Positions 1 through 64,000 of a stretch of DNA of 64,000 nucleotides are shown here, in pieces. Within the stretch, counting starts at the first letter, position 1. The number at the start of each line of letters is the position of its first letter. Source of the DNA: an uncultured delta proteobacterium (GTDB taxonomy: Bacteria; Desulfobacterota; Desulfomonilia; UBA1062); contig CAWCTR010000007.1 in NCBI GenBank assembly GCA_963798485.1, forward strand, positions 224,001 to 288,000, read 5' to 3'. The notes beneath the pieces are model-generated. The model was given only the letters and a program-made list of their open reading frames with translations, did no database searches and had not been told where the DNA came from. Position numbers and translations under genes: made by a program.

Positions 1-590
1 AATCGAATGGTATAACGGCACTGAATTTTGAACAGTTGGTAGACCTAACCATGATGGCCGTTTCCGAGAAAACCCCTGCCGGCCCCAGGCTTGGTTTCCT
101 TGGTGCCGGGGGAGGCACTTCGGTGCTCTTCACCGATTTCTCATCGCTTGCAGGCCTGCCGCTGCCCGAACTGTCGCAAGAAGCCCAGAGGCGCATCAGC
201 GAACGCATCAGCAATGTGAACACCAGCACCACCAATCCGGTTGATCTCGGGTTCTACGGTTTTGATTTCACCATTATGGCCGATACCATCGAGGCCATGG
301 CTGATGATGAGAACATCGATGCCATTATCCCCTACTTTTCTTTGGACTTCATCACGTCATTTCAGAAAGACCAGATCGAGAGCGGCCCGCACACCATCGT
401 AGAGGCCTGCCAAAAGATCGATAAGCCGGTCATCCCTGTCCTGTCGCAGTTTACCGAGAACATCCTCGACATTGAAGAGGTGCGCATCAGGATGTTCTCC
501 ATCTTCAGAGACGCGGGGCTTGCGGTTTACCGGACCCCGCAGGATGCCATCGACTCCATTAAAGGATACCTGAAATGGCGGTTGCGGTAG
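1..590 (+). CDS. Acyl-CoA synthetase (NDP-forming)/CoA-binding protein, C-terminal part (5' end outside window)
   Basis: Frame is open from the window edge; GAGGGTSV and NPVDL motifs of succinyl-CoA-synthetase-like ligase domains. Confidence 0.7.
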   Translation, partial: SNGITALNFEQLVDLTMMAVSEKTPAGPRLGFLGAGGGTSVLFTDFSSLAGLPLPELSQEAQRRISERISNVNTSTTNPVDLGFYGFDFTIMADTIEAMADDENIDAIIPYFSLDFITSFQKDQIESGPHTIVEACQKIDKPVIPVLSQFTENILDIEEVRIRMFSIFRDAGLAVYRTPQDAIDSIKGYLKWRLR

Positions 591-660
591 ATCGCGGCCT
601 TTGGTATGGGATTATCTGCCTGCGGGCACAGACAAGCCGGGGCATGATAAGAGGACTGCA

Positions 661-1599
661 ATGAACTACCTGGTGATGGGAGCAGGCGCCTTGGGGAGCG
701 TGTTCGGGGGGTTGCTCGCAGAACGCGGCCATGACGTGACCTTTGTGGGCGCAGACGACCACCTGCTGGCCATGCAGAAGCAGGGCCTGACCGTCACCGG
801 CATCTGGGGAGAGCACAGGATCGGCCCCGTAAAGGCATACTACGGCACCAAGGACCTCTCCGGGACCTATGACGTGGTCCTTCTGTCCGTGAAGTCCTAC
901 CACACCGCAGCGGTCATCACCCAGACACTGCCTTTTATCCACAAAGAATCTCTCATCTTTTCCATCCAGAACGGTCTTGGCAACTGGGAGGCCATCGCAC
1001 AGGCCGTGGGTTGGGAAAGGACCGTGGGGGCCCGCGTCATCTTCGGCGCCGAGATCGAGCGCCCGGGCACTGCCAGGGTGACGGTCTATGCCGACAAGGT
1101 GCTTTTAGGTTCGCCTTCCGGGACAGCCCCTGCCGGCATAATAGAAAAGGTCTGTGATCACTTCAACGATGCAGGAATCCCAACCGCACTCTGTGAGACG
1201 ATCACGTCCTTCCTGTGGGGCAAGGTGCTCTACAACTGTTCGCTGAACGCCCTGGGCGCCATCCTGAACGTGCCCTACGGCCGTTTACGAGAAACCCCCG
1301 AGGTCATGGAGACAATGCGCCGTATCATTGCCGAAATCTTTCTGGTTGCAGACTCCAAGGGGGTGAAGCTCCCCTATGAAAACGCTGGGGCCTATTATAA
1401 GGTCCTGACAGAGATGCAGCTCCCGCCCACGGCAACGCACCGCTCCTCCATGCTCCAGGACATGGCAAAGGGGGGCAGGCTTACCGAGATCGATGCGCTC
1501 AACGGCGCCATAAGCAGATACGGGCGCGAGCAGGGCATTCCCACACCGGTCAATGACGTGCTCACCGCCATCATCAAGGGTTTCCAGGTTTCTTCCTGA
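661..1599 (+). CDS. panE: 2-dehydropantoate 2-reductase (ketopantoate reductase)
   Basis: GAGALG Rossmann motif, VKSY, QNGLG, SSMLQD, TEIDALNG; SD GAGGA before ATG 661. Confidence 0.9.
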   Translation: MNYLVMGAGALGSVFGGLLAERGHDVTFVGADDHLLAMQKQGLTVTGIWGEHRIGPVKAYYGTKDLSGTYDVVLLSVKSYHTAAVITQTLPFIHKESLIFSIQNGLGNWEAIAQAVGWERTVGARVIFGAEIERPGTARVTVYADKVLLGSPSGTAPAGIIEKVCDHFNDAGIPTALCETITSFLWGKVLYNCSLNALGAILNVPYGRLRETPEVMETMRRIIAEIFLVADSKGVKLPYENAGAYYKVLTEMQLPPTATHRSSMLQDMAKGGRLTEIDALNGAISRYGREQGIPTPVNDVLTAIIKGFQVSS

Positions 1600-1604
1600 A
1601 TATA

Positions 1605-2923
1605 TCAAGACAGCTTGAGCGAACTCTTGATCTCCTGATACTGCTCATAGGTGAACGCGTCCGATCTGCATGGCAGGAGGGTGTTGTTCTGGTACAGGGG
1701 TTCTTCTTCTATAGGATACCGGCTTGACCTTTTCGCCTCCTCCCACTCGTGTGTGTGGGGTATGGGTGAGTACTCGGACAGCCTCGGCCTTCCACCGTTT
1801 TCCTTGACAAAGCGCACCGCATCCATCACCTCTGAAGCCCCCTGGCCCGGCAGACCGCACAGGATATAGACACCGACCTCATCAGTGCTATACCCTGCCT
1901 TATGGAGGTTCTCCATGGCATCAATAAACTCGGAGTTTGTCACCTTGCCCCCGGTCCGGTGCTGCCTCGATGGGTCTGAAGTTTCCAGGCCGAGCCTGAT
2001 GGTGGCAAAGCCCGCCTGTCTCATGAGCATGGCTGTCTCCCGGGTGATCTCGCGGGCATGGAGACCGTTGGGGCAGTGGAAGCTTACAGAGAGGTCTCTG
2101 GATATGATCTCTTTGAGGATTCTTGTTGCATGAGGCCTTGGAGTCAACAGGGCATCATCGTAGAAGGCAAAGTCCTGCACGCCGTGATCGCTTCTCCAGA
2201 ATTCGATCTCATGGGCCACCTTCACCGGATCTCTGCGCTCTGAGAACCGCAGAGGTAATGTGAAGCGCAGTAGGTGCAGTGATACGGGCACCCCCTCGAG
2301 GTCCGGATGCTGACAGAGTGCAGGTCGCCCATGAGGTCAAAGCACGGGTAGGGGAGCGTATCAAGATTGTCCGTGTTCGGGAGATCCTCTAAGGGTATGC
2401 CCCACATCGCGCTGAGAAGCCTAAGGATTTCCGTCTCCCCTTCGTGGGTTATGATATGGTCCGCCCTAGAGTATTTCCGGGCATGAGCGGTGCAGAGCGT
2501 GGCATATACGCCACCCAAGATCACGGGCACGCCCGGGAGGCGCTCCTTGATCATCCGGATGGCCTCGAAGACCCCGGGATACCAGTAGGTCATCATTGAG
2601 GTGACAAGCACCGCATCAGGCCGGGCGATTTTATTAAGCTCATCGATAAATACCCCTGGTGTGATGCCGTACCTGGCATAGTACCTTGGGACCATTTGAA
2701 GGGCGGGGGGTTTGGGGATGATCTCTCTGGGGAACCTCCCATGCCCGCCTTGTTTCTTCACATCACCAGGAGCTGTTCTCAGGCAGTCAATGAGATCCAC
2801 CCTGCAGCCGTATTCCCTTAGCAGCGCTCCGATATAGAGAAGCCCCAGGGGCTTTACCCACAGGTCATAGGCGGCAAAGTCATAGATCCAGGGATTGACG
2901 AGAAGGATCTTTCTGCCATTCAT
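1605..2923 (-). pseudogene. B12-binding radical SAM protein, frameshifted near 2240-2255
   Basis: N-half has the B12-binding domain and RGCPYHCTYC; the C-half (FYDDALL, PNGLH, RLGLET) continues in another frame. Confidence 0.7.
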
Positions 2924-3034
2924 CCGGTGCTTTCCTTTCCCTGCACGAACTTTCTGCATAGAGGCCGATCATACAGGTATTATTCAATAATAATGTGCAT
3001 ATCAGGGTATGCACCCGGATCGATCCTTATGGCC

Positions 3035-4183
3035 TCATGTCATGAGGTAGCTGCCGATGATGAGCTTCTGGATCTCACTTGTTCCGGCACCGATGGCATA
3101 GGCCCTGCCGTCCCGCAGGAACCGCTCCAGGGGGAACTCCTTCATGTAGCCATATCCGCCATGTATCTGCAGGGCATCCGAGGTGATGCGATTTACCATC
3201 TCGCAGGCATAGAGCTTGACCTGGGCAGCAAGCATCCTGGTCTGTCTCTTATTCCCTTTATCGAGGCTCACAAGACCCTTGTATGCAAGCAGCCTTGCCG
3301 CATCGATCTCGGTAAGCATATTTGCCAGCTTATCCTGGATCATCTGGAAGGATATGATGGGCTCTTTGAACTGCCGGCGCTCTTTGGCATACTTGTGTGC
3401 AGCATCAAACGCTGCCTGGGCGATGCCGATGGCCTGGCAGCTCCAGAGGATGCGTTCTACATCAAGGCCGGAAAACATGACGGCCAGACCTGTTCCCTCG
3501 ACACCCCCCAGCAGGTTTTCCTCCGGCACCCGGCACTCTTCAAGTATGATCTCACCGGTGGGGGACGATCGAAGGCCCATCTTTGAAAGGCTCTTGCCCC
3601 GAGTATAGCCGGGAAATGCCTTTTCAACAATGAAGGCGCTCAGCCCCTTCGGCCCCAGGGCAGGGTCGGTGGTGGCATAGATGAGTGCAACATCTGCGAT
3701 AGGGGCATTGGAAATGAACATCTTGCTCCCATTGAGTACATACTCCCTGCCTTCCTTACGGGCCCTGGTCCGGATGGACAGGGCATCCGAGCCCGCCTCG
3801 GGCTCGGTAATACCCATGCAACCCCTCATCTTGCCGGATGCAAGCTGGGGTAGGTAATTCTCCTTCTGCCCCTGCGTACCGTTTCTCTCGATATTGTTGC
3901 CGCACAGGACTGAATGGGCCCCAAAGACAACAGCAACGCCGGGATCGATCTTGCTTACCTCTTCTGCCATGATACCGAGCGAAACATAATCACTAAAACT
4001 TCCACCGTATTCCGGGCTGATACCCATGCCGACAAATCCCAGTTCCTTGCCTTTTTGCCAAAGGACCTCATCAAAGGTTTCATCCCTGTCCATGGCAGCA
4101 ACCTTCGGCCCAATCTCTTGGATGGCAAAACGCCTCACAGAATCCCTGAGGATCTGGTGGTGCTCGGAAAGATCGAAATCCAT
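3035..4183 (-). CDS. Acyl-CoA dehydrogenase (isovaleryl-CoA dehydrogenase-like)
   Basis: ITEPEAGSD, NGSKMFISN, QIHGGYGY, IGAGTSEIQ motifs. Confidence 0.9.
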   Translation of the reverse strand: MDFDLSEHHQILRDSVRRFAIQEIGPKVAAMDRDETFDEVLWQKGKELGFVGMGISPEYGGSFSDYVSLGIMAEEVSKIDPGVAVVFGAHSVLCGNNIERNGTQGQKENYLPQLASGKMRGCMGITEPEAGSDALSIRTRARKEGREYVLNGSKMFISNAPIADVALIYATTDPALGPKGLSAFIVEKAFPGYTRGKSLSKMGLRSSPTGEIILEECRVPEENLLGGVEGTGLAVMFSGLDVERILWSCQAIGIAQAAFDAAHKYAKERRQFKEPIISFQMIQDKLANMLTEIDAARLLAYKGLVSLDKGNKRQTRMLAAQVKLYACEMVNRITSDALQIHGGYGYMKEFPLERFLRDGRAYAIGAGTSEIQKLIIGSYLMT

Positions 4184-4387
4184 TACCCCCCCCTTTCAAA
4201 CGGATGCATGTGTTTTTCATAAACCGGTGATCATTCCAAAGATGAACAATTTCTTAACAGTATTATATAGCAAGGCGGATAATCGTACCATCCCTGTTAT
4301 GATAAGGCAGAAAGAATACTCCTCATGAGGGTCCGAACTGAAACGCAATAAAGGAGCGCAACGGTAATCGATACACGGGATATGGCC

Positions 4388-4416
4388 TTGACAGGGCTGT
4401 GCCTACAATGTATTTT
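4388..4416 (+). promoter_or_regulatory. Sigma70-type promoter of the PilZ gene
   Basis: TTGACA-N17-TATTTT, 8 nt before ATG 4425. Confidence 0.55.
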
Positions 4417-4424
4417 TGATCACC

Positions 4425-4772
4425 ATGCACAGCAAAAAAGAAAAACGGATACATGAACGGGTCCCCTTTCCGGAGGTAAAAGGCTCCATAGAGTTCAGCG
4501 AGACCGTAAAGACCATCACCGTTGTCAATGCGAGCGTTGAGGGCGTGTGTATATCAGGGGCGCATATACAGGTGGGTTCAGTGGTGAGGCTTGCCATAGA
4601 CGATCTCCATGACATTGGAGATATATCACTGTACTGCAAGGTGGTATGGGCTGTTGAAAAGGAAAAGTGCTCCGGATTGTCATTCCTGAACACAAATAAA
4701 GTCCTCTTTAAAAAAGACCTCCTTTCCTTTAACAGGCTGCTGGAAATAATGCATGCCCTGGAGCAGGCCTGA
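4425..4772 (+). CDS. PilZ domain protein
   Basis: RxxxR (RIHER) and NxSxxG (NASVEG) motifs. Confidence 0.8.
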   Translation: MHSKKEKRIHERVPFPEVKGSIEFSETVKTITVVNASVEGVCISGAHIQVGSVVRLAIDDLHDIGDISLYCKVVWAVEKEKCSGLSFLNTNKVLFKKDLLSFNRLLEIMHALEQA

Positions 4773-4777
4773 TCTGT

Positions 4778-5791
4778 TCATCCACCTATATCGGACATCT
4801 TTGACCGAGGCATTGACTGAACCATGTCCAAGCCCCGGCATACACCATGTGAAGGCGGCTTTTTCTTTACCCCTTCTTCAATAAGACCTTCCAAGGCTTC
4901 ATCCGATATTCCTCCACGCATCGGCGTGAGAAGGTCGATCTCGTTTTCGGAAAAAAGACACGGCCTTAATCTTCCCCTGGCCGTGATGCGGATGCGGTTG
5001 CATGCCCTGCAGAAATCACGTTCACTTAAAGAACCGATTATGCCTATGCTCCCTTTTGCCCCTGGTATTTTATAGGCTTTTGCAGGGCCAAGTCCGGCCT
5101 TGAGTTGTTCCATCGGTCCATACACACTCTCTATGGAATCCTTGATCTCAATGGCGCCGATGCCTTCATTCTCAGGATATTTGGTGATGCACCCGATAGG
5201 CATGAGTTCGATAAAACGCACCTCAATGGGTAATGTTACGGTGAGCCTGGCAAAATCAGGGATCTCGCTGTCATTGAATCCGCGGATAGCCACTACATTG
5301 ACCTTAACCGGGATCAAGCCATGCTCATGCGCTGCACAGATGCCCCTGATGACCTCATCGATGGCATCAACATGCGTGATGTAGGCGAATTTATTTCTAT
5401 CAAGGGTGTCCAGGCTCACATTGACCCGTTTAAGCCCTGCCTCTCTCAACTTTTGTGCCATGGACTCCAGGAGAATGCCATTCGTGGTGAGAGATATATC
5501 CTTAAGCCCTGCCATCCCGCTCGCATGCTTGATGAAACCGATTATGCCCCTGCGGAGCAGGGGCTCGCCGCCTGTTATTCGCACCTTTGCAACACCACGC
5601 ATGATGCATATATTCAAGATGCGATAGAGCTCCTCATAGGTAATGATCTTTTCATGGGGGACCCACTCTACGCCGGACTCGGGCATGCAGTACCTGCACC
5701 TCAGGTTGCACCGGTCGGTGACTGAGATCCTTATATAATTAATGCGCCTTCCATATAGATCTTCAAGGGGCGTCACCAGGTTCGCCTCCAT
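4778..5791 (-). CDS. moaA: GTP 3',8-cyclase (molybdenum cofactor biosynthesis)
   Basis: RISVTDRCNLRCRYC, FCRACNRIR, C-terminal MSDIGG. Confidence 0.95.
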   Translation of the reverse strand: MEANLVTPLEDLYGRRINYIRISVTDRCNLRCRYCMPESGVEWVPHEKIITYEELYRILNICIMRGVAKVRITGGEPLLRRGIIGFIKHASGMAGLKDISLTTNGILLESMAQKLREAGLKRVNVSLDTLDRNKFAYITHVDAIDEVIRGICAAHEHGLIPVKVNVVAIRGFNDSEIPDFARLTVTLPIEVRFIELMPIGCITKYPENEGIGAIEIKDSIESVYGPMEQLKAGLGPAKAYKIPGAKGSIGIIGSLSERDFCRACNRIRITARGRLRPCLFSENEIDLLTPMRGGISDEALEGLIEEGVKKKPPSHGVCRGLDMVQSMPRSKMSDIGG

Positions 5792-5927
5792 ATTCAGGTT
5801 ATTTAAGCCACCCCTTATGTTTCAAGAACATTTCCTTCAAGCGTAGGACATAGTTGTACCGTAGGGTATCCGGCCGATAGCTGCGAGCATATATTGTGAA
5901 CTCATGAAGGCGTCTCAATCTGAGCGA

Positions 5928-6908
5928 TCACACGGAATAACCCTTGATGCTTTTCGTAGTCGTACCACCCTGCTCAATCTTGTCTACCAGACGCTCAAGG
6001 AGGAGGCGGGTCTTCCGCTGCTCATCCAGGATGTCCTGGAAGGTCTTCTCAAGGTTCTTGCCCGGGGCTTCACCATTAAAAGATACGGCCCTTACCACCT
6101 TGGGTTTTGTCCCCTTCATGATCATGTGAATGAGCCGCGGCCAGAGCCTTTCAACATCAGCGCCTACGCCCTTCTGCCCGAGCATGGTCAGCGCAATGAC
6201 CCGGTAGCACCGGGCAATATCCGAGGTGGGAAACCTCACGACGGCAGGGACTTGGTCGGTTACCGCCCGTACGAGCTTGTCATCGGAATAGATGCTCCCG
6301 AGGTACTCCACCTGAATATCGAGGAACCTCTGGGTGGCGGACGATATCTTCTTGTAGAGGTTATGCCCTGCCGTAGAGTTCTTGACCATACTTGCAAACA
6401 TGGAGATCCTGCCGTCATAGCCGTTGCGCTTGAGGACCTTGATGAGGGCATAGGCGTCTGTGAGGCTCGTAGGCTCATCGGCCACCCCGACGACGACTTC
6501 CGGTACTGCCATGAGGAACGATACCACACCACTTGAAATGCCCGATGAGGTATCTATCAGAAGAAAATCGGTGCCTTGGGATATCTCTCTGACCGCCTCC
6601 AGGAGATTCCCGATCTCTTCTTTACCGAGGTCCGCAATGTCCTGGGTGCCCGAGGCGCCGGGGATCAGCCCGATGCGATAATCGGTCTTGATAAGGATGT
6701 CCTTTAATCGCGCCCTTCCCAGGACTACGTCTTCGAGGGTCTTGTGAGATCTGACACCCAGAAGGACATCGAGATTTGCCAACCCCAGGTCGGCATCGAG
6801 GACCAGGACATTTGATTCCATTGCAGCCAGAGAGATGCCCACATTCAGCACGAAATTACTCTTGCCGACCCCGCCCTTGCCCGATGTTACAGCGATTACC
6901 CGCGTCAT
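5928..6908 (-). CDS. flhG: FlhG/FleN-like MinD/ParA ATPase with C-terminal extension
   Basis: VTSGKGGVGKS, DADLGLAN, EPTSLTDAYALIK. Confidence 0.75.
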   Translation of the reverse strand: MTRVIAVTSGKGGVGKSNFVLNVGISLAAMESNVLVLDADLGLANLDVLLGVRSHKTLEDVVLGRARLKDILIKTDYRIGLIPGASGTQDIADLGKEEIGNLLEAVREISQGTDFLLIDTSSGISSGVVSFLMAVPEVVVGVADEPTSLTDAYALIKVLKRNGYDGRISMFASMVKNSTAGHNLYKKISSATQRFLDIQVEYLGSIYSDDKLVRAVTDQVPAVVRFPTSDIARCYRVIALTMLGQKGVGADVERLWPRLIHMIMKGTKPKVVRAVSFNGEAPGKNLEKTFQDILDEQRKTRLLLERLVDKIEQGGTTTKSIKGYSV

Positions 6909-7015
6909 GGATCTTTCCCTCTTGATATTTCCTTGCAATATGTGTGCACGATTCAAACCTTCATATTAGGCTGCTTTATTGGGAAAGAAAAGGGGAAAAC
7001 GGCAAATATTTTCCC

Positions 7016-10000
7016 TTAATGAAGAATTGTTTTGTCCTGTATCTCATCCAGGACCATTGAAACCACCTTGCTGACCCCGGGTACATCAAAGGTTATGCCA
7101 TAGAGTATATCCGCCGTCTCCATAGTATGCCTGTTATGGGTGACAATGAGAAACTGTGAGTCATTTGAAAAAGACCTGATAAGCCGATTGAGCCGGATAA
7201 CATTGGCGTCATCCAGCGGCGCATCCACCTCATCAAGGATGCAGAATGGCGATGGGTTTACCTTGAACAGTGCAAATATGAAGCTGATGGCACACAGGGT
7301 CTTTTCTCCCTCGGACAGGAGACTTATGGCCCTAAGCCGCTTGAAGGGAGGTGAGGCAAAGATCACGATGCCCGCCTCTATCTCGTCTCCCTCATCCAGA
7401 ACAAGGTCGGCCTTTCCTCCACCGAACATGGCAGTGAAGATCTCATGAAAGTTCTCCTTCACCTTGACAAAGGTAGCATTGAAGGATTTTATGCTCTGGC
7501 GTTCAATATTTGAGATCACCTCTTTCAGCCGGGTGCTTGCCCTTACGATGTCCTCATATTGCCGGTGAAGATCTTCCCATCTCTGCTGGGTCTGCTCGAA
7601 GGCCTCCAGAGAGGCAAAGTTGATCTGCCCCATCTTCTCTATGCGCTCCTCAAGCTCGCCGGCCCTTTGCCGCGCCTGCAGGGCATCAAAGTTCTCCGGG
7701 ATCTCGGGGATGCCCTTACCGAACCTGCCCTCCATCCGTTCAAGGTTCATGGCATATGCAATCTCGAATTCTTTATTCTTCAGGAGCATTTCAGAGCGCG
7801 ATTTCTCAGCCTCATCAATGGCGGTCCGCTGTGTTTTCCCCTCTTCCTGCGCTGCCCTTAAAAGGGCAATCGCCTTTTCATATTCGGGCATGAGGGCGGT
7901 ATAGGATTTTTTCAGGCTCAGGGTGGAACCTTGAGCGCTGAGCAGTTGCCTTTCTGAGTCCTCCATGGACTGCTCCACCGCGAGCCTGGTTTGCATGATC
8001 TCGTCGAGCCTGGCCTGGTCTTTTATAATGGATTCTTTTCTCTTTTCAAGGGACTCCTCGAATGCCCTGATGGCCGAAGACTTCTCTGCATAAAGCACCT
8101 TCAGATCATTGGACCTTTCGCGGATCGACTCTATATTTTCCTGCGATTGGGTTAGCCCCTGCCTGGATGCGAGCTTTCTTTCATCCATCTCCTTGAGCGC
8201 ATCCTCGCGCCTTGTCCGTTCACCTTCAAGGGCCGCCTTGTCCTCGCCCAGTGAAGCAGCCTGTATAGTAAGCCTGACTTCAAGCTCATTCATCTGGGCA
8301 AGGTCGGTCTCATAGGTGCGCTGCTGTTCGAAGATCCTCTCCTTCTGGGCCAGGATATGCACTTTTTTCTCCTCAAAGGCCGCCCCTTCGCGCTCGAGTG
8401 CGATTAATGCAGCGCTAGCATCATCGTGGCGGGCCGTAAGCTCGACAAGCCCCTGCCTGGCCTGCCGGAGTAAAAGACTCTCCTGTTCGATATCCGTCGT
8501 AACGGCTTTCTCACGTTCGGCAAGATCCTTCATCTCCGCCTTTGCCTTGAGCACATCGGCATATTTCGTGTGTTCCTGCGTGGTCCTGATAATGCCGGTG
8601 GGTTCCAGGATCATACCGTCCATGGACACAAATCTGCACGACCTGTGTCCCTGTTTCCACAACTTAAGTGCTGTCTCAAGGCCTTCAACCACCCACATGT
8701 TCTGGGAAAGGGCATGCACAATATCGGCATAGCCGTCATGGGCATCGATGAACTCCTTGAGTTGACCCAGCACACCCATGGCCCCCGCTACAGCGTCCTG
8801 GCTGTGCTTTTCGATATGTGGCCGCTCAATGACAAACCCGGGGCCTTTTGTCTGGAAGTCATGAAGTGAGACTATCTCCTCATGGTCACGGAAGATCAGG
8901 AAGTCCAAGGCATTGCCCATGGACCTGCCGACTGCCTCCTCGTAGCCTGCCCGGACACTGAGCAGGTCAGAGACCTTCTTCCTGCCGTTTGCATGTGTTT
9001 CATCAGGGCCTTGCGATGCTGAGGGTTCAGCGTCGATGATCCTGCCGAGCACCGAGAGCTTGGCCAGGATCTCTGCATGGGTCTTTTCCTGTCCGATCAG
9101 TCTGTGCGTGCCCGCCTCAATTCCGGCCCTGGCGGCCTCCATTTCAGCGGCCCTTTCCTCGATCCGACCCTGTATCGGCGGCATGGACTGGTTTATCCGG
9201 GAAACCTCCGCCTCAAGACCGGTAAGCTCCCGAGACAACGTCTCGGCGGAATCGACAGATGAGGAAAGATCCTGCTCTCGTCTTTTAATGGTTGCATGAA
9301 CCTCCTTGATACGGCCCTGCACCTCCATGATGCGCTGGTCAATGGAACGCACCTCTGAAATGGCCTCAAAAAGTCCGTTCCTCTTTTCATTGTAGAGTCT
9401 TTCAAGGGCGTCGTATTCCTGTACAAATTCATCGTGCCGTATCTGCTGCCCTGCAAGGTGGGTCTGCGCACCCTCCATTTCATCCTTAAGGGTTAACAGC
9501 TCCTGCCTGAGCGTGGCAGCCTTTGCCTCTTCTTCATCAATATACCTGCGTGCCTCGGCCATGTTCTGGCTGAGCATGCCCATGGTGGCGGAACTGTCTT
9601 TTAACCGGCCCTGGAATCCCTCGATCTCACGGGCTGCCAATAACTGCCTTGACTCGGCATCGCTCAAGGATGAGGCCAAGGCCTCTAACTCGCCCTTGAG
9701 ACGGGTGCTCTCGGACTCATACACACCCAGTCTTTCCATCAGTTCCGAGCTGGCCTCTTCCATCCGGCTTAATCCGGCCTCGATACCCGTGAGCTGCGTC
9801 TCATAAGCCCCCTTAAGCATGGCAATATCCTTGAGTTCGCATGCGGACAGGAGCCTGGAGATCTCATTGACCTCGTTGCGCAGGTCTTGATATCTCCTTG
9901 CCTTGTTGGCCTGTGTTTTAAGGTCGTTCCTCTGCCTTGTAACCTCGCCTAAGAGGTCGTTTATGCGCTCAAGGTTCTTGGATGTGGCCTCCAGCCGTCT

Positions 10001-10543
10001 CAATGCCTCAGTGCGTTTTATGCGGAACTTGCCCACCTCGGCGGCCTCTTCGATGAGGTAGCGGATCTCTTCGGGTTTGGACTGGATGATGTCCTTGACC
10101 TTGCCCTGCTCGATAATGGCATAGCCGCTCTTGTGCAGTCCTGTGTCCAAGAACAGGTCTGTTATGTCCTTGAGGCGGCACTTGACATTATTGATGAGGT
10201 ACTCGCTCTCGCCTGTTCGGAAAAGCCGCCTCGTGATGGCGACCTGTTCAAACCCCTCCAGGGTCTTGGGGAAATGGCCCCCGTCCTTGATGAACTCCAG
10301 TGTTACACTGGCCATGGAGCTGGGGCCCACATCCTGGGTCCCTGAAAAGATCACGTCATTCATGGATGAGGCCCGCAAGGACTTGGCCGACTGTTCGCCA
10401 AGCGCCCACCTGGCCGCATCGATGATGTTGCTCTTGCCGCACCCGTTGGGCCCTGCAATGCAGGTCACCCCGCCGGAGATGGCAAGGGATATCTTCTTCG
10501 CTATGGACTTGAACCCTTTGATCTCGACCCTGGATAATTTCAC
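7016..10543 (-). CDS. smc: Chromosome segregation protein SMC
   Basis: GFKS, GPNGCGKSN Walker A, long coiled coils, hinge, FCILDEVDAPLD; GTG start inferred. Confidence 0.93.
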   Translation of the reverse strand: MKLSRVEIKGFKSIAKKISLAISGGVTCIAGPNGCGKSNIIDAARWALGEQSAKSLRASSMNDVIFSGTQDVGPSSMASVTLEFIKDGGHFPKTLEGFEQVAITRRLFRTGESEYLINNVKCRLKDITDLFLDTGLHKSGYAIIEQGKVKDIIQSKPEEIRYLIEEAAEVGKFRIKRTEALRRLEATSKNLERINDLLGEVTRQRNDLKTQANKARRYQDLRNEVNEISRLLSACELKDIAMLKGAYETQLTGIEAGLSRMEEASSELMERLGVYESESTRLKGELEALASSLSDAESRQLLAAREIEGFQGRLKDSSATMGMLSQNMAEARRYIDEEEAKAATLRQELLTLKDEMEGAQTHLAGQQIRHDEFVQEYDALERLYNEKRNGLFEAISEVRSIDQRIMEVQGRIKEVHATIKRREQDLSSSVDSAETLSRELTGLEAEVSRINQSMPPIQGRIEERAAEMEAARAGIEAGTHRLIGQEKTHAEILAKLSVLGRIIDAEPSASQGPDETHANGRKKVSDLLSVRAGYEEAVGRSMGNALDFLIFRDHEEIVSLHDFQTKGPGFVIERPHIEKHSQDAVAGAMGVLGQLKEFIDAHDGYADIVHALSQNMWVVEGLETALKLWKQGHRSCRFVSMDGMILEPTGIIRTTQEHTKYADVLKAKAEMKDLAEREKAVTTDIEQESLLLRQARQGLVELTARHDDASAALIALEREGAAFEEKKVHILAQKERIFEQQRTYETDLAQMNELEVRLTIQAASLGEDKAALEGERTRREDALKEMDERKLASRQGLTQSQENIESIRERSNDLKVLYAEKSSAIRAFEESLEKRKESIIKDQARLDEIMQTRLAVEQSMEDSERQLLSAQGSTLSLKKSYTALMPEYEKAIALLRAAQEEGKTQRTAIDEAEKSRSEMLLKNKEFEIAYAMNLERMEGRFGKGIPEIPENFDALQARQRAGELEERIEKMGQINFASLEAFEQTQQRWEDLHRQYEDIVRASTRLKEVISNIERQSIKSFNATFVKVKENFHEIFTAMFGGGKADLVLDEGDEIEAGIVIFASPPFKRLRAISLLSEGEKTLCAISFIFALFKVNPSPFCILDEVDAPLDDANVIRLNRLIRSFSNDSQFLIVTHNRHTMETADILYGITFDVPGVSKVVSMVLDEIQDKTILH

Positions 10544-10696
10544 ACCCCAAGGTTTAGCAGAGCTTGATTCCCGCTGCAAGCATCCGTATGGACCGCAGTC
10601 CTTAAACATGCTTAAACGTAAGGAAAATCCCTTGCATTCTCCCCATGAAACCTGCAAAAAGGGAAATGAGTACACATGGAGGAGGGAGAAGGGTCT

Positions 10697-11005
10697 ATGT
10701 ATATCCTCGGCAATATTCTCATCGGCTTGGGCAATGTCCTTGATATCCTCCTGAGCATCTACATGTGGATCGTCATCATCGGCGCGCTCATCTCATGGGT
10801 AAATCCCGATCCATACAATCCAATCGTCCGGTTTCTGCGTGGCGCCACCTATCCTCTTTTTTCGTGGCTTCGCAGGCGCCTTCCCCTTGTGCAAGGCGGA
10901 ATCGATCTCTCGCCCATCATCATCATTGCCGGCATCGTCTTCCTCAAGTATGCCCTGGCCAGGACTATCATCGAGACCGGGTATAGGCTGAAAGGGGGTC
11001 TTTAG
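10697..11005 (+). CDS. yggT: YggT family membrane protein
   Basis: ISWVNPDPYNPIVRFL, GIDLSP. Confidence 0.9.
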   Translation: MYILGNILIGLGNVLDILLSIYMWIVIIGALISWVNPDPYNPIVRFLRGATYPLFSWLRRRLPLVQGGIDLSPIIIIAGIVFLKYALARTIIETGYRLKGGL

Positions 11006-11524
11006 ATGAAACTCACGCCCGAGATGATCCGGGAGCAGCGCTTCAAGGTCAAGCTTTCCGGGTTTGACAAGAATGAGGTGATCGCCTTCCTCATGGACAT
11101 GGCCGAAGATATGGAGATGCTCATCGAGGAGAACTCCATCCTCAAGAGCGAGGTGGAAACGGTAAGGCGCAGACAGAAAGACCTGGAAGACCTCTTCCTC
11201 TCAGTCAAGCAGTTCTCGGATGAAAAGATGAAGCGCGTGGACCTCGATGCAAACGCCATCCTGGCCGCTGCAGAAAAGAAGGCCTCTGATATACAGCTCG
11301 CTGCCAACCAGAAACTCGTGGAAGCGGAGCAGCGGGCCCAGGAGCTGCATACCCAGGTGACACTCAAGGCCCGCGAGGTCCTCAGAGAGGCGGAGCGGTC
11401 AAAGATTGAAATAGAGCGGGGCCTGGCGGACCTGAAGAATAAAAGGACGACGCTCTTTACCGAACTCAAGGCCATCATGGATTCATATCAGGCTTGGATC
11501 AGAGACCAGGGGAATGTGGGCTAA
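11006..11524 (+). CDS. DivIVA domain protein
   Basis: LTPEMIREQRF...GFDKNEV N-terminus followed by coiled coil. Confidence 0.85.
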   Translation: MKLTPEMIREQRFKVKLSGFDKNEVIAFLMDMAEDMEMLIEENSILKSEVETVRRRQKDLEDLFLSVKQFSDEKMKRVDLDANAILAAAEKKASDIQLAANQKLVEAEQRAQELHTQVTLKAREVLREAERSKIEIERGLADLKNKRTTLFTELKAIMDSYQAWIRDQGNVG

Positions 11525-11804
11525 CCGAAAAGGGGATTCAACCCTCCTTTCATGCAGGGTCCAGCCCAATTCCTCCAAGGAAGGCATCGGCGAGATCAAA
11601 AACGATGCATTAGTAATCCGTCTGAATGCCCCGGCGGTGGAGGGCAAGGCCAACGATGCCCTCATAAAATTTCTCTCCAAACGACTCGGCATTGCGAAAT
11701 CAAGAATATCCATCATTAGAGGGGAAAAGAACAGGAACAAGCTCGTTTCTGTTCAGCGAGTGAGCCCTGAGGAGATAGCGGAAAGTTTCGGTATTAATCT
11801 ATAA
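11514..11804 (+). CDS. DUF167/YggU family protein
   Basis: VQPNSS, APAVEGKANDAL, GEKNRNK. Confidence 0.85.
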   Translation: MWANRKGDSTLLSCRVQPNSSKEGIGEIKNDALVIRLNAPAVEGKANDALIKFLSKRLGIAKSRISIIRGEKNRNKLVSVQRVSPEEIAESFGINL

Positions 11805-12393
11805 CCTTGATCCCGCGGTAGCCCATGTTGGTCAGCTCCCGGGCTATCTCAGGGGCATCGCCGCCGGATATGCGGAAATGGTGGGTGTTGTCGTCACCGT
11901 TCATGGTCATGCCGGCGCTGATGATATACCCCCCTTTGGACTCGATGATGGATACCACCTCGTCAAAGGACCCGTGGACATTTTTCAGGATTACATCAAT
12001 GCGTGAGCCGCCCTTGAGCACGCCCAGCATGTCTATGAAGGCCTTCAGGATATCATTTACCGTAAGGATGCCCACGATCTTATCATCTTCCATTACAGGC
12101 AGGCACCCGATGCGCTTCTCATAGATGATCTGCGCAGCCTTCTCAAGGGGGGTCTCCTTGGAGATCGTGTAGGGCTCGCGGATCATCACATCATTCACCT
12201 TGAGCTGCTCGATCATGGATGCAATGATGGCCTGCTTGAGGTCCCCCAGCGTCACCAGGCCTACAAAAGAGCCGTTGTCTACGACGGGCAGATGCCGTAC
12301 GGAGTGCTTCTTCATAACCATAAGGGCATCTTTGATGCCTGCATTACTCCCTATGGTGACTACATCCTTGACCATCCATGTTTCAACCTTCAT
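11794..12393 (-). CDS. CBS-pair plus ACT-like domain protein (AcuB-like)
   Basis: VRHLPVV and IGCLPVM CBS motifs. Confidence 0.8.
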   Translation of the reverse strand: MKVETWMVKDVVTIGSNAGIKDALMVMKKHSVRHLPVVDNGSFVGLVTLGDLKQAIIASMIEQLKVNDVMIREPYTISKETPLEKAAQIIYEKRIGCLPVMEDDKIVGILTVNDILKAFIDMLGVLKGGSRIDVILKNVHGSFDEVVSIIESKGGYIISAGMTMNGDDNTHHFRISGGDAPEIARELTNMGYRGIKVID

Positions 12394-12572
12394 GGATTAT
12401 AGGTATACCAAATATTTTCCTGGATGTAAAACCACAAAGCATAGTCTTGATTCACATCAGAAGATATTCCGTATCAGAATGTATGACCACAATGAAAATG
12501 GAGCTTGCTGAGATTTATCGAAGGAATCAACAGTATTTGAAAATCGTCTTTGATCAAACTTTTCTCCGTTAG

Positions 12573-12950
12573 TCATTTTATGTCAGGATAATGTTTTTCC
12601 ATGCATTCAGGACAAATGGAATGGGAAAATTTTGCTTCTGACCGGTCTTGAATGTATTGTTCCATTATCACCCATCCATTCTGATCCTTGGGGTTGACAC
12701 CTTCAGGTCTTATCTTTTTACAAAAAGAACAAATCGGCAAGATCCCTTCGAGCCTTTTGATGACTGTGAGTGCCTCCTCAAGCTCTTGGATCTTCTGCTT
12801 GAGGGCCTTTTCCTTAGTGTCAAGAGACATGACCATGGTGTTGAAGGCTTCGGAAAAGTCGCCCATAAAATCAACTCGCTGATTATAGTCACCCTGGGTT
12901 ACTTGTTTTGCCTGCCAAGTCAAGTGAATCAAGTGGGAATGTAGCTCCTT
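12573..12950 (-). pseudogene. 5'-truncated HAMP-domain signalling protein with C-terminal Cys-rich module
   Basis: HLTWQAKQVTQGDYNQRVDFMGDFSEAFN (HAMP) and LPICSFCKKIR...SHSICPEC; in-frame stop just upstream and no N-terminal domain. Confidence 0.55.
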
Positions 12951-13182
12951 TCGTCCAGGGCAACAGCCCGGTTAGACCTTGATTTATTCTGTAAAACCTG
13001 TATATATAATATTAACTTGAGTTTAGTACTTTGAGTTGATTACTTTTATAAATCATATAATTCACATCTTACGATCTGATACACTCATCACACTTTAAAT
13101 TATATGACATTGTTTTAATACCAGTAAAGTAATTTAAGTATAATGATTAATAGGGTTAAAAGAATCTATCGAAGGAGGGATT

Positions 13183-13491
13183 ATGTCAAAGAAGATATTG
13201 ATCTATTTGGTTGGGATATCTCTGGTTATTTTTCTCGTTTCCTGTGCCAAGTTACCCGAAACCAAAGCTCCGCCATCTGTGCCGACAACTCTAGCAAAAT
13301 TTGGAATGGAGCCTTTGAAACTAAGTGATTCCACACTATTGAAATGGGGTAATTTGATTGGGGTGAGTAATGTAACTCCTGTATGGGTTATATTGTATTT
13401 CCAAGACAAAGAAGGAAACGTCTATTTAGTCTGGTATAACATTCAAGAAAATAAATACCTTGAAGAATATAGAGTCATGAAGCGCAAATAA
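13183..13491 (+). CDS. Hypothetical lipoprotein (AT-rich)
   Basis: SD AGGAGG, signal peptide with lipobox LVSC. Confidence 0.65.
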   Translation: MSKKILIYLVGISLVIFLVSCAKLPETKAPPSVPTTLAKFGMEPLKLSDSTLLKWGNLIGVSNVTPVWVILYFQDKEGNVYLVWYNIQENKYLEEYRVMKRK

Positions 13492-13501
13492 GGAGGTTTA
13501 T

Positions 13502-13726
13502 ATGTTAAAACATATTACCAGTCTTATCAACCGGATTCTTTTCATCGTTTCATTTATAATGGCAGGATTGGCAGCATGGGAAAAGTTGGCAAATATAATG
13601 GGACTTACACTGATGAGGGGGTATTACTCCAACTGGCAGCTATTAGAGTTTTCAGCAATAGCCTTACTTTTCGTAATAGCACTTCAATTAAGGGAGATTA
13701 AGTCATCAATAGGAGTAAAAATGTAG
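13502..13726 (+). CDS. Small hypothetical membrane protein
   Basis: SD AGGAGG, two hydrophobic segments. Confidence 0.65.
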   Translation: MLKHITSLINRILFIVSFIMAGLAAWEKLANIMGLTLMRGYYSNWQLLEFSAIALLFVIALQLREIKSSIGVKM

Positions 13727-13831
13727 TTGGTAACTGTCAATAGATCGGGGTGCTAATTATTCCAAGAAAAGCATCTAGCTATTATTTAGATATAACTCAA
13801 AGATCATGACACACCCATAAATGATGCGGGG

Positions 13832-15163
13832 TTATTCCGTCATGATGGACCTGAGGTATTCCAGTGCCTGCCCGCGGCTTGATATAATCCCGTCCGCCCG
13901 GGCCTCTTCTACAAGGCGCAGCAGTTCCCCCACCTTGAGACCCGGGTCCATTGATAAGTTTTCCATGATGTCATGGCCTGTGAGTAGCGGGTTTGCCGTA
14001 TGGGCCTGATAGGTCCCCAGGAAATATTCCCACAGGGATGCGACGCGTGTCTGAATGGATACATCATTTGTTCCGTCTGCGATCCTTTGGGTTGCAAGAG
14101 TATCAGAGGCAAGGGCCAGCAGGAGCATCTCCGGTATGCATTGCCGATATGCAGACAAGAGCCGGTGCATGCCGCTGCCGCTGAGAAAGGGTTTCTCGTT
14201 AAGGCCATGCACACGCAGCATGCCTGAGATGGTCTTTGCAATGACGCGGCTTGCCAGGGAAGAAAGTGCCAGCCTCGTGCACCAGGAGTGCACCAGGTCT
14301 TCATTATAATTGTGCTGCGATGACTCTGCTATGCCGGCAAAAAAGCCTGCTAACCGTAGCGCCCCGGACCTGGTGAAACCATGCTCCAGCTCATCTGCAA
14401 AGGGGTCTTTGATGCCGGGGAGATATGATGACACATCCGGGAGAAGGCCCTCTACACCTGAAAGGATCTCAAGGCCCAGACCAAGCCGGTCTTCATCCAC
14501 CGGACCCTTGAAGAGCACGGGGGCATAACCTGCATCAATGAGGAGGCTGAAAAATGTTGCGCTGTCGGGACACTTCAGGGCCTTTAAGAACTCGTATTTG
14601 ATCCGTTCAGGGGCAATTACCTGAAGAGTTTCTGCATTTTTCTTGATCATTCCCAGGGTGAGGTTATCAAGGGAGAACCCGAGCTGCACGGAGAACCTCA
14701 GGCTGCGCAACCCCCGAAGCGGGTCGTCCTTCAGGTTCTTTTCCGCAATGAGCCGGATCCGTTTTTCCTGCAGGTCCTTTTGTCCCCCAAGCGGATCGAT
14801 GAGTGTCCCGTCAAAGGGATTCAGGGCCATGGCATTGATGGTGATATCACGCTCTGCAAGGTCCGCTGCTATGTCGTCTCCCCGGGGAGGTGATACGTCT
14901 ATGGTCAGATCCCCGTGGTTCAGTGCGACCCTGGCCACCTGACGTTCCCGGTCCATGAAAAAGGCCTTGCCTCCCAAAATTGCGCCGAGCTGCCGCGCCA
15001 GGTCCATGGATGCCCCGAAGGTGACAAGGTCGAAGTCGGATGGAACGGCACCCAGCATCAGGTCCCGTACACACCCGCCCACAAGATAGGTCCGCCCAGG
15101 CAAGTGCGGCAGGATACCTTTAAGGATTTTGTTTTTTTTGGCGGCATTGAACAGATCGTGCAT
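13832..15163 (-). CDS. CCA tRNA nucleotidyltransferase/poly(A) polymerase family
   Basis: LVGGCVRD, DFD, RDITINAMA, DDPLR, APERI. Confidence 0.85.
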   Translation of the reverse strand: MHDLFNAAKKNKILKGILPHLPGRTYLVGGCVRDLMLGAVPSDFDLVTFGASMDLARQLGAILGGKAFFMDRERQVARVALNHGDLTIDVSPPRGDDIAADLAERDITINAMALNPFDGTLIDPLGGQKDLQEKRIRLIAEKNLKDDPLRGLRSLRFSVQLGFSLDNLTLGMIKKNAETLQVIAPERIKYEFLKALKCPDSATFFSLLIDAGYAPVLFKGPVDEDRLGLGLEILSGVEGLLPDVSSYLPGIKDPFADELEHGFTRSGALRLAGFFAGIAESSQHNYNEDLVHSWCTRLALSSLASRVIAKTISGMLRVHGLNEKPFLSGSGMHRLLSAYRQCIPEMLLLALASDTLATQRIADGTNDVSIQTRVASLWEYFLGTYQAHTANPLLTGHDIMENLSMDPGLKVGELLRLVEEARADGIISSRGQALEYLRSIMTE

Positions 15164-16418
15164 GCGCCTCCAGGTCCTCGGCTTGGGCGATGCGCACCGC
15201 CATGGGCCCTAATGTCTGAAAAGTTTTCTCTGATATCCCGATGACCGAGGTGCGCTTGGTGAAATCATAGACGCCGAGCGGCGAATAGAACCGCGCCGTT
15301 GAACCGGTGGGCAGGGTATGGTTGGGTCCGGCCACATAATCGCCCATGGCCTCCGGGCTCATATAACCCAGGAACACTGCCCCTGCATTCTTGATCCTGC
15401 CGAGATACTCATAGGCATTGTCCAGCATGAGCTCCAGGTGTTCAGGCGCCACCTTGTTGGCGATATTGATGGCCTCATCCAGGTCTTTTGTCACGATAAC
15501 CGCCCCGTGGTTATCGAGGGCGCCTCTGATGGTGTCCTTGCGCGGCAGGGCGGCTACGGCCTTTTCCAGCTCTTTCAACACGGCCGCAGCCAGGGCCGCC
15601 GAAGGGGTGATTAGGATGGAAGATGCCTGGGTATCGTGCTCGGCCTGGGAGAGCAGGTCGCACGCAACCACATACGGATCAGCCTTGTCATCCGCAATCA
15701 CGAGGATCTCGGAAGGGCCTGCAAAGGCGTCGATGCCGATGGTCCCCTGGAGGAGCTTCTTGGCATGGGCTACATAGATATTACCCGGGCCGACCACCTT
15801 GTCCACTTTTGCGATGCTCTTGGTTCCGAAGGCCAGGGCGGCTATGGCCTGGGCGCCTCCGATACGGTAGATCCTCTCCACACCTGCTATATGTGCAGCG
15901 GCAAGCAGCGTCCGGCTGACCCTACCGGAAGGGGTGGGGGATACCACCACGATATTCTCTACGCCGGCGATTTTCGCCGGGATCACATTCATGAGCAGTG
16001 TTGAAGGAAAGGCGTTCTTCCCCCCCGGTACATAGATGCCCGCACTGCCTACGGCGGTGACCTTCTGCCCAAGGATGGTGCCCGATTCATCGGTGATGAA
16101 CCAGGACTGCTCCTTCTGGTGGGAATGGAACTCCTCTATGCGCATTGCAGCGCAGCCGAGCGCTTCGAGGATGTCTTTCGGGGCCTCTTGGTATGCCTTT
16201 GCAATCTCGGGTTGTCCGAAGCAGAGCCCGTCTTTTTCCGGGTCGAACGTATCAAAGGTCCTGGTGTATTCAAACAGCGCCTCATCTCCCCTGACCCTGA
16301 CCTGCTCGATGATCCCTCTGACCGCGCTGTCCACCTCATCAGGCATGCCCCTCATACGGTCCAGCAGCCCGAAAAGCCTTTCATTCCAGTCTTGATCCTT
16401 CGTCCTTATTGTTATCAT
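15120..16418 (-). CDS. hisD: Histidinol dehydrogenase
   Basis: GIYVPGG, AGPSE, LSQAEHD, APEHLEL, GPNHTLPT. Confidence 0.95.
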   Translation of the reverse strand: MITIRTKDQDWNERLFGLLDRMRGMPDEVDSAVRGIIEQVRVRGDEALFEYTRTFDTFDPEKDGLCFGQPEIAKAYQEAPKDILEALGCAAMRIEEFHSHQKEQSWFITDESGTILGQKVTAVGSAGIYVPGGKNAFPSTLLMNVIPAKIAGVENIVVVSPTPSGRVSRTLLAAAHIAGVERIYRIGGAQAIAALAFGTKSIAKVDKVVGPGNIYVAHAKKLLQGTIGIDAFAGPSEILVIADDKADPYVVACDLLSQAEHDTQASSILITPSAALAAAVLKELEKAVAALPRKDTIRGALDNHGAVIVTKDLDEAINIANKVAPEHLELMLDNAYEYLGRIKNAGAVFLGYMSPEAMGDYVAGPNHTLPTGSTARFYSPLGVYDFTKRTSVIGISEKTFQTLGPMAVRIAQAEDLEAHARSVQCRQKKQNP

Positions 16419-17683
16419 CAAAGACCGCCCTTCTCCCTTGATACCTCTGCGCCGAGCTTGATGAGCTTCTTGTCCAGGCCTTCATAGCCTCGGTCGAGAT
16501 GGTAGATCCTCCTGATCTCGGTATACCCGGCGGCATTTATCGCTGCGAGCACCAGGCTGGCCGAGGCCCTCAGGTCAGTGGCCATGACGGATGCCCCCTG
16601 GAACCGATCAATGCCACGCACGATCACGGTCCTGCCCTTTTCTTCGAGGTCGGCCCCCATGCGCACAAGCTCGGGTACATGCATGAACCGGTTCTCGAAG
16701 ATGTTCTCCGTGATGTCGGAAACCCCGGCCGCGATACAGGCCAGGGCCATTATCTGTGCCTGCATGTCTGTGGGGAAGCCGGGGTAGGGCGAAGTCTTTA
16801 TGTGAACAGGCGTCAGGTCGCAATCCCCGTTTACCTGGAGCGTACCATCTTCACCTTCGCTGATCTTGATGCCCATCTCGAGAAGCTTGTCAATGATGGC
16901 TGCAGCATGATCCGGCCTTCCCCCCCTGATGGTGAGCTTCCCCTTGGTGATGGCAGCGGCAACAATGAGGGTACCCAGCTCTATCCTGTCGGGTATGACC
17001 TTGTAGTTAAGGCCGCAGAGCGAATTCACCCCTTCGATGACCATGGTGCTCTCTCCCGCACCCTCGATACGGGCGCCCATGGCATTCAGTGCGCCTGCGA
17101 GGTCCACGACCTCGGGCTCCCTCGCAGCACCCTCGATAATGGTTGTGCCTTCAGCCAGGCATGCGGCCATCATGACATTTTCCGTGCCGCCCACCGTGGT
17201 GTTGTCGAACACGATACGGGCGCCCTTGAGTTTGTTTGCCGTTGCCATGACATACCCGTGGGAAAGTTCTATTTCCGCCCCCATCTTGGCAAAGGCCTTC
17301 AGGTGCATGTCAATGGGCCTCACCCCGATGGCACACCCGCCGGGCAGCGATACCTTGGCCTTTCCATACTTGGCAAGGAGCGGCCCTAGGACAAGGATGG
17401 ATGCCCTCATGCTCTTGACCAGGTCATAGGGGGCCTCAAAGGCATTGACGCCTTTAGGGTCAAGAACAACGGTATTGTGTTCGGGCCTGTCCGCCTTGAT
17501 GCCCAGTTTTGCAAGCACCGCACAGATGGTGCTGATATCCATGAGCCGCGGCACATTGGTATATGTGCATAAGCCGTCAGAGAGCAGCGATGAGCAGAGT
17601 ATGGGCAGCGCTGCATTTTTGGACCCGGAGACGTTCACCTCTCCACGCAGCACATTGCCGCCTGATATGATGAATTTATCCAT
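16418..17683 (-). CDS. murA: UDP-N-acetylglucosamine 1-carboxyvinyltransferase
   Basis: GSKNAALP, LPGGCAIGVRP, GFPTDMQAQ, TDLRAS. Confidence 0.96.
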   Translation of the reverse strand: MDKFIISGGNVLRGEVNVSGSKNAALPILCSSLLSDGLCTYTNVPRLMDISTICAVLAKLGIKADRPEHNTVVLDPKGVNAFEAPYDLVKSMRASILVLGPLLAKYGKAKVSLPGGCAIGVRPIDMHLKAFAKMGAEIELSHGYVMATANKLKGARIVFDNTTVGGTENVMMAACLAEGTTIIEGAAREPEVVDLAGALNAMGARIEGAGESTMVIEGVNSLCGLNYKVIPDRIELGTLIVAAAITKGKLTIRGGRPDHAAAIIDKLLEMGIKISEGEDGTLQVNGDCDLTPVHIKTSPYPGFPTDMQAQIMALACIAAGVSDITENIFENRFMHVPELVRMGADLEEKGRTVIVRGIDRFQGASVMATDLRASASLVLAAINAAGYTEIRRIYHLDRGYEGLDKKLIKLGAEVSREKGGL

Positions 17684-18527
17684 GAATCCTCTCTATGATC
17701 ACGACCCTTTCTATCCCTGCAAGGTCATGTATCCAGGACCTTATCTTCAGAGTTTTTTTAGATCCTACCAAAGAGTCGATGGCTCCTTTTTGGCCCCGGC
17801 CGGCCTCCATGATGAGTATGCCGCCTTGGGTTAGATGACCGCTCATCCCTTTGATGATCTCTTTTACAATATCGAGCCCGTCTTTTCCACCGAAAAGGGC
17901 TTTTGCGGGCTCATGGAGCCTGACATCATCATCCAGGCTGTCCGCCTCATCCAGACGGATATAGGGCGGGTTTGCTATTATCATGGGCCAGGGGCCGCCG
18001 ATGCCGTCCATGACATTGCCCGCAAAGAGACCAAGCCTGTGGGAGACACCATGGGAGGCGGCATTGACCCGTGTAGTGATGAGGGCAGGGATGCTGATGT
18101 CATTGCCGACAGCCTTCAGGTCTTCCCGTTCACACAAAATTGAGATGATCACCGCACCACAGCCAACCCCGATCTCGAAAACCGTAGCACCTTTCGGGGC
18201 CAGCGCAATGGACTGCTCCACCAGGATCTCGGTCTCGGGCCTGGGGATGAGAACGTAAGGGTTGACCATAAACGGCATGCCGAAGAACTCCTTGACGCCT
18301 GTTATGTATGCCACCGGCTCGTGAGAGATCCTGCGCTCTATAAGGTCGCTGAAAGCATCCATCTCTTCGTCCGTGAGCATGCGGTCCCGGTGGATGATGA
18401 GGTCGATCCTTCTGATGGTAAGGGCGTGTGCAAGGAGCAGGTCGGCATCGATGAAGGCCGAGTCTATGTTCTGTTCTGCAAGAAGGCCCCTGGCTTTACT
18501 GAGCGCCTCGGAGATGGTTTTTGCCAC
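17676..18527 (-). CDS. prmC: Release factor glutamine methyltransferase
   Basis: EPVAYI, LIPRPETE, NPPY; follows prfA; GTG start inferred. Confidence 0.92.
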   Translation of the reverse strand: MAKTISEALSKARGLLAEQNIDSAFIDADLLLAHALTIRRIDLIIHRDRMLTDEEMDAFSDLIERRISHEPVAYITGVKEFFGMPFMVNPYVLIPRPETEILVEQSIALAPKGATVFEIGVGCGAVIISILCEREDLKAVGNDISIPALITTRVNAASHGVSHRLGLFAGNVMDGIGGPWPMIIANPPYIRLDEADSLDDDVRLHEPAKALFGGKDGLDIVKEIIKGMSGHLTQGGILIMEAGRGQKGAIDSLVGSKKTLKIRSWIHDLAGIERVVIIERIHG

Positions 18528-18531
18528 TCCT

Positions 18532-19599
18532 TCAGCTCCCGGTCTTCTTGAGTGCCTCGGCCTGGTAATGGGTGGTAAGCTCGTCGATGATCTCGTCGAT
18601 GTCCCCCTCAAGGATCTGGGGGAGTCTGTGCAGGGTAAGGTTTACCCGGTGGTCTGTGACGCGGCCCTGGGGGAAGTTATAGGTGCGGATCCGCTCGCTC
18701 CTGTCTCCAGTGCCTACCTGGGAGCGTCTCTGTGAGGCGATCTCGCGGTCCTGGTCCTCATGCCTCTTCTGGAGGATACGGGTCCGGATCACCCTTAAGG
18801 CCTTTGCCTTGTTCTTGTGCTGGGACTTCTCGTCCTGACAGGAAACCACTATCCCGGTGGGGATGTGGGTGATGCGGATGGCCGACTCGGTCTTGTTCAC
18901 GTGCTGGCCGCCTGCCCCGGAAGCCCGGTAGGTATCTATCCTCAGGTCATTGACGTCAATGCTTACATCCACTTCTTCTGCCTCGGGCAGCACTGCAACC
19001 GTGACCGCCGAGGTGTGGATCCTTCCGCTCGCCTCAGTGGCCGGGACACGCTGTACCCGATGGACCCCGCTCTCGTATTTAAGCCTCGCATAGGCGTCCT
19101 TGCCCTTGATGCCGGCGATGACCTCTTTGATGCCGCCGATGCCGGTCTCATTGATGGACAGGACCTCGATAGCCCAACGCCTGGCTTCGGCATAACGGGA
19201 ATACATCCGAAAGAGGTCCGTAGCGAAAAGGGCCGCCTCTTCCCCCCCGGTGCCGGCCCTGATCTCGAGGATGACGTCGCGGCTGTCGTTCGGGTCCTTG
19301 GGGATGAAGAGCGTCCTGATCTGCTGCTCGGTACGCTGCCTTTCGGCCTGCAAGGACTCGAGCTCGCCCTTCACGAGCCCCCTGATCTCGGGGTCAGGGT
19401 CTTCAAGCATGGTTTCATGTTCGGCAATATCAGTGGATACCTGCATAAGTCGCCGGGAGAGGCCCATGATCTCCTCAAGGGAGGCCTGCTCTTTGGCTAT
19501 AGCGGTATACCGGGTATGGTCCGCAAAGATCTTCTCATCGGCAAGGAGATCGGAGAGCTGATGGTAGCGTTCCTCTATCTCCTTGAGTTTTTCGAGCAT
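18532..19599 (-). CDS. prfA: Peptide chain release factor 1
   Basis: GGQ motif, PAT tripeptide, RAGTGGEEA. Confidence 0.96.
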
Positions 19600-19614
19600 G
19601 TCGTTTCTGGAGGG

Positions 19615-19848
19615 TTACTTGCTTTTGCCTTGCTTGCTGTCCTTTTTCAGGTACTCGCCGTACTTTCTCTTGAACAGCTCCGCCTTGCCTGCCGTAGAGG
19701 TGAGCCTCTGTTGACCCGTATAAAAGGGGTGGCAGGCGCTGCAGATTTCAACGCGTATGTCCTTCTTGGTAGAACGTGTGGCGAAGGTATTCCCGCACCC
19801 GCAGGTGACCGTTGTCTCGAAATAATCTGGGTGTATCCCTTTCTTCAT
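19615..19848 (-). CDS. rpmE: 50S ribosomal protein L31 (Zn-binding type)
   Basis: [21 protein letters not shown]. Confidence 0.96.
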
Positions 19849-19859
19849 TGTATCTGCTC

Positions 19860-21107
19860 CTATTTATTCATGGAATCCATGAACTCGGCATTATTGCGCG
19901 TCTTGCTTAATTTGTCCAGTAAAAATTCTATGCTGTCGATGGGATTCAAGGGGCTCAGGAGCTTCCGCAAAATCCAGATGCGATCCAGCTGTTCCTTGGG
20001 CAGCAGGAGCTCCTCTTTACGTGTGCCCGACTTGGAGATGTCGATGGCCGGGAAGACCCTGCGCTCCATAATGGACCGGTCGAGGTGAATCTCCTGGTTG
20101 CCCGTGCCCTTGAATTCTTCGTAGATGACTTCATCCATACGGGAGCCCGTATCAACCAGCGCCGTTGCAATGATCGTGATACTGCCTCCCTCTTCAATAT
20201 TCCTGGCCGAACCGAAAAACCTTTTCGGTTTCTGCAGGGCATTTGCATCGATACCGCCGGAGAGGAGCTTGCCTGAGGGCGGGCATACCGTGTTGTGTGC
20301 CCTGGCAAGCCTGGTGAGCGAATCCAGCAGGATCACTACATCCTTTTTGTACTCCACCAGGCGCTTGGCCTTCTCCATGACCATACGGGCCACCTGCACA
20401 TGGCGTGCAGCAGGCTCGTCAAAGGTCGATGCCACAACCTCGCCATTAACGGAGCGCTGCATATCCGTAACCTCTTCAGGCCGCTCATCGATGAGCAGGA
20501 CCATCAATTCCACATCGGGGTGGTTCTTCTTGATGGAGTTGGCGACGCTCTGGAGCATCATGGTCTTGCCCGCCTTTGGCGGGGACACTATCATGCCCCT
20601 CTGGCCCTTGCCGATGGGGACAAGAAGATCCAGGACCCTCCCGGTGAGGTTGTCCTGACCGGTCTCAAGTTTGAATTTCTCCATGGGGTAGAGCGGGGTA
20701 AGATTGTCGAAGGACACCCGGTGCTTGGCCTCCTCCGGGTCTGCATCGCTGATGGTTTCAAGCTTCAGCAATGCGAAGTACCGCTCGTTGTCCTTGGGGG
20801 GCCTGATCTGTCCCCTTACCTCGTCGCCGTTTTTCAGGTTGAACCGCCTGATCTGGGAGGGCGAGACATATATGTCGTCCGGGCCGGGCAGGTAGCTGTA
20901 GTCAGCCGAACGCAGGAAGCCGAACCCATCGGGCAGGATCTCAAGGACCCCCTGGCCGGATATGGAGACATCTTTTTCCGCCTGGGCCTGGAGGATTGCA
21001 AAGATAAGCTCCTGCTTGTTCATGGTGGCTGAACCCTCTATCTCCAGCGAGTTTGCAGTCTCAAGGAGGTCCTTGGGGTCCATCTTTTTTAAATCTTCTA
21101 AGTGCAT
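19860..21107 (-). CDS. rho: Transcription termination factor Rho
   Basis: [31 protein letters not shown]. Confidence 0.96.
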
Positions 21108-21255
21108 ATAACTTCCTTTCGGCTTTATGAGCTGGTGTGGGGTGTTTCTGTGCGAGGGCCCACGAAACAGATTAATCGGTATGACATGGACTAAATGAAA
21201 CAAAATGCAATGTCAAGCGCAAAAGGGGCCTCTTTTAAGCTTCCTCCACCAGTCT

Positions 21256-22488
21256 TTATTTGTATATAACCTTCAAGGCATTAATATCCCGCTGGATACC
21301 CTTTACCCTGATACAACCCATGGGTTCAAAGCTTACACCCAGGTCCCCATGAGCCGGGAGCACGTCCGTGGTAAAGCTGCTGACGATGATCTCGCCCGGC
21401 GAGCTGATGGACTCAAGCCGTTGTGCAAGGTTTACCGGCTCTCCGATGACCGTATAGTTCAGCTGCTCCTGTGAGCCGATATTCCCTGCCACCACCAGGC
21501 CCGTAGAGATGCCGATGCCTACCTCGATGGCAAACAATCCTTCAGCCACAAGCCTTTCCTTGAGTTCATTCACCCCTTGCTGGATGTCAACGGCGCAGCG
21601 GATCGCCTTGACCGGGTCCATTTCGGTTTCATCAGGGATGCCGAAGACCGCCATGACCCCATCTCCCAAAAACTTGTCGAGCATGCCGCCATGCCTGAAG
21701 ATCACAGGGACTACGGTCTCGAAGAACCGGTTGAGCACCTCAACCACCTGCTCTACAGGGTTGCTGTCAAGCAGTGTGGTGAAGGAGGTAATGTCGGCAA
21801 ACACCACGGTTACGATCTTCCTCTGCCCCCCAAGGCCTGTCATACGGCCATCCGCCACAAGGTGCTCGGCAAGCCCCCGGGAAAAGTACCTGCTCAGATT
21901 CATACGTTTTTTCTCAAGTTCCAGGAGGTCCTGATAAGTCCGTACAAGCGATGCGGTAATGGAGAGCTGGTCGGCGATGAGCTCGAAGAACCTGAGATCA
22001 TTGGGCCCGAAGCAGCCCGGGACATTATCCCGGAAATTCATGACCCCGACGCTCCTGCCCTCTGTAATGATAGGCACGCATGCCAGAGACCCTTCCTGGT
22101 TAGTCCCCCTGTTGGAGAAGGTGGGGTCCTTGGTAACGTCTTGGATATACAACGTCTTGCCTGCCTCCACCACCTTGCCGGCGATCCCTTCACCCCTCTT
22201 GAGCAGAATGGGCGGCCTGTTGGGCGAGTTTTTCATGAGTGACGCGCTCACGATGCGCAGCGTCTGGGTCTGCTCATCAATAAGCATGACGGAAATACTT
22301 TGGATGCCCGTGGCATTCTTGATGATGTCGAGCTGGCGTAAGAAGAGCTGGTTCCAATGGGAGAGGCTCGTCCCCTTCAATGCCTCGCCGAGCTCTTTCA
22401 GCAGCGATAGCTCGGCTATCTTCTGCTCGTAACCCTTCTCAAGGGAAACGACACGCTCTTTTAATATAGATACAATGTCCCGTTCCAT
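21256..22488 (-). CDS. GAF domain plus class III adenylate/guanylate cyclase
   Basis: FADITSFT, DKFLGDGVMA, VNLAQRLE. Confidence 0.88.
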   Translation of the reverse strand: MERDIVSILKERVVSLEKGYEQKIAELSLLKELGEALKGTSLSHWNQLFLRQLDIIKNATGIQSISVMLIDEQTQTLRIVSASLMKNSPNRPPILLKRGEGIAGKVVEAGKTLYIQDVTKDPTFSNRGTNQEGSLACVPIITEGRSVGVMNFRDNVPGCFGPNDLRFFELIADQLSITASLVRTYQDLLELEKKRMNLSRYFSRGLAEHLVADGRMTGLGGQRKIVTVVFADITSFTTLLDSNPVEQVVEVLNRFFETVVPVIFRHGGMLDKFLGDGVMAVFGIPDETEMDPVKAIRCAVDIQQGVNELKERLVAEGLFAIEVGIGISTGLVVAGNIGSQEQLNYTVIGEPVNLAQRLESISSPGEIIVSSFTTDVLPAHGDLGVSFEPMGCIRVKGIQRDINALKVIYK

Positions 22489-22490
22489 GG

Positions 22491-23924
22491 TTATAGGTCG
22501 AGAAGGGCCTTCACCCTCGATTCCGTATCCTCATACCGCCTGACGACAACGTCGTCACCCAGCTGTGAGAGCGTCTCGGGTGTGAGGTACTGCGCAGCGG
22601 CGGTGTTGGCGATATCCAGTGCTATTACTTTTTTATGCGCAATAATGTCTGCAAGATGAACCGTAACAGCAAGACAAATGTCCTTGGCCTTACCGGGCAG
22701 GTGATGACACAGGAGCCCATCCACTATTTCCTCGGGCAGGTTCCACCGCTCGGCCACGTATGCACCCATCTCGGCATGGGAAAGACCGGCTTCCTTTTCC
22801 TCGCTCGCCAGATCATCCAGGGAAGACAGGATTGACAGGTCGCCCAGGCAGTATCCCCGCTGGAGAAAGATGATCTTGCCGAAATCATGGAGCAGCCCTA
22901 GCGTATAAAGGGCATTGGCGTCATTGCACCCAAGAAGCCGGCCGAGCCAGTTGGCCAGGTGGGCCACCAGGAGGGAATGCTCCCAGAGTATCCGTGCTTT
23001 TTTCGGCGCAATCCGTTCCATGACCTGGTGCACGGCAATAGAAAACGCGAGGTTGATGACCTCGTCGTTGCCCAGGATCACCACTGCGTGCTCAATGGAT
23101 ACGATCTGCCTGCGAAAGCCATAGAAGGCGGAGTTCACGACCTTGAGCATGCGTGACGTGAGCACGGGGTCCTTTTCGATGATCTTTGCCATCTTTGAGG
23201 CGGCGACCATGGGATCTCCTGCAAGATCGATGATCTCCTTCGAGATGGAGGGCAGGGTGAAGAGGTGCTCGAAGTTGCGGAATTTCCGTAAGATCGCCTT
23301 TCCAATCTCTCTTTTTTTCTCCAGTTTCTCCTGATAGCCCCACTCCTGCATGAGTATTGCTATCTCAGCGTCTCTTACATGGCCGCCTGCATTGAATGCC
23401 GAAACGACACCAAAGGGAAGAAGGTCTTCTATCCAATGCCGGTCGGAGGGGCTCATGCCGGAAATGACCTGGCCGACCTCCTGGGGGCGGGAGGCCATGA
23501 ATGCATAGAATTGATAGAAGGCGTTCCCAAGGAACTTTGACTCTCCATCGCTGTCTTTTTCTGAAGAGGCCGTCTCCCGGATGCTCTCCCACAGGCTCTT
23601 GACCCAGTGGGTGCTCCCTTTGCTCAGATTGAACCGCTCAAGCGCCTCGAAGAACAGGGTCTGGATATCAGCGCCGTCCTTGGGATAGACCGCAATCCCC
23701 TTGGGGATCGAAAGGAACTGGGAAGAGGCCTCATCGGCCCCCATCCCGAACACACCGAGAACGAGGTATTCCCCATATTTCACGGCCGTATCCGTATCAC
23801 GCTTTGCCCGCAAAGCCATGTCGGCCTGTTCGTCGGGGACCACAACGACGGACATGCTGCCACCCAAAATTGAAACCTTTTTGAGCTCGATGTCCAAGGG
23901 CGCAAGCATATCCTTAAGTTCCAT
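22491..23924 (-). CDS. HDOD domain protein
   Basis: LFTLP, DPVLTSRMLKVVNSAFY, LLHDFGK, WNLP. Confidence 0.85.
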   Translation of the reverse strand: MELKDMLAPLDIELKKVSILGGSMSVVVVPDEQADMALRAKRDTDTAVKYGEYLVLGVFGMGADEASSQFLSIPKGIAVYPKDGADIQTLFFEALERFNLSKGSTHWVKSLWESIRETASSEKDSDGESKFLGNAFYQFYAFMASRPQEVGQVISGMSPSDRHWIEDLLPFGVVSAFNAGGHVRDAEIAILMQEWGYQEKLEKKREIGKAILRKFRNFEHLFTLPSISKEIIDLAGDPMVAASKMAKIIEKDPVLTSRMLKVVNSAFYGFRRQIVSIEHAVVILGNDEVINLAFSIAVHQVMERIAPKKARILWEHSLLVAHLANWLGRLLGCNDANALYTLGLLHDFGKIIFLQRGYCLGDLSILSSLDDLASEEKEAGLSHAEMGAYVAERWNLPEEIVDGLLCHHLPGKAKDICLAVTVHLADIIAHKKVIALDIANTAAAQYLTPETLSQLGDDVVVRRYEDTESRVKALLDL

Positions 23925-24016
23925 GGTGGTCCTATCGTCAAAACGAGCTCGAATCTTGACTTGGATAAGGCCGGCAAATCTGATACATCTTTTTTCAGAA
24001 TATATAAGGTGGGTTC

Positions 24017-25225
24017 ATGCTAAGCGTTGAAAAGGCTCGAGAGATCATCCTCTCAAAGCTCCCGGCCCTGCCGTCCGAACGGGTGTCTCTGGAAAACGCA
24101 CTGGGGAGATACCTTGCCGAGGACATCGTTTCAACCCTGGCTATACCCTCGTGTGACAATTCCGCCATGGACGGTTATGCCGTCCGCACGGATGATGTAA
24201 AGTCCATCGGTATCACCCTGGATATCTCATCAATCCTCCCGGCGGGCGCACAACCGGTTCATCCCGTTTCCAAAGGCCAAGCCGCCAAGATCATGACCGG
24301 CGCATCCATACCGGAAGGCGCGGATGCAGTGGTAAAGCGCGAAGATACCAAGGAGGAAGAAAGAACGGTCACGATCAATAAGGTGCCGGAAAAGAGCGAA
24401 AACATCCGCTTCAAAGGAGAGGACATTGCCCCGGGGCAGCTTATCCTCACGACAGGGACCCTCCTCGGACCGGCCGTCATAGGCGTGCTGGCATCACTTC
24501 GGCGCCCCATGGTCCAGGTTTCCCAAAGACCTGTGGTGGCCGTACTGGCCACAGGAGACGAGATCGTGGAACTGGGAGAGGATGTCCCGAATAACGCAAT
24601 CATCTCTTCAAACTCCTATACCCTGCTCAGCCTCATAAGGATCACCGGGGGTATCCCTTGCTATCTGGGCATTGCCCATGACAGGAAGGAAGACCTCAAG
24701 AACCGGCTTGCCCGTGCAAAAAAGGCCGACCTGATCCTCACCTCGGGCGGCGTTTCCATGGGCGATTATGACATGATCAGGGAGGTTATGAACGAGGACG
24801 GCGACTCGCTTGCATTCTGGGGTGTTGAGATGAAGCCCGGAAAGCCCCTTGCCTTCGGGTCTCTCTGCGGGGTGCCCGCCATAGGACTGCCCGGCAACCC
24901 CGTGTCCACCATGACCTCGTTCTATCAGTTCGCCAGGCCCGCCATCCTCAAGATGCAAGGCGCCAAAGACCTCCTCCTGCCAAGGGTGAGGGCCCGGCTC
25001 AAGGAGGCCTTGAAAAACTCCGGCGACAGGCCCCATTACATACGAGGCATCCTGGAGCGCTCAGGCGACGATTTCGTGGTCAGTCCCACAGGACCACAGG
25101 GATCAGGCATCCTCACTTCCATGGCAAGGGGCAACTGCTATATGGTCCTGCCCAAAGGGTCTCCATCGCTGCCGGCGGGCTCCTTTGTGGAATGCGAGGT
25201 CTTCCAGGTCGGGTGCTTCTTATAA
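24017..25225 (+). CDS. moeA: Molybdopterin molybdotransferase
   Basis: NSAMDGYA, IMTGA, TSGGVSMG, KPGKP, GLPGNP. Confidence 0.93.
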   Translation: MLSVEKAREIILSKLPALPSERVSLENALGRYLAEDIVSTLAIPSCDNSAMDGYAVRTDDVKSIGITLDISSILPAGAQPVHPVSKGQAAKIMTGASIPEGADAVVKREDTKEEERTVTINKVPEKSENIRFKGEDIAPGQLILTTGTLLGPAVIGVLASLRRPMVQVSQRPVVAVLATGDEIVELGEDVPNNAIISSNSYTLLSLIRITGGIPCYLGIAHDRKEDLKNRLARAKKADLILTSGGVSMGDYDMIREVMNEDGDSLAFWGVEMKPGKPLAFGSLCGVPAIGLPGNPVSTMTSFYQFARPAILKMQGAKDLLLPRVRARLKEALKNSGDRPHYIRGILERSGDDFVVSPTGPQGSGILTSMARGNCYMVLPKGSPSLPAGSFVECEVFQVGCFL

Positions 25226-25234
25226 CAAATAAGG

Positions 25235-25262
25235 TTGACAGAGTGATTGTAATAAGTATAAG
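25235..25262 (+). promoter_or_regulatory. Sigma70-type promoter of dksA-like/purL/purQ
   Basis: TTGACA-N16-TATAAG. Confidence 0.5.
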
Positions 25263-25295
25263 TAGCCTACTTTTTAAATTCCGGTGGAGGACAGG

Positions 25296-25685
25296 ATGTT
25301 AAGAAAGAATGAGCTTCTCGAGATCAAAGAGATCCTTCTCCAGATGAAGAAGGACATCCTTAAGACCCTTGCTGAGAGAATTAAATCCAATGACTTGACC
25401 GCACAGCGGGAGATCGGCGACATCTTTGACGATGCCGACCTGGAGCAGACCAGGGAGTTCAACCTCCTCCTCGGCACCCGTGAACGGCAGAAACTGGACC
25501 AGATCGAGAGCGCCCTTTCGCGGATGGAGCAAGGCGAATATGGATTCTGCGAAGACTGTGAAGAAAATATACCTGCCGGGAGGCTCAAGGCCATGCCCTT
25601 TGCAACCCTGTGTGTAAAGTGCAAATCAGAGCGGGAAAGCATGGAAGGCCCCAACGCCCCCGTCTATGTAGAGGAAAAAGGTTAA
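25296..25685 (+). CDS. DksA/TraR C4 zinc-finger protein
   Basis: GDIFDDA, YGFCEDC, RLKAMPFATLCVKC. Confidence 0.85.
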   Translation: MLRKNELLEIKEILLQMKKDILKTLAERIKSNDLTAQREIGDIFDDADLEQTREFNLLLGTRERQKLDQIESALSRMEQGEYGFCEDCEENIPAGRLKAMPFATLCVKCKSERESMEGPNAPVYVEEKG

Positions 25686-25689
25686 TTCC

Positions 25690-28638
25690 ATGGGCTTGAG
25701 GGTCGAGGTCGGACTCAAGCCGCACCTCTTTGATGCCCGCGGAGCCAGGGTCAAAAGGCAGATACTTCATGCTTTTCCCCGGTTGTCTAGCCTTGAACGG
25801 ATCTCCTGCTTCGACATCTACCACATGGATTCGGATAACCTGAACCACGCTTGTCTTGAAGAGGCCTTCTGCGACCCGGTCATCCAGGATATCACCATCG
25901 GTGGCATCTTACGGACGGATAAAGGCTGGTATATCGAGGTCGGGTTCAAGCCCGGCGTTACCGACAATGTGGGGCATAGCGCCCAATATGCCTTTGAGCT
26001 CATCTCCGGCAGCACCATAAAGGTCTTTTCCGCACGGGGGTACCTGCTTCAGGGCGGGCTTGACCGCAATACCGCCCAGGCAATCGCCCGGGAATGCCTG
26101 GCCAATTCGCTCATCCACACCATCAGGGTGCTCGGCTACCCCGAGTGCGGGGCTATTGAGCCGGCCATCCCCACCCTCGCCGGGCTCCACGATCCTGTGG
26201 CGGAAGAAATTTCCCTGGACCTCGAAGACGACGCCCTCATAAAGCTCTCCCAGGAGAGGACCCTGGCCTTGAGCGTGGTTGAGATGAAGGCCATCATCAA
26301 CTACCTGAAGGACCCCGACACCCTGAAAGAAAGATCGTTAAAGTCTCTTGGAGGCACAATAACGGATGTCGAGCTCGAGTGCCTGGCCCAGACCTGGTCG
26401 GAGCACTGCAAGCACAAGATTTTCAATGCGGATATCACCTACGAAGAGGACGGAAAGACCGAGCAGATCTCATCGCTGTTCTCAACCTACATCAAGGGCG
26501 CCACATCCAAGATCCGTAAACGTGCCGGGGAAAAAGACATCTGTGTGAGCGTCTTCTCCGACAATGCAGGCGTTATCCGGTTCAATGAGGATTATAACCT
26601 CGTCTTCAAGGTGGAGACCCACAACTCCCCTTCTGCCCTGGACCCATACGGCGGGGCGCTCACCGGCATCGTGGGGGTGAACCGCGACCCCTTCGGCACC
26701 GGCATGGGGGCCAAGCTCATCTTCAACACGGACGTGTTCTGTTTTGCAGACCCGTTTCGTATCGGCAAGCTGCCTCCCAAGATACTCCATCCGTTACGGA
26801 TCTTTGAGGGGGTCCGGGAAGGCGTAGAGCACGGCGGCAACAAATCCGGCATCCCCACGGTGAACGGCTGCCTCGTATTTGATGAGCGGTACCTGGGGAA
26901 GCCCCTGGTCTATTGCGGGACCGCAGGCATCATGCCCGCAACTATCAACGGCGAGCCTTCTCACATAAAACAGATCCTACCAGGGGACCTCATCGTCATG
27001 TCTGGGGGCCCGATAGGCAAGGACGGCATCCACGGGGCCACCTTCTCCTCCGAGGAGTTCAATGAGACATCCCCCACATCCGCCGTTCAGATCGGCGACC
27101 CCATCACCCAGAAGAAGCTCACCGATTTTCTGCTCGTGGCACGTGACAGGGGCCTCTACCATGCCATCACCGACGATGGTGCAGGGGGCTTGTCCTCGGC
27201 TGTGGGCGAGATGGCCACGCAGTGCGGCGGGTGTCATATAGAGTTGGAAAAACCGCCCCTGAAATATCATGGCCTGAGCCCGTGGGAGATCCTGCTCTCC
27301 GAGGCCCAGGAGCGCATGACCCTGGCCATCCCTCGTGAGAAGATCGCAGAGTTCCTCGACCTCTCCTCGGCCATGGGTGTGGAATCGACCGTCATCGGCA
27401 CCTTCACGGATTCCGGTTTCTTCCACTGCACGTATAACGGTAAGAACGTGGCATATATCAGCCTGGACTTTCTCCACAACGGCCTGCCCACCATGAAGCT
27501 CAAGGCCCGCTGGAGGCCGCCTTCAACGGAAACCGGGTTGACACCGGTTCCGGCAGACCATGCCGCCAAGCTCAAAGAGATGCTGGGCAGGCTCAATATC
27601 TGCTCAAAGGAGTATGTGGTCAGGCAGTACGACCACGAGGTGCAGGGCGGCTCGGTCGTCAAACCCCTTGTGGGCGCAGGGTGTGATGGGCCTTCCGATG
27701 CGGGGGTCATCCGGCCGCTGCTGGGTTCCTACGAGGGCGTGGTAGTATCGAACGGCATCGTACCCAGATATTCCGACCTGGACACCTACCACATGGCTGC
27801 CTGTGCGCTCGACGAGGCATTAAGGAACTACGTCTGCGTGGGCGGCAACCCTGATCACTGGGCATTCCTGGATAATTTCTGCTGGTGCGACCCGGTCTCA
27901 AGCGCCAAGAACCCTGACGGCGAATACAAGCTGGCACAGCTCGTGCGGGCGAACAAGGCCCTCTTTGATTACGCCCTGGCCTTTTCCTGCCCCATGATCT
28001 CGGGCAAGGACAGCATGAAGAACGACTATATGGGCACAGATGTAAAGATATCCATCCCGCCCACCATCCTGATATCGGTCATCGGCAAGATCGAAGATGC
28101 ACGGAACGCCGTGACTATGGACCTCAAGCAGGGAGGGAGCCTTATCTATATCCTCGGCGTCACAAAGAACGAACTCGGTGCAAGCGAGTATCTTGCCTCT
28201 TTTGGCATGAAAGGGTCAATGGTTCCTCGGGTGGATGCGGACACTTCCCTGAAGAGATACCGGGACCTTCACCATGCCATGGAAAAGGGCCTTGTCTTGT
28301 CGGCCCATGACTGCTCGGACGGCGGCCTGGCCGTGTGCCTGGCCGAGATGGCCTTTTCCGGGGCATATGGCCTCTCCATAGACCTTGGCAAGGTGCCTGC
28401 CGCATCGGGTATGAACGACACGGAGGTGATGTATTCGGAGTCGGCCGGCAGGATCGTCATAGAGGTCGGTAAGGACAAGGCCACTGAGATAGAAGAGATC
28501 TTCGGCAAGGACGCGGCATGCATCGGCAGTACCGATAAAGCCCCGAGGCTAGTTATAAAATCATCTTCAGGAGACACCGTCGTGCAAGAAGGCATCGATG
28601 CATTAAAGGCTGCCTGGAAGGCGACCCTGGATTTCTGA
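25690..28638 (+). CDS. purL: Phosphoribosylformylglycinamidine synthase, synthetase subunit
   Basis: QTWSEHCKHK, KVETHNSP, DDGAGGL, LSEAQERM, HDCSDGG. Confidence 0.93.
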   Translation: MGLRVEVGLKPHLFDARGARVKRQILHAFPRLSSLERISCFDIYHMDSDNLNHACLEEAFCDPVIQDITIGGILRTDKGWYIEVGFKPGVTDNVGHSAQYAFELISGSTIKVFSARGYLLQGGLDRNTAQAIARECLANSLIHTIRVLGYPECGAIEPAIPTLAGLHDPVAEEISLDLEDDALIKLSQERTLALSVVEMKAIINYLKDPDTLKERSLKSLGGTITDVELECLAQTWSEHCKHKIFNADITYEEDGKTEQISSLFSTYIKGATSKIRKRAGEKDICVSVFSDNAGVIRFNEDYNLVFKVETHNSPSALDPYGGALTGIVGVNRDPFGTGMGAKLIFNTDVFCFADPFRIGKLPPKILHPLRIFEGVREGVEHGGNKSGIPTVNGCLVFDERYLGKPLVYCGTAGIMPATINGEPSHIKQILPGDLIVMSGGPIGKDGIHGATFSSEEFNETSPTSAVQIGDPITQKKLTDFLLVARDRGLYHAITDDGAGGLSSAVGEMATQCGGCHIELEKPPLKYHGLSPWEILLSEAQERMTLAIPREKIAEFLDLSSAMGVESTVIGTFTDSGFFHCTYNGKNVAYISLDFLHNGLPTMKLKARWRPPSTETGLTPVPADHAAKLKEMLGRLNICSKEYVVRQYDHEVQGGSVVKPLVGAGCDGPSDAGVIRPLLGSYEGVVVSNGIVPRYSDLDTYHMAACALDEALRNYVCVGGNPDHWAFLDNFCWCDPVSSAKNPDGEYKLAQLVRANKALFDYALAFSCPMISGKDSMKNDYMGTDVKISIPPTILISVIGKIEDARNAVTMDLKQGGSLIYILGVTKNELGASEYLASFGMKGSMVPRVDADTSLKRYRDLHHAMEKGLVLSAHDCSDGGLAVCLAEMAFSGAYGLSIDLGKVPAASGMNDTEVMYSESAGRIVIEVGKDKATEIEEIFGKDAACIGSTDKAPRLVIKSSSGDTVVQEGIDALKAAWKATLDF

Positions 28639-28639
28639 T

Positions 28640-29452
28640 ATGGCTATGGTAAAGGCGCTTGTCATAACCGGTTACGGAACCAACTGTGAGATGGAGATGG
28701 CCCATGCCTGCAGTCTTGCAGGCGCTCAGGCCGATATCGCCCACATCAGCGAGGTATTGAGCGGTAAGTATCCTATCAATGATTATCATTTCCTGAACCT
28801 CCCGGGCGGTTTCCTGGACGGGGATGACCTCGGAAGCGCCCAGGTTGAAAGTGTCCGGTTGAAATATGCACGCGTAAAGACATCCGGAAAAACCCTGTTC
28901 GAGGAGATCAGCACTTTCATCTCCCGGGGCATGCTCATACTCGGGGTATGCAACGGCTTCCAGGCCCTGGTGAAGTCAGGCATCCTGCCCGGAAACCCGC
29001 TGGGAAAGAGACGGGTGTCGCTTACCTTCAACGACTCTGCCAAGTTTGAAGACCGCTGGGTGACACTGAAGGTGAACCGTTTAAGCCCCTGCGTGTTCAC
29101 CATGGGAATAGATCATCTCATGGTGCCGGTCCGCCACGGCGAGGGAAAGTTCGTGTGCGACAGCGATGCAACGCTTGAAGAGATCACGAATGCGAATCTC
29201 ATCACGGTGCAGTATGCCGATGAAAGGTTCTCGCCCACCATGGAATACCCCTCTAACCCCAACGGCTCGGTATCGGCCGTTGCAGGCATCTGCGATTCAA
29301 CAGGCCGCATCTTCGGGCTCATGCCGCACCCCGAGGCCTACACCCACCGCACCAACCACCCCAGATGGACAAGGGAGAACAACCTGCCGGACAGGGGCGA
29401 GGGTATGGCCATCTTCGACAATGCCGTGACCTTCCTCAAGGGCATTGTCTAG
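28640..29452 (+). CDS. purQ: FGAM synthase glutaminase subunit
   Basis: GTNC, PGGF, GVCNGFQ, HGEG, MPHPE. Confidence 0.93.
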   Translation: MAMVKALVITGYGTNCEMEMAHACSLAGAQADIAHISEVLSGKYPINDYHFLNLPGGFLDGDDLGSAQVESVRLKYARVKTSGKTLFEEISTFISRGMLILGVCNGFQALVKSGILPGNPLGKRRVSLTFNDSAKFEDRWVTLKVNRLSPCVFTMGIDHLMVPVRHGEGKFVCDSDATLEEITNANLITVQYADERFSPTMEYPSNPNGSVSAVAGICDSTGRIFGLMPHPEAYTHRTNHPRWTRENNLPDRGEGMAIFDNAVTFLKGIV

Positions 29453-29941
29453 GCACACTGTTCCGGCAACGCCGGAGAGGATTACCGGAGGTGTGAATAA
29501 ACCCGGCTATCCATGTACAGCGTTCTTTGCTGATCGTGCATAAGATCTGAACCAGAGATTCCATTCAGAGATCCGCGGTTGATCACCGGGAACAGTGCAT
29601 GTCGATTTATCGAAGTTATATTCGATAAGAGCAGACCGTTGATCGCGGCACGAACTCTATATGTTCATACATTAATAGGTAGTTCTTTCTAAATTGCTAT
29701 TGATATTCCTTAAAACAGAATTATTATAAACGATTAATGATGTCTTTCAACATTTAGGATTACTCCATCCGACGAACCTGTTTCGCTTCTCTACGAGAAG
29801 CACTCTAAACACCAGACCAAAACAGTCATCAATATGATTAGGCACCCTGGGGGAGGAACAAGCCGAAGATCCTCAAGATCATGCAATAATTATCATTGTT
29901 CATGCGGGGGATAAATACCTTAATATTTAGGAGGAAAACAG

Positions 29942-31300
29942 ATGAAAGTGCTTCTCATTCAACCCCCAAGTATTGACCCATTGTTAGATCAGGTTTTCCT
30001 TTTTGAGCCCTTGGCCCTTGAATACGTCGGAGCGGGTTTGAAGCAGGATGCACATGATGTTTTGCTTCTTGATGCGCGACTTGACCCTGATTACGAGAGA
30101 GCATACCGCCGGTTTCAACCTGACGTGGTTGGACTGACCGGTTTTACCAGCCATGTCAATATCATCAAAACAATTGTTGCTCGACTAAAGTCGATATCTT
30201 CCAGAGTCCTGTTTGTTGTCGGCGGCCACCATGCCTCGGTACGACCAACAGATTTTAATGATTCACTTATTGATATTGTAGTTATTGGCGAAGGAGTCGT
30301 CACTCTACGGGAAATCCTCCGGGCATGGGAAAAGGGAAGCAGCTTCTCTGACATTCACGGAATCGCCATTCCCTGCGTGGACGGTATGATATTCAGCAAA
30401 CCAAGGCCTTACACGGATCTTAACGAACTTCCATTTCCTGATCGCTCTCTAACTGCCAGCTACCGAAAACAGTACTTCAGCGAGTGGTTCAAGCCGCTGG
30501 CCTCTGTGCGCACTTCACTCGGCTGCACGGCGCGTTGCAGCTTCTGCGCCCTCTGGAAGATCACCGATGGGAAATACCTTAGGCGCGATCCCGAAAAGGT
30601 TGTAGAAGAATTGCTTAGTGTGGCGGAACCTAACGTCTTCTTGTGTGACGATGAGTCCATGTGCGATTCAAAGCGGATGGACAAGATGGCCGACCTGATC
30701 GCAGAGGCAGGCATCCACAAGAAGTTCTTCCTCTATGCCAGAGCGGACAACATAGTGAATCATCCCGAACTGTTTGCTAAGTGGGCCAGGATCGGTCTGG
30801 CTCAGGTTTTTGTTGGGATGGAGGATTTCTCGGACAAACGCCTGATAGCCATGAAGAAGGGGATCACTACTGCGCAGCAGGCAGAAGCGGTCAAGATACT
30901 TGATAAGCTAGGGATCATGATGGAGGCCTCATACATAGTTGATCCAGCCTATACCCGCGAAGACTTCAGCTCTTTACTGGCTTATGTCCGAAAGATGAAA
31001 CATAAGTACGTAATATTTACGGTCATGACGCCTCTTCCCGGCACAGAACTCCATGACTCCCGAGAAAATGAGCTTCTTTCACTCAAGCCTGAATTGTATG
31101 ACCTGGTGCATGCCCTCCTACCCACCACGTTGCCGTTGCAGGAATTCTACAAGGAGTATGCCAACCTGTATTCCAAGGCAGTACCGCTGTATAGGTACGT
31201 GCCGACAGTTTTTCGCTTTGGACTGCACGGCATGCTGCTTCGTATCACATTGTTCAATCGAGTTCTCAAAAAGTTCAAGCTGATGCATCTTGATTATTGA
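29942..31300 (+). CDS. Cobalamin-dependent radical SAM protein (HpnR/HpnP-like class B methyltransferase)
   Basis: EPLALEY, VGGHHAS, GCTARCSFC, TPLPGT. Confidence 0.75.
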   Translation: MKVLLIQPPSIDPLLDQVFLFEPLALEYVGAGLKQDAHDVLLLDARLDPDYERAYRRFQPDVVGLTGFTSHVNIIKTIVARLKSISSRVLFVVGGHHASVRPTDFNDSLIDIVVIGEGVVTLREILRAWEKGSSFSDIHGIAIPCVDGMIFSKPRPYTDLNELPFPDRSLTASYRKQYFSEWFKPLASVRTSLGCTARCSFCALWKITDGKYLRRDPEKVVEELLSVAEPNVFLCDDESMCDSKRMDKMADLIAEAGIHKKFFLYARADNIVNHPELFAKWARIGLAQVFVGMEDFSDKRLIAMKKGITTAQQAEAVKILDKLGIMMEASYIVDPAYTREDFSSLLAYVRKMKHKYVIFTVMTPLPGTELHDSRENELLSLKPELYDLVHALLPTTLPLQEFYKEYANLYSKAVPLYRYVPTVFRFGLHGMLLRITLFNRVLKKFKLMHLDY

Positions 31301-31462
31301 CGGCGATAAATACGAAATTGGGGGGGAATAGGGTCTATTAGGCTTGCAATGCTTGAATTGATATCATTATCAAATTCCCATTACCATGAACGGGCCCTTT
31401 TGTTAGGAGTTTCTCAATAGCGGTGATGCCATTGCGTTTCAATTCGTTTGCAGCAATAGCAT

Positions 31463-31807
31463 TCATAATATGCGGATGAAGTGAGGAATCGTCTCGGGAA
31501 GATCCAGCACGATTTCCATAAAACCGCGGGATTGGCCGCCTGTGTACCAGGGCGTCTGATAGATCATCTTTTTGAGCCCCTTTTTCTCAATGGTGTACAC
31601 GTTGGGTTTCCTTTGTTCCATGAACTGCATGAGCTTTGTCCGGGCAGGCTCAGGATGACAGTCAATCAAATTGGATCCCAACAGGCTTTCTCCGCCCTGC
31701 TCCTGGAACATCTTGGCCGATCGATCATTCATCTCCAGAATAATGCCTTCCTGGTCACAAACCGTAACAGCCCCTGGAAATTCCTTAACCCATTGATGTT
31801 TATCCAT
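31463..31807 (-). CDS. Stand-alone PAS domain protein
   Basis: AVTVCDQEGIILEMN, LLGSNLIDCHPE. Confidence 0.75.
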   Translation of the reverse strand: MDKHQWVKEFPGAVTVCDQEGIILEMNDRSAKMFQEQGGESLLGSNLIDCHPEPARTKLMQFMEQRKPNVYTIEKKGLKKMIYQTPWYTGGQSRGFMEIVLDLPETIPHFIRIL

Positions 31808-32146
31808 CTGTATATTCCAACCTTTCTTTAGTTTCATGACGTATCATTGCTTGATAACCGCCAAGGGGATGTACATACCTATGTATGATGTAACATTCTC
31901 CACGCAGGCTGACAATTACCATATCCCGTTGCGGGTGATCTTCTCAGATTACAATCAACGAATGCAAAACTTCTGCAACGAAATTGACACTAAGATCTGT
32001 CGGATCTATTCTTCCACTGCTTTTTTCAACAGAAATATCGCAGCTAAATGAGACTCGAATGAAAGAACAACGTATTCTCAGCTTGTTCTTATGAATAGAA
32101 ACGCTTATGCTCCACAGCTTCCACTATTTCAATGAGGAGGCCTATC

Positions 32147-33160
32147 ATGAAAAAGATGCTGTTCATTGTCACATCGATTTTATTGTTCAGCCTGCCCCTA
32201 TGGGCAAAAGATGCCTACCGCATCGAGGTGCTTCAGGTTTCAAAGATCAACCCGTTTGACTGGTCATACGAGGGGTTTGTCGAGGAGCTTGCGAAAAACG
32301 GCCTTGTCAAGGGGCAGAACCTTGTCATCAACCGGCATATCATCGATGCAGATGCAGATGCAGGCATATGGAAGAAGGTCGGAATCCTGATGAAGATAAA
32401 AGGCACCGCAGGCGATATCATTGCGACCAAGCCGGATCTTGTGCTGACCATCAGCACGCCGGCAACCGAGTACAGCAAGGACAAGTTCATCAACGCGGGT
32501 ATACCGGTGGTATTCACCGGGGTTGCCATGCCTCAGGCCGTTGGATGCGCATCATTAACCAAATCCGGGCCGGGTTTTACCGGGGCATCGTTGTATCTCG
32601 ATCCGACAAGCGCCTTCAAGATAACCAAACTGGCCTTTCCCAAGCTCACGAAAATGGGGATCGTTCACAGCGATGACGACAATGCCGTCGCCTTTGTAAA
32701 AGAGGCCAAGGCAAAGGCTGCAGCCCTTGGGATTACGGTGATAAGCAAACAGGTGGGGAAATCGGATAACCCCACGGCAGCTACGGAAGAACTGATAAGC
32801 CAGGGGGCCCAGGCCTTCGGCATACCCATAGATGCCTACTTCGCACTCAGGAACTACGAGCCCCTAATGGAGCTGTTCAAAGTAACAGACCAGAAGAATA
32901 TACCTGTTATTAGTTTCTGCCATGTAGGGTTCCAGGGAGGTATTCTCTATGTGGGCTCCGAGTTCAAGAAGATCGGTGCACTTTCCGGTACCCAGGCGGT
33001 GAAGATCCTCAAGGAAGGCGCAAAGCCTGAGAATCTGCCGGTCTTGATCCAGGATGATCTTAAGATCCTCGTGGATCTGAAGGCAGCCAAGAAAATGGGG
33101 ATTGAGTTGCCTATGGGGATTCTGCAGATAGCCAAGACTGTTGAGTCTGAGAGGAAGTAA
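32147..33160 (+). CDS. ABC transporter substrate-binding protein (orphan)
   Basis: Signal peptide, PDLVLTISTPA, IPVVFTGV, DLKAAKKMGIELP. Confidence 0.8.
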   Translation: MKKMLFIVTSILLFSLPLWAKDAYRIEVLQVSKINPFDWSYEGFVEELAKNGLVKGQNLVINRHIIDADADAGIWKKVGILMKIKGTAGDIIATKPDLVLTISTPATEYSKDKFINAGIPVVFTGVAMPQAVGCASLTKSGPGFTGASLYLDPTSAFKITKLAFPKLTKMGIVHSDDDNAVAFVKEAKAKAAALGITVISKQVGKSDNPTAATEELISQGAQAFGIPIDAYFALRNYEPLMELFKVTDQKNIPVISFCHVGFQGGILYVGSEFKKIGALSGTQAVKILKEGAKPENLPVLIQDDLKILVDLKAAKKMGIELPMGILQIAKTVESERK

Positions 33161-33191
33161 TGTAATCAAGAAAAATTAATGAGGCCATAGG

Positions 33192-33239
33192 GGGGCGTTT
33201 CTCTTTTTCTCTCTAGAGTGCTCACCGGAGATACGCCCC
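33192..33239. terminator. Hairpin between convergent genes, possible terminator
   Basis: GGGGCGTTTCTC ... GAGATACGCCCC arms (1 mismatch). Confidence 0.35.
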
Positions 33240-33261
33240 TGAATTTCACCCAGGAACAGTT

Positions 33262-33813
33262 TCATACCCCAGGTTTCTCCTGCTTAGATGCAGGCGACAC
33301 ATTAATATCCACATGCAGGTGACGCCCCACCTCTTGCAGGGCAGCCTCCCAGTTTTGGCCGGGCAGGTCGGGTGGCACGACAACCAGGGCGGTCATGGAA
33401 AACAACGGGGCGCCACTGTTCGGCGCCTGGGTGGTCACCGTATCCATGGACTCAATATTGATGCCGCATTTTGAAAGGGTCTGCGCAATCTTATGAATGA
33501 TTCCTTCGTGATCTGCGCCAAGGACTTCAATCTTGTAGGGCAGCCATCCCGCATGGGCTTCAGCATAGGTCTGTTCCGTCCTGCTGGTTGTTACCTTGAA
33601 TCCCTGGCTTTTCAGGGTCTGTGTGCTTTTCCCCAGGTTGGCCAGTTGAGTTTCAGGTATGGAGACCAGCATCAAAACTGCAAACTCGCCTCCCAACCTG
33701 GCCATGCGGCTGGTTTCCACATTGCCGCCAAGGTCGAGCAGTAATTTCGTAATCTCTTCCACGAGCCCTGTTCGATCAGTACCGGTGAGGGTGAAAACGA
33801 TGTTTTTACGCAT
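33262..33813 (-). CDS. GcvR-like double ACT domain protein
   Basis: GTDRTGLV and GADHEGII ACT motifs. Confidence 0.85.
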   Translation of the reverse strand: MRKNIVFTLTGTDRTGLVEEITKLLLDLGGNVETSRMARLGGEFAVLMLVSIPETQLANLGKSTQTLKSQGFKVTTSRTEQTYAEAHAGWLPYKIEVLGADHEGIIHKIAQTLSKCGINIESMDTVTTQAPNSGAPLFSMTALVVVPPDLPGQNWEAALQEVGRHLHVDINVSPASKQEKPGV

Positions 33814-33868
33814 AATAATTTGTGTCCTTTCACTTTGCGGGCATCAGGCCCACCCCAATGGGAAAGAT

Positions 33869-34288
33869 TTATTTCTTCGGCGGGCTTGCCATGGCGTCGC
33901 CCTCCAGGATCTTTACACCGTCCTGGTTGACGCACCAGGTCTTCAGTTTCACCCGGTTCTTTTCCGTGTTGATCTCGGCTACCTCCACGTGGGCGGTAAC
34001 CGTATCGCCGATATGCACAGGGCCTAAAAACTTCAGCTCCTGGCTGATGTAGATAGTGCCCGGACCGGGCAGCTGCATGCCGATGGTAGAGGATACAAAG
34101 CCTGCGGCGAGCATGCCGTGGGCGATGCGGGTCTTGAAGAAGGTGTTCTTGGCATAGGCCTCATTCACGTGGGCCGGGTTGAAATCGCCCACAATACCTG
34201 CGAAGAGGTAGATGTCCGTTTCGGAGACGGTCTTTGAAAATTCTGCAAAATCACCGATCTTCATTTCATGAATGGACTTACCCAGCAT
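33869..34288 (-). CDS. phaJ: MaoC family (R)-specific enoyl-CoA hydratase, PhaJ-like
   Basis: GDFNPAH, IAHGML, LPGPG; located in the pha operon. Confidence 0.75.
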   Translation of the reverse strand: MLGKSIHEMKIGDFAEFSKTVSETDIYLFAGIVGDFNPAHVNEAYAKNTFFKTRIAHGMLAAGFVSSTIGMQLPGPGTIYISQELKFLGPVHIGDTVTAHVEVAEINTEKNRVKLKTWCVNQDGVKILEGDAMASPPKK

Positions 34289-34372
34289 GTGTCATCCTCC
34301 TTTATATTTTCATGTCAGATCTAGGAAGGTTTTTCCTCGGCGCATCTCCTAATTCTTCTTAATAATCACAGC

Positions 34373-35425
34373 TTAAAACCACGACCGGTGGCTCCAGATG
34401 TCATCCTTAAGGCACTGCATGTCCTGCTTCAGCAGTAGGTACATGGATGCGTTCTGGATGGCCAGACCGCCCAGGCCGGCAACGGCTTCTGCCAGCATGA
34501 CCTCGCCCTCGGTGAAATCCCTTTCTTCTGCGGTATAGTACCTCATGACGCCGATGACCTCGTCCTTGGCCTTGATGGGCACCGTAAGGATGGAGGTGAT
34601 ACCCTCCTTTTTTTTCTCATCCTTGTACTGAACCTCTTTGTTGCTCGTGGCGTCGTTGATGATCACGGTCTTTCCCTTGAGCGCCTCGGTGACGCTCTTC
34701 TCGATCCTCACCGGGCCCTTGTTCAGATACTTCTTGCTCAGGCCGTAACTGGCTACAAGCTCAAGGACCTGCTTGTCCTTATCGATGAGCCGTACGGAAA
34801 CCGCTTTGACCTCAAGGGCATGGGCCATGTCCACGGACAGACGCTCCATGATTATTTTTATATCCAGACTCTCGTTGAGCCCCTGGGCTATGTTGGTAAA
34901 GATGCGGATGTTCCGTGTGATCTGCATGACGAGACGGGCCCGCTCAATGGCCATTCCGCCCTGTTCGGCAAGCGCGGTGAGGAAAAGGATCTCGTCTTCG
35001 GAAAAGATCCGGGGCTTGTCGGTATACAGGGTGAGCACGCCCTTTACCCTCTCCTTTACGATGACCGGCACTACCAGGATGGATGCGATCCCTTCCTTCT
35101 TTTTGAGTTCGTGGGTCTTCACCCTCGGGTCTTTTGTGGCATCGTGGATGGCGACATATCCCTTTTTCATGATTTCTTCGGAAGCCCGCTTGGCCTCCCT
35201 GGGCTCGGCGTGGAGATAGCTCTTTGAGAGTCCTTTCTGGGCTATGGGGACAAAGATATCACTTTCTTTCTGCTCGTCTTCGAAGAAGAGGCATGCCGCC
35301 TTGCCATCCATGGTGTCAATGGCGCTCTGCACAATGAGGTCCAGCAGCTTTTCCTTTTTCAGCGTGGTGCCCAACGCCCTGCTCACCTTGCAGAATGTCT
35401 TGAAGTAATCGCTTTTCTCAGACAT
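34373..35425 (-). CDS. Tandem GAF-GAF protein with no output domain
   Basis: Two repeats of GLSK.YL...KKKEGI.SIL.VP...F...E. Confidence 0.8.
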   Translation of the reverse strand: MSEKSDYFKTFCKVSRALGTTLKKEKLLDLIVQSAIDTMDGKAACLFFEDEQKESDIFVPIAQKGLSKSYLHAEPREAKRASEEIMKKGYVAIHDATKDPRVKTHELKKKEGIASILVVPVIVKERVKGVLTLYTDKPRIFSEDEILFLTALAEQGGMAIERARLVMQITRNIRIFTNIAQGLNESLDIKIIMERLSVDMAHALEVKAVSVRLIDKDKQVLELVASYGLSKKYLNKGPVRIEKSVTEALKGKTVIINDATSNKEVQYKDEKKKEGITSILTVPIKAKDEVIGVMRYYTAEERDFTEGEVMLAEAVAGLGGLAIQNASMYLLLKQDMQCLKDDIWSHRSWF

Positions 35426-36626
35426 TTTCTATCTCCTTTGAGCGTGTGGTATTCTTTGTCCTGGTCGTCCACGAGGCCTTTGCAGCCTTTTTCGGCGTCT
35501 TGCGGACAGGCTGTTTTTTCACGGTCGTTTCTTTTTTCGGCATGTCTCTGTCCGTAAGCCACTGTACGATCTTTGGGGTGAATTCCCTCTGGGTCTTGGA
35601 GCTTACGTATATGCCGATGTGGCCTGTATCAAGGCAGAGATCTTCCTTGTCCGTGCCCCCTACTGCGCCGGTGAGCTTGTCTGCAGCCCCGGGCGGCACG
35701 AGGTGGTCGTATTGGCCGTAGATATTGAGGAGCGGCATGGTTATCTTTTTGAGGTCTACGCGCTTGTCTCCCACTACCAGCTGGCTCTTTATAAGGAGGT
35801 TCTTCTGGTAGCAGTCCTTCACGAACTGCCGGAAGGTCTCGCCCGGCACATCCGGGCTGTCAAAGATCCACTTCTCCATGCGGATGAAGTTCTCCACAAA
35901 GACCTTGTTGTCCATGTTCTCCATAAAACCCACATACTTGTCGATCATGAGGCGCGCCGGGTTCAGCAGGAGGAAACCGAAGTTCATGATGTCACCAGGC
36001 ATGTTGCCGAAGGAATCGATCATCAGGTCCACATCCACGTTTTTCATCCAGATGTGCAGCAGTCCCTGGTCGGTGTCAAAGTTGGTGGGCGATACCGTGG
36101 TCACAAGGTTTCTGACCTTCTCGGGGTGAAGGGCCGAATAGATCACACAAAAGGTACCCCCCATGCAGATGCCCATGAGATTAACCTTGTCCGCCTTGCA
36201 CCTGACCCTTATGTGGTCCACAATGTCGTCCATGTAACCGTTCACGTGGTCGTCTATGGTAAGGAACTTATCCTTCCTGGAGGGATACCCCCAGTCGATC
36301 ATGTACAGGTCGATACCGGCCTGAAGAAAGTTCTTCACCACGCTGCGCTCTGGCTGGAGATCGAGCATGGTCTCACGGTTTATAAGGGCATAGACTACCA
36401 GCAGCGGGGTGGTGATCTCTTTTGACGGCTCGCGCATGGGCAGGTAATGCTTCAGCTTGACACGGTCCTGCTGGTAGATCACCTCGTACGGGGTGGTGGC
36501 TATTGCTGTTTCCAAAGGACCCAGCAGCACCTCGGAGGCCTTTTGGGCACGGTCCTGGACCTTGTCCGCATCCTCGGCAAGGTGCTTCAGGATTATGTCG
36601 ACCGGGATCTTTGGTTTTTCCTCCAT
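35418..36626 (-). CDS. phaC: Class III poly(hydroxyalkanoate) synthase, catalytic subunit
   Basis: YALINR, GICMGG lipase-like box, DHLVP, GHIG. Confidence 0.92.
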   Translation of the reverse strand: MEEKPKIPVDIILKHLAEDADKVQDRAQKASEVLLGPLETAIATTPYEVIYQQDRVKLKHYLPMREPSKEITTPLLVVYALINRETMLDLQPERSVVKNFLQAGIDLYMIDWGYPSRKDKFLTIDDHVNGYMDDIVDHIRVRCKADKVNLMGICMGGTFCVIYSALHPEKVRNLVTTVSPTNFDTDQGLLHIWMKNVDVDLMIDSFGNMPGDIMNFGFLLLNPARLMIDKYVGFMENMDNKVFVENFIRMEKWIFDSPDVPGETFRQFVKDCYQKNLLIKSQLVVGDKRVDLKKITMPLLNIYGQYDHLVPPGAADKLTGAVGGTDKEDLCLDTGHIGIYVSSKTQREFTPKIVQWLTDRDMPKKETTVKKQPVRKTPKKAAKASWTTRTKNTTRSKEIENV

Positions 36627-36629
36627 AGT

Positions 36630-37412
36630 TTAGCCTCCGGATGCAGCCGACTTCTTGAGGTCCTTGTTCACCTTTTCCAGGTCCTTCACCCGTTTTTTGA
36701 GGTGATAGAGCTCGTCGTACAACTCGTCGAGGTCCTTGTTCGTGGGTATGGGCAATGACTGCAGGGCATCCGTAACGATCTGATTGCGGGCGCTCAGGTA
36801 GCCCTCATAGGAGCTCAGGGTATCGTTTAAGGTCTTGGTGTACTCGGACGTTTTGAACAGGGTCATGTAGTGGCCTTCGAGGATCTTCACCCATAATCGG
36901 TAGTACTCGTGGGGGTCTTCGGGGGTTTTGCCTTCCCGAATCTGTTCCTCGATCTTATCATGCAAAACCATGAATGCCTTCTCCATGGGGAGCATCAGGA
37001 CATGCATGAATTCGGCAAAGGCGGTGGAAAAGACATTGAACTTGTCAATGGTCTGGTAAAACCTTTCCTGATAAAAGCGCACCAGGCCGAGCTGGGGGAC
37101 CTTGAGGTACTGGCGTATCTCCTTGTCATAGAAGTCGGACCATACCTTGATGCTGTCCTGGTCCAAGTTTTCGAACCTATAGGCCTCGGTGCGTTTTCCA
37201 AGGTCCTTGAGTTTGTCTGCGGTCTGTTCATGGATCTTCAAAAAGCTCGACATGCCTGTCTGGAAGAATTTTGTCATGATGTCCGGCAGCGTTGCAAATC
37301 CACTTGCCAGGGCGCCTGCTGCGGACGGCTCGCTCATGGCGGAAGACAGGGTGCCCCAGGTTTTGATAATGGAGAGCAGGGCATCATTGGTATTCGATTG
37401 TTTCTCATCCAT
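36630..37412 (-). CDS. phaE: Class III PHA synthase subunit PhaE
   Basis: PQLGLVR, LPIPTNKDLDELYDELYHLKK; directly upstream of phaC. Confidence 0.85.
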   Translation of the reverse strand: MDEKQSNTNDALLSIIKTWGTLSSAMSEPSAAGALASGFATLPDIMTKFFQTGMSSFLKIHEQTADKLKDLGKRTEAYRFENLDQDSIKVWSDFYDKEIRQYLKVPQLGLVRFYQERFYQTIDKFNVFSTAFAEFMHVLMLPMEKAFMVLHDKIEEQIREGKTPEDPHEYYRLWVKILEGHYMTLFKTSEYTKTLNDTLSSYEGYLSARNQIVTDALQSLPIPTNKDLDELYDELYHLKKRVKDLEKVNKDLKKSAASGG

Positions 37413-37572
37413 AGTTCACCTCAAATCCGCTGCACTTCTGCCAGGGTTGAATCGATCATCCCAAAGGAGCGCTACTCCCTAGTACTACTTAGTAAGGTCA
37501 CAAAGGATTTTGTCAATGGAGATCTCTTTACCAAGGGATGGTAACATCAGGCCGTTGCAGGGGAATTGAGCC

Positions 37573-37601
37573 TTGACAAACAAAGGCCTCTTGCATATAA
37601 G
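37573..37601 (+). promoter_or_regulatory. Sigma70 promoter of tRNA-Gly
   Basis: TTGACA-N17-TATAAG, 10 nt before the tRNA. Confidence 0.7.
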
Positions 37602-37611
37602 TGGCGATGTC

Positions 37612-37686
37612 GCGGGAATAACTCAGTGGTAGAGTGTAACCTTGCCAAGGTTAAAGTCGCGGGTTCGAATCCCGTTTCCCGCTCCA
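37612..37686 (+). tRNA. tRNA-Gly(GCC)
   Basis: GCGGGAA/TTCCCGC acceptor stem, anticodon loop TTGCCAA, GTTCGAATC T-loop, encoded CCA. Confidence 0.97.
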
Positions 37687-37710
37687 GCCTTTTTTCTTAA
37701 TCTCATCCCC

Positions 37711-37747
37711 CATCACTTCGGTTAATGAAGTGGTGTTTTTTCTTTTT
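37711..37747 (+). terminator. Intrinsic terminator after tRNA-Gly
   Basis: CATCACTTC/GAAGTGGTG stem followed by a T-run. Confidence 0.7.
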
Positions 37748-37918
37748 GGGCTGATACCCAAATGTGGTTTTGAGCATATGAAACGAATAGAGATTCTTCA
37801 CTTCGTTCAGAATGACAGTAAAATGATAAGTTAGGTTGTCATCCTGAGCCGAAGCCCTGAGCGAAGTGAAGGGGCAGCGAAGGATCTATAAAACCAATGA
37901 GCATTTGGGCAACAGCCC
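37748..37918. mobile_element. 171-bp MITE-like element with 17-bp imperfect terminal inverted repeats, enclosing an inverted pair of REP-like palindromes
   Basis: GGGCTGATACCCAAATG ... CATTTGGGCAACAGCCC (15/17); inner AGATTCTTCACTTCGTTCAGAATGACA and TGTCATCCTGAGC...CGAAGGATCT. Confidence 0.55.
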
Positions 37919-37937
37919 GTTTTCAGAATACACATCA

Positions 37938-37975
37938 CCCCTCCCCTTCAAGGGGAGGTTTGGGTGGGGATGGGG
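37938..37975. repeat. REP-like palindrome (CCCTCCCC...GGGGAGG...GGGATGGGG type)
   Basis: CCTCCCCTT-C-AAGGGGAGG hairpin plus G-rich tail. Confidence 0.55.
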
Positions 37976-37982
37976 TTATCGG

Positions 37983-38186
37983 ATTATTGTCCCTTTCTTT
38001 TGGCGCCAAAAGAAAGGGACGAAAGAAAAGGCGCCCCGTGAACCCGCCCTTCGGGTCCGTTCGCTCGCTTGGAAAATCCGGGCCGCGGCTGAACTCGCTC
38101 CGTTTCACTCCGCTCAGACAGACGCCGCTGTTCCCCCGGATTTTCCCGCACTCGCTCACCGGGTTCAAGGGGACGAACAAAAACCC
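37983..38186 (+). repeat. ~204-bp structured repeat element, copy A (left flank of cassette array)
   Basis: Near-identical reverse complement at 44812-45015; terminal hairpin GTCCCTTTCTTTTGGCGCCAAAAGAAAGGGAC. Confidence 0.9.
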
Positions 38187-38339
38187 TGCATGAGCATCAC
38201 TTGCGAGCCGGACAATCAAGCCTCAGGGAAAAAACCTTTTAAGATTCTTTCCTTGATCAAATCCAGCCAATGAAGTAAGCTGTAATATGTGAAGTGCTAT
38301 AGGTTTCAGAGACATATCGTCTTCAGAATTTTCTGCAGT

Positions 38340-38405
38340 TTATCTGTATTATGCCCTTATACAGAATTCTGCATTATCAATAATTCTGTATAGTAATTGT
38401 TGGGC
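38340..38405 (+). other. Putative attI-like or secondary integration site preceding the first cassette
   Basis: AT-rich stretch ending in core G/TTGGGC at 38399; 11-bp inverted repeat TATACAGAATT/AATTCTGTATA; no upstream AAC box, so not an attC. Confidence 0.45.
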
Positions 38406-38430
38406 CTTTATCAAGGAGGAGATAGCATCT

Positions 38431-38889
38431 ATGGATCTCAATCTAAGCTGGCACAAACATCTACCATTAACGGATGACTCAGAGAACAACGGCGTCTACA
38501 CAGTTGATCTCTCTCGTATTCCAAACTCCGCAGGTATCTATATGTTCTTTCGGGTCCACGGGGATTCGGCCAAGTGCCTCTATGTCGGAAAGGCAACAAA
38601 CCTGAAGGCCCGGATCAAGACGCAACTGAATAATTCGAAGCTAATGCAAGGCATCAAGAACTCGGCCACGGGAGCGCGGAGGTTGATATTCGGGGAGTTC
38701 ATCGCAAAACCCGGCCAACAAGAAGAGAGAAGTTTGTTGGCTATGGAACGCACACTGATTAGACACTACCTTTCGCTGGGTGAACAGTTGTTGAATATCA
38801 AAGGCACACGGATGGTAAAGAACTCAGTCACTTCTGACCGTCCAGAACTGAAGAGTTTCATCCCTCATGTGATTTACTTCGAGGAGTGA
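38431..38889 (+). CDS. GIY-YIG nuclease family protein (integron cassette 1)
   Basis: SAGIYMF...LYVGKATNLKARI, conserved E and N; bounded by GTTGGGCC (38399) and its complement GGCCCAAC (38896). Confidence 0.8.
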   Translation: MDLNLSWHKHLPLTDDSENNGVYTVDLSRIPNSAGIYMFFRVHGDSAKCLYVGKATNLKARIKTQLNNSKLMQGIKNSATGARRLIFGEFIAKPGQQEERSLLAMERTLIRHYLSLGEQLLNIKGTRMVKNSVTSDRPELKSFIPHVIYFEE

Positions 38890-38896
38890 GTGCATG

Positions 38897-38991
38897 GCCC
38901 AACAAGGCGCTCCAGGCGGACCCCTGGGGCCGTCAGTCCTTGCAAAGTTTTCCGTTCACCTGCCCCAGGGGCCGCTGAGCTTGGCCGTTAT
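38897..38991 (+). other. Integron attC site 1 (R' box interrupted by intron)
   Basis: R'' GCCCAAC; arms GCTC(C)AG(G)CGG(A)CCCCTGGGGC / GCCCCAGGGGCCGCTGAGC with extrahelical bases; R' GTTAT|GA. Confidence 0.9.
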
Positions 38992-39635
38992 TCGCGATGC
39001 GAAGTTGCATAATCGAATGTGATTACAGGAGGATAGAGAAACTGGAAATCACCTGGTGTGTCTCCGCCAGTACCCTAGGACGGCATGCGTGCTGTGCGTT
39101 GTGCAGCGGGTGTGAAGCCCGTCCGACAATGTACCGAACCGGGAGGAAGCCGTGAGGTGGAATCCCATCCGAGAATCCCGCTCGGTTAAGGGCTAGGGTC
39201 AGGGCAATATGGCGAGAACAGGCAAAGGATTTCACGCGCCGTCAGACGAGCAACGGACCTACAGGGATTAAGAGGTCTAAGACGTGCTTCTCATGTGTTT
39301 GCACGTGTGGGGAGGTTGCAGGTTGCTAACGTACCTGCACGGGTCCTAATAAGCCACCGGCGTTCAAGTCCCGCCTACGTTGTCCACAATGGTCGATTAT
39401 GCAGAACGCAGTAACCCCACCCCTTCGCCCGGTGCAAGACCTGGCAGGCATTACCGTAAGGCGTGCTGTCGGAGCGGTGGGAAAGAGAGGTCGGAAGAAG
39501 CAAATGCCGCAGGTAACGCTACGGATAGGGCATGAGACATGGCCCGACGCGAAAACCGGGAGCATCAGCCCCGGTGAGAGCGTGCAGACGTCCGACCGGT
39601 GTCTTGGTGCGAGAGAACTTGGAGAACCTTTGGAG

Positions 39636-41135
39636 ATGGGAAGGCAAAAGACGGCTGATAAGGCTGGTGCACTCATCGCTGACGCGCAGAAGTGGAAATC
39701 CATTGACTGGAGAGACTTAAGGCGTCAGGTCAGAAGGCTGCAGGTACGTATCGCACAGGCTGTGAAGGAAACCAGGTGGAACAAGGTAAAGGTGCTTCAG
39801 TATCTGTTAACCCGCTCGTTATACGCCAAGCTGATGGCTGTGAAACGGGCGACCTCCAACAAGGGGAAGAATACCCCTGGCGTTGACGGCGTCTTGTGGC
39901 GAAGCGCCCGAGCCAAATGGCGGGCTGCGTGCAGCCTGCGCAGACGTGGCTACAAGCCTCAGCCGCTCAGGCGGATTTATATCCCGAAGAAGAATGGGAA
40001 GAGGAGACCTCTATCGATCCCAACCATGCAGGATCGGGCAATGCAGGCACTGTATAAACTGGCACTGGCCCCGGTAGCGGAAACAACTGCCGACAGAAAT
40101 TCCTACGGCTTCCGTGAAGGACGGTCGTGTGCCGATGCAGTAGCAGCAGCATTCAATGCCCTGTCCAAGCCGAACTCGGCAACCTGGGTGATGGAGGGAG
40201 ACATCGAAGGATGTTACGACAACATCTCCCATGACTGGATTCTCAGAAACATTCCGATGGATAAGACCGTGCTGCACAAGTGGCTGAAGGCAGGGTACGT
40301 GGAAGACAACAAAACGTATCCGACCCGCAGAGGAACACCGCAAGGAGGGATAATCAGCCCGACCATTGCAAACATGACGCTCGACGGTCTGGAGGAGGTC
40401 ATCCAACGTGCAGTCCCCCGTCGAAGCCGAGTCAACTTCATCCGCTATGCCGATGACTTCATCATAACAGGCAAATCAAAACGTCTGTTGGAAGAAGACA
40501 TCAAGCCTGCGGTGGAGATGTTTCTTGCGGAACGCGGTCTATCCTTATCACCAGCCAAGACTGCGATCACCTACATCAAGAACGGGTTTACGTTCCTCGG
40601 GCAAACTTTCCGAAAGCATGGACGGGTGCTGCACATCACTCCGGCAAAAGAGGGAGTCCTCGCCCTCGTACGGAAGTTGGGAACGATTATCCGCAAACAC
40701 GTCAGCGCGCCGATGCCGGTCCTGATCAAGGAGTTGAATCAGACACTCCGAGGCTGGGCCAATTACCACCGCCACGTGGTAGCGTCGGATGCCTTCTGTC
40801 GCATCGACACCTATGTCTTCGAACAGTTGTGGCGTATGGTGCACAGGCGTCATCAGAGCAAGCCCGTGAAATGGCTGATCAAGGAATACTGGACAGCCTC
40901 GGGTCTAAAACATATATTTGCAGTACGCTCGAAAGATGCCAAAGGTCGAGTAAAAGTATATCAGGTTCTCAGAGTATGCACCATAGGCATTCGAAGGCAT
41001 AGGAAGATCAAAGCAGACGCGAACCCTTACTTGCCGGAATACGCTGCTTACTACTGGCAGCGCAGGCATGAAAAGGAAAGCAAACTGCTTGCGGCCCTCT
41101 CTGCTCGACAGATTCGAGCGATGAAGGCCGCTTAG
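39636..41135 (+). CDS. ltrA: Group II intron reverse transcriptase/maturase (RVT_N, RT, X; no HNH domain)
   Basis: WKSIDW...VRRLQVRI, TPGVDG, GTPQGGIISP, RYADDF, LRGWANY; start inferred because the upstream in-frame extension overlaps ribozyme domains II-III. Confidence 0.9.
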   Translation: MGRQKTADKAGALIADAQKWKSIDWRDLRRQVRRLQVRIAQAVKETRWNKVKVLQYLLTRSLYAKLMAVKRATSNKGKNTPGVDGVLWRSARAKWRAACSLRRRGYKPQPLRRIYIPKKNGKRRPLSIPTMQDRAMQALYKLALAPVAETTADRNSYGFREGRSCADAVAAAFNALSKPNSATWVMEGDIEGCYDNISHDWILRNIPMDKTVLHKWLKAGYVEDNKTYPTRRGTPQGGIISPTIANMTLDGLEEVIQRAVPRRSRVNFIRYADDFIITGKSKRLLEEDIKPAVEMFLAERGLSLSPAKTAITYIKNGFTFLGQTFRKHGRVLHITPAKEGVLALVRKLGTIIRKHVSAPMPVLIKELNQTLRGWANYHRHVVASDAFCRIDTYVFEQLWRMVHRRHQSKPVKWLIKEYWTASGLKHIFAVRSKDAKGRVKVYQVLRVCTIGIRRHRKIKADANPYLPEYAAYYWQRRHEKESKLLAALSARQIRAMKAA

Positions 41136-41226
41136 GAGGTATCACAGTCGGGCCGCTCCACAGGAGCTGCCTTCAAAGATGCTTGAGCCGTATGATGGGA
41201 AACTATCACGTACGGTTCTGAGGGGG

Positions 41227-43167
41227 TTGCGCCTTGAAGCGTTTGGAATACAGTGGTCTGAAATGACCACCTTGGTAAAGCCTAGCCAGCAGCCAAGTAC
41301 CGAGTCTTGCGTGGTGAGCGGTAACAATCACTGCGAAGCGTAGACAGGAAGGTGATAGGCCGGAATCGAAAGATGAAGAGGATAATTAGCCCCGAAATCG
41401 AACGTGTTTGAAGCAGTCGACCTTATCTCTCTATGGGGAAGACAACAATCTCATGGTCGCTTAATGGCAAGAACATGAGATTGCTTCCGGGGTACGAACC
41501 TACGGCATGTTACCAAAGGATTCCAAGTGAACAAGGGAGATCCGGCGAACCCAGGCGGAGCCTGTAGGAACAAACAAGCCTACAAAGCGAGGATGTTCCG
41601 ACGGTTTGTCGGAAGTCGGACTGGCTGATAGTACTCAGAGACAGGGAGAGCCTGTTACAAGGGGAAGCGGCCAGCGGGATTTGAGCTCTTCTAAGGAAAC
41701 ATGAGCTCCATACAAAGGGAGGATACGAGCCTTAATGCAAAGTAAGGATAACTCAGTCATGGGAACGGGATTAGAAGGGATAGCAGCAAAAGCTCGAAAG
41801 GAAACAAAGCTCAAGTTCACGACATTATGCCATCATGTCACCCGAGAGTTGATCTGGAAGAGTCTGAATAGCATTCCTAAACAATCGGCACCGGGAGTGG
41901 ATGGTATCAGCGTGGAGGAGACGAAGAAGACATTCGATGCATGGATAGACGAGATGCTAACATCCATACACCGAAAAGCCTACCATGCACCACCGGTAAG
42001 GCGGGTTTGGATACCCAAGCCTGGGAAGACCTCCAAGAGGCCTATAGGCGTACCTTGTATGGCGGACCGAGCACTGCAAAGAAGTGTTTCGGTGGTTCTG
42101 TCAAGTATTTATGAACAGGACTTTCTGCCGTGCTCATTTGGAGGCCGACCGAAACTGAGTGCCCATCATGCCCTATCCACACTCAATGAAATCATAGCGG
42201 GCAAGAAGGTCAGTTGGGTACTCGAAGCAGATCTAAAGAACTTCTTCGGTAGTTTGAACCATGGATGGATAGAACGGTTTGTTGAACATCGAGTCGGAGA
42301 CCCGAGGATTATAAGCTTGATAAGGCGATGGTTAAAGGCTGGCGTCCTGGAAGAGGGCGAGGTGAAACCGGTTGAAGAGGGGACTCCCCAAGGGGGGTCC
42401 ATCAGTGTACTGCTGAGCAATATATATCTCCATTACGTTTTGGATCTTTGGTTTGAAAGGGTGATAAAACCCAAACTGAAGGGAGAAGCCTATCTGGTAA
42501 GGTATATAGATGATTTTGTAGTATGCTTTCAGCTTAGGTCGGATGCGATCTTCTTCCAAAAGGTACTGGTAGAAAGACTTGAGAAGTTTAGCTTGGAATT
42601 AGAACCTGAGAAGACCCGGTTAGTGGAGTTCGGGCGCTTTGCCCAACGCGAGGCAAAGGAAAAGGGTAAGAGCCTGGAGACTATATACTTTCTGGGATTT
42701 ACCCATTACTGTACCCGCAACCGCAAGGGCAACTTTATGGTGGGTCGCAAGATAGAAAAGTCTCGATTCCGGCGGAGTGTTCAAAATTTACAGGCACTGA
42801 TGCGGGAAATCAGGCACTATTCCTTGGGAGAACAACTTGAGAAAATCAACCAAGTGCTGAGAGGCCACTATGCTTACTATGGAGTAGGTGGGAACGTTAA
42901 ATCATTGTTCAAGATTTACCGTATTGCCGAAAGATACTGGCGTAAGATGCTGAGTAGCCGGAGCCAGAAGAGCTACATAACCTGGGATAGATTCTGTTGC
43001 CTTAAGCAGGTGTTTCCGTTACAGCAGCCCAAGCTTTCTGTACCCTTCGGGAGGATGAAAGCACTCGCTGTGCTGTGAAACAAATTCTGAAGAGCGTAGT
43101 GCGGGAAATCCGCACGCTACGTTCTGTGGGGGTTGGGGCTGCCAATTTGCAGCCCCTTCTACCCGGC
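41227..43167 (+). mobile_element. Inner group II intron (class E-like), 1941 nt, nested in domain VI of the outer intron
   Basis: 5' TTGCG; domain I closing stems CCTTG/CAAGG and TTGGAAT/ATTCCAA; domain V 43092-43124; domain VI ending CTACCCGGC. Confidence 0.88.
41735..43078 (+). CDS. ltrA: Group II intron reverse transcriptase/maturase (YIDD; no endonuclease domain)
   Basis: KFTTLCHHV, APGVDG, GTPQGGSIS, RYIDDF, KTRLVEFGRFA, FLGFTHYC, LRGHYAYYG. Confidence 0.9.
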   Translation: MQSKDNSVMGTGLEGIAAKARKETKLKFTTLCHHVTRELIWKSLNSIPKQSAPGVDGISVEETKKTFDAWIDEMLTSIHRKAYHAPPVRRVWIPKPGKTSKRPIGVPCMADRALQRSVSVVLSSIYEQDFLPCSFGGRPKLSAHHALSTLNEIIAGKKVSWVLEADLKNFFGSLNHGWIERFVEHRVGDPRIISLIRRWLKAGVLEEGEVKPVEEGTPQGGSISVLLSNIYLHYVLDLWFERVIKPKLKGEAYLVRYIDDFVVCFQLRSDAIFFQKVLVERLEKFSLELEPEKTRLVEFGRFAQREAKEKGKSLETIYFLGFTHYCTRNRKGNFMVGRKIEKSRFRRSVQNLQALMREIRHYSLGEQLEKINQVLRGHYAYYGVGGNVKSLFKIYRIAERYWRKMLSSRSQKSYITWDRFCCLKQVFPLQQPKLSVPFGRMKALAVL

Positions 43168-43212
43168 GAACGGGGCGGTAACGCCCCCGACCTACCCGGT
43201 GAGTAAAAGGTG

Positions 43213-44643
43213 ATGAGAACATTTTATAGATTTCGATCAACGCATACTTTGCTTGATGGCCGCCATGAGTTGGAGAACCAAGAGATTTATTTTGCATCAC
43301 CAGAAGAACTCAATGACCCCATGGAGGGCTTCAAAGACATTTATTGGCAAGGAGATGAGGTTGCATGGAAAAACCTTATGATTCATTATCTCCTCTGTCT
43401 GGAACACGTGTGTTCATTATTTATTGTTGGAGGTAATAGCGTTGCCATCAAGACAGGAGACATTCCTGTTTTCAAGACAGAAGAACAACTGCCTACTGTG
43501 CAATACAAAGGCTTGTTCAATGAAATAATGAATAAGTTCTTCGGAAATGAAATGATTAGTCAATGTATAAAGAATCTTTCGAGCAGGTCAAGCCCAGTAC
43601 GGCGAAGTGAGTTACTGACTTATATCAGAAGTTTTCATCCATATGCTCTGGAAACTATATTTGCTTTATACGAACGCCACCACCTAATTGATAAGCGTAA
43701 AGATACAGATCAAATTCGCCAGATTGCTGAAGAAACTTTGTCACACTCCCCGATCTTATTGGAACTTACAAATAAATTTGAAGAGGAGCATCCTGATGTA
43801 GAGCGTAGTGCGGATAAGCTTTTCTCTACTGCAGCGCATATAGCTTCACAACTCGGTTTGATTACGAGATACAATGTTTCACCTCCTAACGATGATAATA
43901 GAATATTCCTCCTTTTCGGCTTCCCCGATGGGTACATCCAAAGCATTGAGCGAATTGTGTATCCTGACTGGTATGCAGCCTGTTTCATGACAAAGTACAG
44001 CAACTCTTCCGTATGGGGAAATTATGGAAATAAGCATCAAGGTGTATGCCTATCTTTCAAAGCAGTGACCGATAATGATCGCGCTTATATCAAGCTTTAC
44101 GGAATAAATGGATGGGGTAGTTCTGGCCCAAGCTATGGGATAAGAGATCATACGTTCTATAAGATTGATTATGAAAAGAAACACGTCGAAGTCGATTTCT
44201 TTAGGTCTTTAGGTCGTCTTCCAAGCCCTGTATTGATGAAGTGTTGGTATACTAATGAAAACGGCTCAAGAAGTACTTGTGCTGACGACATTTTTAAATA
44301 CGAGGATCAGTGGAGGGAGAGATACTGGACAAAATTCTACCAAGGAATAACTACGAAGATTGTGGATTGGATGTATGAGGAGGAATACAGACTGATTCTG
44401 ACCGGTTCCATTTTGGATTATAGTGATCCTGAGAGCAGAAAGCTCAAGTTTGACTTCAATGACTTGGAAAGCATCACATTCGGGATAAAAACCTCAACAG
44501 AAGATAAACTAAAGATAATGAAAATAATTGAATCGAAATGTCGAAGCGAGAATCGGAAAGAATTCGATTTCTACCAAGCTCATTATTCCTGGCAAACAGG
44601 AACCATAGAACGTAGCAAAATGGATCTACTTTGCTTTGCATGA
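43213..44643 (+). CDS. DUF2971-like protein (integron cassette 2, AT-rich)
   Basis: YRFRS...IYFASPEELNDPMEG, WGNYGNKHQGVCL, K..DW.YEEEYR motifs; followed by R'' TACTCATAAC. Confidence 0.7.
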   Translation: MRTFYRFRSTHTLLDGRHELENQEIYFASPEELNDPMEGFKDIYWQGDEVAWKNLMIHYLLCLEHVCSLFIVGGNSVAIKTGDIPVFKTEEQLPTVQYKGLFNEIMNKFFGNEMISQCIKNLSSRSSPVRRSELLTYIRSFHPYALETIFALYERHHLIDKRKDTDQIRQIAEETLSHSPILLELTNKFEEEHPDVERSADKLFSTAAHIASQLGLITRYNVSPPNDDNRIFLLFGFPDGYIQSIERIVYPDWYAACFMTKYSNSSVWGNYGNKHQGVCLSFKAVTDNDRAYIKLYGINGWGSSGPSYGIRDHTFYKIDYEKKHVEVDFFRSLGRLPSPVLMKCWYTNENGSRSTCADDIFKYEDQWRERYWTKFYQGITTKIVDWMYEEEYRLILTGSILDYSDPESRKLKFDFNDLESITFGIKTSTEDKLKIMKIIESKCRSENRKEFDFYQAHYSWQTGTIERSKMDLLCFA

Positions 44644-44649
44644 AAATAC

Positions 44650-44675
44650 TCATAACAAGCTAATCCAGCGGCGGG
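44650..44675 (+). other. attC site 2, left half only (truncated)
   Basis: TCATAAC-AAGCT-AATCCAGCGG resembles the left arm of attC1; no complementary right arm found. Confidence 0.6.
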
Positions 44676-44706
44676 TGGCCTTGGAATGAGAGGAAATCCT
44701 GGGTGA

Positions 44707-44736
44707 CACGGGCGAAGCTCAAAGAGCTTGCCCGTG
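44707..44736. repeat. GC-rich palindrome
   Basis: CACGGGC(G)AAGCTC-AAA-GAGCTTGCCCGTG hairpin. Confidence 0.5.
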
Positions 44737-44758
44737 GGATAGGAAAGTTAAAGACGTA

Positions 44759-44785
44759 AGATTTCTCCCTGCGGTCGAAATGACA
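44759..44785. repeat. REP-like palindrome of the AGAT...AATGACA family
   Basis: AGATTTCTCCCTGCGGTCGAAATGACA has the same ends and length as 37791-37817. Confidence 0.55.
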
Positions 44786-44811
44786 AATAGAAAGTAGTGA
44801 AGTGGTCTTTT

Positions 44812-45015
44812 GGGTTTTGTTGTTCCCCCCTTGAACCCGGTGAGCGAGTGCAGGAAAATCCGGGGGAAAGCGGCGTCTGTCTGAGCGGAGTGAAACGGAG
44901 CGAGTTCAGCCGCGGCCCGGATTTTTCAAGCGAGTGAACGTACCCGAAGGGCGGGTTCACGGGGCGCCTTTTCTTTCGTCACTTTCTTTTGGCACCAAAA
45001 GAAAGTGACAATAAT
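44812..45015 (-). repeat. ~204-bp structured repeat element, copy B (inverted; right flank of cassette array)
   Basis: Reverse complement of 37983-38186 with about ten differences. Confidence 0.9.
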
Positions 45016-45019
45016 AATG

Positions 45020-46312
45020 TTACGGATATGCCCTATACATCATCCTCGGGAAGGGGATGGTCTCGCGAACGTGCTTGAGCCCGCATATCCACGACAGGGT
45101 CCGCTCGATGCCCAGGCCGAAGCCTGAATGAGGCACGCTGCCGTACTTCCTGAGGTCGAAGTACCACCCGTATCGCTCCGGGTCCAGACCATTATCGAGG
45201 ATGGACTTCATGAGGACCTCGGGGTCCTCTTCCCGCTGCGACCCGCCGATGATCTCGCCGTACCCTTCCGGAGCGAGCAGATCGGCGCACATGACCAGTT
45301 CAGGTCTTTCCGGGTGCTGCTTCATGTAGAAGGCCTTGACCTTCTTGGGATAGCACTCGATAAACACCGGCTTTTCAAAGAGCTGGGTGATGATGGTCTC
45401 GTCATCCCCGCCCAGGTCGGAACCCCATTCTATATCCGAGCCGTGCTTGCGCAGGATCTCGATGGCCTCGTCGTAGCTGACCCGGTGGAACGGCGGTACG
45501 ATCTTCTTCAAGGGCTCGATGTCACGTTCGAGCTTCTTCAACTCGTCGGCCATGTCACGGATCGTGTTCTGCACGATATAAGCCACAAAGTTCTCCTGGA
45601 GCTCCAGGTTGTCCTTGTGCTCGAAAAAGGCCATCTCTCCCTCCACCATCCAGAACTCGGTGAGGTGCCGCCTGGTCTTGGAGCGCTCGGCCCTGAAGGT
45701 GGGCCCCAGGCAGTAGACCTTGCCGAGGCCGAATATGGCGGCCTCGAGGTAGAGTTGGCCTGTCTGTGACAGGTAGGTCTTGCCCAGGTCGAAGTAGTCC
45801 ACGGAAAAGAGGTTGGATGAGTCTTCGCCCACGGTGGTGGTGAAGATGGGGGTGTCGATAAGGGTGAATCCGTTCTTGTAGAAGAACTCCCGCACATACC
45901 TGACCAGTGCATCGCGAACCCTCAAGATCGCGATCTGCCTGGGTGTACGCAGCCATAAATGGCGGATGCCCAGCAGGAAGTCGGGGCCGTGCTCTTTTTT
46001 GCCGATAGGGAACTCCTCTGACTTCTGGAGGATGTTCATGCCCGAGACATGCATTTCATAACCGCCCGGCGACCGGGCCTCTTCAACCACCTTTCCGGTG
46101 ACGATCACGGAGGACTCCAACGGCAGCTTCCTGATCTCTTCGTAGAAATCCCCCATGGCCTCTTTTTCGGCAATGGCCTGACAGATGCCTGAACCATCGC
46201 GTATGATCAGGAAAGATACCTTGCCGCTGGATCTCCTGTTGGCGACCCATCCCCTGATAGTCACCGTCTCGCCCACGTGCCGGGAAAAGCCTGATATCAA
46301 ATACTCACTCAT
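45020..46312 (-). CDS. asnS: Asparagine--tRNA ligase
   Basis: RHLWLR, YLSQTGQLYLE, FRAERSKTRRHLTEFWM, PHSGFGLGIER. Confidence 0.95.
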   Translation of the reverse strand: MSEYLISGFSRHVGETVTIRGWVANRRSSGKVSFLIIRDGSGICQAIAEKEAMGDFYEEIRKLPLESSVIVTGKVVEEARSPGGYEMHVSGMNILQKSEEFPIGKKEHGPDFLLGIRHLWLRTPRQIAILRVRDALVRYVREFFYKNGFTLIDTPIFTTTVGEDSSNLFSVDYFDLGKTYLSQTGQLYLEAAIFGLGKVYCLGPTFRAERSKTRRHLTEFWMVEGEMAFFEHKDNLELQENFVAYIVQNTIRDMADELKKLERDIEPLKKIVPPFHRVSYDEAIEILRKHGSDIEWGSDLGGDDETIITQLFEKPVFIECYPKKVKAFYMKQHPERPELVMCADLLAPEGYGEIIGGSQREEDPEVLMKSILDNGLDPERYGWYFDLRKYGSVPHSGFGLGIERTLSWICGLKHVRETIPFPRMMYRAYP

Positions 46313-46433
46313 GGAAGGCTCCGCGATATATAGTATTGAAAATATTTCATAACGCATTTGATATAGATAGATCAACTCCTATCAACAAGCACTGCACTTG
46401 AAAAGAACAGCGCCTTCATGGTATCTGTCTCCC

Positions 46434-46787
46434 ATGCATATAGCTTATAAAATTTGGATCGAATCCGGCGGCAAGGCGGTTTTCGGGATCGGGATATACC
46501 AACTCCTTATGCTGGTCCGCCAGACAGGTTCCCTCAAAAAGGCCGCCGAGGGCCTCAAGATGTCCTATAGGGCGGCGTGGGGCAAGGTGCGCGATTACGA
46601 GGCCCGGCTTGACATAAGACTGCTGGAGCAGGGCAGGCACGGCAGGACAGGCGCACATTTGACAGATGAAGGCAATGAAATAGTCGATCGATTTCACAAG
46701 ATCCTGGATAAGATGGATGCCGTTGTATCAGATAGCGCTATGATGGAGTTCATTGGCGAGATTGAGCACCTTAAAGGCGCGAGCTGA
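46434..46787 (+). CDS. ModE-like winged-helix regulator (DNA-binding domain only)
   Basis: GSLKKAAEGLKMSYRAAW, GAHLT. Confidence 0.8.
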   Translation: MHIAYKIWIESGGKAVFGIGIYQLLMLVRQTGSLKKAAEGLKMSYRAAWGKVRDYEARLDIRLLEQGRHGRTGAHLTDEGNEIVDRFHKILDKMDAVVSDSAMMEFIGEIEHLKGAS

Positions 46788-46796
46788 GTTTTATCT

Positions 46797-47255
46797 ATGC
46801 CCGGGATCGCCAGCAGAGTTATCGCCACCTTTTTCGGAACCGGATATTTCCCCAAGGCCCCCGGCACGTTTGCAACCCTTGCAACCCTGCCCCTGTACCT
46901 GATCCTCAGGCGTCTGCCGGCACCACTATACATCCTTTTTCTCACCAAGCTTATTGCCATTGGTGTCATCACGTCCGATATCATGGAGAAACAATGGGGC
47001 CACGACCCCTCCCGGGTGGTCATTGACGAGGTCTGCGGGCTGCTTGTCACGCTCATCTCAAGGCCCAAGGGTTTCAAGGAGATCGCACTGGGCACAGGGC
47101 TCTTCAGGCTTTTTGACATCATCAAACCGTTTCCGGTGGGCATCATCGATCGAAAGGTAAAGGGCGGCATCGGCATCATGGCGGATGACATCGCCGCAGG
47201 CGTCATGAGCGCCCTTATCCTGCTCTTTGTCCGCAAAAAAGGATGGCTTTCGTGA
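46797..47255 (+). CDS. pgpA: Phosphatidylglycerophosphatase A
   Basis: APGTF, DPSRVVIDE, FRLFDIIKP, DDIAAG. Confidence 0.92.
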   Translation: MPGIASRVIATFFGTGYFPKAPGTFATLATLPLYLILRRLPAPLYILFLTKLIAIGVITSDIMEKQWGHDPSRVVIDEVCGLLVTLISRPKGFKEIALGTGLFRLFDIIKPFPVGIIDRKVKGGIGIMADDIAAGVMSALILLFVRKKGWLS

Positions 47256-48346
47256 AGGCATCGCTCGTCATCACCGGCAGCGAGATCATCACGGGAAGGC
47301 GCGTTGATGCCCTGGTACAGCCATTTGCAGCACAACTCACCGCGATCGGGACCACGGTTTGTGAGGTGAGGATGATCTCGGATGCACCGGACATGCTCTG
47401 CGGGGCCATTCTTGAGCTCATTGACACATCCGACCTGATCGTTGTCACCGGCGGGCTGGGCCTGACCCCTGACGATACGACCAGGCTCGCCATCGCCGCG
47501 TTGAAAAACCGCCGTCCGCCTTCTGCCGAGGCACAGATAGCAAACCCCGTAGGCTCTGCTTCAGGCATAGACCTCAGGTTCGGTACCTGCCGGGTGGTGT
47601 TTCTACCCGGCGTGCCGAGAGAATCTCATGCCATGTTCCCCCTTGTTCTTGATGGTGTAGCAGGAGAGATTCCCGCTACTGTCGAGATTCCGGTCTTCGG
47701 TTTGCGGGAGGTACAGATCGCCGAGCGCATCGGGCCATTGGCCGAAAGGTGCGGCTATCTGCCGAGCGAAATGGAGATCGCCCTGGTGGCGCCCGCCGAC
47801 CTGGAGGCTCAGATACGCTCTATCCTGGGCAGGCATGCCCTGGAAAGGAAAGGCCTGGCGCGCACGTTGGGTGAATTACTCAAGGCCAGGGGGCTGACCT
47901 GCGCTGCGGCCGAGTCCTGCACCGGCGGGCTCATCTCCCATCTCATCACCCAGGTGCCGGGCAGCTCGGAGTATTTCCTCGGATCAATCGTGTCTTACAG
48001 CAACGAGGTCAAGGCAGACGTCCTTAAGGTCAGCCGGGAGGACATCGAACGCTTCGGCGCGGTGAGCGAACAGGTGGCCCGGGCCATGCTCAAAGGGGCG
48101 CTCAGGCTTACCGGGGCGGATGTGGGCATGGCCGCTACGGGCATTGCAGGCCCGGACGGCGGCAGCGGCGAAAAGCCCGTTGGCACGGTGTGGATCTGCG
48201 TTGGCACGGCACAGAGTCAGGAGGCGCAGATGATGCGCTTTTCCTTTGACCGTGAAGGGAATAAGATGATCAGTGCCAAGACCGCGTTGTTTATGCTAAG
48301 AAACCTTATCCATGATCAGGACATTCATTGCGCTGACCATTCCTGA
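47243..48346 (+). CDS. cinA: CinA family protein (MoCF-like domain plus NMN deamidase)
   Basis: TGGLGLTPDD, AESCTGG, TGIAGPDGG. Confidence 0.88.
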   Translation: MAFVKASLVITGSEIITGRRVDALVQPFAAQLTAIGTTVCEVRMISDAPDMLCGAILELIDTSDLIVVTGGLGLTPDDTTRLAIAALKNRRPPSAEAQIANPVGSASGIDLRFGTCRVVFLPGVPRESHAMFPLVLDGVAGEIPATVEIPVFGLREVQIAERIGPLAERCGYLPSEMEIALVAPADLEAQIRSILGRHALERKGLARTLGELLKARGLTCAAAESCTGGLISHLITQVPGSSEYFLGSIVSYSNEVKADVLKVSREDIERFGAVSEQVARAMLKGALRLTGADVGMAATGIAGPDGGSGEKPVGTVWICVGTAQSQEAQMMRFSFDREGNKMISAKTALFMLRNLIHDQDIHCADHS

Positions 48347-48863
48347 AGAAGTCAAGGCCGCCCTCGTCACTGCCATGAATGAGCTCAGGGCAAAGAACCA
48401 TGCAGTGAGATGGGTGAAGCCCGCAGGGCTCCACATAACGCTCAAGTTCCTGGGCGATATTCCTGAAGAGACCGCCTTCCCTCTTGCCGCCGACCTCGAC
48501 AAGGCGGCGGCGCTGTGCCCGCCCCTTACGCTCGGGCTAAAAGGCTTCGGGGCATTTCCCAACGTAAGGCGGGCAAAAGTCGTATGGGTGGGGCTTGAAG
48601 GGGACATGCACGAGCTTTCCAAGCTGGCCTTGAATATTGACAAGATGTGCATCGCCTATGGGGTTGCAGGTGAGAAAAGGCCCTTTTCCGGACATATCAC
48701 CCTTGGTAGACTAAAGGCGCCGACTATGGTAGATCTTGCTATCAATCCCGTAAAGGGGTTGTTCAATGCATCACAGGTCCTGTTGTATCAAAGTGTATTG
48801 TTGCCCGGCGGCGCTCAGTATACCGTACTCCACAGAAGCAGCCTGGGAAGTAAAGGAGGATAG
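48312..48863 (+). CDS. thpR: RNA 2',3'-cyclic phosphodiesterase
   Basis: Two HxT motifs ([14 protein letters not shown]). Confidence 0.9.
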
Positions 48864-48865
48864 AA

Positions 48866-49882
48866 ATGGAAGAAGGCAGAAAGAGGGCATTGGAAGAGGC
48901 CATATCCAAGATCGAGCGGTCATTCGGCAAGGGGTCCATCATGCGCATGGGCTCGGATGCCATAGGCAAGGGGGTGCCTGTCATCTCCACAGGGTCGCTC
49001 CTGCTCGACTTTGAGGCGCTTGCCATCGGCGGCATTCCCAGGGGCAGGGTGACCGAGATCTACGGCGCGGAATCCTCGGGAAAGACAACCCTATCGCTTC
49101 ACTGCATCGCATCCACCCAGGCGGCCGGCGGGGTGGCGGCGTTCATAGACGCGGAGCATGCCCTTGACGTGACCTATGCCCAGAAGCTGGGCGTCAACAT
49201 CGACGACCTCCTGGTCTCCCAGCCCGACTCGGGCGAGCAGGCGCTGGACATCGCAGAGACCCTGGTGAGATCCAATGCGGTAGATATCGTGGTGATCGAC
49301 TCGGTGGCGGCCCTGGTCCCCCGGGCGGAGATCGAGGGCGACATGGGCGATTCACACATGGGCCTGCAGGCCAGGCTCATGTCGCAGGCCCTGCGCAAAC
49401 TCTCCGGGGCTATCTCCAAGACCAAGACCACCGCAGTATTCATCAACCAGACGCGCCAGAAGATCGGTGTGGTCTATGGCAATCCCGAGACCACGACAGG
49501 CGGCAATGCGCTGAAGTTCTATGCCAGCGTCAGGCTCCAGATCAAGAACGTCGGCCCCATAAAGGACGGCGACAAGATCATCGGAAACAGGACCCGGGTG
49601 AAGGTGGTAAAAAACAAGATGGCGCCGCCCTTCAAAGAGGTGGAGTTCGATATCATGTTCGGTGAGGGGATATCGCGTTATGGTGAACTATTGGATGTGG
49701 CGAGTAATTCCGATAAGAACATCATTGAAAAGGCGGGCTCATGGTACACATACAACAAACAGCGTCTGGGCCAGGGCAGAGAGGCTGCCAAGACCTTCCT
49801 GAAAGAGCATCCCGAGATCTTCCAGGAGGTCAGCGAGGCTGTGAAAAAGAACTACATCGTGGCAAATGACGCCTTAGGTTAG
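48866..49882 (+). CDS. recA: Recombinase A
   Basis: [25 protein letters not shown]. Confidence 0.97.
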
Positions 49883-49901
49883 CCTGCCTTAGGAGAGAGA
49901 G

Positions 49902-51083
49902 ATGGATATCAACCCCATACTGAAGACGGCAGTGGAAACCACGGCATCCGACGTACATATCAAGGTCGGCCTGCCCCCGGTAATCAGGCGGTTCGGCGCG
50001 CTGATCCCCATGCGCGACCAGAACAAGCTATCAAACGAAGACATCTATGCCATGGCGTACAGCATCATGAACCAGTATCAGCAGGCCAAGTTCGAGACCA
50101 CCAACGAGATCGACTTTGCCTACAGCCTCTCCCATGTGGCCAGGTTCAGGGTCAACTGCTTCAAGCAGAGGGGCAGCTATGGTATGGTATTCAGGATCGT
50201 GCCCACCGACCCCCCGCAACTTGAAGACCTGGGGCTGCCCGAGGTGCTCAAAAAGATCAGCCTCGAACGCAAGGGGCTCATCCTGGTTACCGGCACAACC
50301 GGTTCGGGCAAGTCCACCACGCTGGCCGCCATGGTTGACCACATCAACGCGAACCGGAATTGCCACGTGATCACCATCGAGGACCCCATCGAATTCCTCC
50401 ATAAGGACAGGAAATCCATCATCAACCAGCGGGAGGTGGGTTCGGACACGAACTCCTTTGCCATGGCTTTACGGGCCGCCTTAAGGCAGGACCCGGACGT
50501 TATCCTGGTGGGCGAGATGCGTGACCGCGAGACTATTGATATTGCACTCACCGCGGCGGAGACAGGCCACCTTGTGTTCTCCACCCTGCACACCCTGGAT
50601 GCGCAGGAGACCATCATGCGTATCGTCTCCCAGTACCCGCCCCACCAGCACCTGCAGATACGCCTTCAGCTCGCGGGTGTGCTGAAGGCAGCCATATCCC
50701 AGAGGCTGCTGCCCAAGATCGACGGACAGGGAGTTATACCAGCAGCCGAGATCCTGGTATCCACGGCCATGGTGCGGGAGTGTATCGTAGACGAACACAG
50801 GACATCAGAGATATCCGATGCAATAGCCGACGGCACCATATCTTATGGGATGCAGACCTTTGACCAGTCCCTCATGTCTCTGGTAAAGGAAGGCAAGGTC
50901 AGCTATCACGAGGCCATGCGCAACGCTACCAATCCCAACGACTTCGCACTGCGCATGAAGGGTATCCGCGGCACGTCCGACGGCAAGTGGGACCAGTTCG
51001 AAAAAGAGGAACCGGAAGGGGAGGACGATGCCTTTGCCAAGACGACCGTCTACCAGCAAGGCAAGTATCGCGACGTCGAGTGA
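49902..51083 (+). CDS. pilT: PilT/PilU family ATPase
   Basis: GTTGSGKST, TIEDPIE, ALRQDPDVILVGEMRD, GMQTFDQ. Confidence 0.85.
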   Translation: MDINPILKTAVETTASDVHIKVGLPPVIRRFGALIPMRDQNKLSNEDIYAMAYSIMNQYQQAKFETTNEIDFAYSLSHVARFRVNCFKQRGSYGMVFRIVPTDPPQLEDLGLPEVLKKISLERKGLILVTGTTGSGKSTTLAAMVDHINANRNCHVITIEDPIEFLHKDRKSIINQREVGSDTNSFAMALRAALRQDPDVILVGEMRDRETIDIALTAAETGHLVFSTLHTLDAQETIMRIVSQYPPHQHLQIRLQLAGVLKAAISQRLLPKIDGQGVIPAAEILVSTAMVRECIVDEHRTSEISDAIADGTISYGMQTFDQSLMSLVKEGKVSYHEAMRNATNPNDFALRMKGIRGTSDGKWDQFEKEEPEGEDDAFAKTTVYQQGKYRDVE

Positions 51084-51496
51084 CGGGGTGCGCTATGCAC
51101 TCTCAGTCATCTCAAGACGGGCCGTATCTTCCTTTGAGTTAAAAAAAAACTCCATGACAAGGGCGCCCCGGAAGGCGTGATCGAGGCTACCATAGGGCGT
51201 ATCAGGGAACTAGGCTACCTTGATGATAATGCCTATGCCGCCCGCAGGGCAGTGATCCTGGCGGAAAAGGGCTATGGGGACTTTGCCATCAGGGTTTTTC
51301 TGGAAGGCATCGGTTTGCCGGAATCCTTTGTGACAAGCGCCGTATCGGCCTTGCCCAAAGAGCTCGGTGAACGGGGAAGGATAAAAAAGATAATCAAAAA
51401 AAGGGGGGGCCTGCCAAGGGAAAGGCTTATCCGTTTCCTTGCAGGCAGGGGCTTCCCCATTGATCTTATACTTGATGAAACAGGCGGGGTTGATGC

Positions 51497-51500
<4 letters not shown>
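51028..51500 (+). pseudogene. recX: Regulatory protein RecX, split by a -1 frameshift in an A9 tract (51141-51149)
   Basis: YALSVISRRAVSSFELKK joins KLHDKG...GYLDD...FLAGRGF if one A is added; SD GGAGGA before ATG 51028. Confidence 0.8.
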
Positions 51501-54150
<2,650 letters not shown>

Positions 54151-54154
<4 letters not shown>

Positions 54155-54729
54155 GAGAGGCCACTGTCACGAGAAAGACCAAGGAGACGGAGATCTCGGT
54201 AACCATCTGCCTTGATGGCGGGGAGTTCAAGGTGAACATACCCTCCGGGTTCCTTACGCACATGCTCGATGCCTTTGCCAAGCATGCAGGTATCGGGCTC
54301 AAGGTGGAGGCCAAAGGCGATGTGCATGTAGACCTGCACCACACGGTGGAGGATATCGGCATCGTGCTGGGCAAGGCCATCAAGGGCGCATTAGGCGAGA
54401 AGCGCGGGATTACCCGATACGGCCTGGCCAAGGTCCCCATGGACGAATCATTGGTAGAGGCATGCCTGGATATCTCGGGCAGGCCGTTCTTTGTTATCCA
54501 TGGGGGGGATGTCTTCCACGGCAAGGCGGGCGACCTTGACCTGGAACTCGTGCCTGAATTCTTCCGGTCGCTCACCTTCCAGGCAGGCATCACCCTGCAC
54601 ATGACCATCTTTGCCTCGGGCAACGGCCACCATCTGGCAGAGGCCTGTTTCAAGGCCTTTGCACGGGCCTTCAAGGAGGCGGCAGCCGTAACGGGCACGG
54701 ACATACCATCCACCAAGGCCCACTTATGA
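54151..54729 (+). CDS. hisB: Imidazoleglycerol-phosphate dehydratase
   Basis: RKTKET, HHTVED, PMDE, HHLAEACFK, PSTK. Confidence 0.95.
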
Positions 54730-54983
54730 AATTCCACCCTGCCCGGGTGAAGACCTTTGACTGCCACAAACATCCGGGCCGGCCTGTCTCGTTCGATATG
54801 AGCGGAACAGGCATTGAGATCGAGGAAATCCTGGAACACTGGAGCGAGGCATATCAGGACCCGAGCTTTTTTCCTGACGAATATTATAAGATAAAGGCCT
54901 CTGACGGCCACGTGTATATCCTGAAATACTCCATCCTTTTCAAGAGTTGGTGGGTAAAGGAGTTCGAGGGGCTTATTGCATGA
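54726..54983 (+). CDS. Conserved hypothetical protein
   Basis: ATGA overlaps with both hisB and hisA; EILEHW...YYKI pattern. Confidence 0.65.
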   Translation: MKFHPARVKTFDCHKHPGRPVSFDMSGTGIEIEEILEHWSEAYQDPSFFPDEYYKIKASDGHVYILKYSILFKSWWVKEFEGLIA

Positions 54984-55705
54984 TTATTATACCGGCCATA
55001 GATCTGCACCAGGGCCAGGTGGTGAGGCTGAAGAAGGGAAAATTCGACGAGGTGACGGTATACAGCCGCTTTCCTGCCGATGTGGCGAAGTCTTTTGCCG
55101 ATGCAGGCGCCAAGCGCATACATGTGGTGGACCTCGACGGGTCGGTGGCGGGAAAGGGCATGAACGTGCAGGCCATCTCGTCGATCTGCTCTGCCGTGGG
55201 TGTTGAGGTGGAACTCGGCGGCGGCATCCGGAGTTTAGACGATGCCCGGCGCACGTTCGACCTCGGGGTCGGCTATGTCATCCTGGGCACCGTGGTGGCC
55301 AAGGACCCTAAGACCGCAGAGGCTATCATCAGCGCATGCCCGGGCAAGGTCGGCATCGGGATCGACGCCCTTAACGGCAAGGTGGCCGTGCAGGGCTGGA
55401 AGGAAGTCACGGGGCAGACCGCTGTAGACCTGGCACAGCACTATGAACGGTTCAACCCGGCCTTCATCGTGTATACCGACATCTCCCGAGACGGCATGCT
55501 CACAGGCCCGAACATCGTTGCCACTGCAGCCCTTGCCTCCGTGGTCAAAACCCCTGTTGTCGCATCCGGCGGTGTCGGCAGCATGGATGATATCAGGGCG
55601 CTCCTGCAGGCCGGAGGCCTCTACGGGGCCATTGTGGGCAAGGCCATCTATGAAGGCCGTGTAGATGTGAAACAGGCCGTTATCTTGGCACAAAACTACC
55701 TATAA
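54980..55705 (+). CDS. hisA: ProFAR isomerase
   Basis: IPAIDL, HVVDLDG, GGGIR, TDISRDG, ASGG. Confidence 0.94.
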   Translation: MIIIPAIDLHQGQVVRLKKGKFDEVTVYSRFPADVAKSFADAGAKRIHVVDLDGSVAGKGMNVQAISSICSAVGVEVELGGGIRSLDDARRTFDLGVGYVILGTVVAKDPKTAEAIISACPGKVGIGIDALNGKVAVQGWKEVTGQTAVDLAQHYERFNPAFIVYTDISRDGMLTGPNIVATAALASVVKTPVVASGGVGSMDDIRALLQAGGLYGAIVGKAIYEGRVDVKQAVILAQNYL

Positions 55706-55723
55706 CATGCAGGGAGGGTGAAG

Positions 55724-56059
55724 ATGGACTGTATCTTCTGTAAGATCGTTAAGGGCGAGATCCCTTCCACCAGGGTATATGAGGATGACCTTGTCGTTGC
55801 ATTCGACGACATAGAGCCCCTTGCCCCGGTGCACGTCGTTGTTGTCCCCAAAAAACACATAGCATCCCTCAACGATATCAACGACAAAGATATCTGGTTC
55901 GCCATGCTCACAGCAGCCCAGCAGGTTGCCAAAAAGAAGGGCGTGGCCGAATCGGGCTACCGCATTGCAGTGAACTGCGGACACCACGGCACCCAGATCG
56001 TCATGCACCTCCACCTCCACGTTCTGGGCGGCAGGCAGCTCGAAGGTAAGATGGGCTGA
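55724..56059 (+). CDS. Histidine triad (HIT) protein
   Basis: CIFCKI, HLHLHVLGG. Confidence 0.92.
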   Translation: MDCIFCKIVKGEIPSTRVYEDDLVVAFDDIEPLAPVHVVVVPKKHIASLNDINDKDIWFAMLTAAQQVAKKKGVAESGYRIAVNCGHHGTQIVMHLHLHVLGGRQLEGKMG

Positions 56060-56084
56060 AAAACGGAACGGCCGCGACCGTTCC

Positions 56085-57239
56085 CTACTCTACATACACT
56101 ACGAATCCGGCCTGGTGCATGCCCTGGGGGTGAGAGGGCAGAGAGGGGAAGTCCGCCCCCTGGGAAAGGGGCGAAAGTATCTTTGCCGTGCGGGACAGGC
56201 CCTGGGCGGCACGGCCGATGGCCTTGAGCAGCTCCACATAGCCGAACTGGGCCGTGACAGGCGCACAATAAAGGAGGATGCCGCCGGGTCTGAGCCGCGC
56301 CATGGAAAGTGCCACGGTCTTCCCATGCTCTTCATATTCATTGCTGAAGCCGGGGGCATCGCAGACCACCAGATCGAAGCTCCCCTGTTCATCGTTTAAG
56401 AACCTTGGCACATCGTCCCTCATGTGCCGCCAGACAAAGGGCCTGATCTTGTGGAGTTCCATGTTCTTCTTGAGCTGTACCTGGGCAGGCGCGGATGAGT
56501 CTATTGAGACAACCGATTTGGCCCCTGCATGTAGCGCGCACACCGAGAACGATCCGGTGTAGGAGAACAAGTCAAGCATGTCCTTATCTTTGGCATAGCG
56601 CATGATCTTCTGCCTTGTTTCCTTATGCTCCAGGTAAAACCCGGTGCGGTCGCCGGTGAAGATGTCCACTGCAAAGGCAATCCCTTGCTCCTTAACTACA
56701 AGGTCCCGGCTCTCAATATTTCCATGGAGCGGACCGGTGGAGGGCCTTAAGCCTTCGTTGTTGCGCGTCTTGGAGTCGGAACGCTCGAAGATGCTGCATT
56801 CGGACAGGACTGATTTCAGGATATCCACCAGGTCCTGCTTGATCTCTTCCATGAAGGGCGTGATGGCCTGCAGCACCAGCATGTCGTTATAGCGGTCAAC
56901 CACCAGGCCCGGCAGACGGTCTCCCTCGGCATTGATGAGGCGGTAGCAGGTGGTGTTTTCAGGGATGATCCGCCTGCGCAGGGCCAAGGCGTTCCTGATC
57001 CTTGCCTCGAAAAAGGCCTTGTCAATGGTTTCCTTGCCAAGGGTGAGCACGCGGACCGCCAGCTGCGAGATGGGGTTGTACGTGCCCTGGCAGACAAACT
57101 GGCCCCTGGCGCCCAGCACCCTGCAGAGGTGTTCCTGTTCCGGCTCACCCTGGACCTTGTCCACGGCGCCTGAATATATCCATGGGTGCCCGTGGATCAC
57201 GGGTACTTCCTTGTTGGCTTTCAGCGCTACGATCAGCAT
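56085..57239 (-). CDS. RlmI-like SAM-dependent rRNA methyltransferase
   Basis: GHPWIYSGA, NAEGDRLPGLVVD, LDLFSYTGSF. Confidence 0.85.
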   Translation of the reverse strand: MLIVALKANKEVPVIHGHPWIYSGAVDKVQGEPEQEHLCRVLGARGQFVCQGTYNPISQLAVRVLTLGKETIDKAFFEARIRNALALRRRIIPENTTCYRLINAEGDRLPGLVVDRYNDMLVLQAITPFMEEIKQDLVDILKSVLSECSIFERSDSKTRNNEGLRPSTGPLHGNIESRDLVVKEQGIAFAVDIFTGDRTGFYLEHKETRQKIMRYAKDKDMLDLFSYTGSFSVCALHAGAKSVVSIDSSAPAQVQLKKNMELHKIRPFVWRHMRDDVPRFLNDEQGSFDLVVCDAPGFSNEYEEHGKTVALSMARLRPGGILLYCAPVTAQFGYVELLKAIGRAAQGLSRTAKILSPLSQGADFPSLPSHPQGMHQAGFVVYVE

Positions 57240-57414
57240 AGAGCAGAGCCTTTAACACAGTTTATTCAGCGAGGGAAGATGTGATTAGCCCCGTCTTTCA
57301 TGAAGCGTCACCCGGCTGATCTCTCCTGGGTGGCACAGGCACAGGCGCATGCGTGCCACCCAAGAAACACTATCTGCTATCCTTGCCACTCGCCGCTTAC
57401 GGAACCGGCAGAGA

Positions 57415-57927
57415 TTATCGGCTATGGCAGGTATGTTCCTCGATAAAGGAGGCAATGGCATCGATGTCTTCGAACCGGAACTGGGGGATGTCCGTATCAA
57501 GGGGCGCCTTGCTCACAATGGCCAGGAATCCTTGGCCCGGCTGTTCCACACACAAGGGCGTGGTGTAGTTCTCCCCATTGAAAACCTCGATTTTTCTGAA
57601 GGGACCGCTCTTGAATCCCTCCACAAGCACGATATCCACATCCTTTGATGCTATGGCATAGAGGTCGTCGGTTTCCGGGTGCATTGCCTCATACATGAGG
57701 AGCCCGTCGGGTGAGAACAGGATAACGCGGTCAGCCCCTCTCTGGGCGAACTTGAAGGTATCCTTGCCCTCAGGGTCAACGGCATGGCCGTGCATGGCAT
57801 GTTTCACTGCGGTTACCTTGCGGCCCCGCCTCTTCAACTCGGTTATGAGACGCTCTATGAGATATGTCTTTCCGCTGTTCGTTCCCTGGGCGATAAAGGA
57901 GATGACATTTCGGTATGGCGTGTCCAC
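57415..57927 (-). CDS. mobB: Molybdopterin-guanine dinucleotide biosynthesis protein B
   Basis: NSGKT, VKH, GKDT, VLVEGFK. Confidence 0.9.
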   Translation of the reverse strand: MDTPYRNVISFIAQGTNSGKTYLIERLITELKRRGRKVTAVKHAMHGHAVDPEGKDTFKFAQRGADRVILFSPDGLLMYEAMHPETDDLYAIASKDVDIVLVEGFKSGPFRKIEVFNGENYTTPLCVEQPGQGFLAIVSKAPLDTDIPQFRFEDIDAIASFIEEHTCHSR

Positions 57928-58049
57928 CAGGTGATGTATAGTTCGTCATGATTGCATGAGTCAAGAAAAAGGCACAGGTAAAGACGCATAAGAAGCTGGG
58001 GAAATGAAAGGTGTTCCTTTTTTGTCACGAGCCGGAAGTCAATATCTAC

Positions 58050-58499
58050 TCACTGATTGGGTTGCGCCTGCTGTGCAGAAACCACCGGGTGCCGGTGCGA
58101 ATAGCTCTGCTTATCGCAGATGACCTGCATGGCGCTCCGGCTCTTGGCATTGATGATGATGGGCCCCAGAAGGTTAATGGTCATTCGCTTGGGGTCATTG
58201 CGGGGTATGGTAACGATGCAGACTACCTCAAGGTCGGCCTCCTGCTTGGCATCGAGCTCGTTCATGACGTTCTCATCCACGTCGATGGAGTAGTCGGCCT
58301 TTACGAGCTGCGGGTTCATGACCACAAAGGCCAGGTCGCCATTCTCAACACTCTGGAGCCAGAAGAAGGGTGAATCTTCACTATGGGGGAACAGGAGGTA
58401 TTGCTTGTTCTTGGCAAATCCCAGGATACCCCTTGGGAACGTTATTACCTTATCTTCCTGAACCGCTATCTTTCCGAAACGCAGCGTTTCAATTTCCAA
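58050..58499 (-). CDS. fliW: Flagellar assembly factor FliW
   Basis: TLRFG, FPRGILGF, FFWLQS, TINLLGPIIIN; TTG start inferred. Confidence 0.92.
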   Translation of the reverse strand: MEIETLRFGKIAVQEDKVITFPRGILGFAKNKQYLLFPHSEDSPFFWLQSVENGDLAFVVMNPQLVKADYSIDVDENVMNELDAKQEADLEVVCIVTIPRNDPKRMTINLLGPIIINAKSRSAMQVICDKQSYSHRHPVVSAQQAQPNQ

Positions 58500-58509
58500 G
58501 ATTTTCCCC

Positions 58510-59619
58510 CTATGTGATGTAATCAACAAGACTCAAGCCAGTGATCATGGAGGCGCTCTTCAATGTCGCCTGGTAGATCGTCTGTTGGTTCTGCAGTGAG
58601 GTTATTGCCGAGGCATAGTCAAGGTCTTCAATGTTGGACACGCTCGACTGCGTATTTAGGGTTGAACTATCGAGGGCTGTTTTCGTGTCGTCGAGCTTGT
58701 TTAGAATGGCGCCGACCTTGGCGAGGTTGTTGTTAATGACCGTATCCGAGTTGTTGATGTTGGTGAGCTCTGCACTGATCCCAGCGACGTCATTGTCCCT
58801 CAGGGCCTTTTCAAGACTTAAGAGCGACATGTACACATTCCCTTGCTGGTTCGTGAAGACCTCACTGCCCGGGATATTGGTCTGTGCGGTACTCCCTTTG
58901 CCTATCTGCACGGAGAATGTGGAGTCATTGCCCTGGTAGATGTTTTTCCACTCTCCATTATTGAACACGTACATTGTATTCTTATCGCTTACCATCACCG
59001 CGGTACCTTCGGGAGGTGCGCCCTGGTCATCCCAGTTGGCGGTGGCGGCATTGTATTGCAAGATATGGTTTTGTGTGGCGCCTGCTGCAGTGCTGATGTA
59101 TCTGGCCCCATCAACCGGTGCGGCAGGTGCTGTTGTCGACATAGTGGCAACATCGTCCTGCCACTTGCTTACATCCACATCAAGGTATGGCTGGGTCTGG
59201 GTCCTGGTTCCGCTGAAGATGTACTTGTTCCCGTACTTGGCATTGGCGTTGCTCAGGACCTCCTCCCTGAGCTGCATGACTTCCTCGGCCGCATCAGTCC
59301 TTGTGTCGGCAGTGGCGGTGGAAGAGGCCATCTGAACGGCAATCTCATTGGCCCTGGCCAGGAGGTCGTCCGTATTCTGGAGGTTCGACTCCATATTATT
59401 AAGCCATCCCGTTGAGTAGTCGATTGCCTTCCCATATTGGGTATACGAGCTCAGTTCCGTCTGATAGCCCAGTACGCTCGAAAGACCTAATGGGTCATCA
59501 GAGGGAGTATTGATGCTTTTTCCCGAGGATATCTGGCCATTAAGCTTGTACAAAATCTCCGTGTTCTGTGAGAGATCCCTGCTGATCTGAGAATAGAGCA
59601 TGCTCGTGCTGATCTTCAT
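58510..59619 (-). CDS. flgL: Flagellar hook-associated protein 3
   Basis: SSGKSINTPSDDP, YIFSG, YQGN, DLDYASAIT, LSLVDYI. Confidence 0.88.
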   Translation of the reverse strand: MKISTSMLYSQISRDLSQNTEILYKLNGQISSGKSINTPSDDPLGLSSVLGYQTELSSYTQYGKAIDYSTGWLNNMESNLQNTDDLLARANEIAVQMASSTATADTRTDAAEEVMQLREEVLSNANAKYGNKYIFSGTRTQTQPYLDVDVSKWQDDVATMSTTAPAAPVDGARYISTAAGATQNHILQYNAATANWDDQGAPPEGTAVMVSDKNTMYVFNNGEWKNIYQGNDSTFSVQIGKGSTAQTNIPGSEVFTNQQGNVYMSLLSLEKALRDNDVAGISAELTNINNSDTVINNNLAKVGAILNKLDDTKTALDSSTLNTQSSVSNIEDLDYASAITSLQNQQTIYQATLKSASMITGLSLVDYIT

Positions 59620-59628
59620 ATTTTATCC

Positions 59629-59656
59629 TTATCGGCAAAATATTTGCTGCGCTTGA
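59629..59656 (-). promoter_or_regulatory. Sigma28 (FliA)-type promoter of flgL
   Basis: TCAAG-N15-GCCGATAA on the minus strand. Confidence 0.6.
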
Positions 59657-59661
59657 TACAA

Positions 59662-59678
59662 AGCAAAGGTCTTGCCAA
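59662..59678 (-). promoter_or_regulatory. Sigma54-type promoter of flgL
   Basis: TTGGCAAGACCTTTGCT (GG-N10-GC). Confidence 0.55.
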
Positions 59679-59758
59679 TAAGACCCAGGCAGGAAGAGTG
59701 ATGGTCCGGGTTGCCCGGTCTGGGGAAAAGACTTCCCCTTATGAGGTATTCTTTTCCG

Positions 59759-61045
59759 TCAAGGCCTGCTGATGTGTTCCTGAATACAGCGGCATTCCTT
59801 AATCAGGGCCTCTTCATCCACGGTGAGCGATTTGGAATCTTTCACAATGATCCTGCCGTTAATGATCACGTCTTTCACGTTCCCCCCGGTGGCGGCATAA
59901 ATAATGTGGGAGACCGGGTTATGCACAGGGACCATGTTCGGGTCCTTGCCGTTAAGCACAACGATGTCCGCATGGCCGCCGGGCTCAATCCTCCCGCCGT
60001 TAAAATGCAGCGCTTTTGCGCCGTTTTCCGTCACAAGGGTCAAGGCAGTGCATTCATCGAGCACGGTTGGGTCCATGCAGGAGATCTTGTGCAGCTTTGC
60101 CACGGTTGAGATCTCGCCTATGATGTCGAGGTTGTTGTTGCTCGCGCATCCATCGGTGCCTATACAGACGTTCACCCCGGCCTTGATCATGGCGGGCACC
60201 GGGGCAATGCCGGATGCGAGCTTCATGTTGCTCTCGGCATTGTGTGCAACAGAGACCTTTCTTTTTGCCAGCAAAGCGATGTCTTTGTCGGTGACGACCA
60301 CACAATGGGCGGCCAGTGTCTGTTCCGAGAGGCAACCGACGGAGTCCAGGAACTCGACCGGGGTCATGTTGCAGCCCTGCCTGATCTGCTCCACCTCAGC
60401 GGCCGTTTCGCTCAGGTGGATCTGGTAGATGAGGCCATACTCTGCGGTAAGCTCAAATGCCTCTTTCAGGAGCTGGGGCGTGCAGGTATATATGGAATGG
60501 GGAAAAACGGATGGCCGTACCATCTCTTCGTCCAGCCAGCGGTTTATAAAGTTGCGGGCGTGTTCGATCGTCCGCTTGGGGTCTGAAAGGGATGGTGTAG
60601 GAAACTGGAGGATCCCCTCTCCGATCCATGCCCTGATGCCGATCTCCTTGGCAGCCCTGCCCACCTCATCTTCATAGAAATACCCGTCGCAGAAGGCCGT
60701 AGTTCCGGACCGGGTCATCTCCCAGGCTGCCAGGAGAGAGCCGATGTATACGAACTCCTTGTTTACGTATTTGGCCTCTGCAGGGAAGATGTGGTCCTGG
60801 AGCCACGTCATGAGGGGCATGTCATCGGCCATGCCCCTGAAAAGGGTCATGGGTGCATGGGTATGGGTGTTGATGAGCCCCGGCATGACGATATCATCAG
60901 GGCCGCCTAAGACCTCGGTGATGCCCTGGGGGAGATCCGGCGTGATTCCGGTTATTATTGAGTCATCCACAATGACATAATGGTCTTTGAGAACATCACG
61001 GGCCGTTTTTATGACATACCCGCCTTGCACGGCGAATTTACCCAT
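59759..61045 (-). CDS. mtaD: Amidohydrolase, 5-methylthioadenosine/SAH deaminase-like
   Basis: PGLINTHTH, HLSET, SNMKLASG, GTDGCASNN. Confidence 0.8.
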   Translation of the reverse strand: MGKFAVQGGYVIKTARDVLKDHYVIVDDSIITGITPDLPQGITEVLGGPDDIVMPGLINTHTHAPMTLFRGMADDMPLMTWLQDHIFPAEAKYVNKEFVYIGSLLAAWEMTRSGTTAFCDGYFYEDEVGRAAKEIGIRAWIGEGILQFPTPSLSDPKRTIEHARNFINRWLDEEMVRPSVFPHSIYTCTPQLLKEAFELTAEYGLIYQIHLSETAAEVEQIRQGCNMTPVEFLDSVGCLSEQTLAAHCVVVTDKDIALLAKRKVSVAHNAESNMKLASGIAPVPAMIKAGVNVCIGTDGCASNNNLDIIGEISTVAKLHKISCMDPTVLDECTALTLVTENGAKALHFNGGRIEPGGHADIVVLNGKDPNMVPVHNPVSHIIYAATGGNVKDVIINGRIIVKDSKSLTVDEEALIKECRCIQEHISRP

Positions 61046-61058
61046 CGATATCTCCTCT

Positions 61059-61673
61059 TTAGAAGTCCTTGATGTTCCGGCGGTAGCGCAAGGCGCTGGC
61101 AAGCGTCACCTGGTCCATATATTTCAGTTCCCCTCCCATAGGGACGCCGGAAGCGATCCTGCTCACCGTTACACTCAGGCCCGCATCATGGATTATCTTA
61201 TTGATGTAGTGGAACGTGCCTTCTCCCTCCACCGAGGGATTTGTGGCCACGATCACCTCGCTTACCGAAGGGTTCTTGAGCCTCTCAAGGAGCTCGGAGA
61301 GCTTGATGTCTTCAGGACCGATGCCGCTCATGGGCGACATGAGCCCGTGGAGCACATGGTAAAGGCCCTTATAGGTGTTTGCCGACTCCAGGGCCAACAC
61401 ATCGCTCGGCTCTTCGACTACACAGATCTGGGTCTGGTCCCGTGAGGGGTTGAGGCAGATGGAACATTTCTGACGATCCGTGAGGTTGAAACATACCGGA
61501 CAGAGCCTGATCTGCTCGCGAACCGTTTTCAAGGTCGCTGCAAGGTCCTCGGGCAGGTTCTTTCTGTCCGCCAGGATGAAGAGCGCCAGCCGGGTCGCTG
61601 TCTTTTCACCGATGCCGGGGAGGCGTTTGAGCTGGTTGATGAGGTCCCGCAGGGGCTTGGGGTAGGGGTCCAT
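61059..61673 (-). CDS. recR: Recombination protein RecR
   Basis: LPGIGEKTA, C4 zinc finger, YHVLHG, ATNPSVEGE. Confidence 0.95.
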   Translation of the reverse strand: MDPYPKPLRDLINQLKRLPGIGEKTATRLALFILADRKNLPEDLAATLKTVREQIRLCPVCFNLTDRQKCSICLNPSRDQTQICVVEEPSDVLALESANTYKGLYHVLHGLMSPMSGIGPEDIKLSELLERLKNPSVSEVIVATNPSVEGEGTFHYINKIIHDAGLSVTVSRIASGVPMGGELKYMDQVTLASALRYRRNIKDF

Positions 61674-61674
61674 A

Positions 61675-61992
61675 TCAAAGCAGGTCAATGGGCAGGGGGA
61701 GGCCCCCGGTGATCTGCTTCAGCTCTTCTGCCGCGAGCTCGCGCGATCGGCGGATTCCCTGATTCACTGCAGTCAGGACAAGGTCTTCGAGCATGGGGAC
61801 ATCCCTTACATCCACGCACAGCGGGTCGAGCTTGATGGAGACGAGCTCCTGCCTGCCGTTTACCGTCACGCTCACCATGCCCCCGCCGGAATCAACGGTC
61901 ACGTTCTTGCGCGCAAGCTGTTCCTGAATCTCCTTGATACGGGACTGAAGCTGTTGAGCCTGTTTGACGAGTTCCTTAAAGTCGACTTCCAT
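61675..61992 (-). CDS. ybaB: YbaB/EbfC nucleoid-associated protein
   Basis: SGGGMVSV, MLEDLVLTAVN; directly upstream of recR. Confidence 0.9.
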   Translation of the reverse strand: MEVDFKELVKQAQQLQSRIKEIQEQLARKNVTVDSGGGMVSVTVNGRQELVSIKLDPLCVDVRDVPMLEDLVLTAVNQGIRRSRELAAEELKQITGGLPLPIDLL

Positions 61993-62000
61993 GGGAAAAT

Positions 62001-62029
62001 ACGTTAACCGCGAAGCCTTCACCTGTCAA
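62001..62029 (-). promoter_or_regulatory. Sigma70 promoter of ybaB-recR
   Basis: TTGACA-N17-TAACGT, 8 nt before ATG. Confidence 0.55.
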
Positions 62030-62122
62030 GAAGACGCTCATGCATGATACATACCCGTCTTGACAACGAATCCGAATGCCGCGTAAAAGTCCTTGCATAA
62101 AGAATGCATCGAAGGAGGCGCC

Positions 62123-62911
62123 ATGCCCAGGACCTTCATAGACCTGTCCATTGCCATTGAAAACAGCCTGCCTAGCGATCCGCCCATGATGATCCCCAAG
62201 GTAACGTATCTCGATCACAGGCTTGGGGCGGAGACCATGAAGCTCTTCTATCCCGGCCTTACGGAGAAGGACCTTCCCGGCGGCATGGGATGGGCTATCG
62301 AGATACTGGAGGTATCAACGCACGCAGGCACACACATGGATGCGCCCTGGCATTACCACCCAACCCAGGACAAAGGGGCGCCTGCGCTGACCATCGACCA
62401 GTTCCCCTTGGAATGGGCTGTCGGGAATGGTGTGAAAGTGGATTTTTCTGCAAAACCCGACGGGTATAATATCACCTCCGAGGACATCAGGAAGGAACTC
62501 GACGTAATAGGCTATTCGCTTCAGGAGGGAGATATCTTCCTTGCCCAGAGCGGGGCGGCCCCCTACTGGGGAAAACCCGAATACCTCGTGAAAGGCTCAG
62601 GATTCGGCCACGAGGCCACAATATGGCTTGTGGAGCAGGGTGTACACGTGGTGGGCACCGACGCCTGGAGCTGGGACAGGCCGTTGCCGTTCCAGGCACG
62701 GGATTTCGAGCGAACCAAAGATGCCTCCGTAATCTGGGAAGGTCATTTTGCAGGCATCGAAAAAGGGTACTTCCAGATCGAAAAGCTCACCAACCTGGAC
62801 AAGCTCCCGACAACCGGCTTTACCTTCTATTGCTTTCCCATTAAGGTCAAGGGGGCAAGCGCGGGGTGGGTCAGGGCGGTGGCTGAGATAAAATTGATAA
62901 GGGGGGCTTAA
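62123..62911 (+). CDS. Cyclase family (KynB-like) metal-dependent hydrolase
   Basis: THAGTHMDAPWH, GTDAWSWD, IEKLTNL. Confidence 0.88.
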   Translation: MPRTFIDLSIAIENSLPSDPPMMIPKVTYLDHRLGAETMKLFYPGLTEKDLPGGMGWAIEILEVSTHAGTHMDAPWHYHPTQDKGAPALTIDQFPLEWAVGNGVKVDFSAKPDGYNITSEDIRKELDVIGYSLQEGDIFLAQSGAAPYWGKPEYLVKGSGFGHEATIWLVEQGVHVVGTDAWSWDRPLPFQARDFERTKDASVIWEGHFAGIEKGYFQIEKLTNLDKLPTTGFTFYCFPIKVKGASAGWVRAVAEIKLIRGA

Positions 62912-63193
62912 ATGACCAAGAGTAAGGGGTTCTGGTATATCATGATGGCTGGAGCGGTCTGCGGGTGGATCTTCACGGTCACCGGCCTTGTCAAGCCTTT
63001 CAAAAACGAGACGCTCAAGAAGCTCTGGAAATCGGTTGCCTTCACATGGCTCTTCGGTCATCCCCTTGAGCTTCTCATTTCGCGCGGCGTAGGTGCAGCG
63101 TCCGGTATCTCACCGAAGAGCACCCTCATCAAGACGCTCGTGTACGGCATCACCTGGTGGCTGCCTGTGAAACTCGGTGTGTTCAAGGACTAA
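62912..63193 (+). CDS. Small hypothetical membrane protein
   Basis: Abuts the cyclase stop codon; hydrophobic segments. Confidence 0.6.
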   Translation: MTKSKGFWYIMMAGAVCGWIFTVTGLVKPFKNETLKKLWKSVAFTWLFGHPLELLISRGVGAASGISPKSTLIKTLVYGITWWLPVKLGVFKD

Positions 63194-63293
63194 AGAATGG
63201 GATGGAACGGCTATGAAGGCACTTTCATTTTTTACTACCCATATCCATTGATTTTCTTTTAGAATCTATTTATCCAAGGTGAGGGGCAAGTCT

Positions 63294-64000
63294 ATGAACA
63301 GCATGCTCTATATTGTCTATGGAATCGGGGCGGATTCAGTGGGGCTGGTGGGGGCCATTACCTCCCCTATCGCCCAGGTCAAGGGCAACATCGTGGATAT
63401 GCGCCAGGATGTGATGCATGGGCTCTTCACCATCTACCTTGTGGTGGACCTGGCCAAGGCAGAAGTCCCGGTCAAGGAATTCAGGGGCATCGTTGAGAAG
63501 ATATCGAGCGACACGGGCATCAAGCTCTCCATCGACAAATACACCCCCATCCCCCGCGGTGTGGACAGGAAGAACATGCTGGTCACGCTGGTGGGGAAAG
63601 ACAAGTCGGGCATCATTGCAGTCATCACCGAAAAGCTCGGCATGTACAACATCAACATCGAGGTCTCGGATGTGGTGGCCCGCGAGAACATCTTCCTCAT
63701 GGACCTCCTGTGCGACGTGAGCAAGGGGGCGCTACCCACGGAAAACTTGAAATCGGCCATCCGTGAGGCCATGCTCTCCATCCGGATCAACACCATGTTC
63801 CAGACCGAAGATGTGTTCAACAAGAAAAAGAAGATTGTCATGTTCGATATCGCGCAGAGTTTCATGGAAGCCGCCTTCATGCGCGAGATCATGAAACACG
63901 CCGGTATAAAGCCTGAAGCCCTCGATAAGACAACCCCCGGGCAGACCGACCTTGCATACATGCATGCAACGGCAAGCCTGCTGGAAGGCCTGCCCCTATC
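63294..64000 (+). CDS. ACT-ACT-HAD protein, SerB (phosphoserine phosphatase)-like; runs off the window end
   Basis: GADSVGLV and GKDKSGII ACT motifs followed by KKKIVMFD; not in the ORF track because it has no stop in the window. Confidence 0.65.
   Translation, partial: MNSMLYIVYGIGADSVGLVGAITSPIAQVKGNIVDMRQDVMHGLFTIYLVVDLAKAEVPVKEFRGIVEKISSDTGIKLSIDKYTPIPRGVDRKNMLVTLVGKDKSGIIAVITEKLGMYNINIEVSDVVARENIFLMDLLCDVSKGALPTENLKSAIREAMLSIRINTMFQTEDVFNKKKKIVMFDIAQSFMEAAFMREIMKHAGIKPEALDKTTPGQTDLAYMHATASLLEGLPL

Follow-up and report, generated by a model that had tools for sequence, protein, structure and literature searches.

Nested Group II Elements at a Cassette Junction

The window, the whole 64,000-nt stretch of DNA analyzed, contains an integron-type cassette junction interrupted between 38992 and 43200 (Table 1). 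The upstream cassette ORF ends 8 nt before the R'' box of attC site A, whose R' box is split by the insert. Deletion of 38992–43200 joins GTTAT to GAGTA, and the reverse complement of this junction, TACTCATAAC, has a single occurrence within the following 4500 bases; it lies 1446 nt downstream, where the next attC-like site begins. The rejoined R' (GTTATGAGTA) is complementary to that R'' (TACTCATAAC) at 10 of 10 positions, the only such match in the 4500 bases. The empty site is a normal cassette junction, as the original prediction had proposed.

Table 1. Features in and around the interrupted attC site (window coordinates)
Feature	Position	Strand	Description
Upstream cassette ORF	38431–38889	+	152 aa; GIY-YIG domain (PF01541, E 6.2e-5)
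attC site A, part before I1	38897–38991	+	R'' GCCCAAC (38897–38903), spacer AAGGC, L'' GCTCCAG...
attC site A, 3' side	up to 38991	+	L' ...GCTGAGC, spacer TTGGCC, start of R' GTTAT (38987–38991)
Outer intron (I1), 5' part	38992–41226	+	5' end UCGCG, domains I–V and first 8 nt past domain V; from Rfam and second copy
I1 EBS1 hairpin	39317–39339	+	Stem TGCAGG/CCTGCA; loop CUAACG (39326–39331)
I1 RT/maturase	39636–41135	+	499 aa; RVT_N, RVT_1 with YADD, GIIM
I1 domain V	41185–41218	+	RF00029 and plastid D5 models; ends 8 nt before I2 insertion point
Inner intron (I2)	41227–43167	+	1941 nt; 5' UUGCGCC, 3' CUACCCGGC; lies within I1 domain VI
I2 EBS1	41427–41430	+	CUCU; pairs last four exon bases
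I2 RT/maturase	41735–43078	+	447 aa; RVT_1 with YIDD, GIIM
I2 domains V and VI	43092–43167	+	Bulged A at 43161; RF00029 at 43090–43167 (46 bits)
I1, 3' part	43168–43200	+	Remaining domain VI: GNRA-capped helix, bulged A at 43194, 3' end ...CCCGGU
Downstream cassette	43201–44750	+	Rest of R' (GA...), ribosome-binding region, ORF, attC-like site
Downstream cassette ORF	43210–44643	+	477 aa; no known family by domain search
Downstream attC-like site	about 44647–44750	+	Begins with R'' TACTCATAAC

The span carries group II components in duplicate: D1–D4 matches to RF02012 at 39052–39193 (91 bits) and RF02005 at 41261–41502, D5/D6 matches to RF00029 above the gathering score at 41183–41276 (61 bits) and 43090–43167, and two RT ORFs, both with RVT_1 and GIIM domains. 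Each element has the domain V/VI ribozyme core and, in domain IV, the intron-encoded RT with a maturase domain that characterize group II introns. A second copy of I1 elsewhere in the genome (C7:635779–638017) is 97% identical and has an uninterrupted domain VI, corresponding to window positions 41219–41226 followed by 43168–43200. This intact copy is 2272 nt long and lacks 41227–43167. Because its domain VI is continuous, we set the limits of the inner intron at 41227–43167; deleting that interval from the window recreates domain VI as it stands in the intact copy. The 3' part of I1 is identical to that copy, and its conservation extends to 26 relatives, among which compensatory changes occur. 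Boundaries and nesting are established by these comparisons, and we are confident that 38992–43200 is a twintron of two retroelements, each homing to a structured, conserved DNA motif.

The original prediction placed the intron start at TCGCG (38992), right after ...GGCCGTTAT, and its end at ...CTACCCGGT (43200), and both limits hold in the sequence and in the second copy. It also took the whole span for one 4.2-kb group IIB intron encoding one RT. A single excision event would indeed account for the outer limits and for the rejoined attC core, but the two complete ribozyme domain sets, the two RT ORFs, and the occurrence of the inner element by itself in two other introns (100% and 89% identity) all speak against a single intron; the intact 2272-nt copy already refutes it, and we give that reading practically no credence.

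The consensus termini 5' GUGYG...AY 3' are absent from both introns (UCGCG...GU in I1, UUGCG...GC in I2), a deviation common to each clade. None of the sequencing-run contigs compared bridges a splice junction; one DNA contig (run X4) bridges 41226 to 43168, and it may simply derive from the second I1 copy.

Class Affinities of the Two Introns

The original prediction of an RVT_N-bearing RT lacking HNH proved correct: a domain search of the 499-aa I1 ORF found RVT_N, RVT_1, and GIIM and no endonuclease (HNH) domain. By far the nearest solved relative of this RT is the CL1 RT of T.el4h (6me0_C; 546 bits over residues 11–483), with LtrA and GsI-IIC at 139 bits each. The T.el4h intron is classed as IIB1 with a CL1 RT in PMC8643678. 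I1 thus appears to be a group II intron with a chloroplast-like (CL1-type) RT, a class assignment based on likeness to one solved CL1 RT. Assignment of I1 to class C was considered and rejected (GsI-IIC 139 bits vs. 546 for the CL1 RT). In a quick-search tree, all 19 RTs of the close clade fall into a single group (SH-aLRT 100, stem length 0.61).

The I2 RT has no clearly nearest class, scoring 127 bits against GsI-IIC, 120 against 7uim (IIC), 118 against LtrA, and 98 against 6me0 (CL1). A domain search of its 447-aa ORF found no endonuclease domain.

The Outer Lineage Inserts within attC R' Cores

I1 splits R' as GTTAT|GA on the top strand, in cassette orientation, and the flanking cassette ORFs lie on the same strand. 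Because it is inserted in R', 4 nt beyond the integrase crossover, I1 formally belongs to the downstream cassette. Site A has the R''-L''...L'-R' layout with AAC/GTT ends and paired L boxes, and its architecture score (7.0) exceeds that of 300/300 control CGTTA sites. Both genomic I1 copies follow attC-like sites at the identical insertion position.

The rule extends across the clade. Among 17 distinct close-clade junctions—the window copy, the second genomic copy, and 15 sites in other genomes—16 end in GTT.., compared with 0/28 in remoter relatives. The 16 comprise nine GTTAT, three GTTAG, and one each of GTTAGG, GTTAA, GTTGA, and GTTGGG; L084 is the sole close-clade junction lacking GTT. 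This target rule is established, and it bears out the earlier claim that a non-class-C, CL-type, endonuclease-less lineage inserts in cassette orientation inside R', 4 nt past G/TT. Architecture scores were less uniform: 9/17 I1-clade flanks outscored every one of the 300 control CGTTA sites, and six (L065, L085, L016, L068, L050, and L067) were no better than controls.

At 10 of 14 I1-clade loci, an open frame on the intron strand stops no more than 70 nt from the attC. The first position after I1 is G in most sites.

No integron integrase (IntI) was found within the window. The genome encodes three, on contigs C5, C12, and C19 and none on the contig of the introns; two other I1-clade hosts have one on the same contig, hundreds of kb distant. 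The attC detector recovered a dense array beside the integrase on C5 (at least 11 sites in ~10 kb). Site A belongs to an integrase-less pair of attC sites and, because no integrase is near, we describe I1-clade sites as isolated attC or small integrase-less clusters.

EBS1 Pairing and Outer-Intron Targeting

In domain I, loop bases UAACG pair with exon CGUUA at positions −6 to −2. Across the I1 clade the hairpin stem occurs in six variants, all of which pair through compensatory changes, and the loop changes with the exon: GGTTA faces TAACC in L014, AGTTAGG faces CCTAACT in L050, and position −1 co-varies in own2, L065, L018, L024, and L067. The mean paired run for matched intron–site pairs was 6.14, against 5.63 ± 0.16 after shuffling (reached in 7 of 2000 shuffles). 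Individual runs span 5–8 bp, in keeping with the ~6 bp of IIB1/CL1 introns. In the window copy, U at exon position −1 lies opposite C in EBS1, a mismatch found in 8 of the 14 sites analyzed. This co-variation is established, and with it the earlier identification of the CTAACG loop of this hairpin as EBS1.

The original prediction went further and attributed targeting to base pairing. EBS1 pairing stands as part of that claim; pairing alone, at 5–7 bp with EBS2–IBS2 undetected, is probably not the whole of I1 target recognition. In the EBS2 search, no domain I column paired 5/5 with exon positions −7 to −14 in more than 4 of 15 sequences, a small sample in which shuffled controls reach up to five sequences. 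Could EBS1–IBS1 nevertheless suffice, with no recognition of a hairpin or of single-stranded DNA? The attC association would then arise because CGTTA is the attC core and selection removes insertions elsewhere. Co-variation of EBS1 with the exon agrees with this account, as do the 6/17 flanks that lack clear attC architecture and still carry GTTA at the junction, L050 and L067 among them. Yet the genome holds 3461 CGTTA sites and both I1 copies sit at attC-like ones, 9/17 flanks surpass every control, and 5–7 bp with no EBS2 is far below the 6 bp + 6 bp of IBS1 + IBS2 given for IIA/IIB introns by Sonbol & Siam (PMC7923331). We therefore consider targeting by pairing alone unlikely, and favor recognition that combines pairing with the attC hairpin.

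The Inner Lineage Homes to Domain VI of Other Introns

I2 interrupts domain VI of I1 8 nt past domain V, splitting the basal helix. All three full I2 copies in the genome occupy this position, in domain VI and 8 nt past domain V, in three different host introns. A metagenome scan recovered at least 584 I2 relatives, and in 50 of 60 metagenomic relatives a closed D5-like hairpin ends 7–10 nt before the junction. The strict D5 rule failed in the other 10/60 flanks, at least four of which (L100, L108, L137, and L149) lack a D5 by eye. Upstream sequence reaches 900 nt or more at 27 loci, and 20 of these have a same-strand RT ORF upstream of the inner intron, ending 44–388 nt before it, and upstream RTs at I2-family loci are 26–66% identical to RT1 or RT2. 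We found no published description of a domain-VI-homing lineage in the literature searched.

The exon partner of CUCU is GGGG in the window (two G·U pairs) and AGAG in copy L004. Family-wide, EBS1 and exon pair at three positions in 60/66 cases, against 39.1 ± 2.5 after shuffling, with 0/2000 shuffles reaching 60. Both the domain VI rule and this co-variation are established for the lineage, and I2 has a class C-like layout, a stem-loop just upstream of a 3–4-nt IBS1.

Two alternatives would deprive I2 of its independence or of its host. The twintron could move as a composite unit with I2 a fixed passenger of I1, a possibility raised by their shared strand and by the fact that a spliced-out outer lariat would carry I2. 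The other I1 copy, however, lacks I2, none of 26 I1 relatives with a readable domain VI contains an insert, and identical I2 copies reside in a different host intron; together with the divergence of the host RTs, this makes joint movement very improbable. The D5-like hairpin could instead be the element's own duplicated domain V, with no host intron involved, and a fixed spacing of 7–8 nt could in principle be element-borne. But the hairpins are of many kinds (GAGCCGGA 16, GAGCCGTA 10, GAACCGGA 7, GAACCGCC 5, and others), an RT ORF precedes them in those 20/27 loci, the remaining domain VI with its bulged A follows the insert in the three genomic copies, and similarity among I2 copies starts exactly at UUGCGCC. 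We judge a duplicated domain V to be very improbable as well, and retain I2 as an independent invader of other introns.

A Model for Homing and Splicing

The I1 clade reverse-splices into the attC top strand, inside R', after GTTA+N, and the EBS1 loop UAACG(U) pairs with exon (A)CGUUA. The remaining specificity may come from the attC hairpin immediately before the insertion point, presented in single-stranded form; in the same manner, class C introns exploit terminators and the bottom strand of attC (PMC7923331 and PMC4424553). The I2 lineage homes to domain VI in other group II introns, 7–8 nt past the domain V hairpin, and its 3–4-nt EBS1 (CUCU here) pairs with the 5' side of the domain VI stem. 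At this locus I2 would splice first, restoring the branch-point helix of I1, and I1 second, rejoining GTTAT|GAGTA upstream of the cassette ribosome-binding site. The order of splicing, recognition of single-stranded DNA and hairpin, and the current activity of both introns are what we infer.

It is quite possible, if short of probable, that two unrelated non-class-C lineages have converged on class C targeting, in which a DNA hairpin is recognized together with a very short IBS1, with the I1 lineage using the attC top-strand hairpin and the I2 lineage domain V of other introns. If so, the I2 lineage would be an undescribed, widespread hyperparasite whose safe harbor is the best-conserved hairpin found in elements like itself, and would add a fourth target specificity to the three in a 2015 review (homing sites, terminators, and attC).

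Relation to Known Systems

The original prediction held that the introns described so far at attC sites are all class C, a view outdated by UHB.I2, a IIB1/CL1, endonuclease-less intron from a soda-lake metagenome integron (Sonbol & Siam 2021, PMC7923331). Because this intron beside attC was published in 2021, I1 itself is not new. As described in that report, UHB.I2 resembles I1 in its endonuclease-less CL1-type RT, its unusual termini (5'-UUGCG..GU-3'), its cassette orientation, and its position directly after attC, and the authors speculate on a role for the attC top-strand hairpin (PMC7923331). UHB.I2 may belong to the I1 clade, judging from its description. The 2021 study covers one case and detected no exon conservation among homologues; the I1 clade adds a clade-wide rule (16/17), a fixed insertion point inside R', and EBS1–exon co-variation. 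The lineage-wide attC rule is an extension of the UHB.I2 report.

IIC-attC introns (S.ma.I2 and relatives) likewise home to attC of integrons and integrase-less clusters, recognize a DNA hairpin and a short IBS1, and have no endonuclease domain (PMC7923331 and PMC4424553). Unlike I1, with its CL-type RT and top-strand insertion in R' (GTTAN/) in cassette orientation, they are class C; their insertion point is in R'' (TTGT/T) of the bottom strand, and they run counter to the cassettes.

For I2, the nearest parallels are introns that target conserved portions of other group II introns and give rise to twintrons: B.th.I3, M.a.I5, UA.I3, and P.l.I2 home into the YADD-coding motif of other intron RTs (PMC2504315), and T. 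elongatus twintrons arise by insertion in domain IV (PMC2882425). Such introns target the ORF or domain IV, whereas the target of the I2 lineage is in the ribozyme proper, in domain VI, 7–8 nt past domain V, in several kinds of host and with an EBS1 of only 3–4 nt. Class C introns at intrinsic terminators share with I2 an upstream stem-loop, a 3–4-nt IBS1, and the lack of an EBS2 (PMC1702495 and PMC4424553); the stem-loop upstream of I2, by contrast, is another intron's domain V rather than a terminator, and a class C identity of RT2 is not clear.

A nested pair of group II introns at an attC site

The original prediction treated 38992-43200 as a single intron. Two sets of Rfam ribozyme parts and two RT ORFs, both in intact reading frame, show that this region instead comprises two introns: an outer intron, I1, encoding the RT/maturase RT1, and an inner intron, I2, encoding RT2. 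The window genome (4.3 Mb, 32 contigs) carries a second I1 copy, 97% identical to that of the window, in which domain V is followed by an unbroken domain VI and the element ends ...CCTACCCGGT. Domain VI of the window I1 is broken after its fifth G; because the second copy is unbroken, we assign the insert to I2 and the sequence on either side to I1. The joint between 41226 and 43168 was also found in one DNA contig (sequencing run X4), with only 20 letters on one side, and this contig may simply represent the second genomic I1 copy.

Locations of introns, ribozyme matches, ORFs and associated features (window positions unless a contig or locus is named)
Feature	Location	Strand	Details
PHA synthase genes	35418-37412	opposite	
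tRNA gene	37612-37683		Rfam, 72 bits
Flanking inverted repeat	37983-38186; 44812-45015		94% identity
Site A (attC directly 5' of I1)	38897-38991		
I1 (outer intron)	38992-41226 + 43168-43200		2268 nt
RF02012 (D1-D4)	39052-39193	+	Rfam
EBS1 hairpin of I1	39317-39339		
RT ORF 1 (RT1)	39636-41135	+	RVT_N, RVT_1, GIIM; no HNH domain
RF00029 (D5/D6)	41183-41276	+	Rfam
I2 (inner intron)	41227-43167		1941 nt
RF02005 (D1-D4)	41261-41502	+	Rfam
EBS1 of I2	41427-41429		CUC
RT ORF 2 (RT2)	41735-43078	+	RVT_1, GIIM; no HNH domain
X20 contigs matching I2 ORF	42281-42431; 42840-42990		151 nt each
RF00029 (D5/D6), second match	43090-43167	+	Rfam
Second I1 copy	C7:635779-638017	minus	97% identity
Further full I2 copies	C18:3107-5047; C3:1935-3908		100%; 89% identity
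attC array	C5:742-10092		at least 11 sites
Second tyrosine recombinase gene	C5:11654-12457		
Integron integrase	C5:12795-13733		460 bits
Third intron family, D5/D6 matches	C17:79233; C2:14161; C7:625985; C14:505640		64 bits each
Short I1-clade element	L084:3467-4632		1166 nt
Outlying I2 relative	L100: about 2940-3001		5' GUGCGCC

The 5' exon of I1 has the layout of an attC site: R'' GCCCAAC is followed by a spacer of 5 nt, L'' pairs with L', and a spacer of 6 nt leads to GTTAT. Removing the twintron yields GTTATGAGTA. Within the 4.5 kb that follow, its exact reverse complement is present a single time, where the next attC-like site begins after a 477-aa ORF; the predicted normal cassette junction is thus borne out. 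Such an R'/R'' match characterizes a cassette in which R' pairs with R'' in the circular form. Complementarity is 10/10 at the window and 9/10 at three relatives (L065, L022, and L050), with no match at ≤1 mismatch at the remaining loci; we count it as support for the window locus only. The second I1 copy occupies the same position, directly after GTTAA, at another attC-like site.

All three integron integrases above the NCBIfam cut-off lie on contigs other than that of the window, so the window site is an integrase-less attC pair beside a tRNA gene. Among the other host genomes, 4/5 encode IntI above cut-off, none close to the intron. By genome-wide count, the left-arm motif of the two flanking attC-like sites is no common repeat.

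The small attC cluster lies in a tRNA-flanked intergenic island, with the tRNA gene ~1.2 kb upstream of the first attC-like site and PHA synthase genes nearby. An inverted repeat of ~190-206 bp, perhaps MITE-like, perhaps a structured repeat, bounds the region that holds cassette and twintron; C7, C30, C11, C4, and C13 carry at least five more copies (178-191 bp), and shorter fragments also occur. GC skew of contig C7 revealed neither origin nor terminus.

The I1 clade inserts at a fixed position in attC

A search with RT1 identified 80 loci among 185,579 species genomes, and relatives at about 69-80% identity are mostly from Thermodesulfobacteriota MAGs. Fifteen further distinct 5' junctions, together with the two of the window genome, made 17 for the close clade; two loci (L012 and L020) have truncated 5' ends, and domain I was unmatched in another (L026). 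As anticipated, 5' exons are enriched for attC ends: 16/17 junctions end GTT.. (9 GTTAT, 3 GTTAG, and one each of GTTAGG, GTTAA, GTTGA, and GTTGGG), whereas GTT falls within the last 7 bases at 0/28 junctions of remoter relatives (44-62% identity), which have a canonical GTGCGAC start and occupy unrelated sites. The sole exception (n = 17), L084, is a short element that retains the UAACG loop and is probably ORF-less or deleted.

A quick maximum-likelihood tree built from 55 RTs unites the 19 close-clade rows in a single clade (SH-aLRT 100, stem 0.61) containing no non-attC row. The tree omitted 27 loci in which no one stop-free match reached 400 aa (L048, L050, L057, L064-L082, L084, L086, and L088-L090, with L083 excepted). 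A crude orientation test found an intron-strand open frame ending ≤70 nt from attC in 10/14 loci. In one Desulfocapsa MAG, near-identical introns (L019, L022, L023, and L024) occupy at least three different attC sites, and the intron has thus multiplied within an attC array; a second 3' end is present at the first bases of L019.

For attC scoring, a first detector demanding paired spacers returned zero sites and was dropped because attC spacers are unpaired. An MFE-based score discriminated poorly (10/17 flanks in the top 10% of controls) and gave way to an architecture score, which looks for AAC...GTT ends and for L boxes that pair beyond spacers of 4-7 nt, and compares each flank with 300 control CGTTA sites of the window genome. 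By this measure, nine of the 17 flanks exceed all 300 controls and two more fall in the top tenth. Over 20 kb around the window locus the score recovers site A only; on C5 it recovers the array adjoining the integrase. This array of ~10 kb is the main integron array of the genome and contains no I1 copy; a second tyrosine recombinase gene separates it from the integrase.

Target recognition by I1

The EBS1 hairpin is conserved, with six stem variants that all keep pairing. The loop retains UAACG, which is complementary to exon CGUUA and changes together with the exon (exon GGTTA with loop TAACC at L014; exon AGTTAGG with loop CCTAACT at L050). Exon position -1 is mismatched in 8/14 analyzed sites, the window included. 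Position -1 is paired in the second I1 copy (A-U), L065 (U-A), L018 (G-C), L024 (G.U), and L067 (A-U), and, read by eye, in L068 (G-C). The mean paired run is 6.14 for matched intron-site pairs versus 5.63 ± 0.16 after shuffling, with 7/2000 shuffles as high. A search for EBS2-IBS2 pairing of I1 gave nothing beyond shuffled controls. Since the window genome contains 3461 CGTTA sites, we infer that the hairpin directly 5' of the insertion point may add specificity, by analogy with class C introns.

I2 belongs to a lineage that homes to domain VI

The genome has two other full I2 copies, each placed 8 nt past a domain V and within domain VI of a different host intron. At least 584 relatives turned up when metagenomes were scanned with RT2, and 80 of these were retained. 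At 50/60 loci with the 5' end present and at least 50 nt of flank, a closed D5-like hairpin precedes the junction, ending 7 nt from it in 32 loci, 8 nt in 16, and 9 and 10 nt in one each. By eye, a few additional flanks are D5-like, though not those of L100, L108, L137, and L149. Hairpin sequences fall into many kinds. Where upstream sequence sufficed, 20/27 loci have a same-strand RT ORF ending 44-388 nt before the inner intron, at 26-66% identity to RT1 or RT2, indicating that hosts are diverse and include the I2 lineage itself (L125).

Side observations concern L125 and L127, L136, L158, and L170: some I2-family members sit inside own-family hosts (the L125 host RT is 66% identical to RT2), and a sub-group starting GUGCGCCG is also located 3' of a domain V; self-nesting arrays seem likely. 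Four D5/D6 matches, all with the same score, belong to a third group II intron family, and their domain VI regions appear unoccupied.

EBS1 of I2 consists of 3 nt in a loop of domain I. Across the family, its pairing with the final three exon bases holds in 60/66 cases (shuffled 39.1 ± 2.5; 0/2000 shuffles reach 60), and a fourth position is paired in 61/66. Exon AGAG of the identical copy L004 pairs perfectly; window exon GGGG requires two G.U pairs. Compared with solved RTs, RT2 has no clearly nearest class. The L100 relative follows two short GC-rich hairpins, not domain V; this placement, like that of a class C intron after a terminator, may mark an ancestral habit.

Proposed mechanism

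In the proposed sequence of events, I2 would have reverse-spliced into the DNA of I1 domain VI, with the domain V hairpin and 4-nt pairing as guides. In RNA, I2 would split the I1 branch helix, so I2 should splice first, then I1. Splicing of I1 would restore GTTAT/GAGTA, 10-13 nt upstream of the downstream ORF start. No assembled contig of the sequencing runs bridges the exon-I1 junction, the I1-I2 junction, or the spliced exons, and uncovered stretches carry no evidential weight. In X20, a wetland metatranscriptome library, two contigs are identical to parts of the I2 ORF; they may be RNA or carried-over DNA and do not demonstrate I2 transcription.

Implications and comparison with known introns

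Among solved RTs, RT1 scores 546 bits (residues 11-483) against the T.el4h RT (6me0_C) versus 139 against the class C enzyme GsI-IIC; LtrA also scores 139. The T.el4h intron is IIB1 with a CL1 RT, according to PMC8643678. Attribution of known attC targeting to class C must be revised: in Sonbol and Siam 2021 (PMC7923331), UHB.I2 is an endonuclease-less IIB1/CL1 intron with termini UUGCG..GU, directly 3' of attC in cassette orientation; the same paper cites one class C intron in the attC top strand. Termini of I1 and its relatives are 5' UCGCG, UUGCG, or GUGCG and 3' GU or AU, and I1 is a further member of this already described kind. Relative to that paper, the clade-wide rule, the fixed R' position, and EBS1 co-variation are new; its authors noted no exon conservation among homologues, whereas nearly all I1-clade junctions end GTT...

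The one published IIB1-at-attC case is thereby extended to a lineage rule that can be tested and that has a defined EBS1. In integrons, elements of a clade whose insertion point in R' lies just beyond the crossover join the downstream cassette, and integrase can move them with it; they also set between cassettes 2-4 kb of spliceable sequence that brings promoters and an RT of its own. The I2 family points to domain V plus the ensuing domain VI stem as a homing site in its own right, which would explain intron multiplication without harm to host genes. Annotation pipelines that discard twintrons, as described in PMC4028801 and PMC8919778, could have overlooked such a lineage. Both lineages represent natural structure-guided targeting with minimal base pairing, relevant to the design of gene-targeting introns.

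The literature searched, with partial coverage, contained no description of a domain-VI-homing lineage, and an earlier one is possible. A 2015 review (PMC4424553) divides the target specificities of bacterial introns into three (homing sites, terminators, and attC), and known intron-homing introns target the RT YADD-coding motif (PMC2504315) or domain IV (PMC2882425). The I2 lineage differs from both in targeting domain VI.

Follow-up and report, generated by a model that had tools for sequence, protein, structure and literature searches.

Recurrent insertion of a group II intron lineage at the domain V-domain VI junction of other group II introns

Twintrons are known, as are introns whose homing site is another intron; the sites described for them lie in the host reverse transcriptase (RT) gene or in domain IV. 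According to excerpts of the published account (PMC2882425), the twintrons of Thermosynechococcus elongatus are formed by EBS/IBS targeting, with the ORF-less intron TeI3 lying inside TeI4 at a domain IV site flanked by the first and second ATG of the host RT gene. The host in that system is a close relative of its insert, and all examples come from one genome. The nested introns of Methanosarcina acetivorans (Dai and Zimmerly 2003), as summarized in the review PMC4424553, exploit a conserved intron feature as a perpetual safe homing site, and their sites are located in the host RT coding sequence.

Here we describe a twintron in the window (the whole 64-kb stretch of DNA that was analysed), whose inner intron interrupts the junction between domain V (DV) and domain VI (DVI) of the outer one. 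It shares EBS/IBS targeting with the Thermosynechococcus elements and a conserved intron feature as homing site with those of Methanosarcina. Unlike the ORF-less TeI3, however, it carries its own RT, and its relatives occupy several unrelated host lineages in many phyla rather than a close relative in one genome. The site lies in the catalytic RNA core instead of the host RT coding sequence, so ORF-less hosts are usable, two of which (L007 and L021) are indeed occupied, and the host branch helix is directly broken. No description of a DV-DVI homing site was found in the full-text literature searched, the coverage of which omits some key older papers.

Anatomy of the twintron

All features given below are on the + strand. 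The 5' part of the outer intron extends from 38996 to the insertion point at 41226; similarity to a paralogue (L006) begins at 38996, and this 5' end is approximate (about 38993-38997). It contains a match to Rfam RF02012 (D1D4-7; 39052-39193, 91.2 bits), an RT/maturase ORF of 578 aa as listed (39399-41135; Pfam RVT_N, RVT_1 and GIIM), and a 34-nt DV (41185-41218) that scores 60.8 bits with RF00029 and forms 13 of the 13 DV-register pairs. The sequence TGAGGGGG (41219-41226) separates this DV from the start of the inner intron. Beyond the inner intron come the last part of the outer DVI and the outer 3' end (43168-43200), which match the uninterrupted paralogue; the DVI part comprises the sixth G of a G run, the upper helix and the 3' strand, and the fold places the presumed branch A at 43194. 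Similarity between the outer copies stops past 43200. Assignment of the outer intron to class C (IIC) was considered and dropped, its DV triad being AGC and not CGC. An attC-like imperfect palindrome (38897-38995), given here as context only, lies immediately 5' of the outer intron; L006, the other outer copy, likewise has a similar element in front of it. The 5' motif of the palindrome has a single occurrence within the 64-kb window, and none of the 12 flanking ORFs scanned matches an integrase family. The cassette that the first-pass annotation had proposed as the outermost level of nesting is therefore no more than a possibility.

The inner intron spans 1941 nt (41227-43167), starting with UUGCG and ending with GGC. 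Its domain I core (41261-41502) matches Rfam group-II-D1D4-6 (RF02005, D1-D4) over the full model length (model 1-225; 144.3 bits against a cut-off of 49, E 3.5e-41), a type that probably corresponds to bacterial class E (IIE). An intact RT/maturase ORF of 447 aa (41735-43078) contains RVT_1 (residues 93-323, 6.4e-31) and GIIM (residues 350-413, 1e-05), and these are the only Pfam matches, with no endonuclease (D/En) domain detected by Pfam in the 447-aa protein. The DV (43092-43124) and DVI together occupy 43092-43167, as shown by RF00029 (43090-43167, 45.9 bits against a cut-off of 40) and by the fold, in which a bulged A at 43161 is the presumed branch point. With a D1-D4 fold, a DV/DVI with a bulged A, an RT with maturase domain and an EBS-IBS system, the inner element has the properties of a group II intron, and it is a complete, endonuclease-less one, in agreement with the first-pass annotation, which had placed a complete second intron after the outer DV. 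It is probably active. As had been noted earlier, the target is similar to the DV-DVI junction of the inner intron itself (43121-43132). Circularly permuted introns (PMC8637638) were also considered, a DV here preceding a domain I, and were set aside because neither intron lacks a part or departs from the usual domain order.

The boundaries of the inner intron are exact, as two comparisons between occupied and empty sites within the same genome confirm the proposed limits of 41227 and 43167. An uninterrupted copy of the outer intron (L006), 97% identical, is present elsewhere on the same contig and has an unbroken run of six G; in the window, the insert separates the first five of these from the sixth. 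A second occupied/empty pair, consisting of L003 and the four-copy family L088-L091, gives identical insert ends. The insertion point is 8 nt past the outer DV, within the 5' strand of the outer DVI. When the inner intron is removed, the outer intron matches its paralogue base for base across the junction, and the uninterrupted paralogue scores 68.1 bits for DV plus DVI. Because this empty-site paralogue exists, the locus is a true twintron created by insertion, in which the outer intron is whole once the inner one is taken out.

The inner intron ends, UUGCG...GC, fall outside the group II consensus, which is given as 5'-GUGYG...AY-3' in passages of PMC4424553. The first base is U in 45 of 49 family members, and U at the first position accompanies a penultimate G in 39/39 cases, while G at the first position accompanies a penultimate A in 4/4. 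More distant relatives sharing the Rfam D1D4-6 domain I start with GUGCG. The first and penultimate bases are reportedly in contact, according to Chanfreau and Jacquier in 1993. We read the U...G-Y termini as a likely compensated variant of G...A-Y, and they provide no ground for excluding the element from group II. The joint shift of the termini from G...A to U...G would then constitute a natural test of the first/penultimate-base contact.

Recurrence of the site in different hosts

The same genome, a draft of 32 contigs with an estimated contamination of 6.96%, contains three copies of the inner intron, all of which (3/3) are located at a DV-DVI junction, each in a different host intron. One of the other two, on contig C18, is near-identical to the copy in the window, with one difference in 1,548 aligned columns, while the RTs of the two hosts are 31% identical, which speaks for movement of the inner intron independently of its host; the remaining copy, on contig C3, is decayed. 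Seven further DV-DVI junctions in the genome are unoccupied, five of which match the occupied ones in quality, indicating that mobility is not saturating.

Of 602 relatives in GTDB species genomes, the 80 best were examined, comprising 61 close relatives (58-87% RT identity) and 19 more distant ones (37-44%). The 5' end could be placed in 46 of the 61 close loci, and the other 15, with a contig end or no 5' match, were left uncounted. At least 11 of the 13 DV-register base pairs directly upstream of the junction were required for a DV to be scored. By this measure, a DV hairpin lies directly upstream in 38 of the 46 placeable close relatives, all in other genomes, and the test is passed at 41 of 49 junctions, compared to 0.51% of 304,975 background windows. 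These results bear out the proposal that the family targets the DV-DVI junction of other introns, and the check that had been suggested for it, a search of the 5' flanks of RT homologues for DV, proved favourable. The eight failures among the 49 are L008 (score 10), L038 (score 8, with a variant DV) and six others. Only the 3' half of the DV is present at L033, L054, L062 and L083, indicating truncated hosts, and L042 and L045 occupy non-intron sites, the latter after a terminator-like hairpin. The distant D1D4-6 relatives served as a like-for-like control, and 1 of 15 reaches the DV score under a far more generous scan; RF00029 was found upstream of none of the 19 more distant relatives.

RF00029 adjoins the inner 5' end in 7 of the 18 loci scanned (E <= 0.01), since the interrupted DVI costs score, and it was dropped as sole DV detector in favour of the pair count with its background and control. 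Of 37 loci, 15 have an RT/maturase as their longest upstream ORF, which was also dropped as a host marker, many hosts being ORF-less, decayed or truncated; three of the longest upstream ORFs are unrelated proteins (MFS at L018, DUF4268 at L026 and BKACE at L083). The best 120 protein matches listed are 69-95% identical to the inner RT, and the relatives range from Bacillus to Acidobacteriota, Alphaproteobacteria and Desulfobacteria.

At least five groups, less than 40% identical to one another, can be distinguished among the host RTs, whose overall identities are 25-63%, and the host domain I types observed are D1D4-7, D1D4-2 and D1D4-6. Three further near-identical pairs of inner introns (L017/L061, L036/L037 and L013/L053) are located at junctions with differing IBS, indicating different host introns or variants. 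Thus, members of the inner lineage repeatedly occupy the homologous position in host introns that differ from one another.

Recognition of the target

The intron-binding sites lie on either side of the end of the outer DV. IBS1 (41221-41226) consists of an A followed by five G, with which the 5' strand of the outer DVI opens in the fold of the uninterrupted paralogue, and IBS2 (GTTC, 41215-41218) is formed by the last four bases of the outer DV. EBS1 (CUCUCU, 41427-41432) is located in the 9-nt loop of the hairpin 41419-41443 and pairs with IBS1 at 6/6 positions, so that the whole G run is complemented, three of the pairs being G-U. EBS2 (GAAC, 41400-41403) is located in an internal loop of the inner domain I and pairs with IBS2 at 4/4 positions. 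The hairpin at 41447-41482, which the first-pass annotation had taken for the probable EBS1, is not complementary to the target and follows the hairpin whose loop carries EBS1.

Both assignments are supported by covariation. In a set of 47 distinct sequences with 464 cells, the paired fraction is 90.3%, compared to 76.5% in shuffles, 0/500 of which reach 90.3%, and 31-52% when the partners are slid; changes occur on both sides in 9 of 10 pairs. Among phylogenetically independent pairs, taken from a tree built without the EBS region, EBS2 and IBS2 changed together in 7-8 of 9 and in the opposite sense in 0 (p about 0.016), and EBS1 and IBS1 changed together in 5-7 of 7, again with 0 opposite (p about 0.03). 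The -6 pair is unpaired in 15 of the 46 sequences having letters on both sides. Where the host DV ends in GGUGG(U) (L038, L046, L061 and L078), only 1-2 of the 4 EBS2 positions pair, so IBS2 is not always used. At the non-intron site of L042, which has no hairpin, EBS1 and EBS2 are both altered to fit that site. Pairing and covariation thus indicate that the target is read by ordinary base pairing and not by hairpin recognition, although the RT protein or the hairpin may contribute.

The earlier suggestion that the DV hairpin is recognized as a structure is neither needed nor indicated, as EBS1 and EBS2 pair and covary with the target. We nevertheless considered the DV hairpin as the main recognition element, with pairing secondary, in the manner of the terminator or attC hairpins used by class C introns. 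The fixed distance of 8 nt after a stable hairpin fits this explanation, as do the invasion of GGUGG(U)-ending hosts despite weak EBS2 pairing and the terminator-like hairpin before L045. It does not account for the covariation of both EBS with the target in independent pairs, or for L042, where both match in the absence of an upstream hairpin; moreover, IBS2 is within the 3' strand of the hairpin, so pairing and hairpin formation are mutually exclusive. We regard it as unlikely.

The remaining alternatives concern the origin of the arrangement. The recurrence could reflect descent from one ancestral twintron that was inherited or moved only as a composite, its inner intron having no target preference, and composite mobility was deemed possible for the Thermosynechococcus twintrons in excerpts of PMC2882425. 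Descent of this kind is very improbable given host RTs that are 25-63% identical and form at least five groups, differing host domain I types, near-identical inner introns in different hosts, and empty copies of the same hosts in the genome. Two tandem DV/DVI units with branch-helix ends 33 nt apart also recall a single intron with duplicated DV/DVI used as alternative 3' splice sites, like C.te.I1 of Clostridium tetani; but the DV units are separated by another full domain I-IV and another RT gene, and the 1941-nt block is cleanly missing from the paralogue and occurs on its own in other hosts, which makes this explanation hardly credible. An assembly artefact joining two repeats might be suspected in a 32-contig draft with 6.96% estimated contamination, one contig of which ends exactly at a host DV (L098), yet the same junction is found on three of its contigs and recurs in dozens of assemblies made independently, some of them complete chromosomes, and the probability of an artefact is negligible.

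Proposed mechanism and relation to known introns

The direct observations of anatomy, exact insertion, site recurrence, host diversity and covariation point to a widespread lineage that very probably homes to the DV-DVI junction of other group II introns, locating it by base pairing. In the proposed mechanism, EBS2 would pair with the last four bases of the host DV and EBS1 with six bases ending in the 5' strand of the host DVI, and insertion would then occur 8 nt past the host DV. The insertion itself would proceed by reverse splicing into DNA, primed without endonuclease and probably at replication forks. Other En-minus introns are primed at replication forks. Upon a change of host type, EBS1 and EBS2 would be retuned. 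Because nearly all group II introns conserve the DV-DVI stretch, such a lineage can occupy many classes in many phyla.

The inner intron would splice first, and its removal would restore the host DVI. This order is plausible since the insert parts the fifth G from the sixth and so interrupts the basal helix that the outer DVI forms in the fold. The inner intron may use EBS1-IBS1 while the host DV remains folded. In passages of PMC3753933, EBS2-IBS2 is described as dispensable for IIE self-splicing in vitro, and the inner intron could accordingly splice with IBS2 locked in the host DV helix. An inner intron left unspliced would probably cripple its host, and inner introns may thereby limit or time host intron activity. 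A wider reading, in which these elements are pan-bacterial and previously undescribed 'intron-hunting' hyperparasites that home to the universally conserved DV-DVI junction, cross classes by EBS retuning, have compensated termini, and prevent or gate both splicing and spread in the host introns, is offered tentatively and falls slightly short of an even chance. The family also represents a natural retargeting experiment, the tree showing numerous changes of EBS1 and EBS2, all of them accompanied by a change in the host. Annotation pipelines that discard nested introns (PMC4028801, PMC8919778) will overlook both partners.

The inner intron, a putative member of class E, resembles class E introns such as Cl.be.I2, for which passages of PMC3753933 describe hydrolytic self-splicing in vitro, in its small IIB-like ribozyme, in having EBS1 and EBS2 in domain I, and in its En-less RT, but the present lineage has U as its first base, G before its last base, and introns as hosts. 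Class C introns, according to excerpts of PMC4424553 and PMC7923331, are similar in that a stable hairpin precedes their insertion point by a short, constant distance and in using many host loci, whereas they have no EBS2 and read the hairpin, while here EBS2 covaries with the 3' strand of the hairpin. The same non-consensus termini are found in UHB.I2, a CL1 intron (5'-UUGCG..GU-3') described in part of PMC7923331; that intron has a different RT class and lies after an attC site with poorly conserved exons, and no intron host is reported for it in that part of the text. Compared to the known sites in the host RT gene or domain IV, the site described here is new in being the most conserved stretch of the ribozyme, which explains the wide phylum range of one very conserved family.

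Structure and exact ends of the nested introns

Rfam searches identify two group II introns in the window, both on the + strand. The outer intron consists of a D1D4-7-type domain I (39052-39193), an RT/maturase ORF with RVT_N, RVT_1 and GIIM domains (39399-41135), and a domain V/VI (DV/DVI) match starting at 41183, in which DV occupies 41185-41218 and is followed by TGAGGGGG. The inner intron carries a D1D4-6-type domain I (41261-41502), an RT/maturase ORF (41735-43078) and a DV/DVI match (43090-43167), and the 33 bases 3' of it (43168-43200) are the remainder of outer DVI. Sequence and Rfam matches therefore both bear out the first-pass annotation, which had placed a complete intron between outer DV and the rest of outer DVI. 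Only RVT_1 and GIIM are matched in the inner ORF, and thus the domain search found no endonuclease domain there.

The same genome holds another copy of the outer intron (L006), uninterrupted and 97% identical, and comparison with it defines the insertion point. At the junction the paralogue has a run of six G, which in the window is split by the insert into five G and one G, so that the insert is exactly 41227-43167 and its position is unambiguous. The same ends are obtained from a second pair, a decayed inner copy on contig C3 (L003) and a four-copy family with empty junctions (L088-L091), and both comparisons of occupied and empty sites indicate that the inner intron starts with UUGCG and ends with GGC. 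The uninterrupted paralogue is predicted to fold as DV, a 3-nt linker and DVI, with the six-G run paired with CCU-A-CCC in the basal helix of DVI; the insertion point, 8 nt 3' of DV, separates the fifth G from the sixth.

The first base is U in 45 of 49 family members and G in the other loci, L039, L040, L042 and L045. U1 occurs with a penultimate G in all 39 sequences having both ends known, and G1 occurs with a penultimate A in 4/4 sequences. Judged from these sequences, the family termini appear unusual and compensated. Chanfreau and Jacquier reportedly described in 1993 a contact between the first and penultimate bases that is important for the second splicing step. One intron with UUGCG..GU termini is reported in PMC7923331, which provides a precedent for non-consensus termini. 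Like the inner intron and UHB.I2 in that source, the outer intron has non-consensus termini of this type, with GGU at its 3' end and probably U as its first base.

The twintron lies within a small island (37700-44650). A tRNA gene (37612-37683, 72.2 bits) borders the island, and polyhydroxyalkanoate synthase genes are found on this flank; the opposite flank carries pgpA, cinA, recA and a gene for an aspartyl/lysyl-type tRNA synthetase. The island also contains an unknown ORF (37866-38273), an ORF with a GIY-YIG domain (38431-38889) and a 477-aa ORF (43210-44643) without a Pfam match. An attC-like imperfect palindrome (AAC...GTT frame) is found directly 5' of both outer copies, at 38897-38995 in the window and at ~3720-3800 (- strand) in L006.

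Recurrence of the insertion site

The window's genome contains three inner-intron copies, in the window and on contigs C18 and C3, and all three are located 8 nt 3' of a host intron's DV. The C18 copy differs from the window copy at one position in 1,548 aligned columns and occupies another host intron: the RTs of the C18 host and of the window's outer intron share 31% identity. The C3 copy is 89% identical and its RT gene is broken (longest + strand ORF, 115 aa); its host is an ORF-deleted relative of both the C18 host and the family L088-L091. Among 11 host-type DV junctions in this genome, three are occupied, seven are empty and one is cut by a contig end. At five of the seven empty junctions, the match to the inner intron's guide sequences, EBS1 and EBS2, is no poorer than at occupied ones, suggesting that the spread of the inner intron in this genome is recent or slow. 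The group II introns L088-L091 (contigs C17, C2, C7 and C14) have unoccupied DV-DVI junctions that fit EBS1 at 5/6 and EBS2 at 4/4 bases. At L098, contig C10 stops exactly 3 nt past a host DV identical to that of the C18 host, as though the assembly had broken at one more twintron junction; an additional inner copy may therefore exist there. Another D1D4-6 intron on C17 (L004, ~1408-2340, 146.2 bits) starts with GUGCGCC and has no DV upstream, and no RT ORF is evident in the stretch read.

A pattern scan using one genome per species returned 602 RT relatives, and the best 80 were analyzed, comprising 61 close (58-87% identity) and 19 distant (37-44%) relatives. The 5' ends of 46 of the 61 close loci were placed by nhmmer, requiring at least 45 nt upstream; the other 15 were left out of the counts owing to contig edges or the lack of a 5' match. 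To pass the DV test, a locus needed 11 or more of the 13 base pairs of the DV register, with the paired segment ending 6-8 nt 5' of an alignment reference base set 1 nt before the inner-intron start. The DV that the first-pass annotation expected in the 5' flanks of RT homologues is present by this test in 38 of the 46 placed close loci, as well as in all three copies of the window's genome, against a background of 0.51% of 304,975 windows. Among the eight failures, L008 has a slightly degenerate DV, L038 has a variant DV, the hosts of L033, L054, L062 and L083 are reduced to the 3' half of DV, and L042 and L045 occupy non-intron sites. The Rfam DV/DVI model adjoins the inner 5' end in only 7 of 18 loci scanned (E <= 0.01), because the broken DVI lowers the score. 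An RT/maturase is the longest upstream ORF in 15/37 loci, and many host introns are ORF-less or decayed. L045 (~940-993, a Caedibacter record) is a divergent member with a rearranged EBS1 region, located 3' of a terminator-like A/T-rich hairpin without DV. In two Bacillus loci, additional DV/DVI and domain I matches precede the host DV (L009, 286-361 and 946-1028; L010, 755-907), a pattern suggestive of nesting at a deeper level or of remnants of tandem introns.

The inner intron's Rfam domain I type is shared by 16 of the 19 distant relatives, most of which have the usual GUGCG start. None of the 19 has an Rfam DV/DVI match upstream, and a trial of 55 end positions brings just 1 of 15 up to the DV score. 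DV-DVI siting is a property of the inner intron's close lineage. The host RTs are mutually 25-63% identical and form at least five groups with <40% identity between groups, and host domain I types include D1D4-7 (window), D1D4-2 (L007) and D1D4-6 (L021, L015 and L010). The hosts in L007 (415-534, D1D4-2) and L021 (406-624, D1D4-6, 184.7 bits) are short ORF-less introns, indicating that the lineage also invades protein-less introns. Some hosts have a CGC-type DV, described as typical of class C (PMC7923331). By record titles, relatives among the best 80 of 602 cover several phylum-level groups: delta-, alpha- and gammaproteobacteria, Acidobacteriota, Bacillus and other Firmicutes, Nitrospirae, Scalinduaceae and Bacteroidota.

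Target recognition by base pairing

EBS1 (CUCUCU, 41427-41432, + strand) lies in the loop of a hairpin at 41419-41443, rather than in that of the hairpin at 41447-41482 assigned earlier, and pairs with 41221-41226, the six bases preceding the insertion. EBS2 (GAAC, 41400-41403, + strand) lies in an internal loop and pairs with 41215-41218, the final four bases of host DV. In an alignment of junctions and domain I from 49 sequences (47 distinct), 90.3% of 464 cells are paired, compared with 76.5% in shuffles (0/500 reach the observed value), and sliding the partners by 1-3 columns reduces the paired share to 31-52%. Changes on both sides are seen in 9 of 10 pairs. Because kinship can inflate covariation counts, phylogenetically independent pairs were counted on a tree built from the intron outside the EBS region. 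The middle EBS2 base and its IBS2 partner change jointly in 7-8 of 9 independent pairs and oppositely in none (p about 0.016), one EBS1/IBS1 pair changes jointly in 5-7 of 7 (p about 0.03), and another in 3/3. In L042, at a non-intron site without a hairpin, EBS1 and EBS2 have both changed, and the new sequences match that site. The covariation and L042 together indicate that structural recognition of the DV hairpin, initially considered as the targeting mechanism, is not needed. EBS2 pairs at only 1-2 of 4 bases with hosts whose DV ends with GGUGG(U), and inner introns are present there regardless; the RT or the hairpin may make some contribution to target recognition. The hosts of L038, L046, L061 and L078 and the own-genome locus L097 have a DV that starts with AACCGCCG, ends with GGUGGU and carries a CGC-type triad.

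Proposed life cycle and relation to known introns

Introns lacking an endonuclease are described as reverse splicing into DNA with a replication-derived primer (PMC4424553), and since no endonuclease domain was found in the inner RT, we propose that the inner intron likely inserts by this route. In the transcript, IBS2 would be held within the host DV helix. EBS2-IBS2 pairing is reported to be dispensable for IIE self-splicing in vitro (PMC3753933), so the inner intron could splice on EBS1-IBS1 alone. Host DVI would be divided by 1.9 kb before this step, and inner-intron splicing would likely restore the host's branch helix.

No description of a lineage at the DV-DVI junction was found by full-text literature searches. 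The lineage may be undescribed, and it is quite possible that specialists are already aware of it. Intron-to-intron homing is already known: the site reported in Thermosynechococcus is in domain IV (PMC2882425) and the sites in Methanosarcina, according to a review, are the RT genes of introns (PMC4424553), whereas the inner-intron lineage uses the DV-DVI junction.
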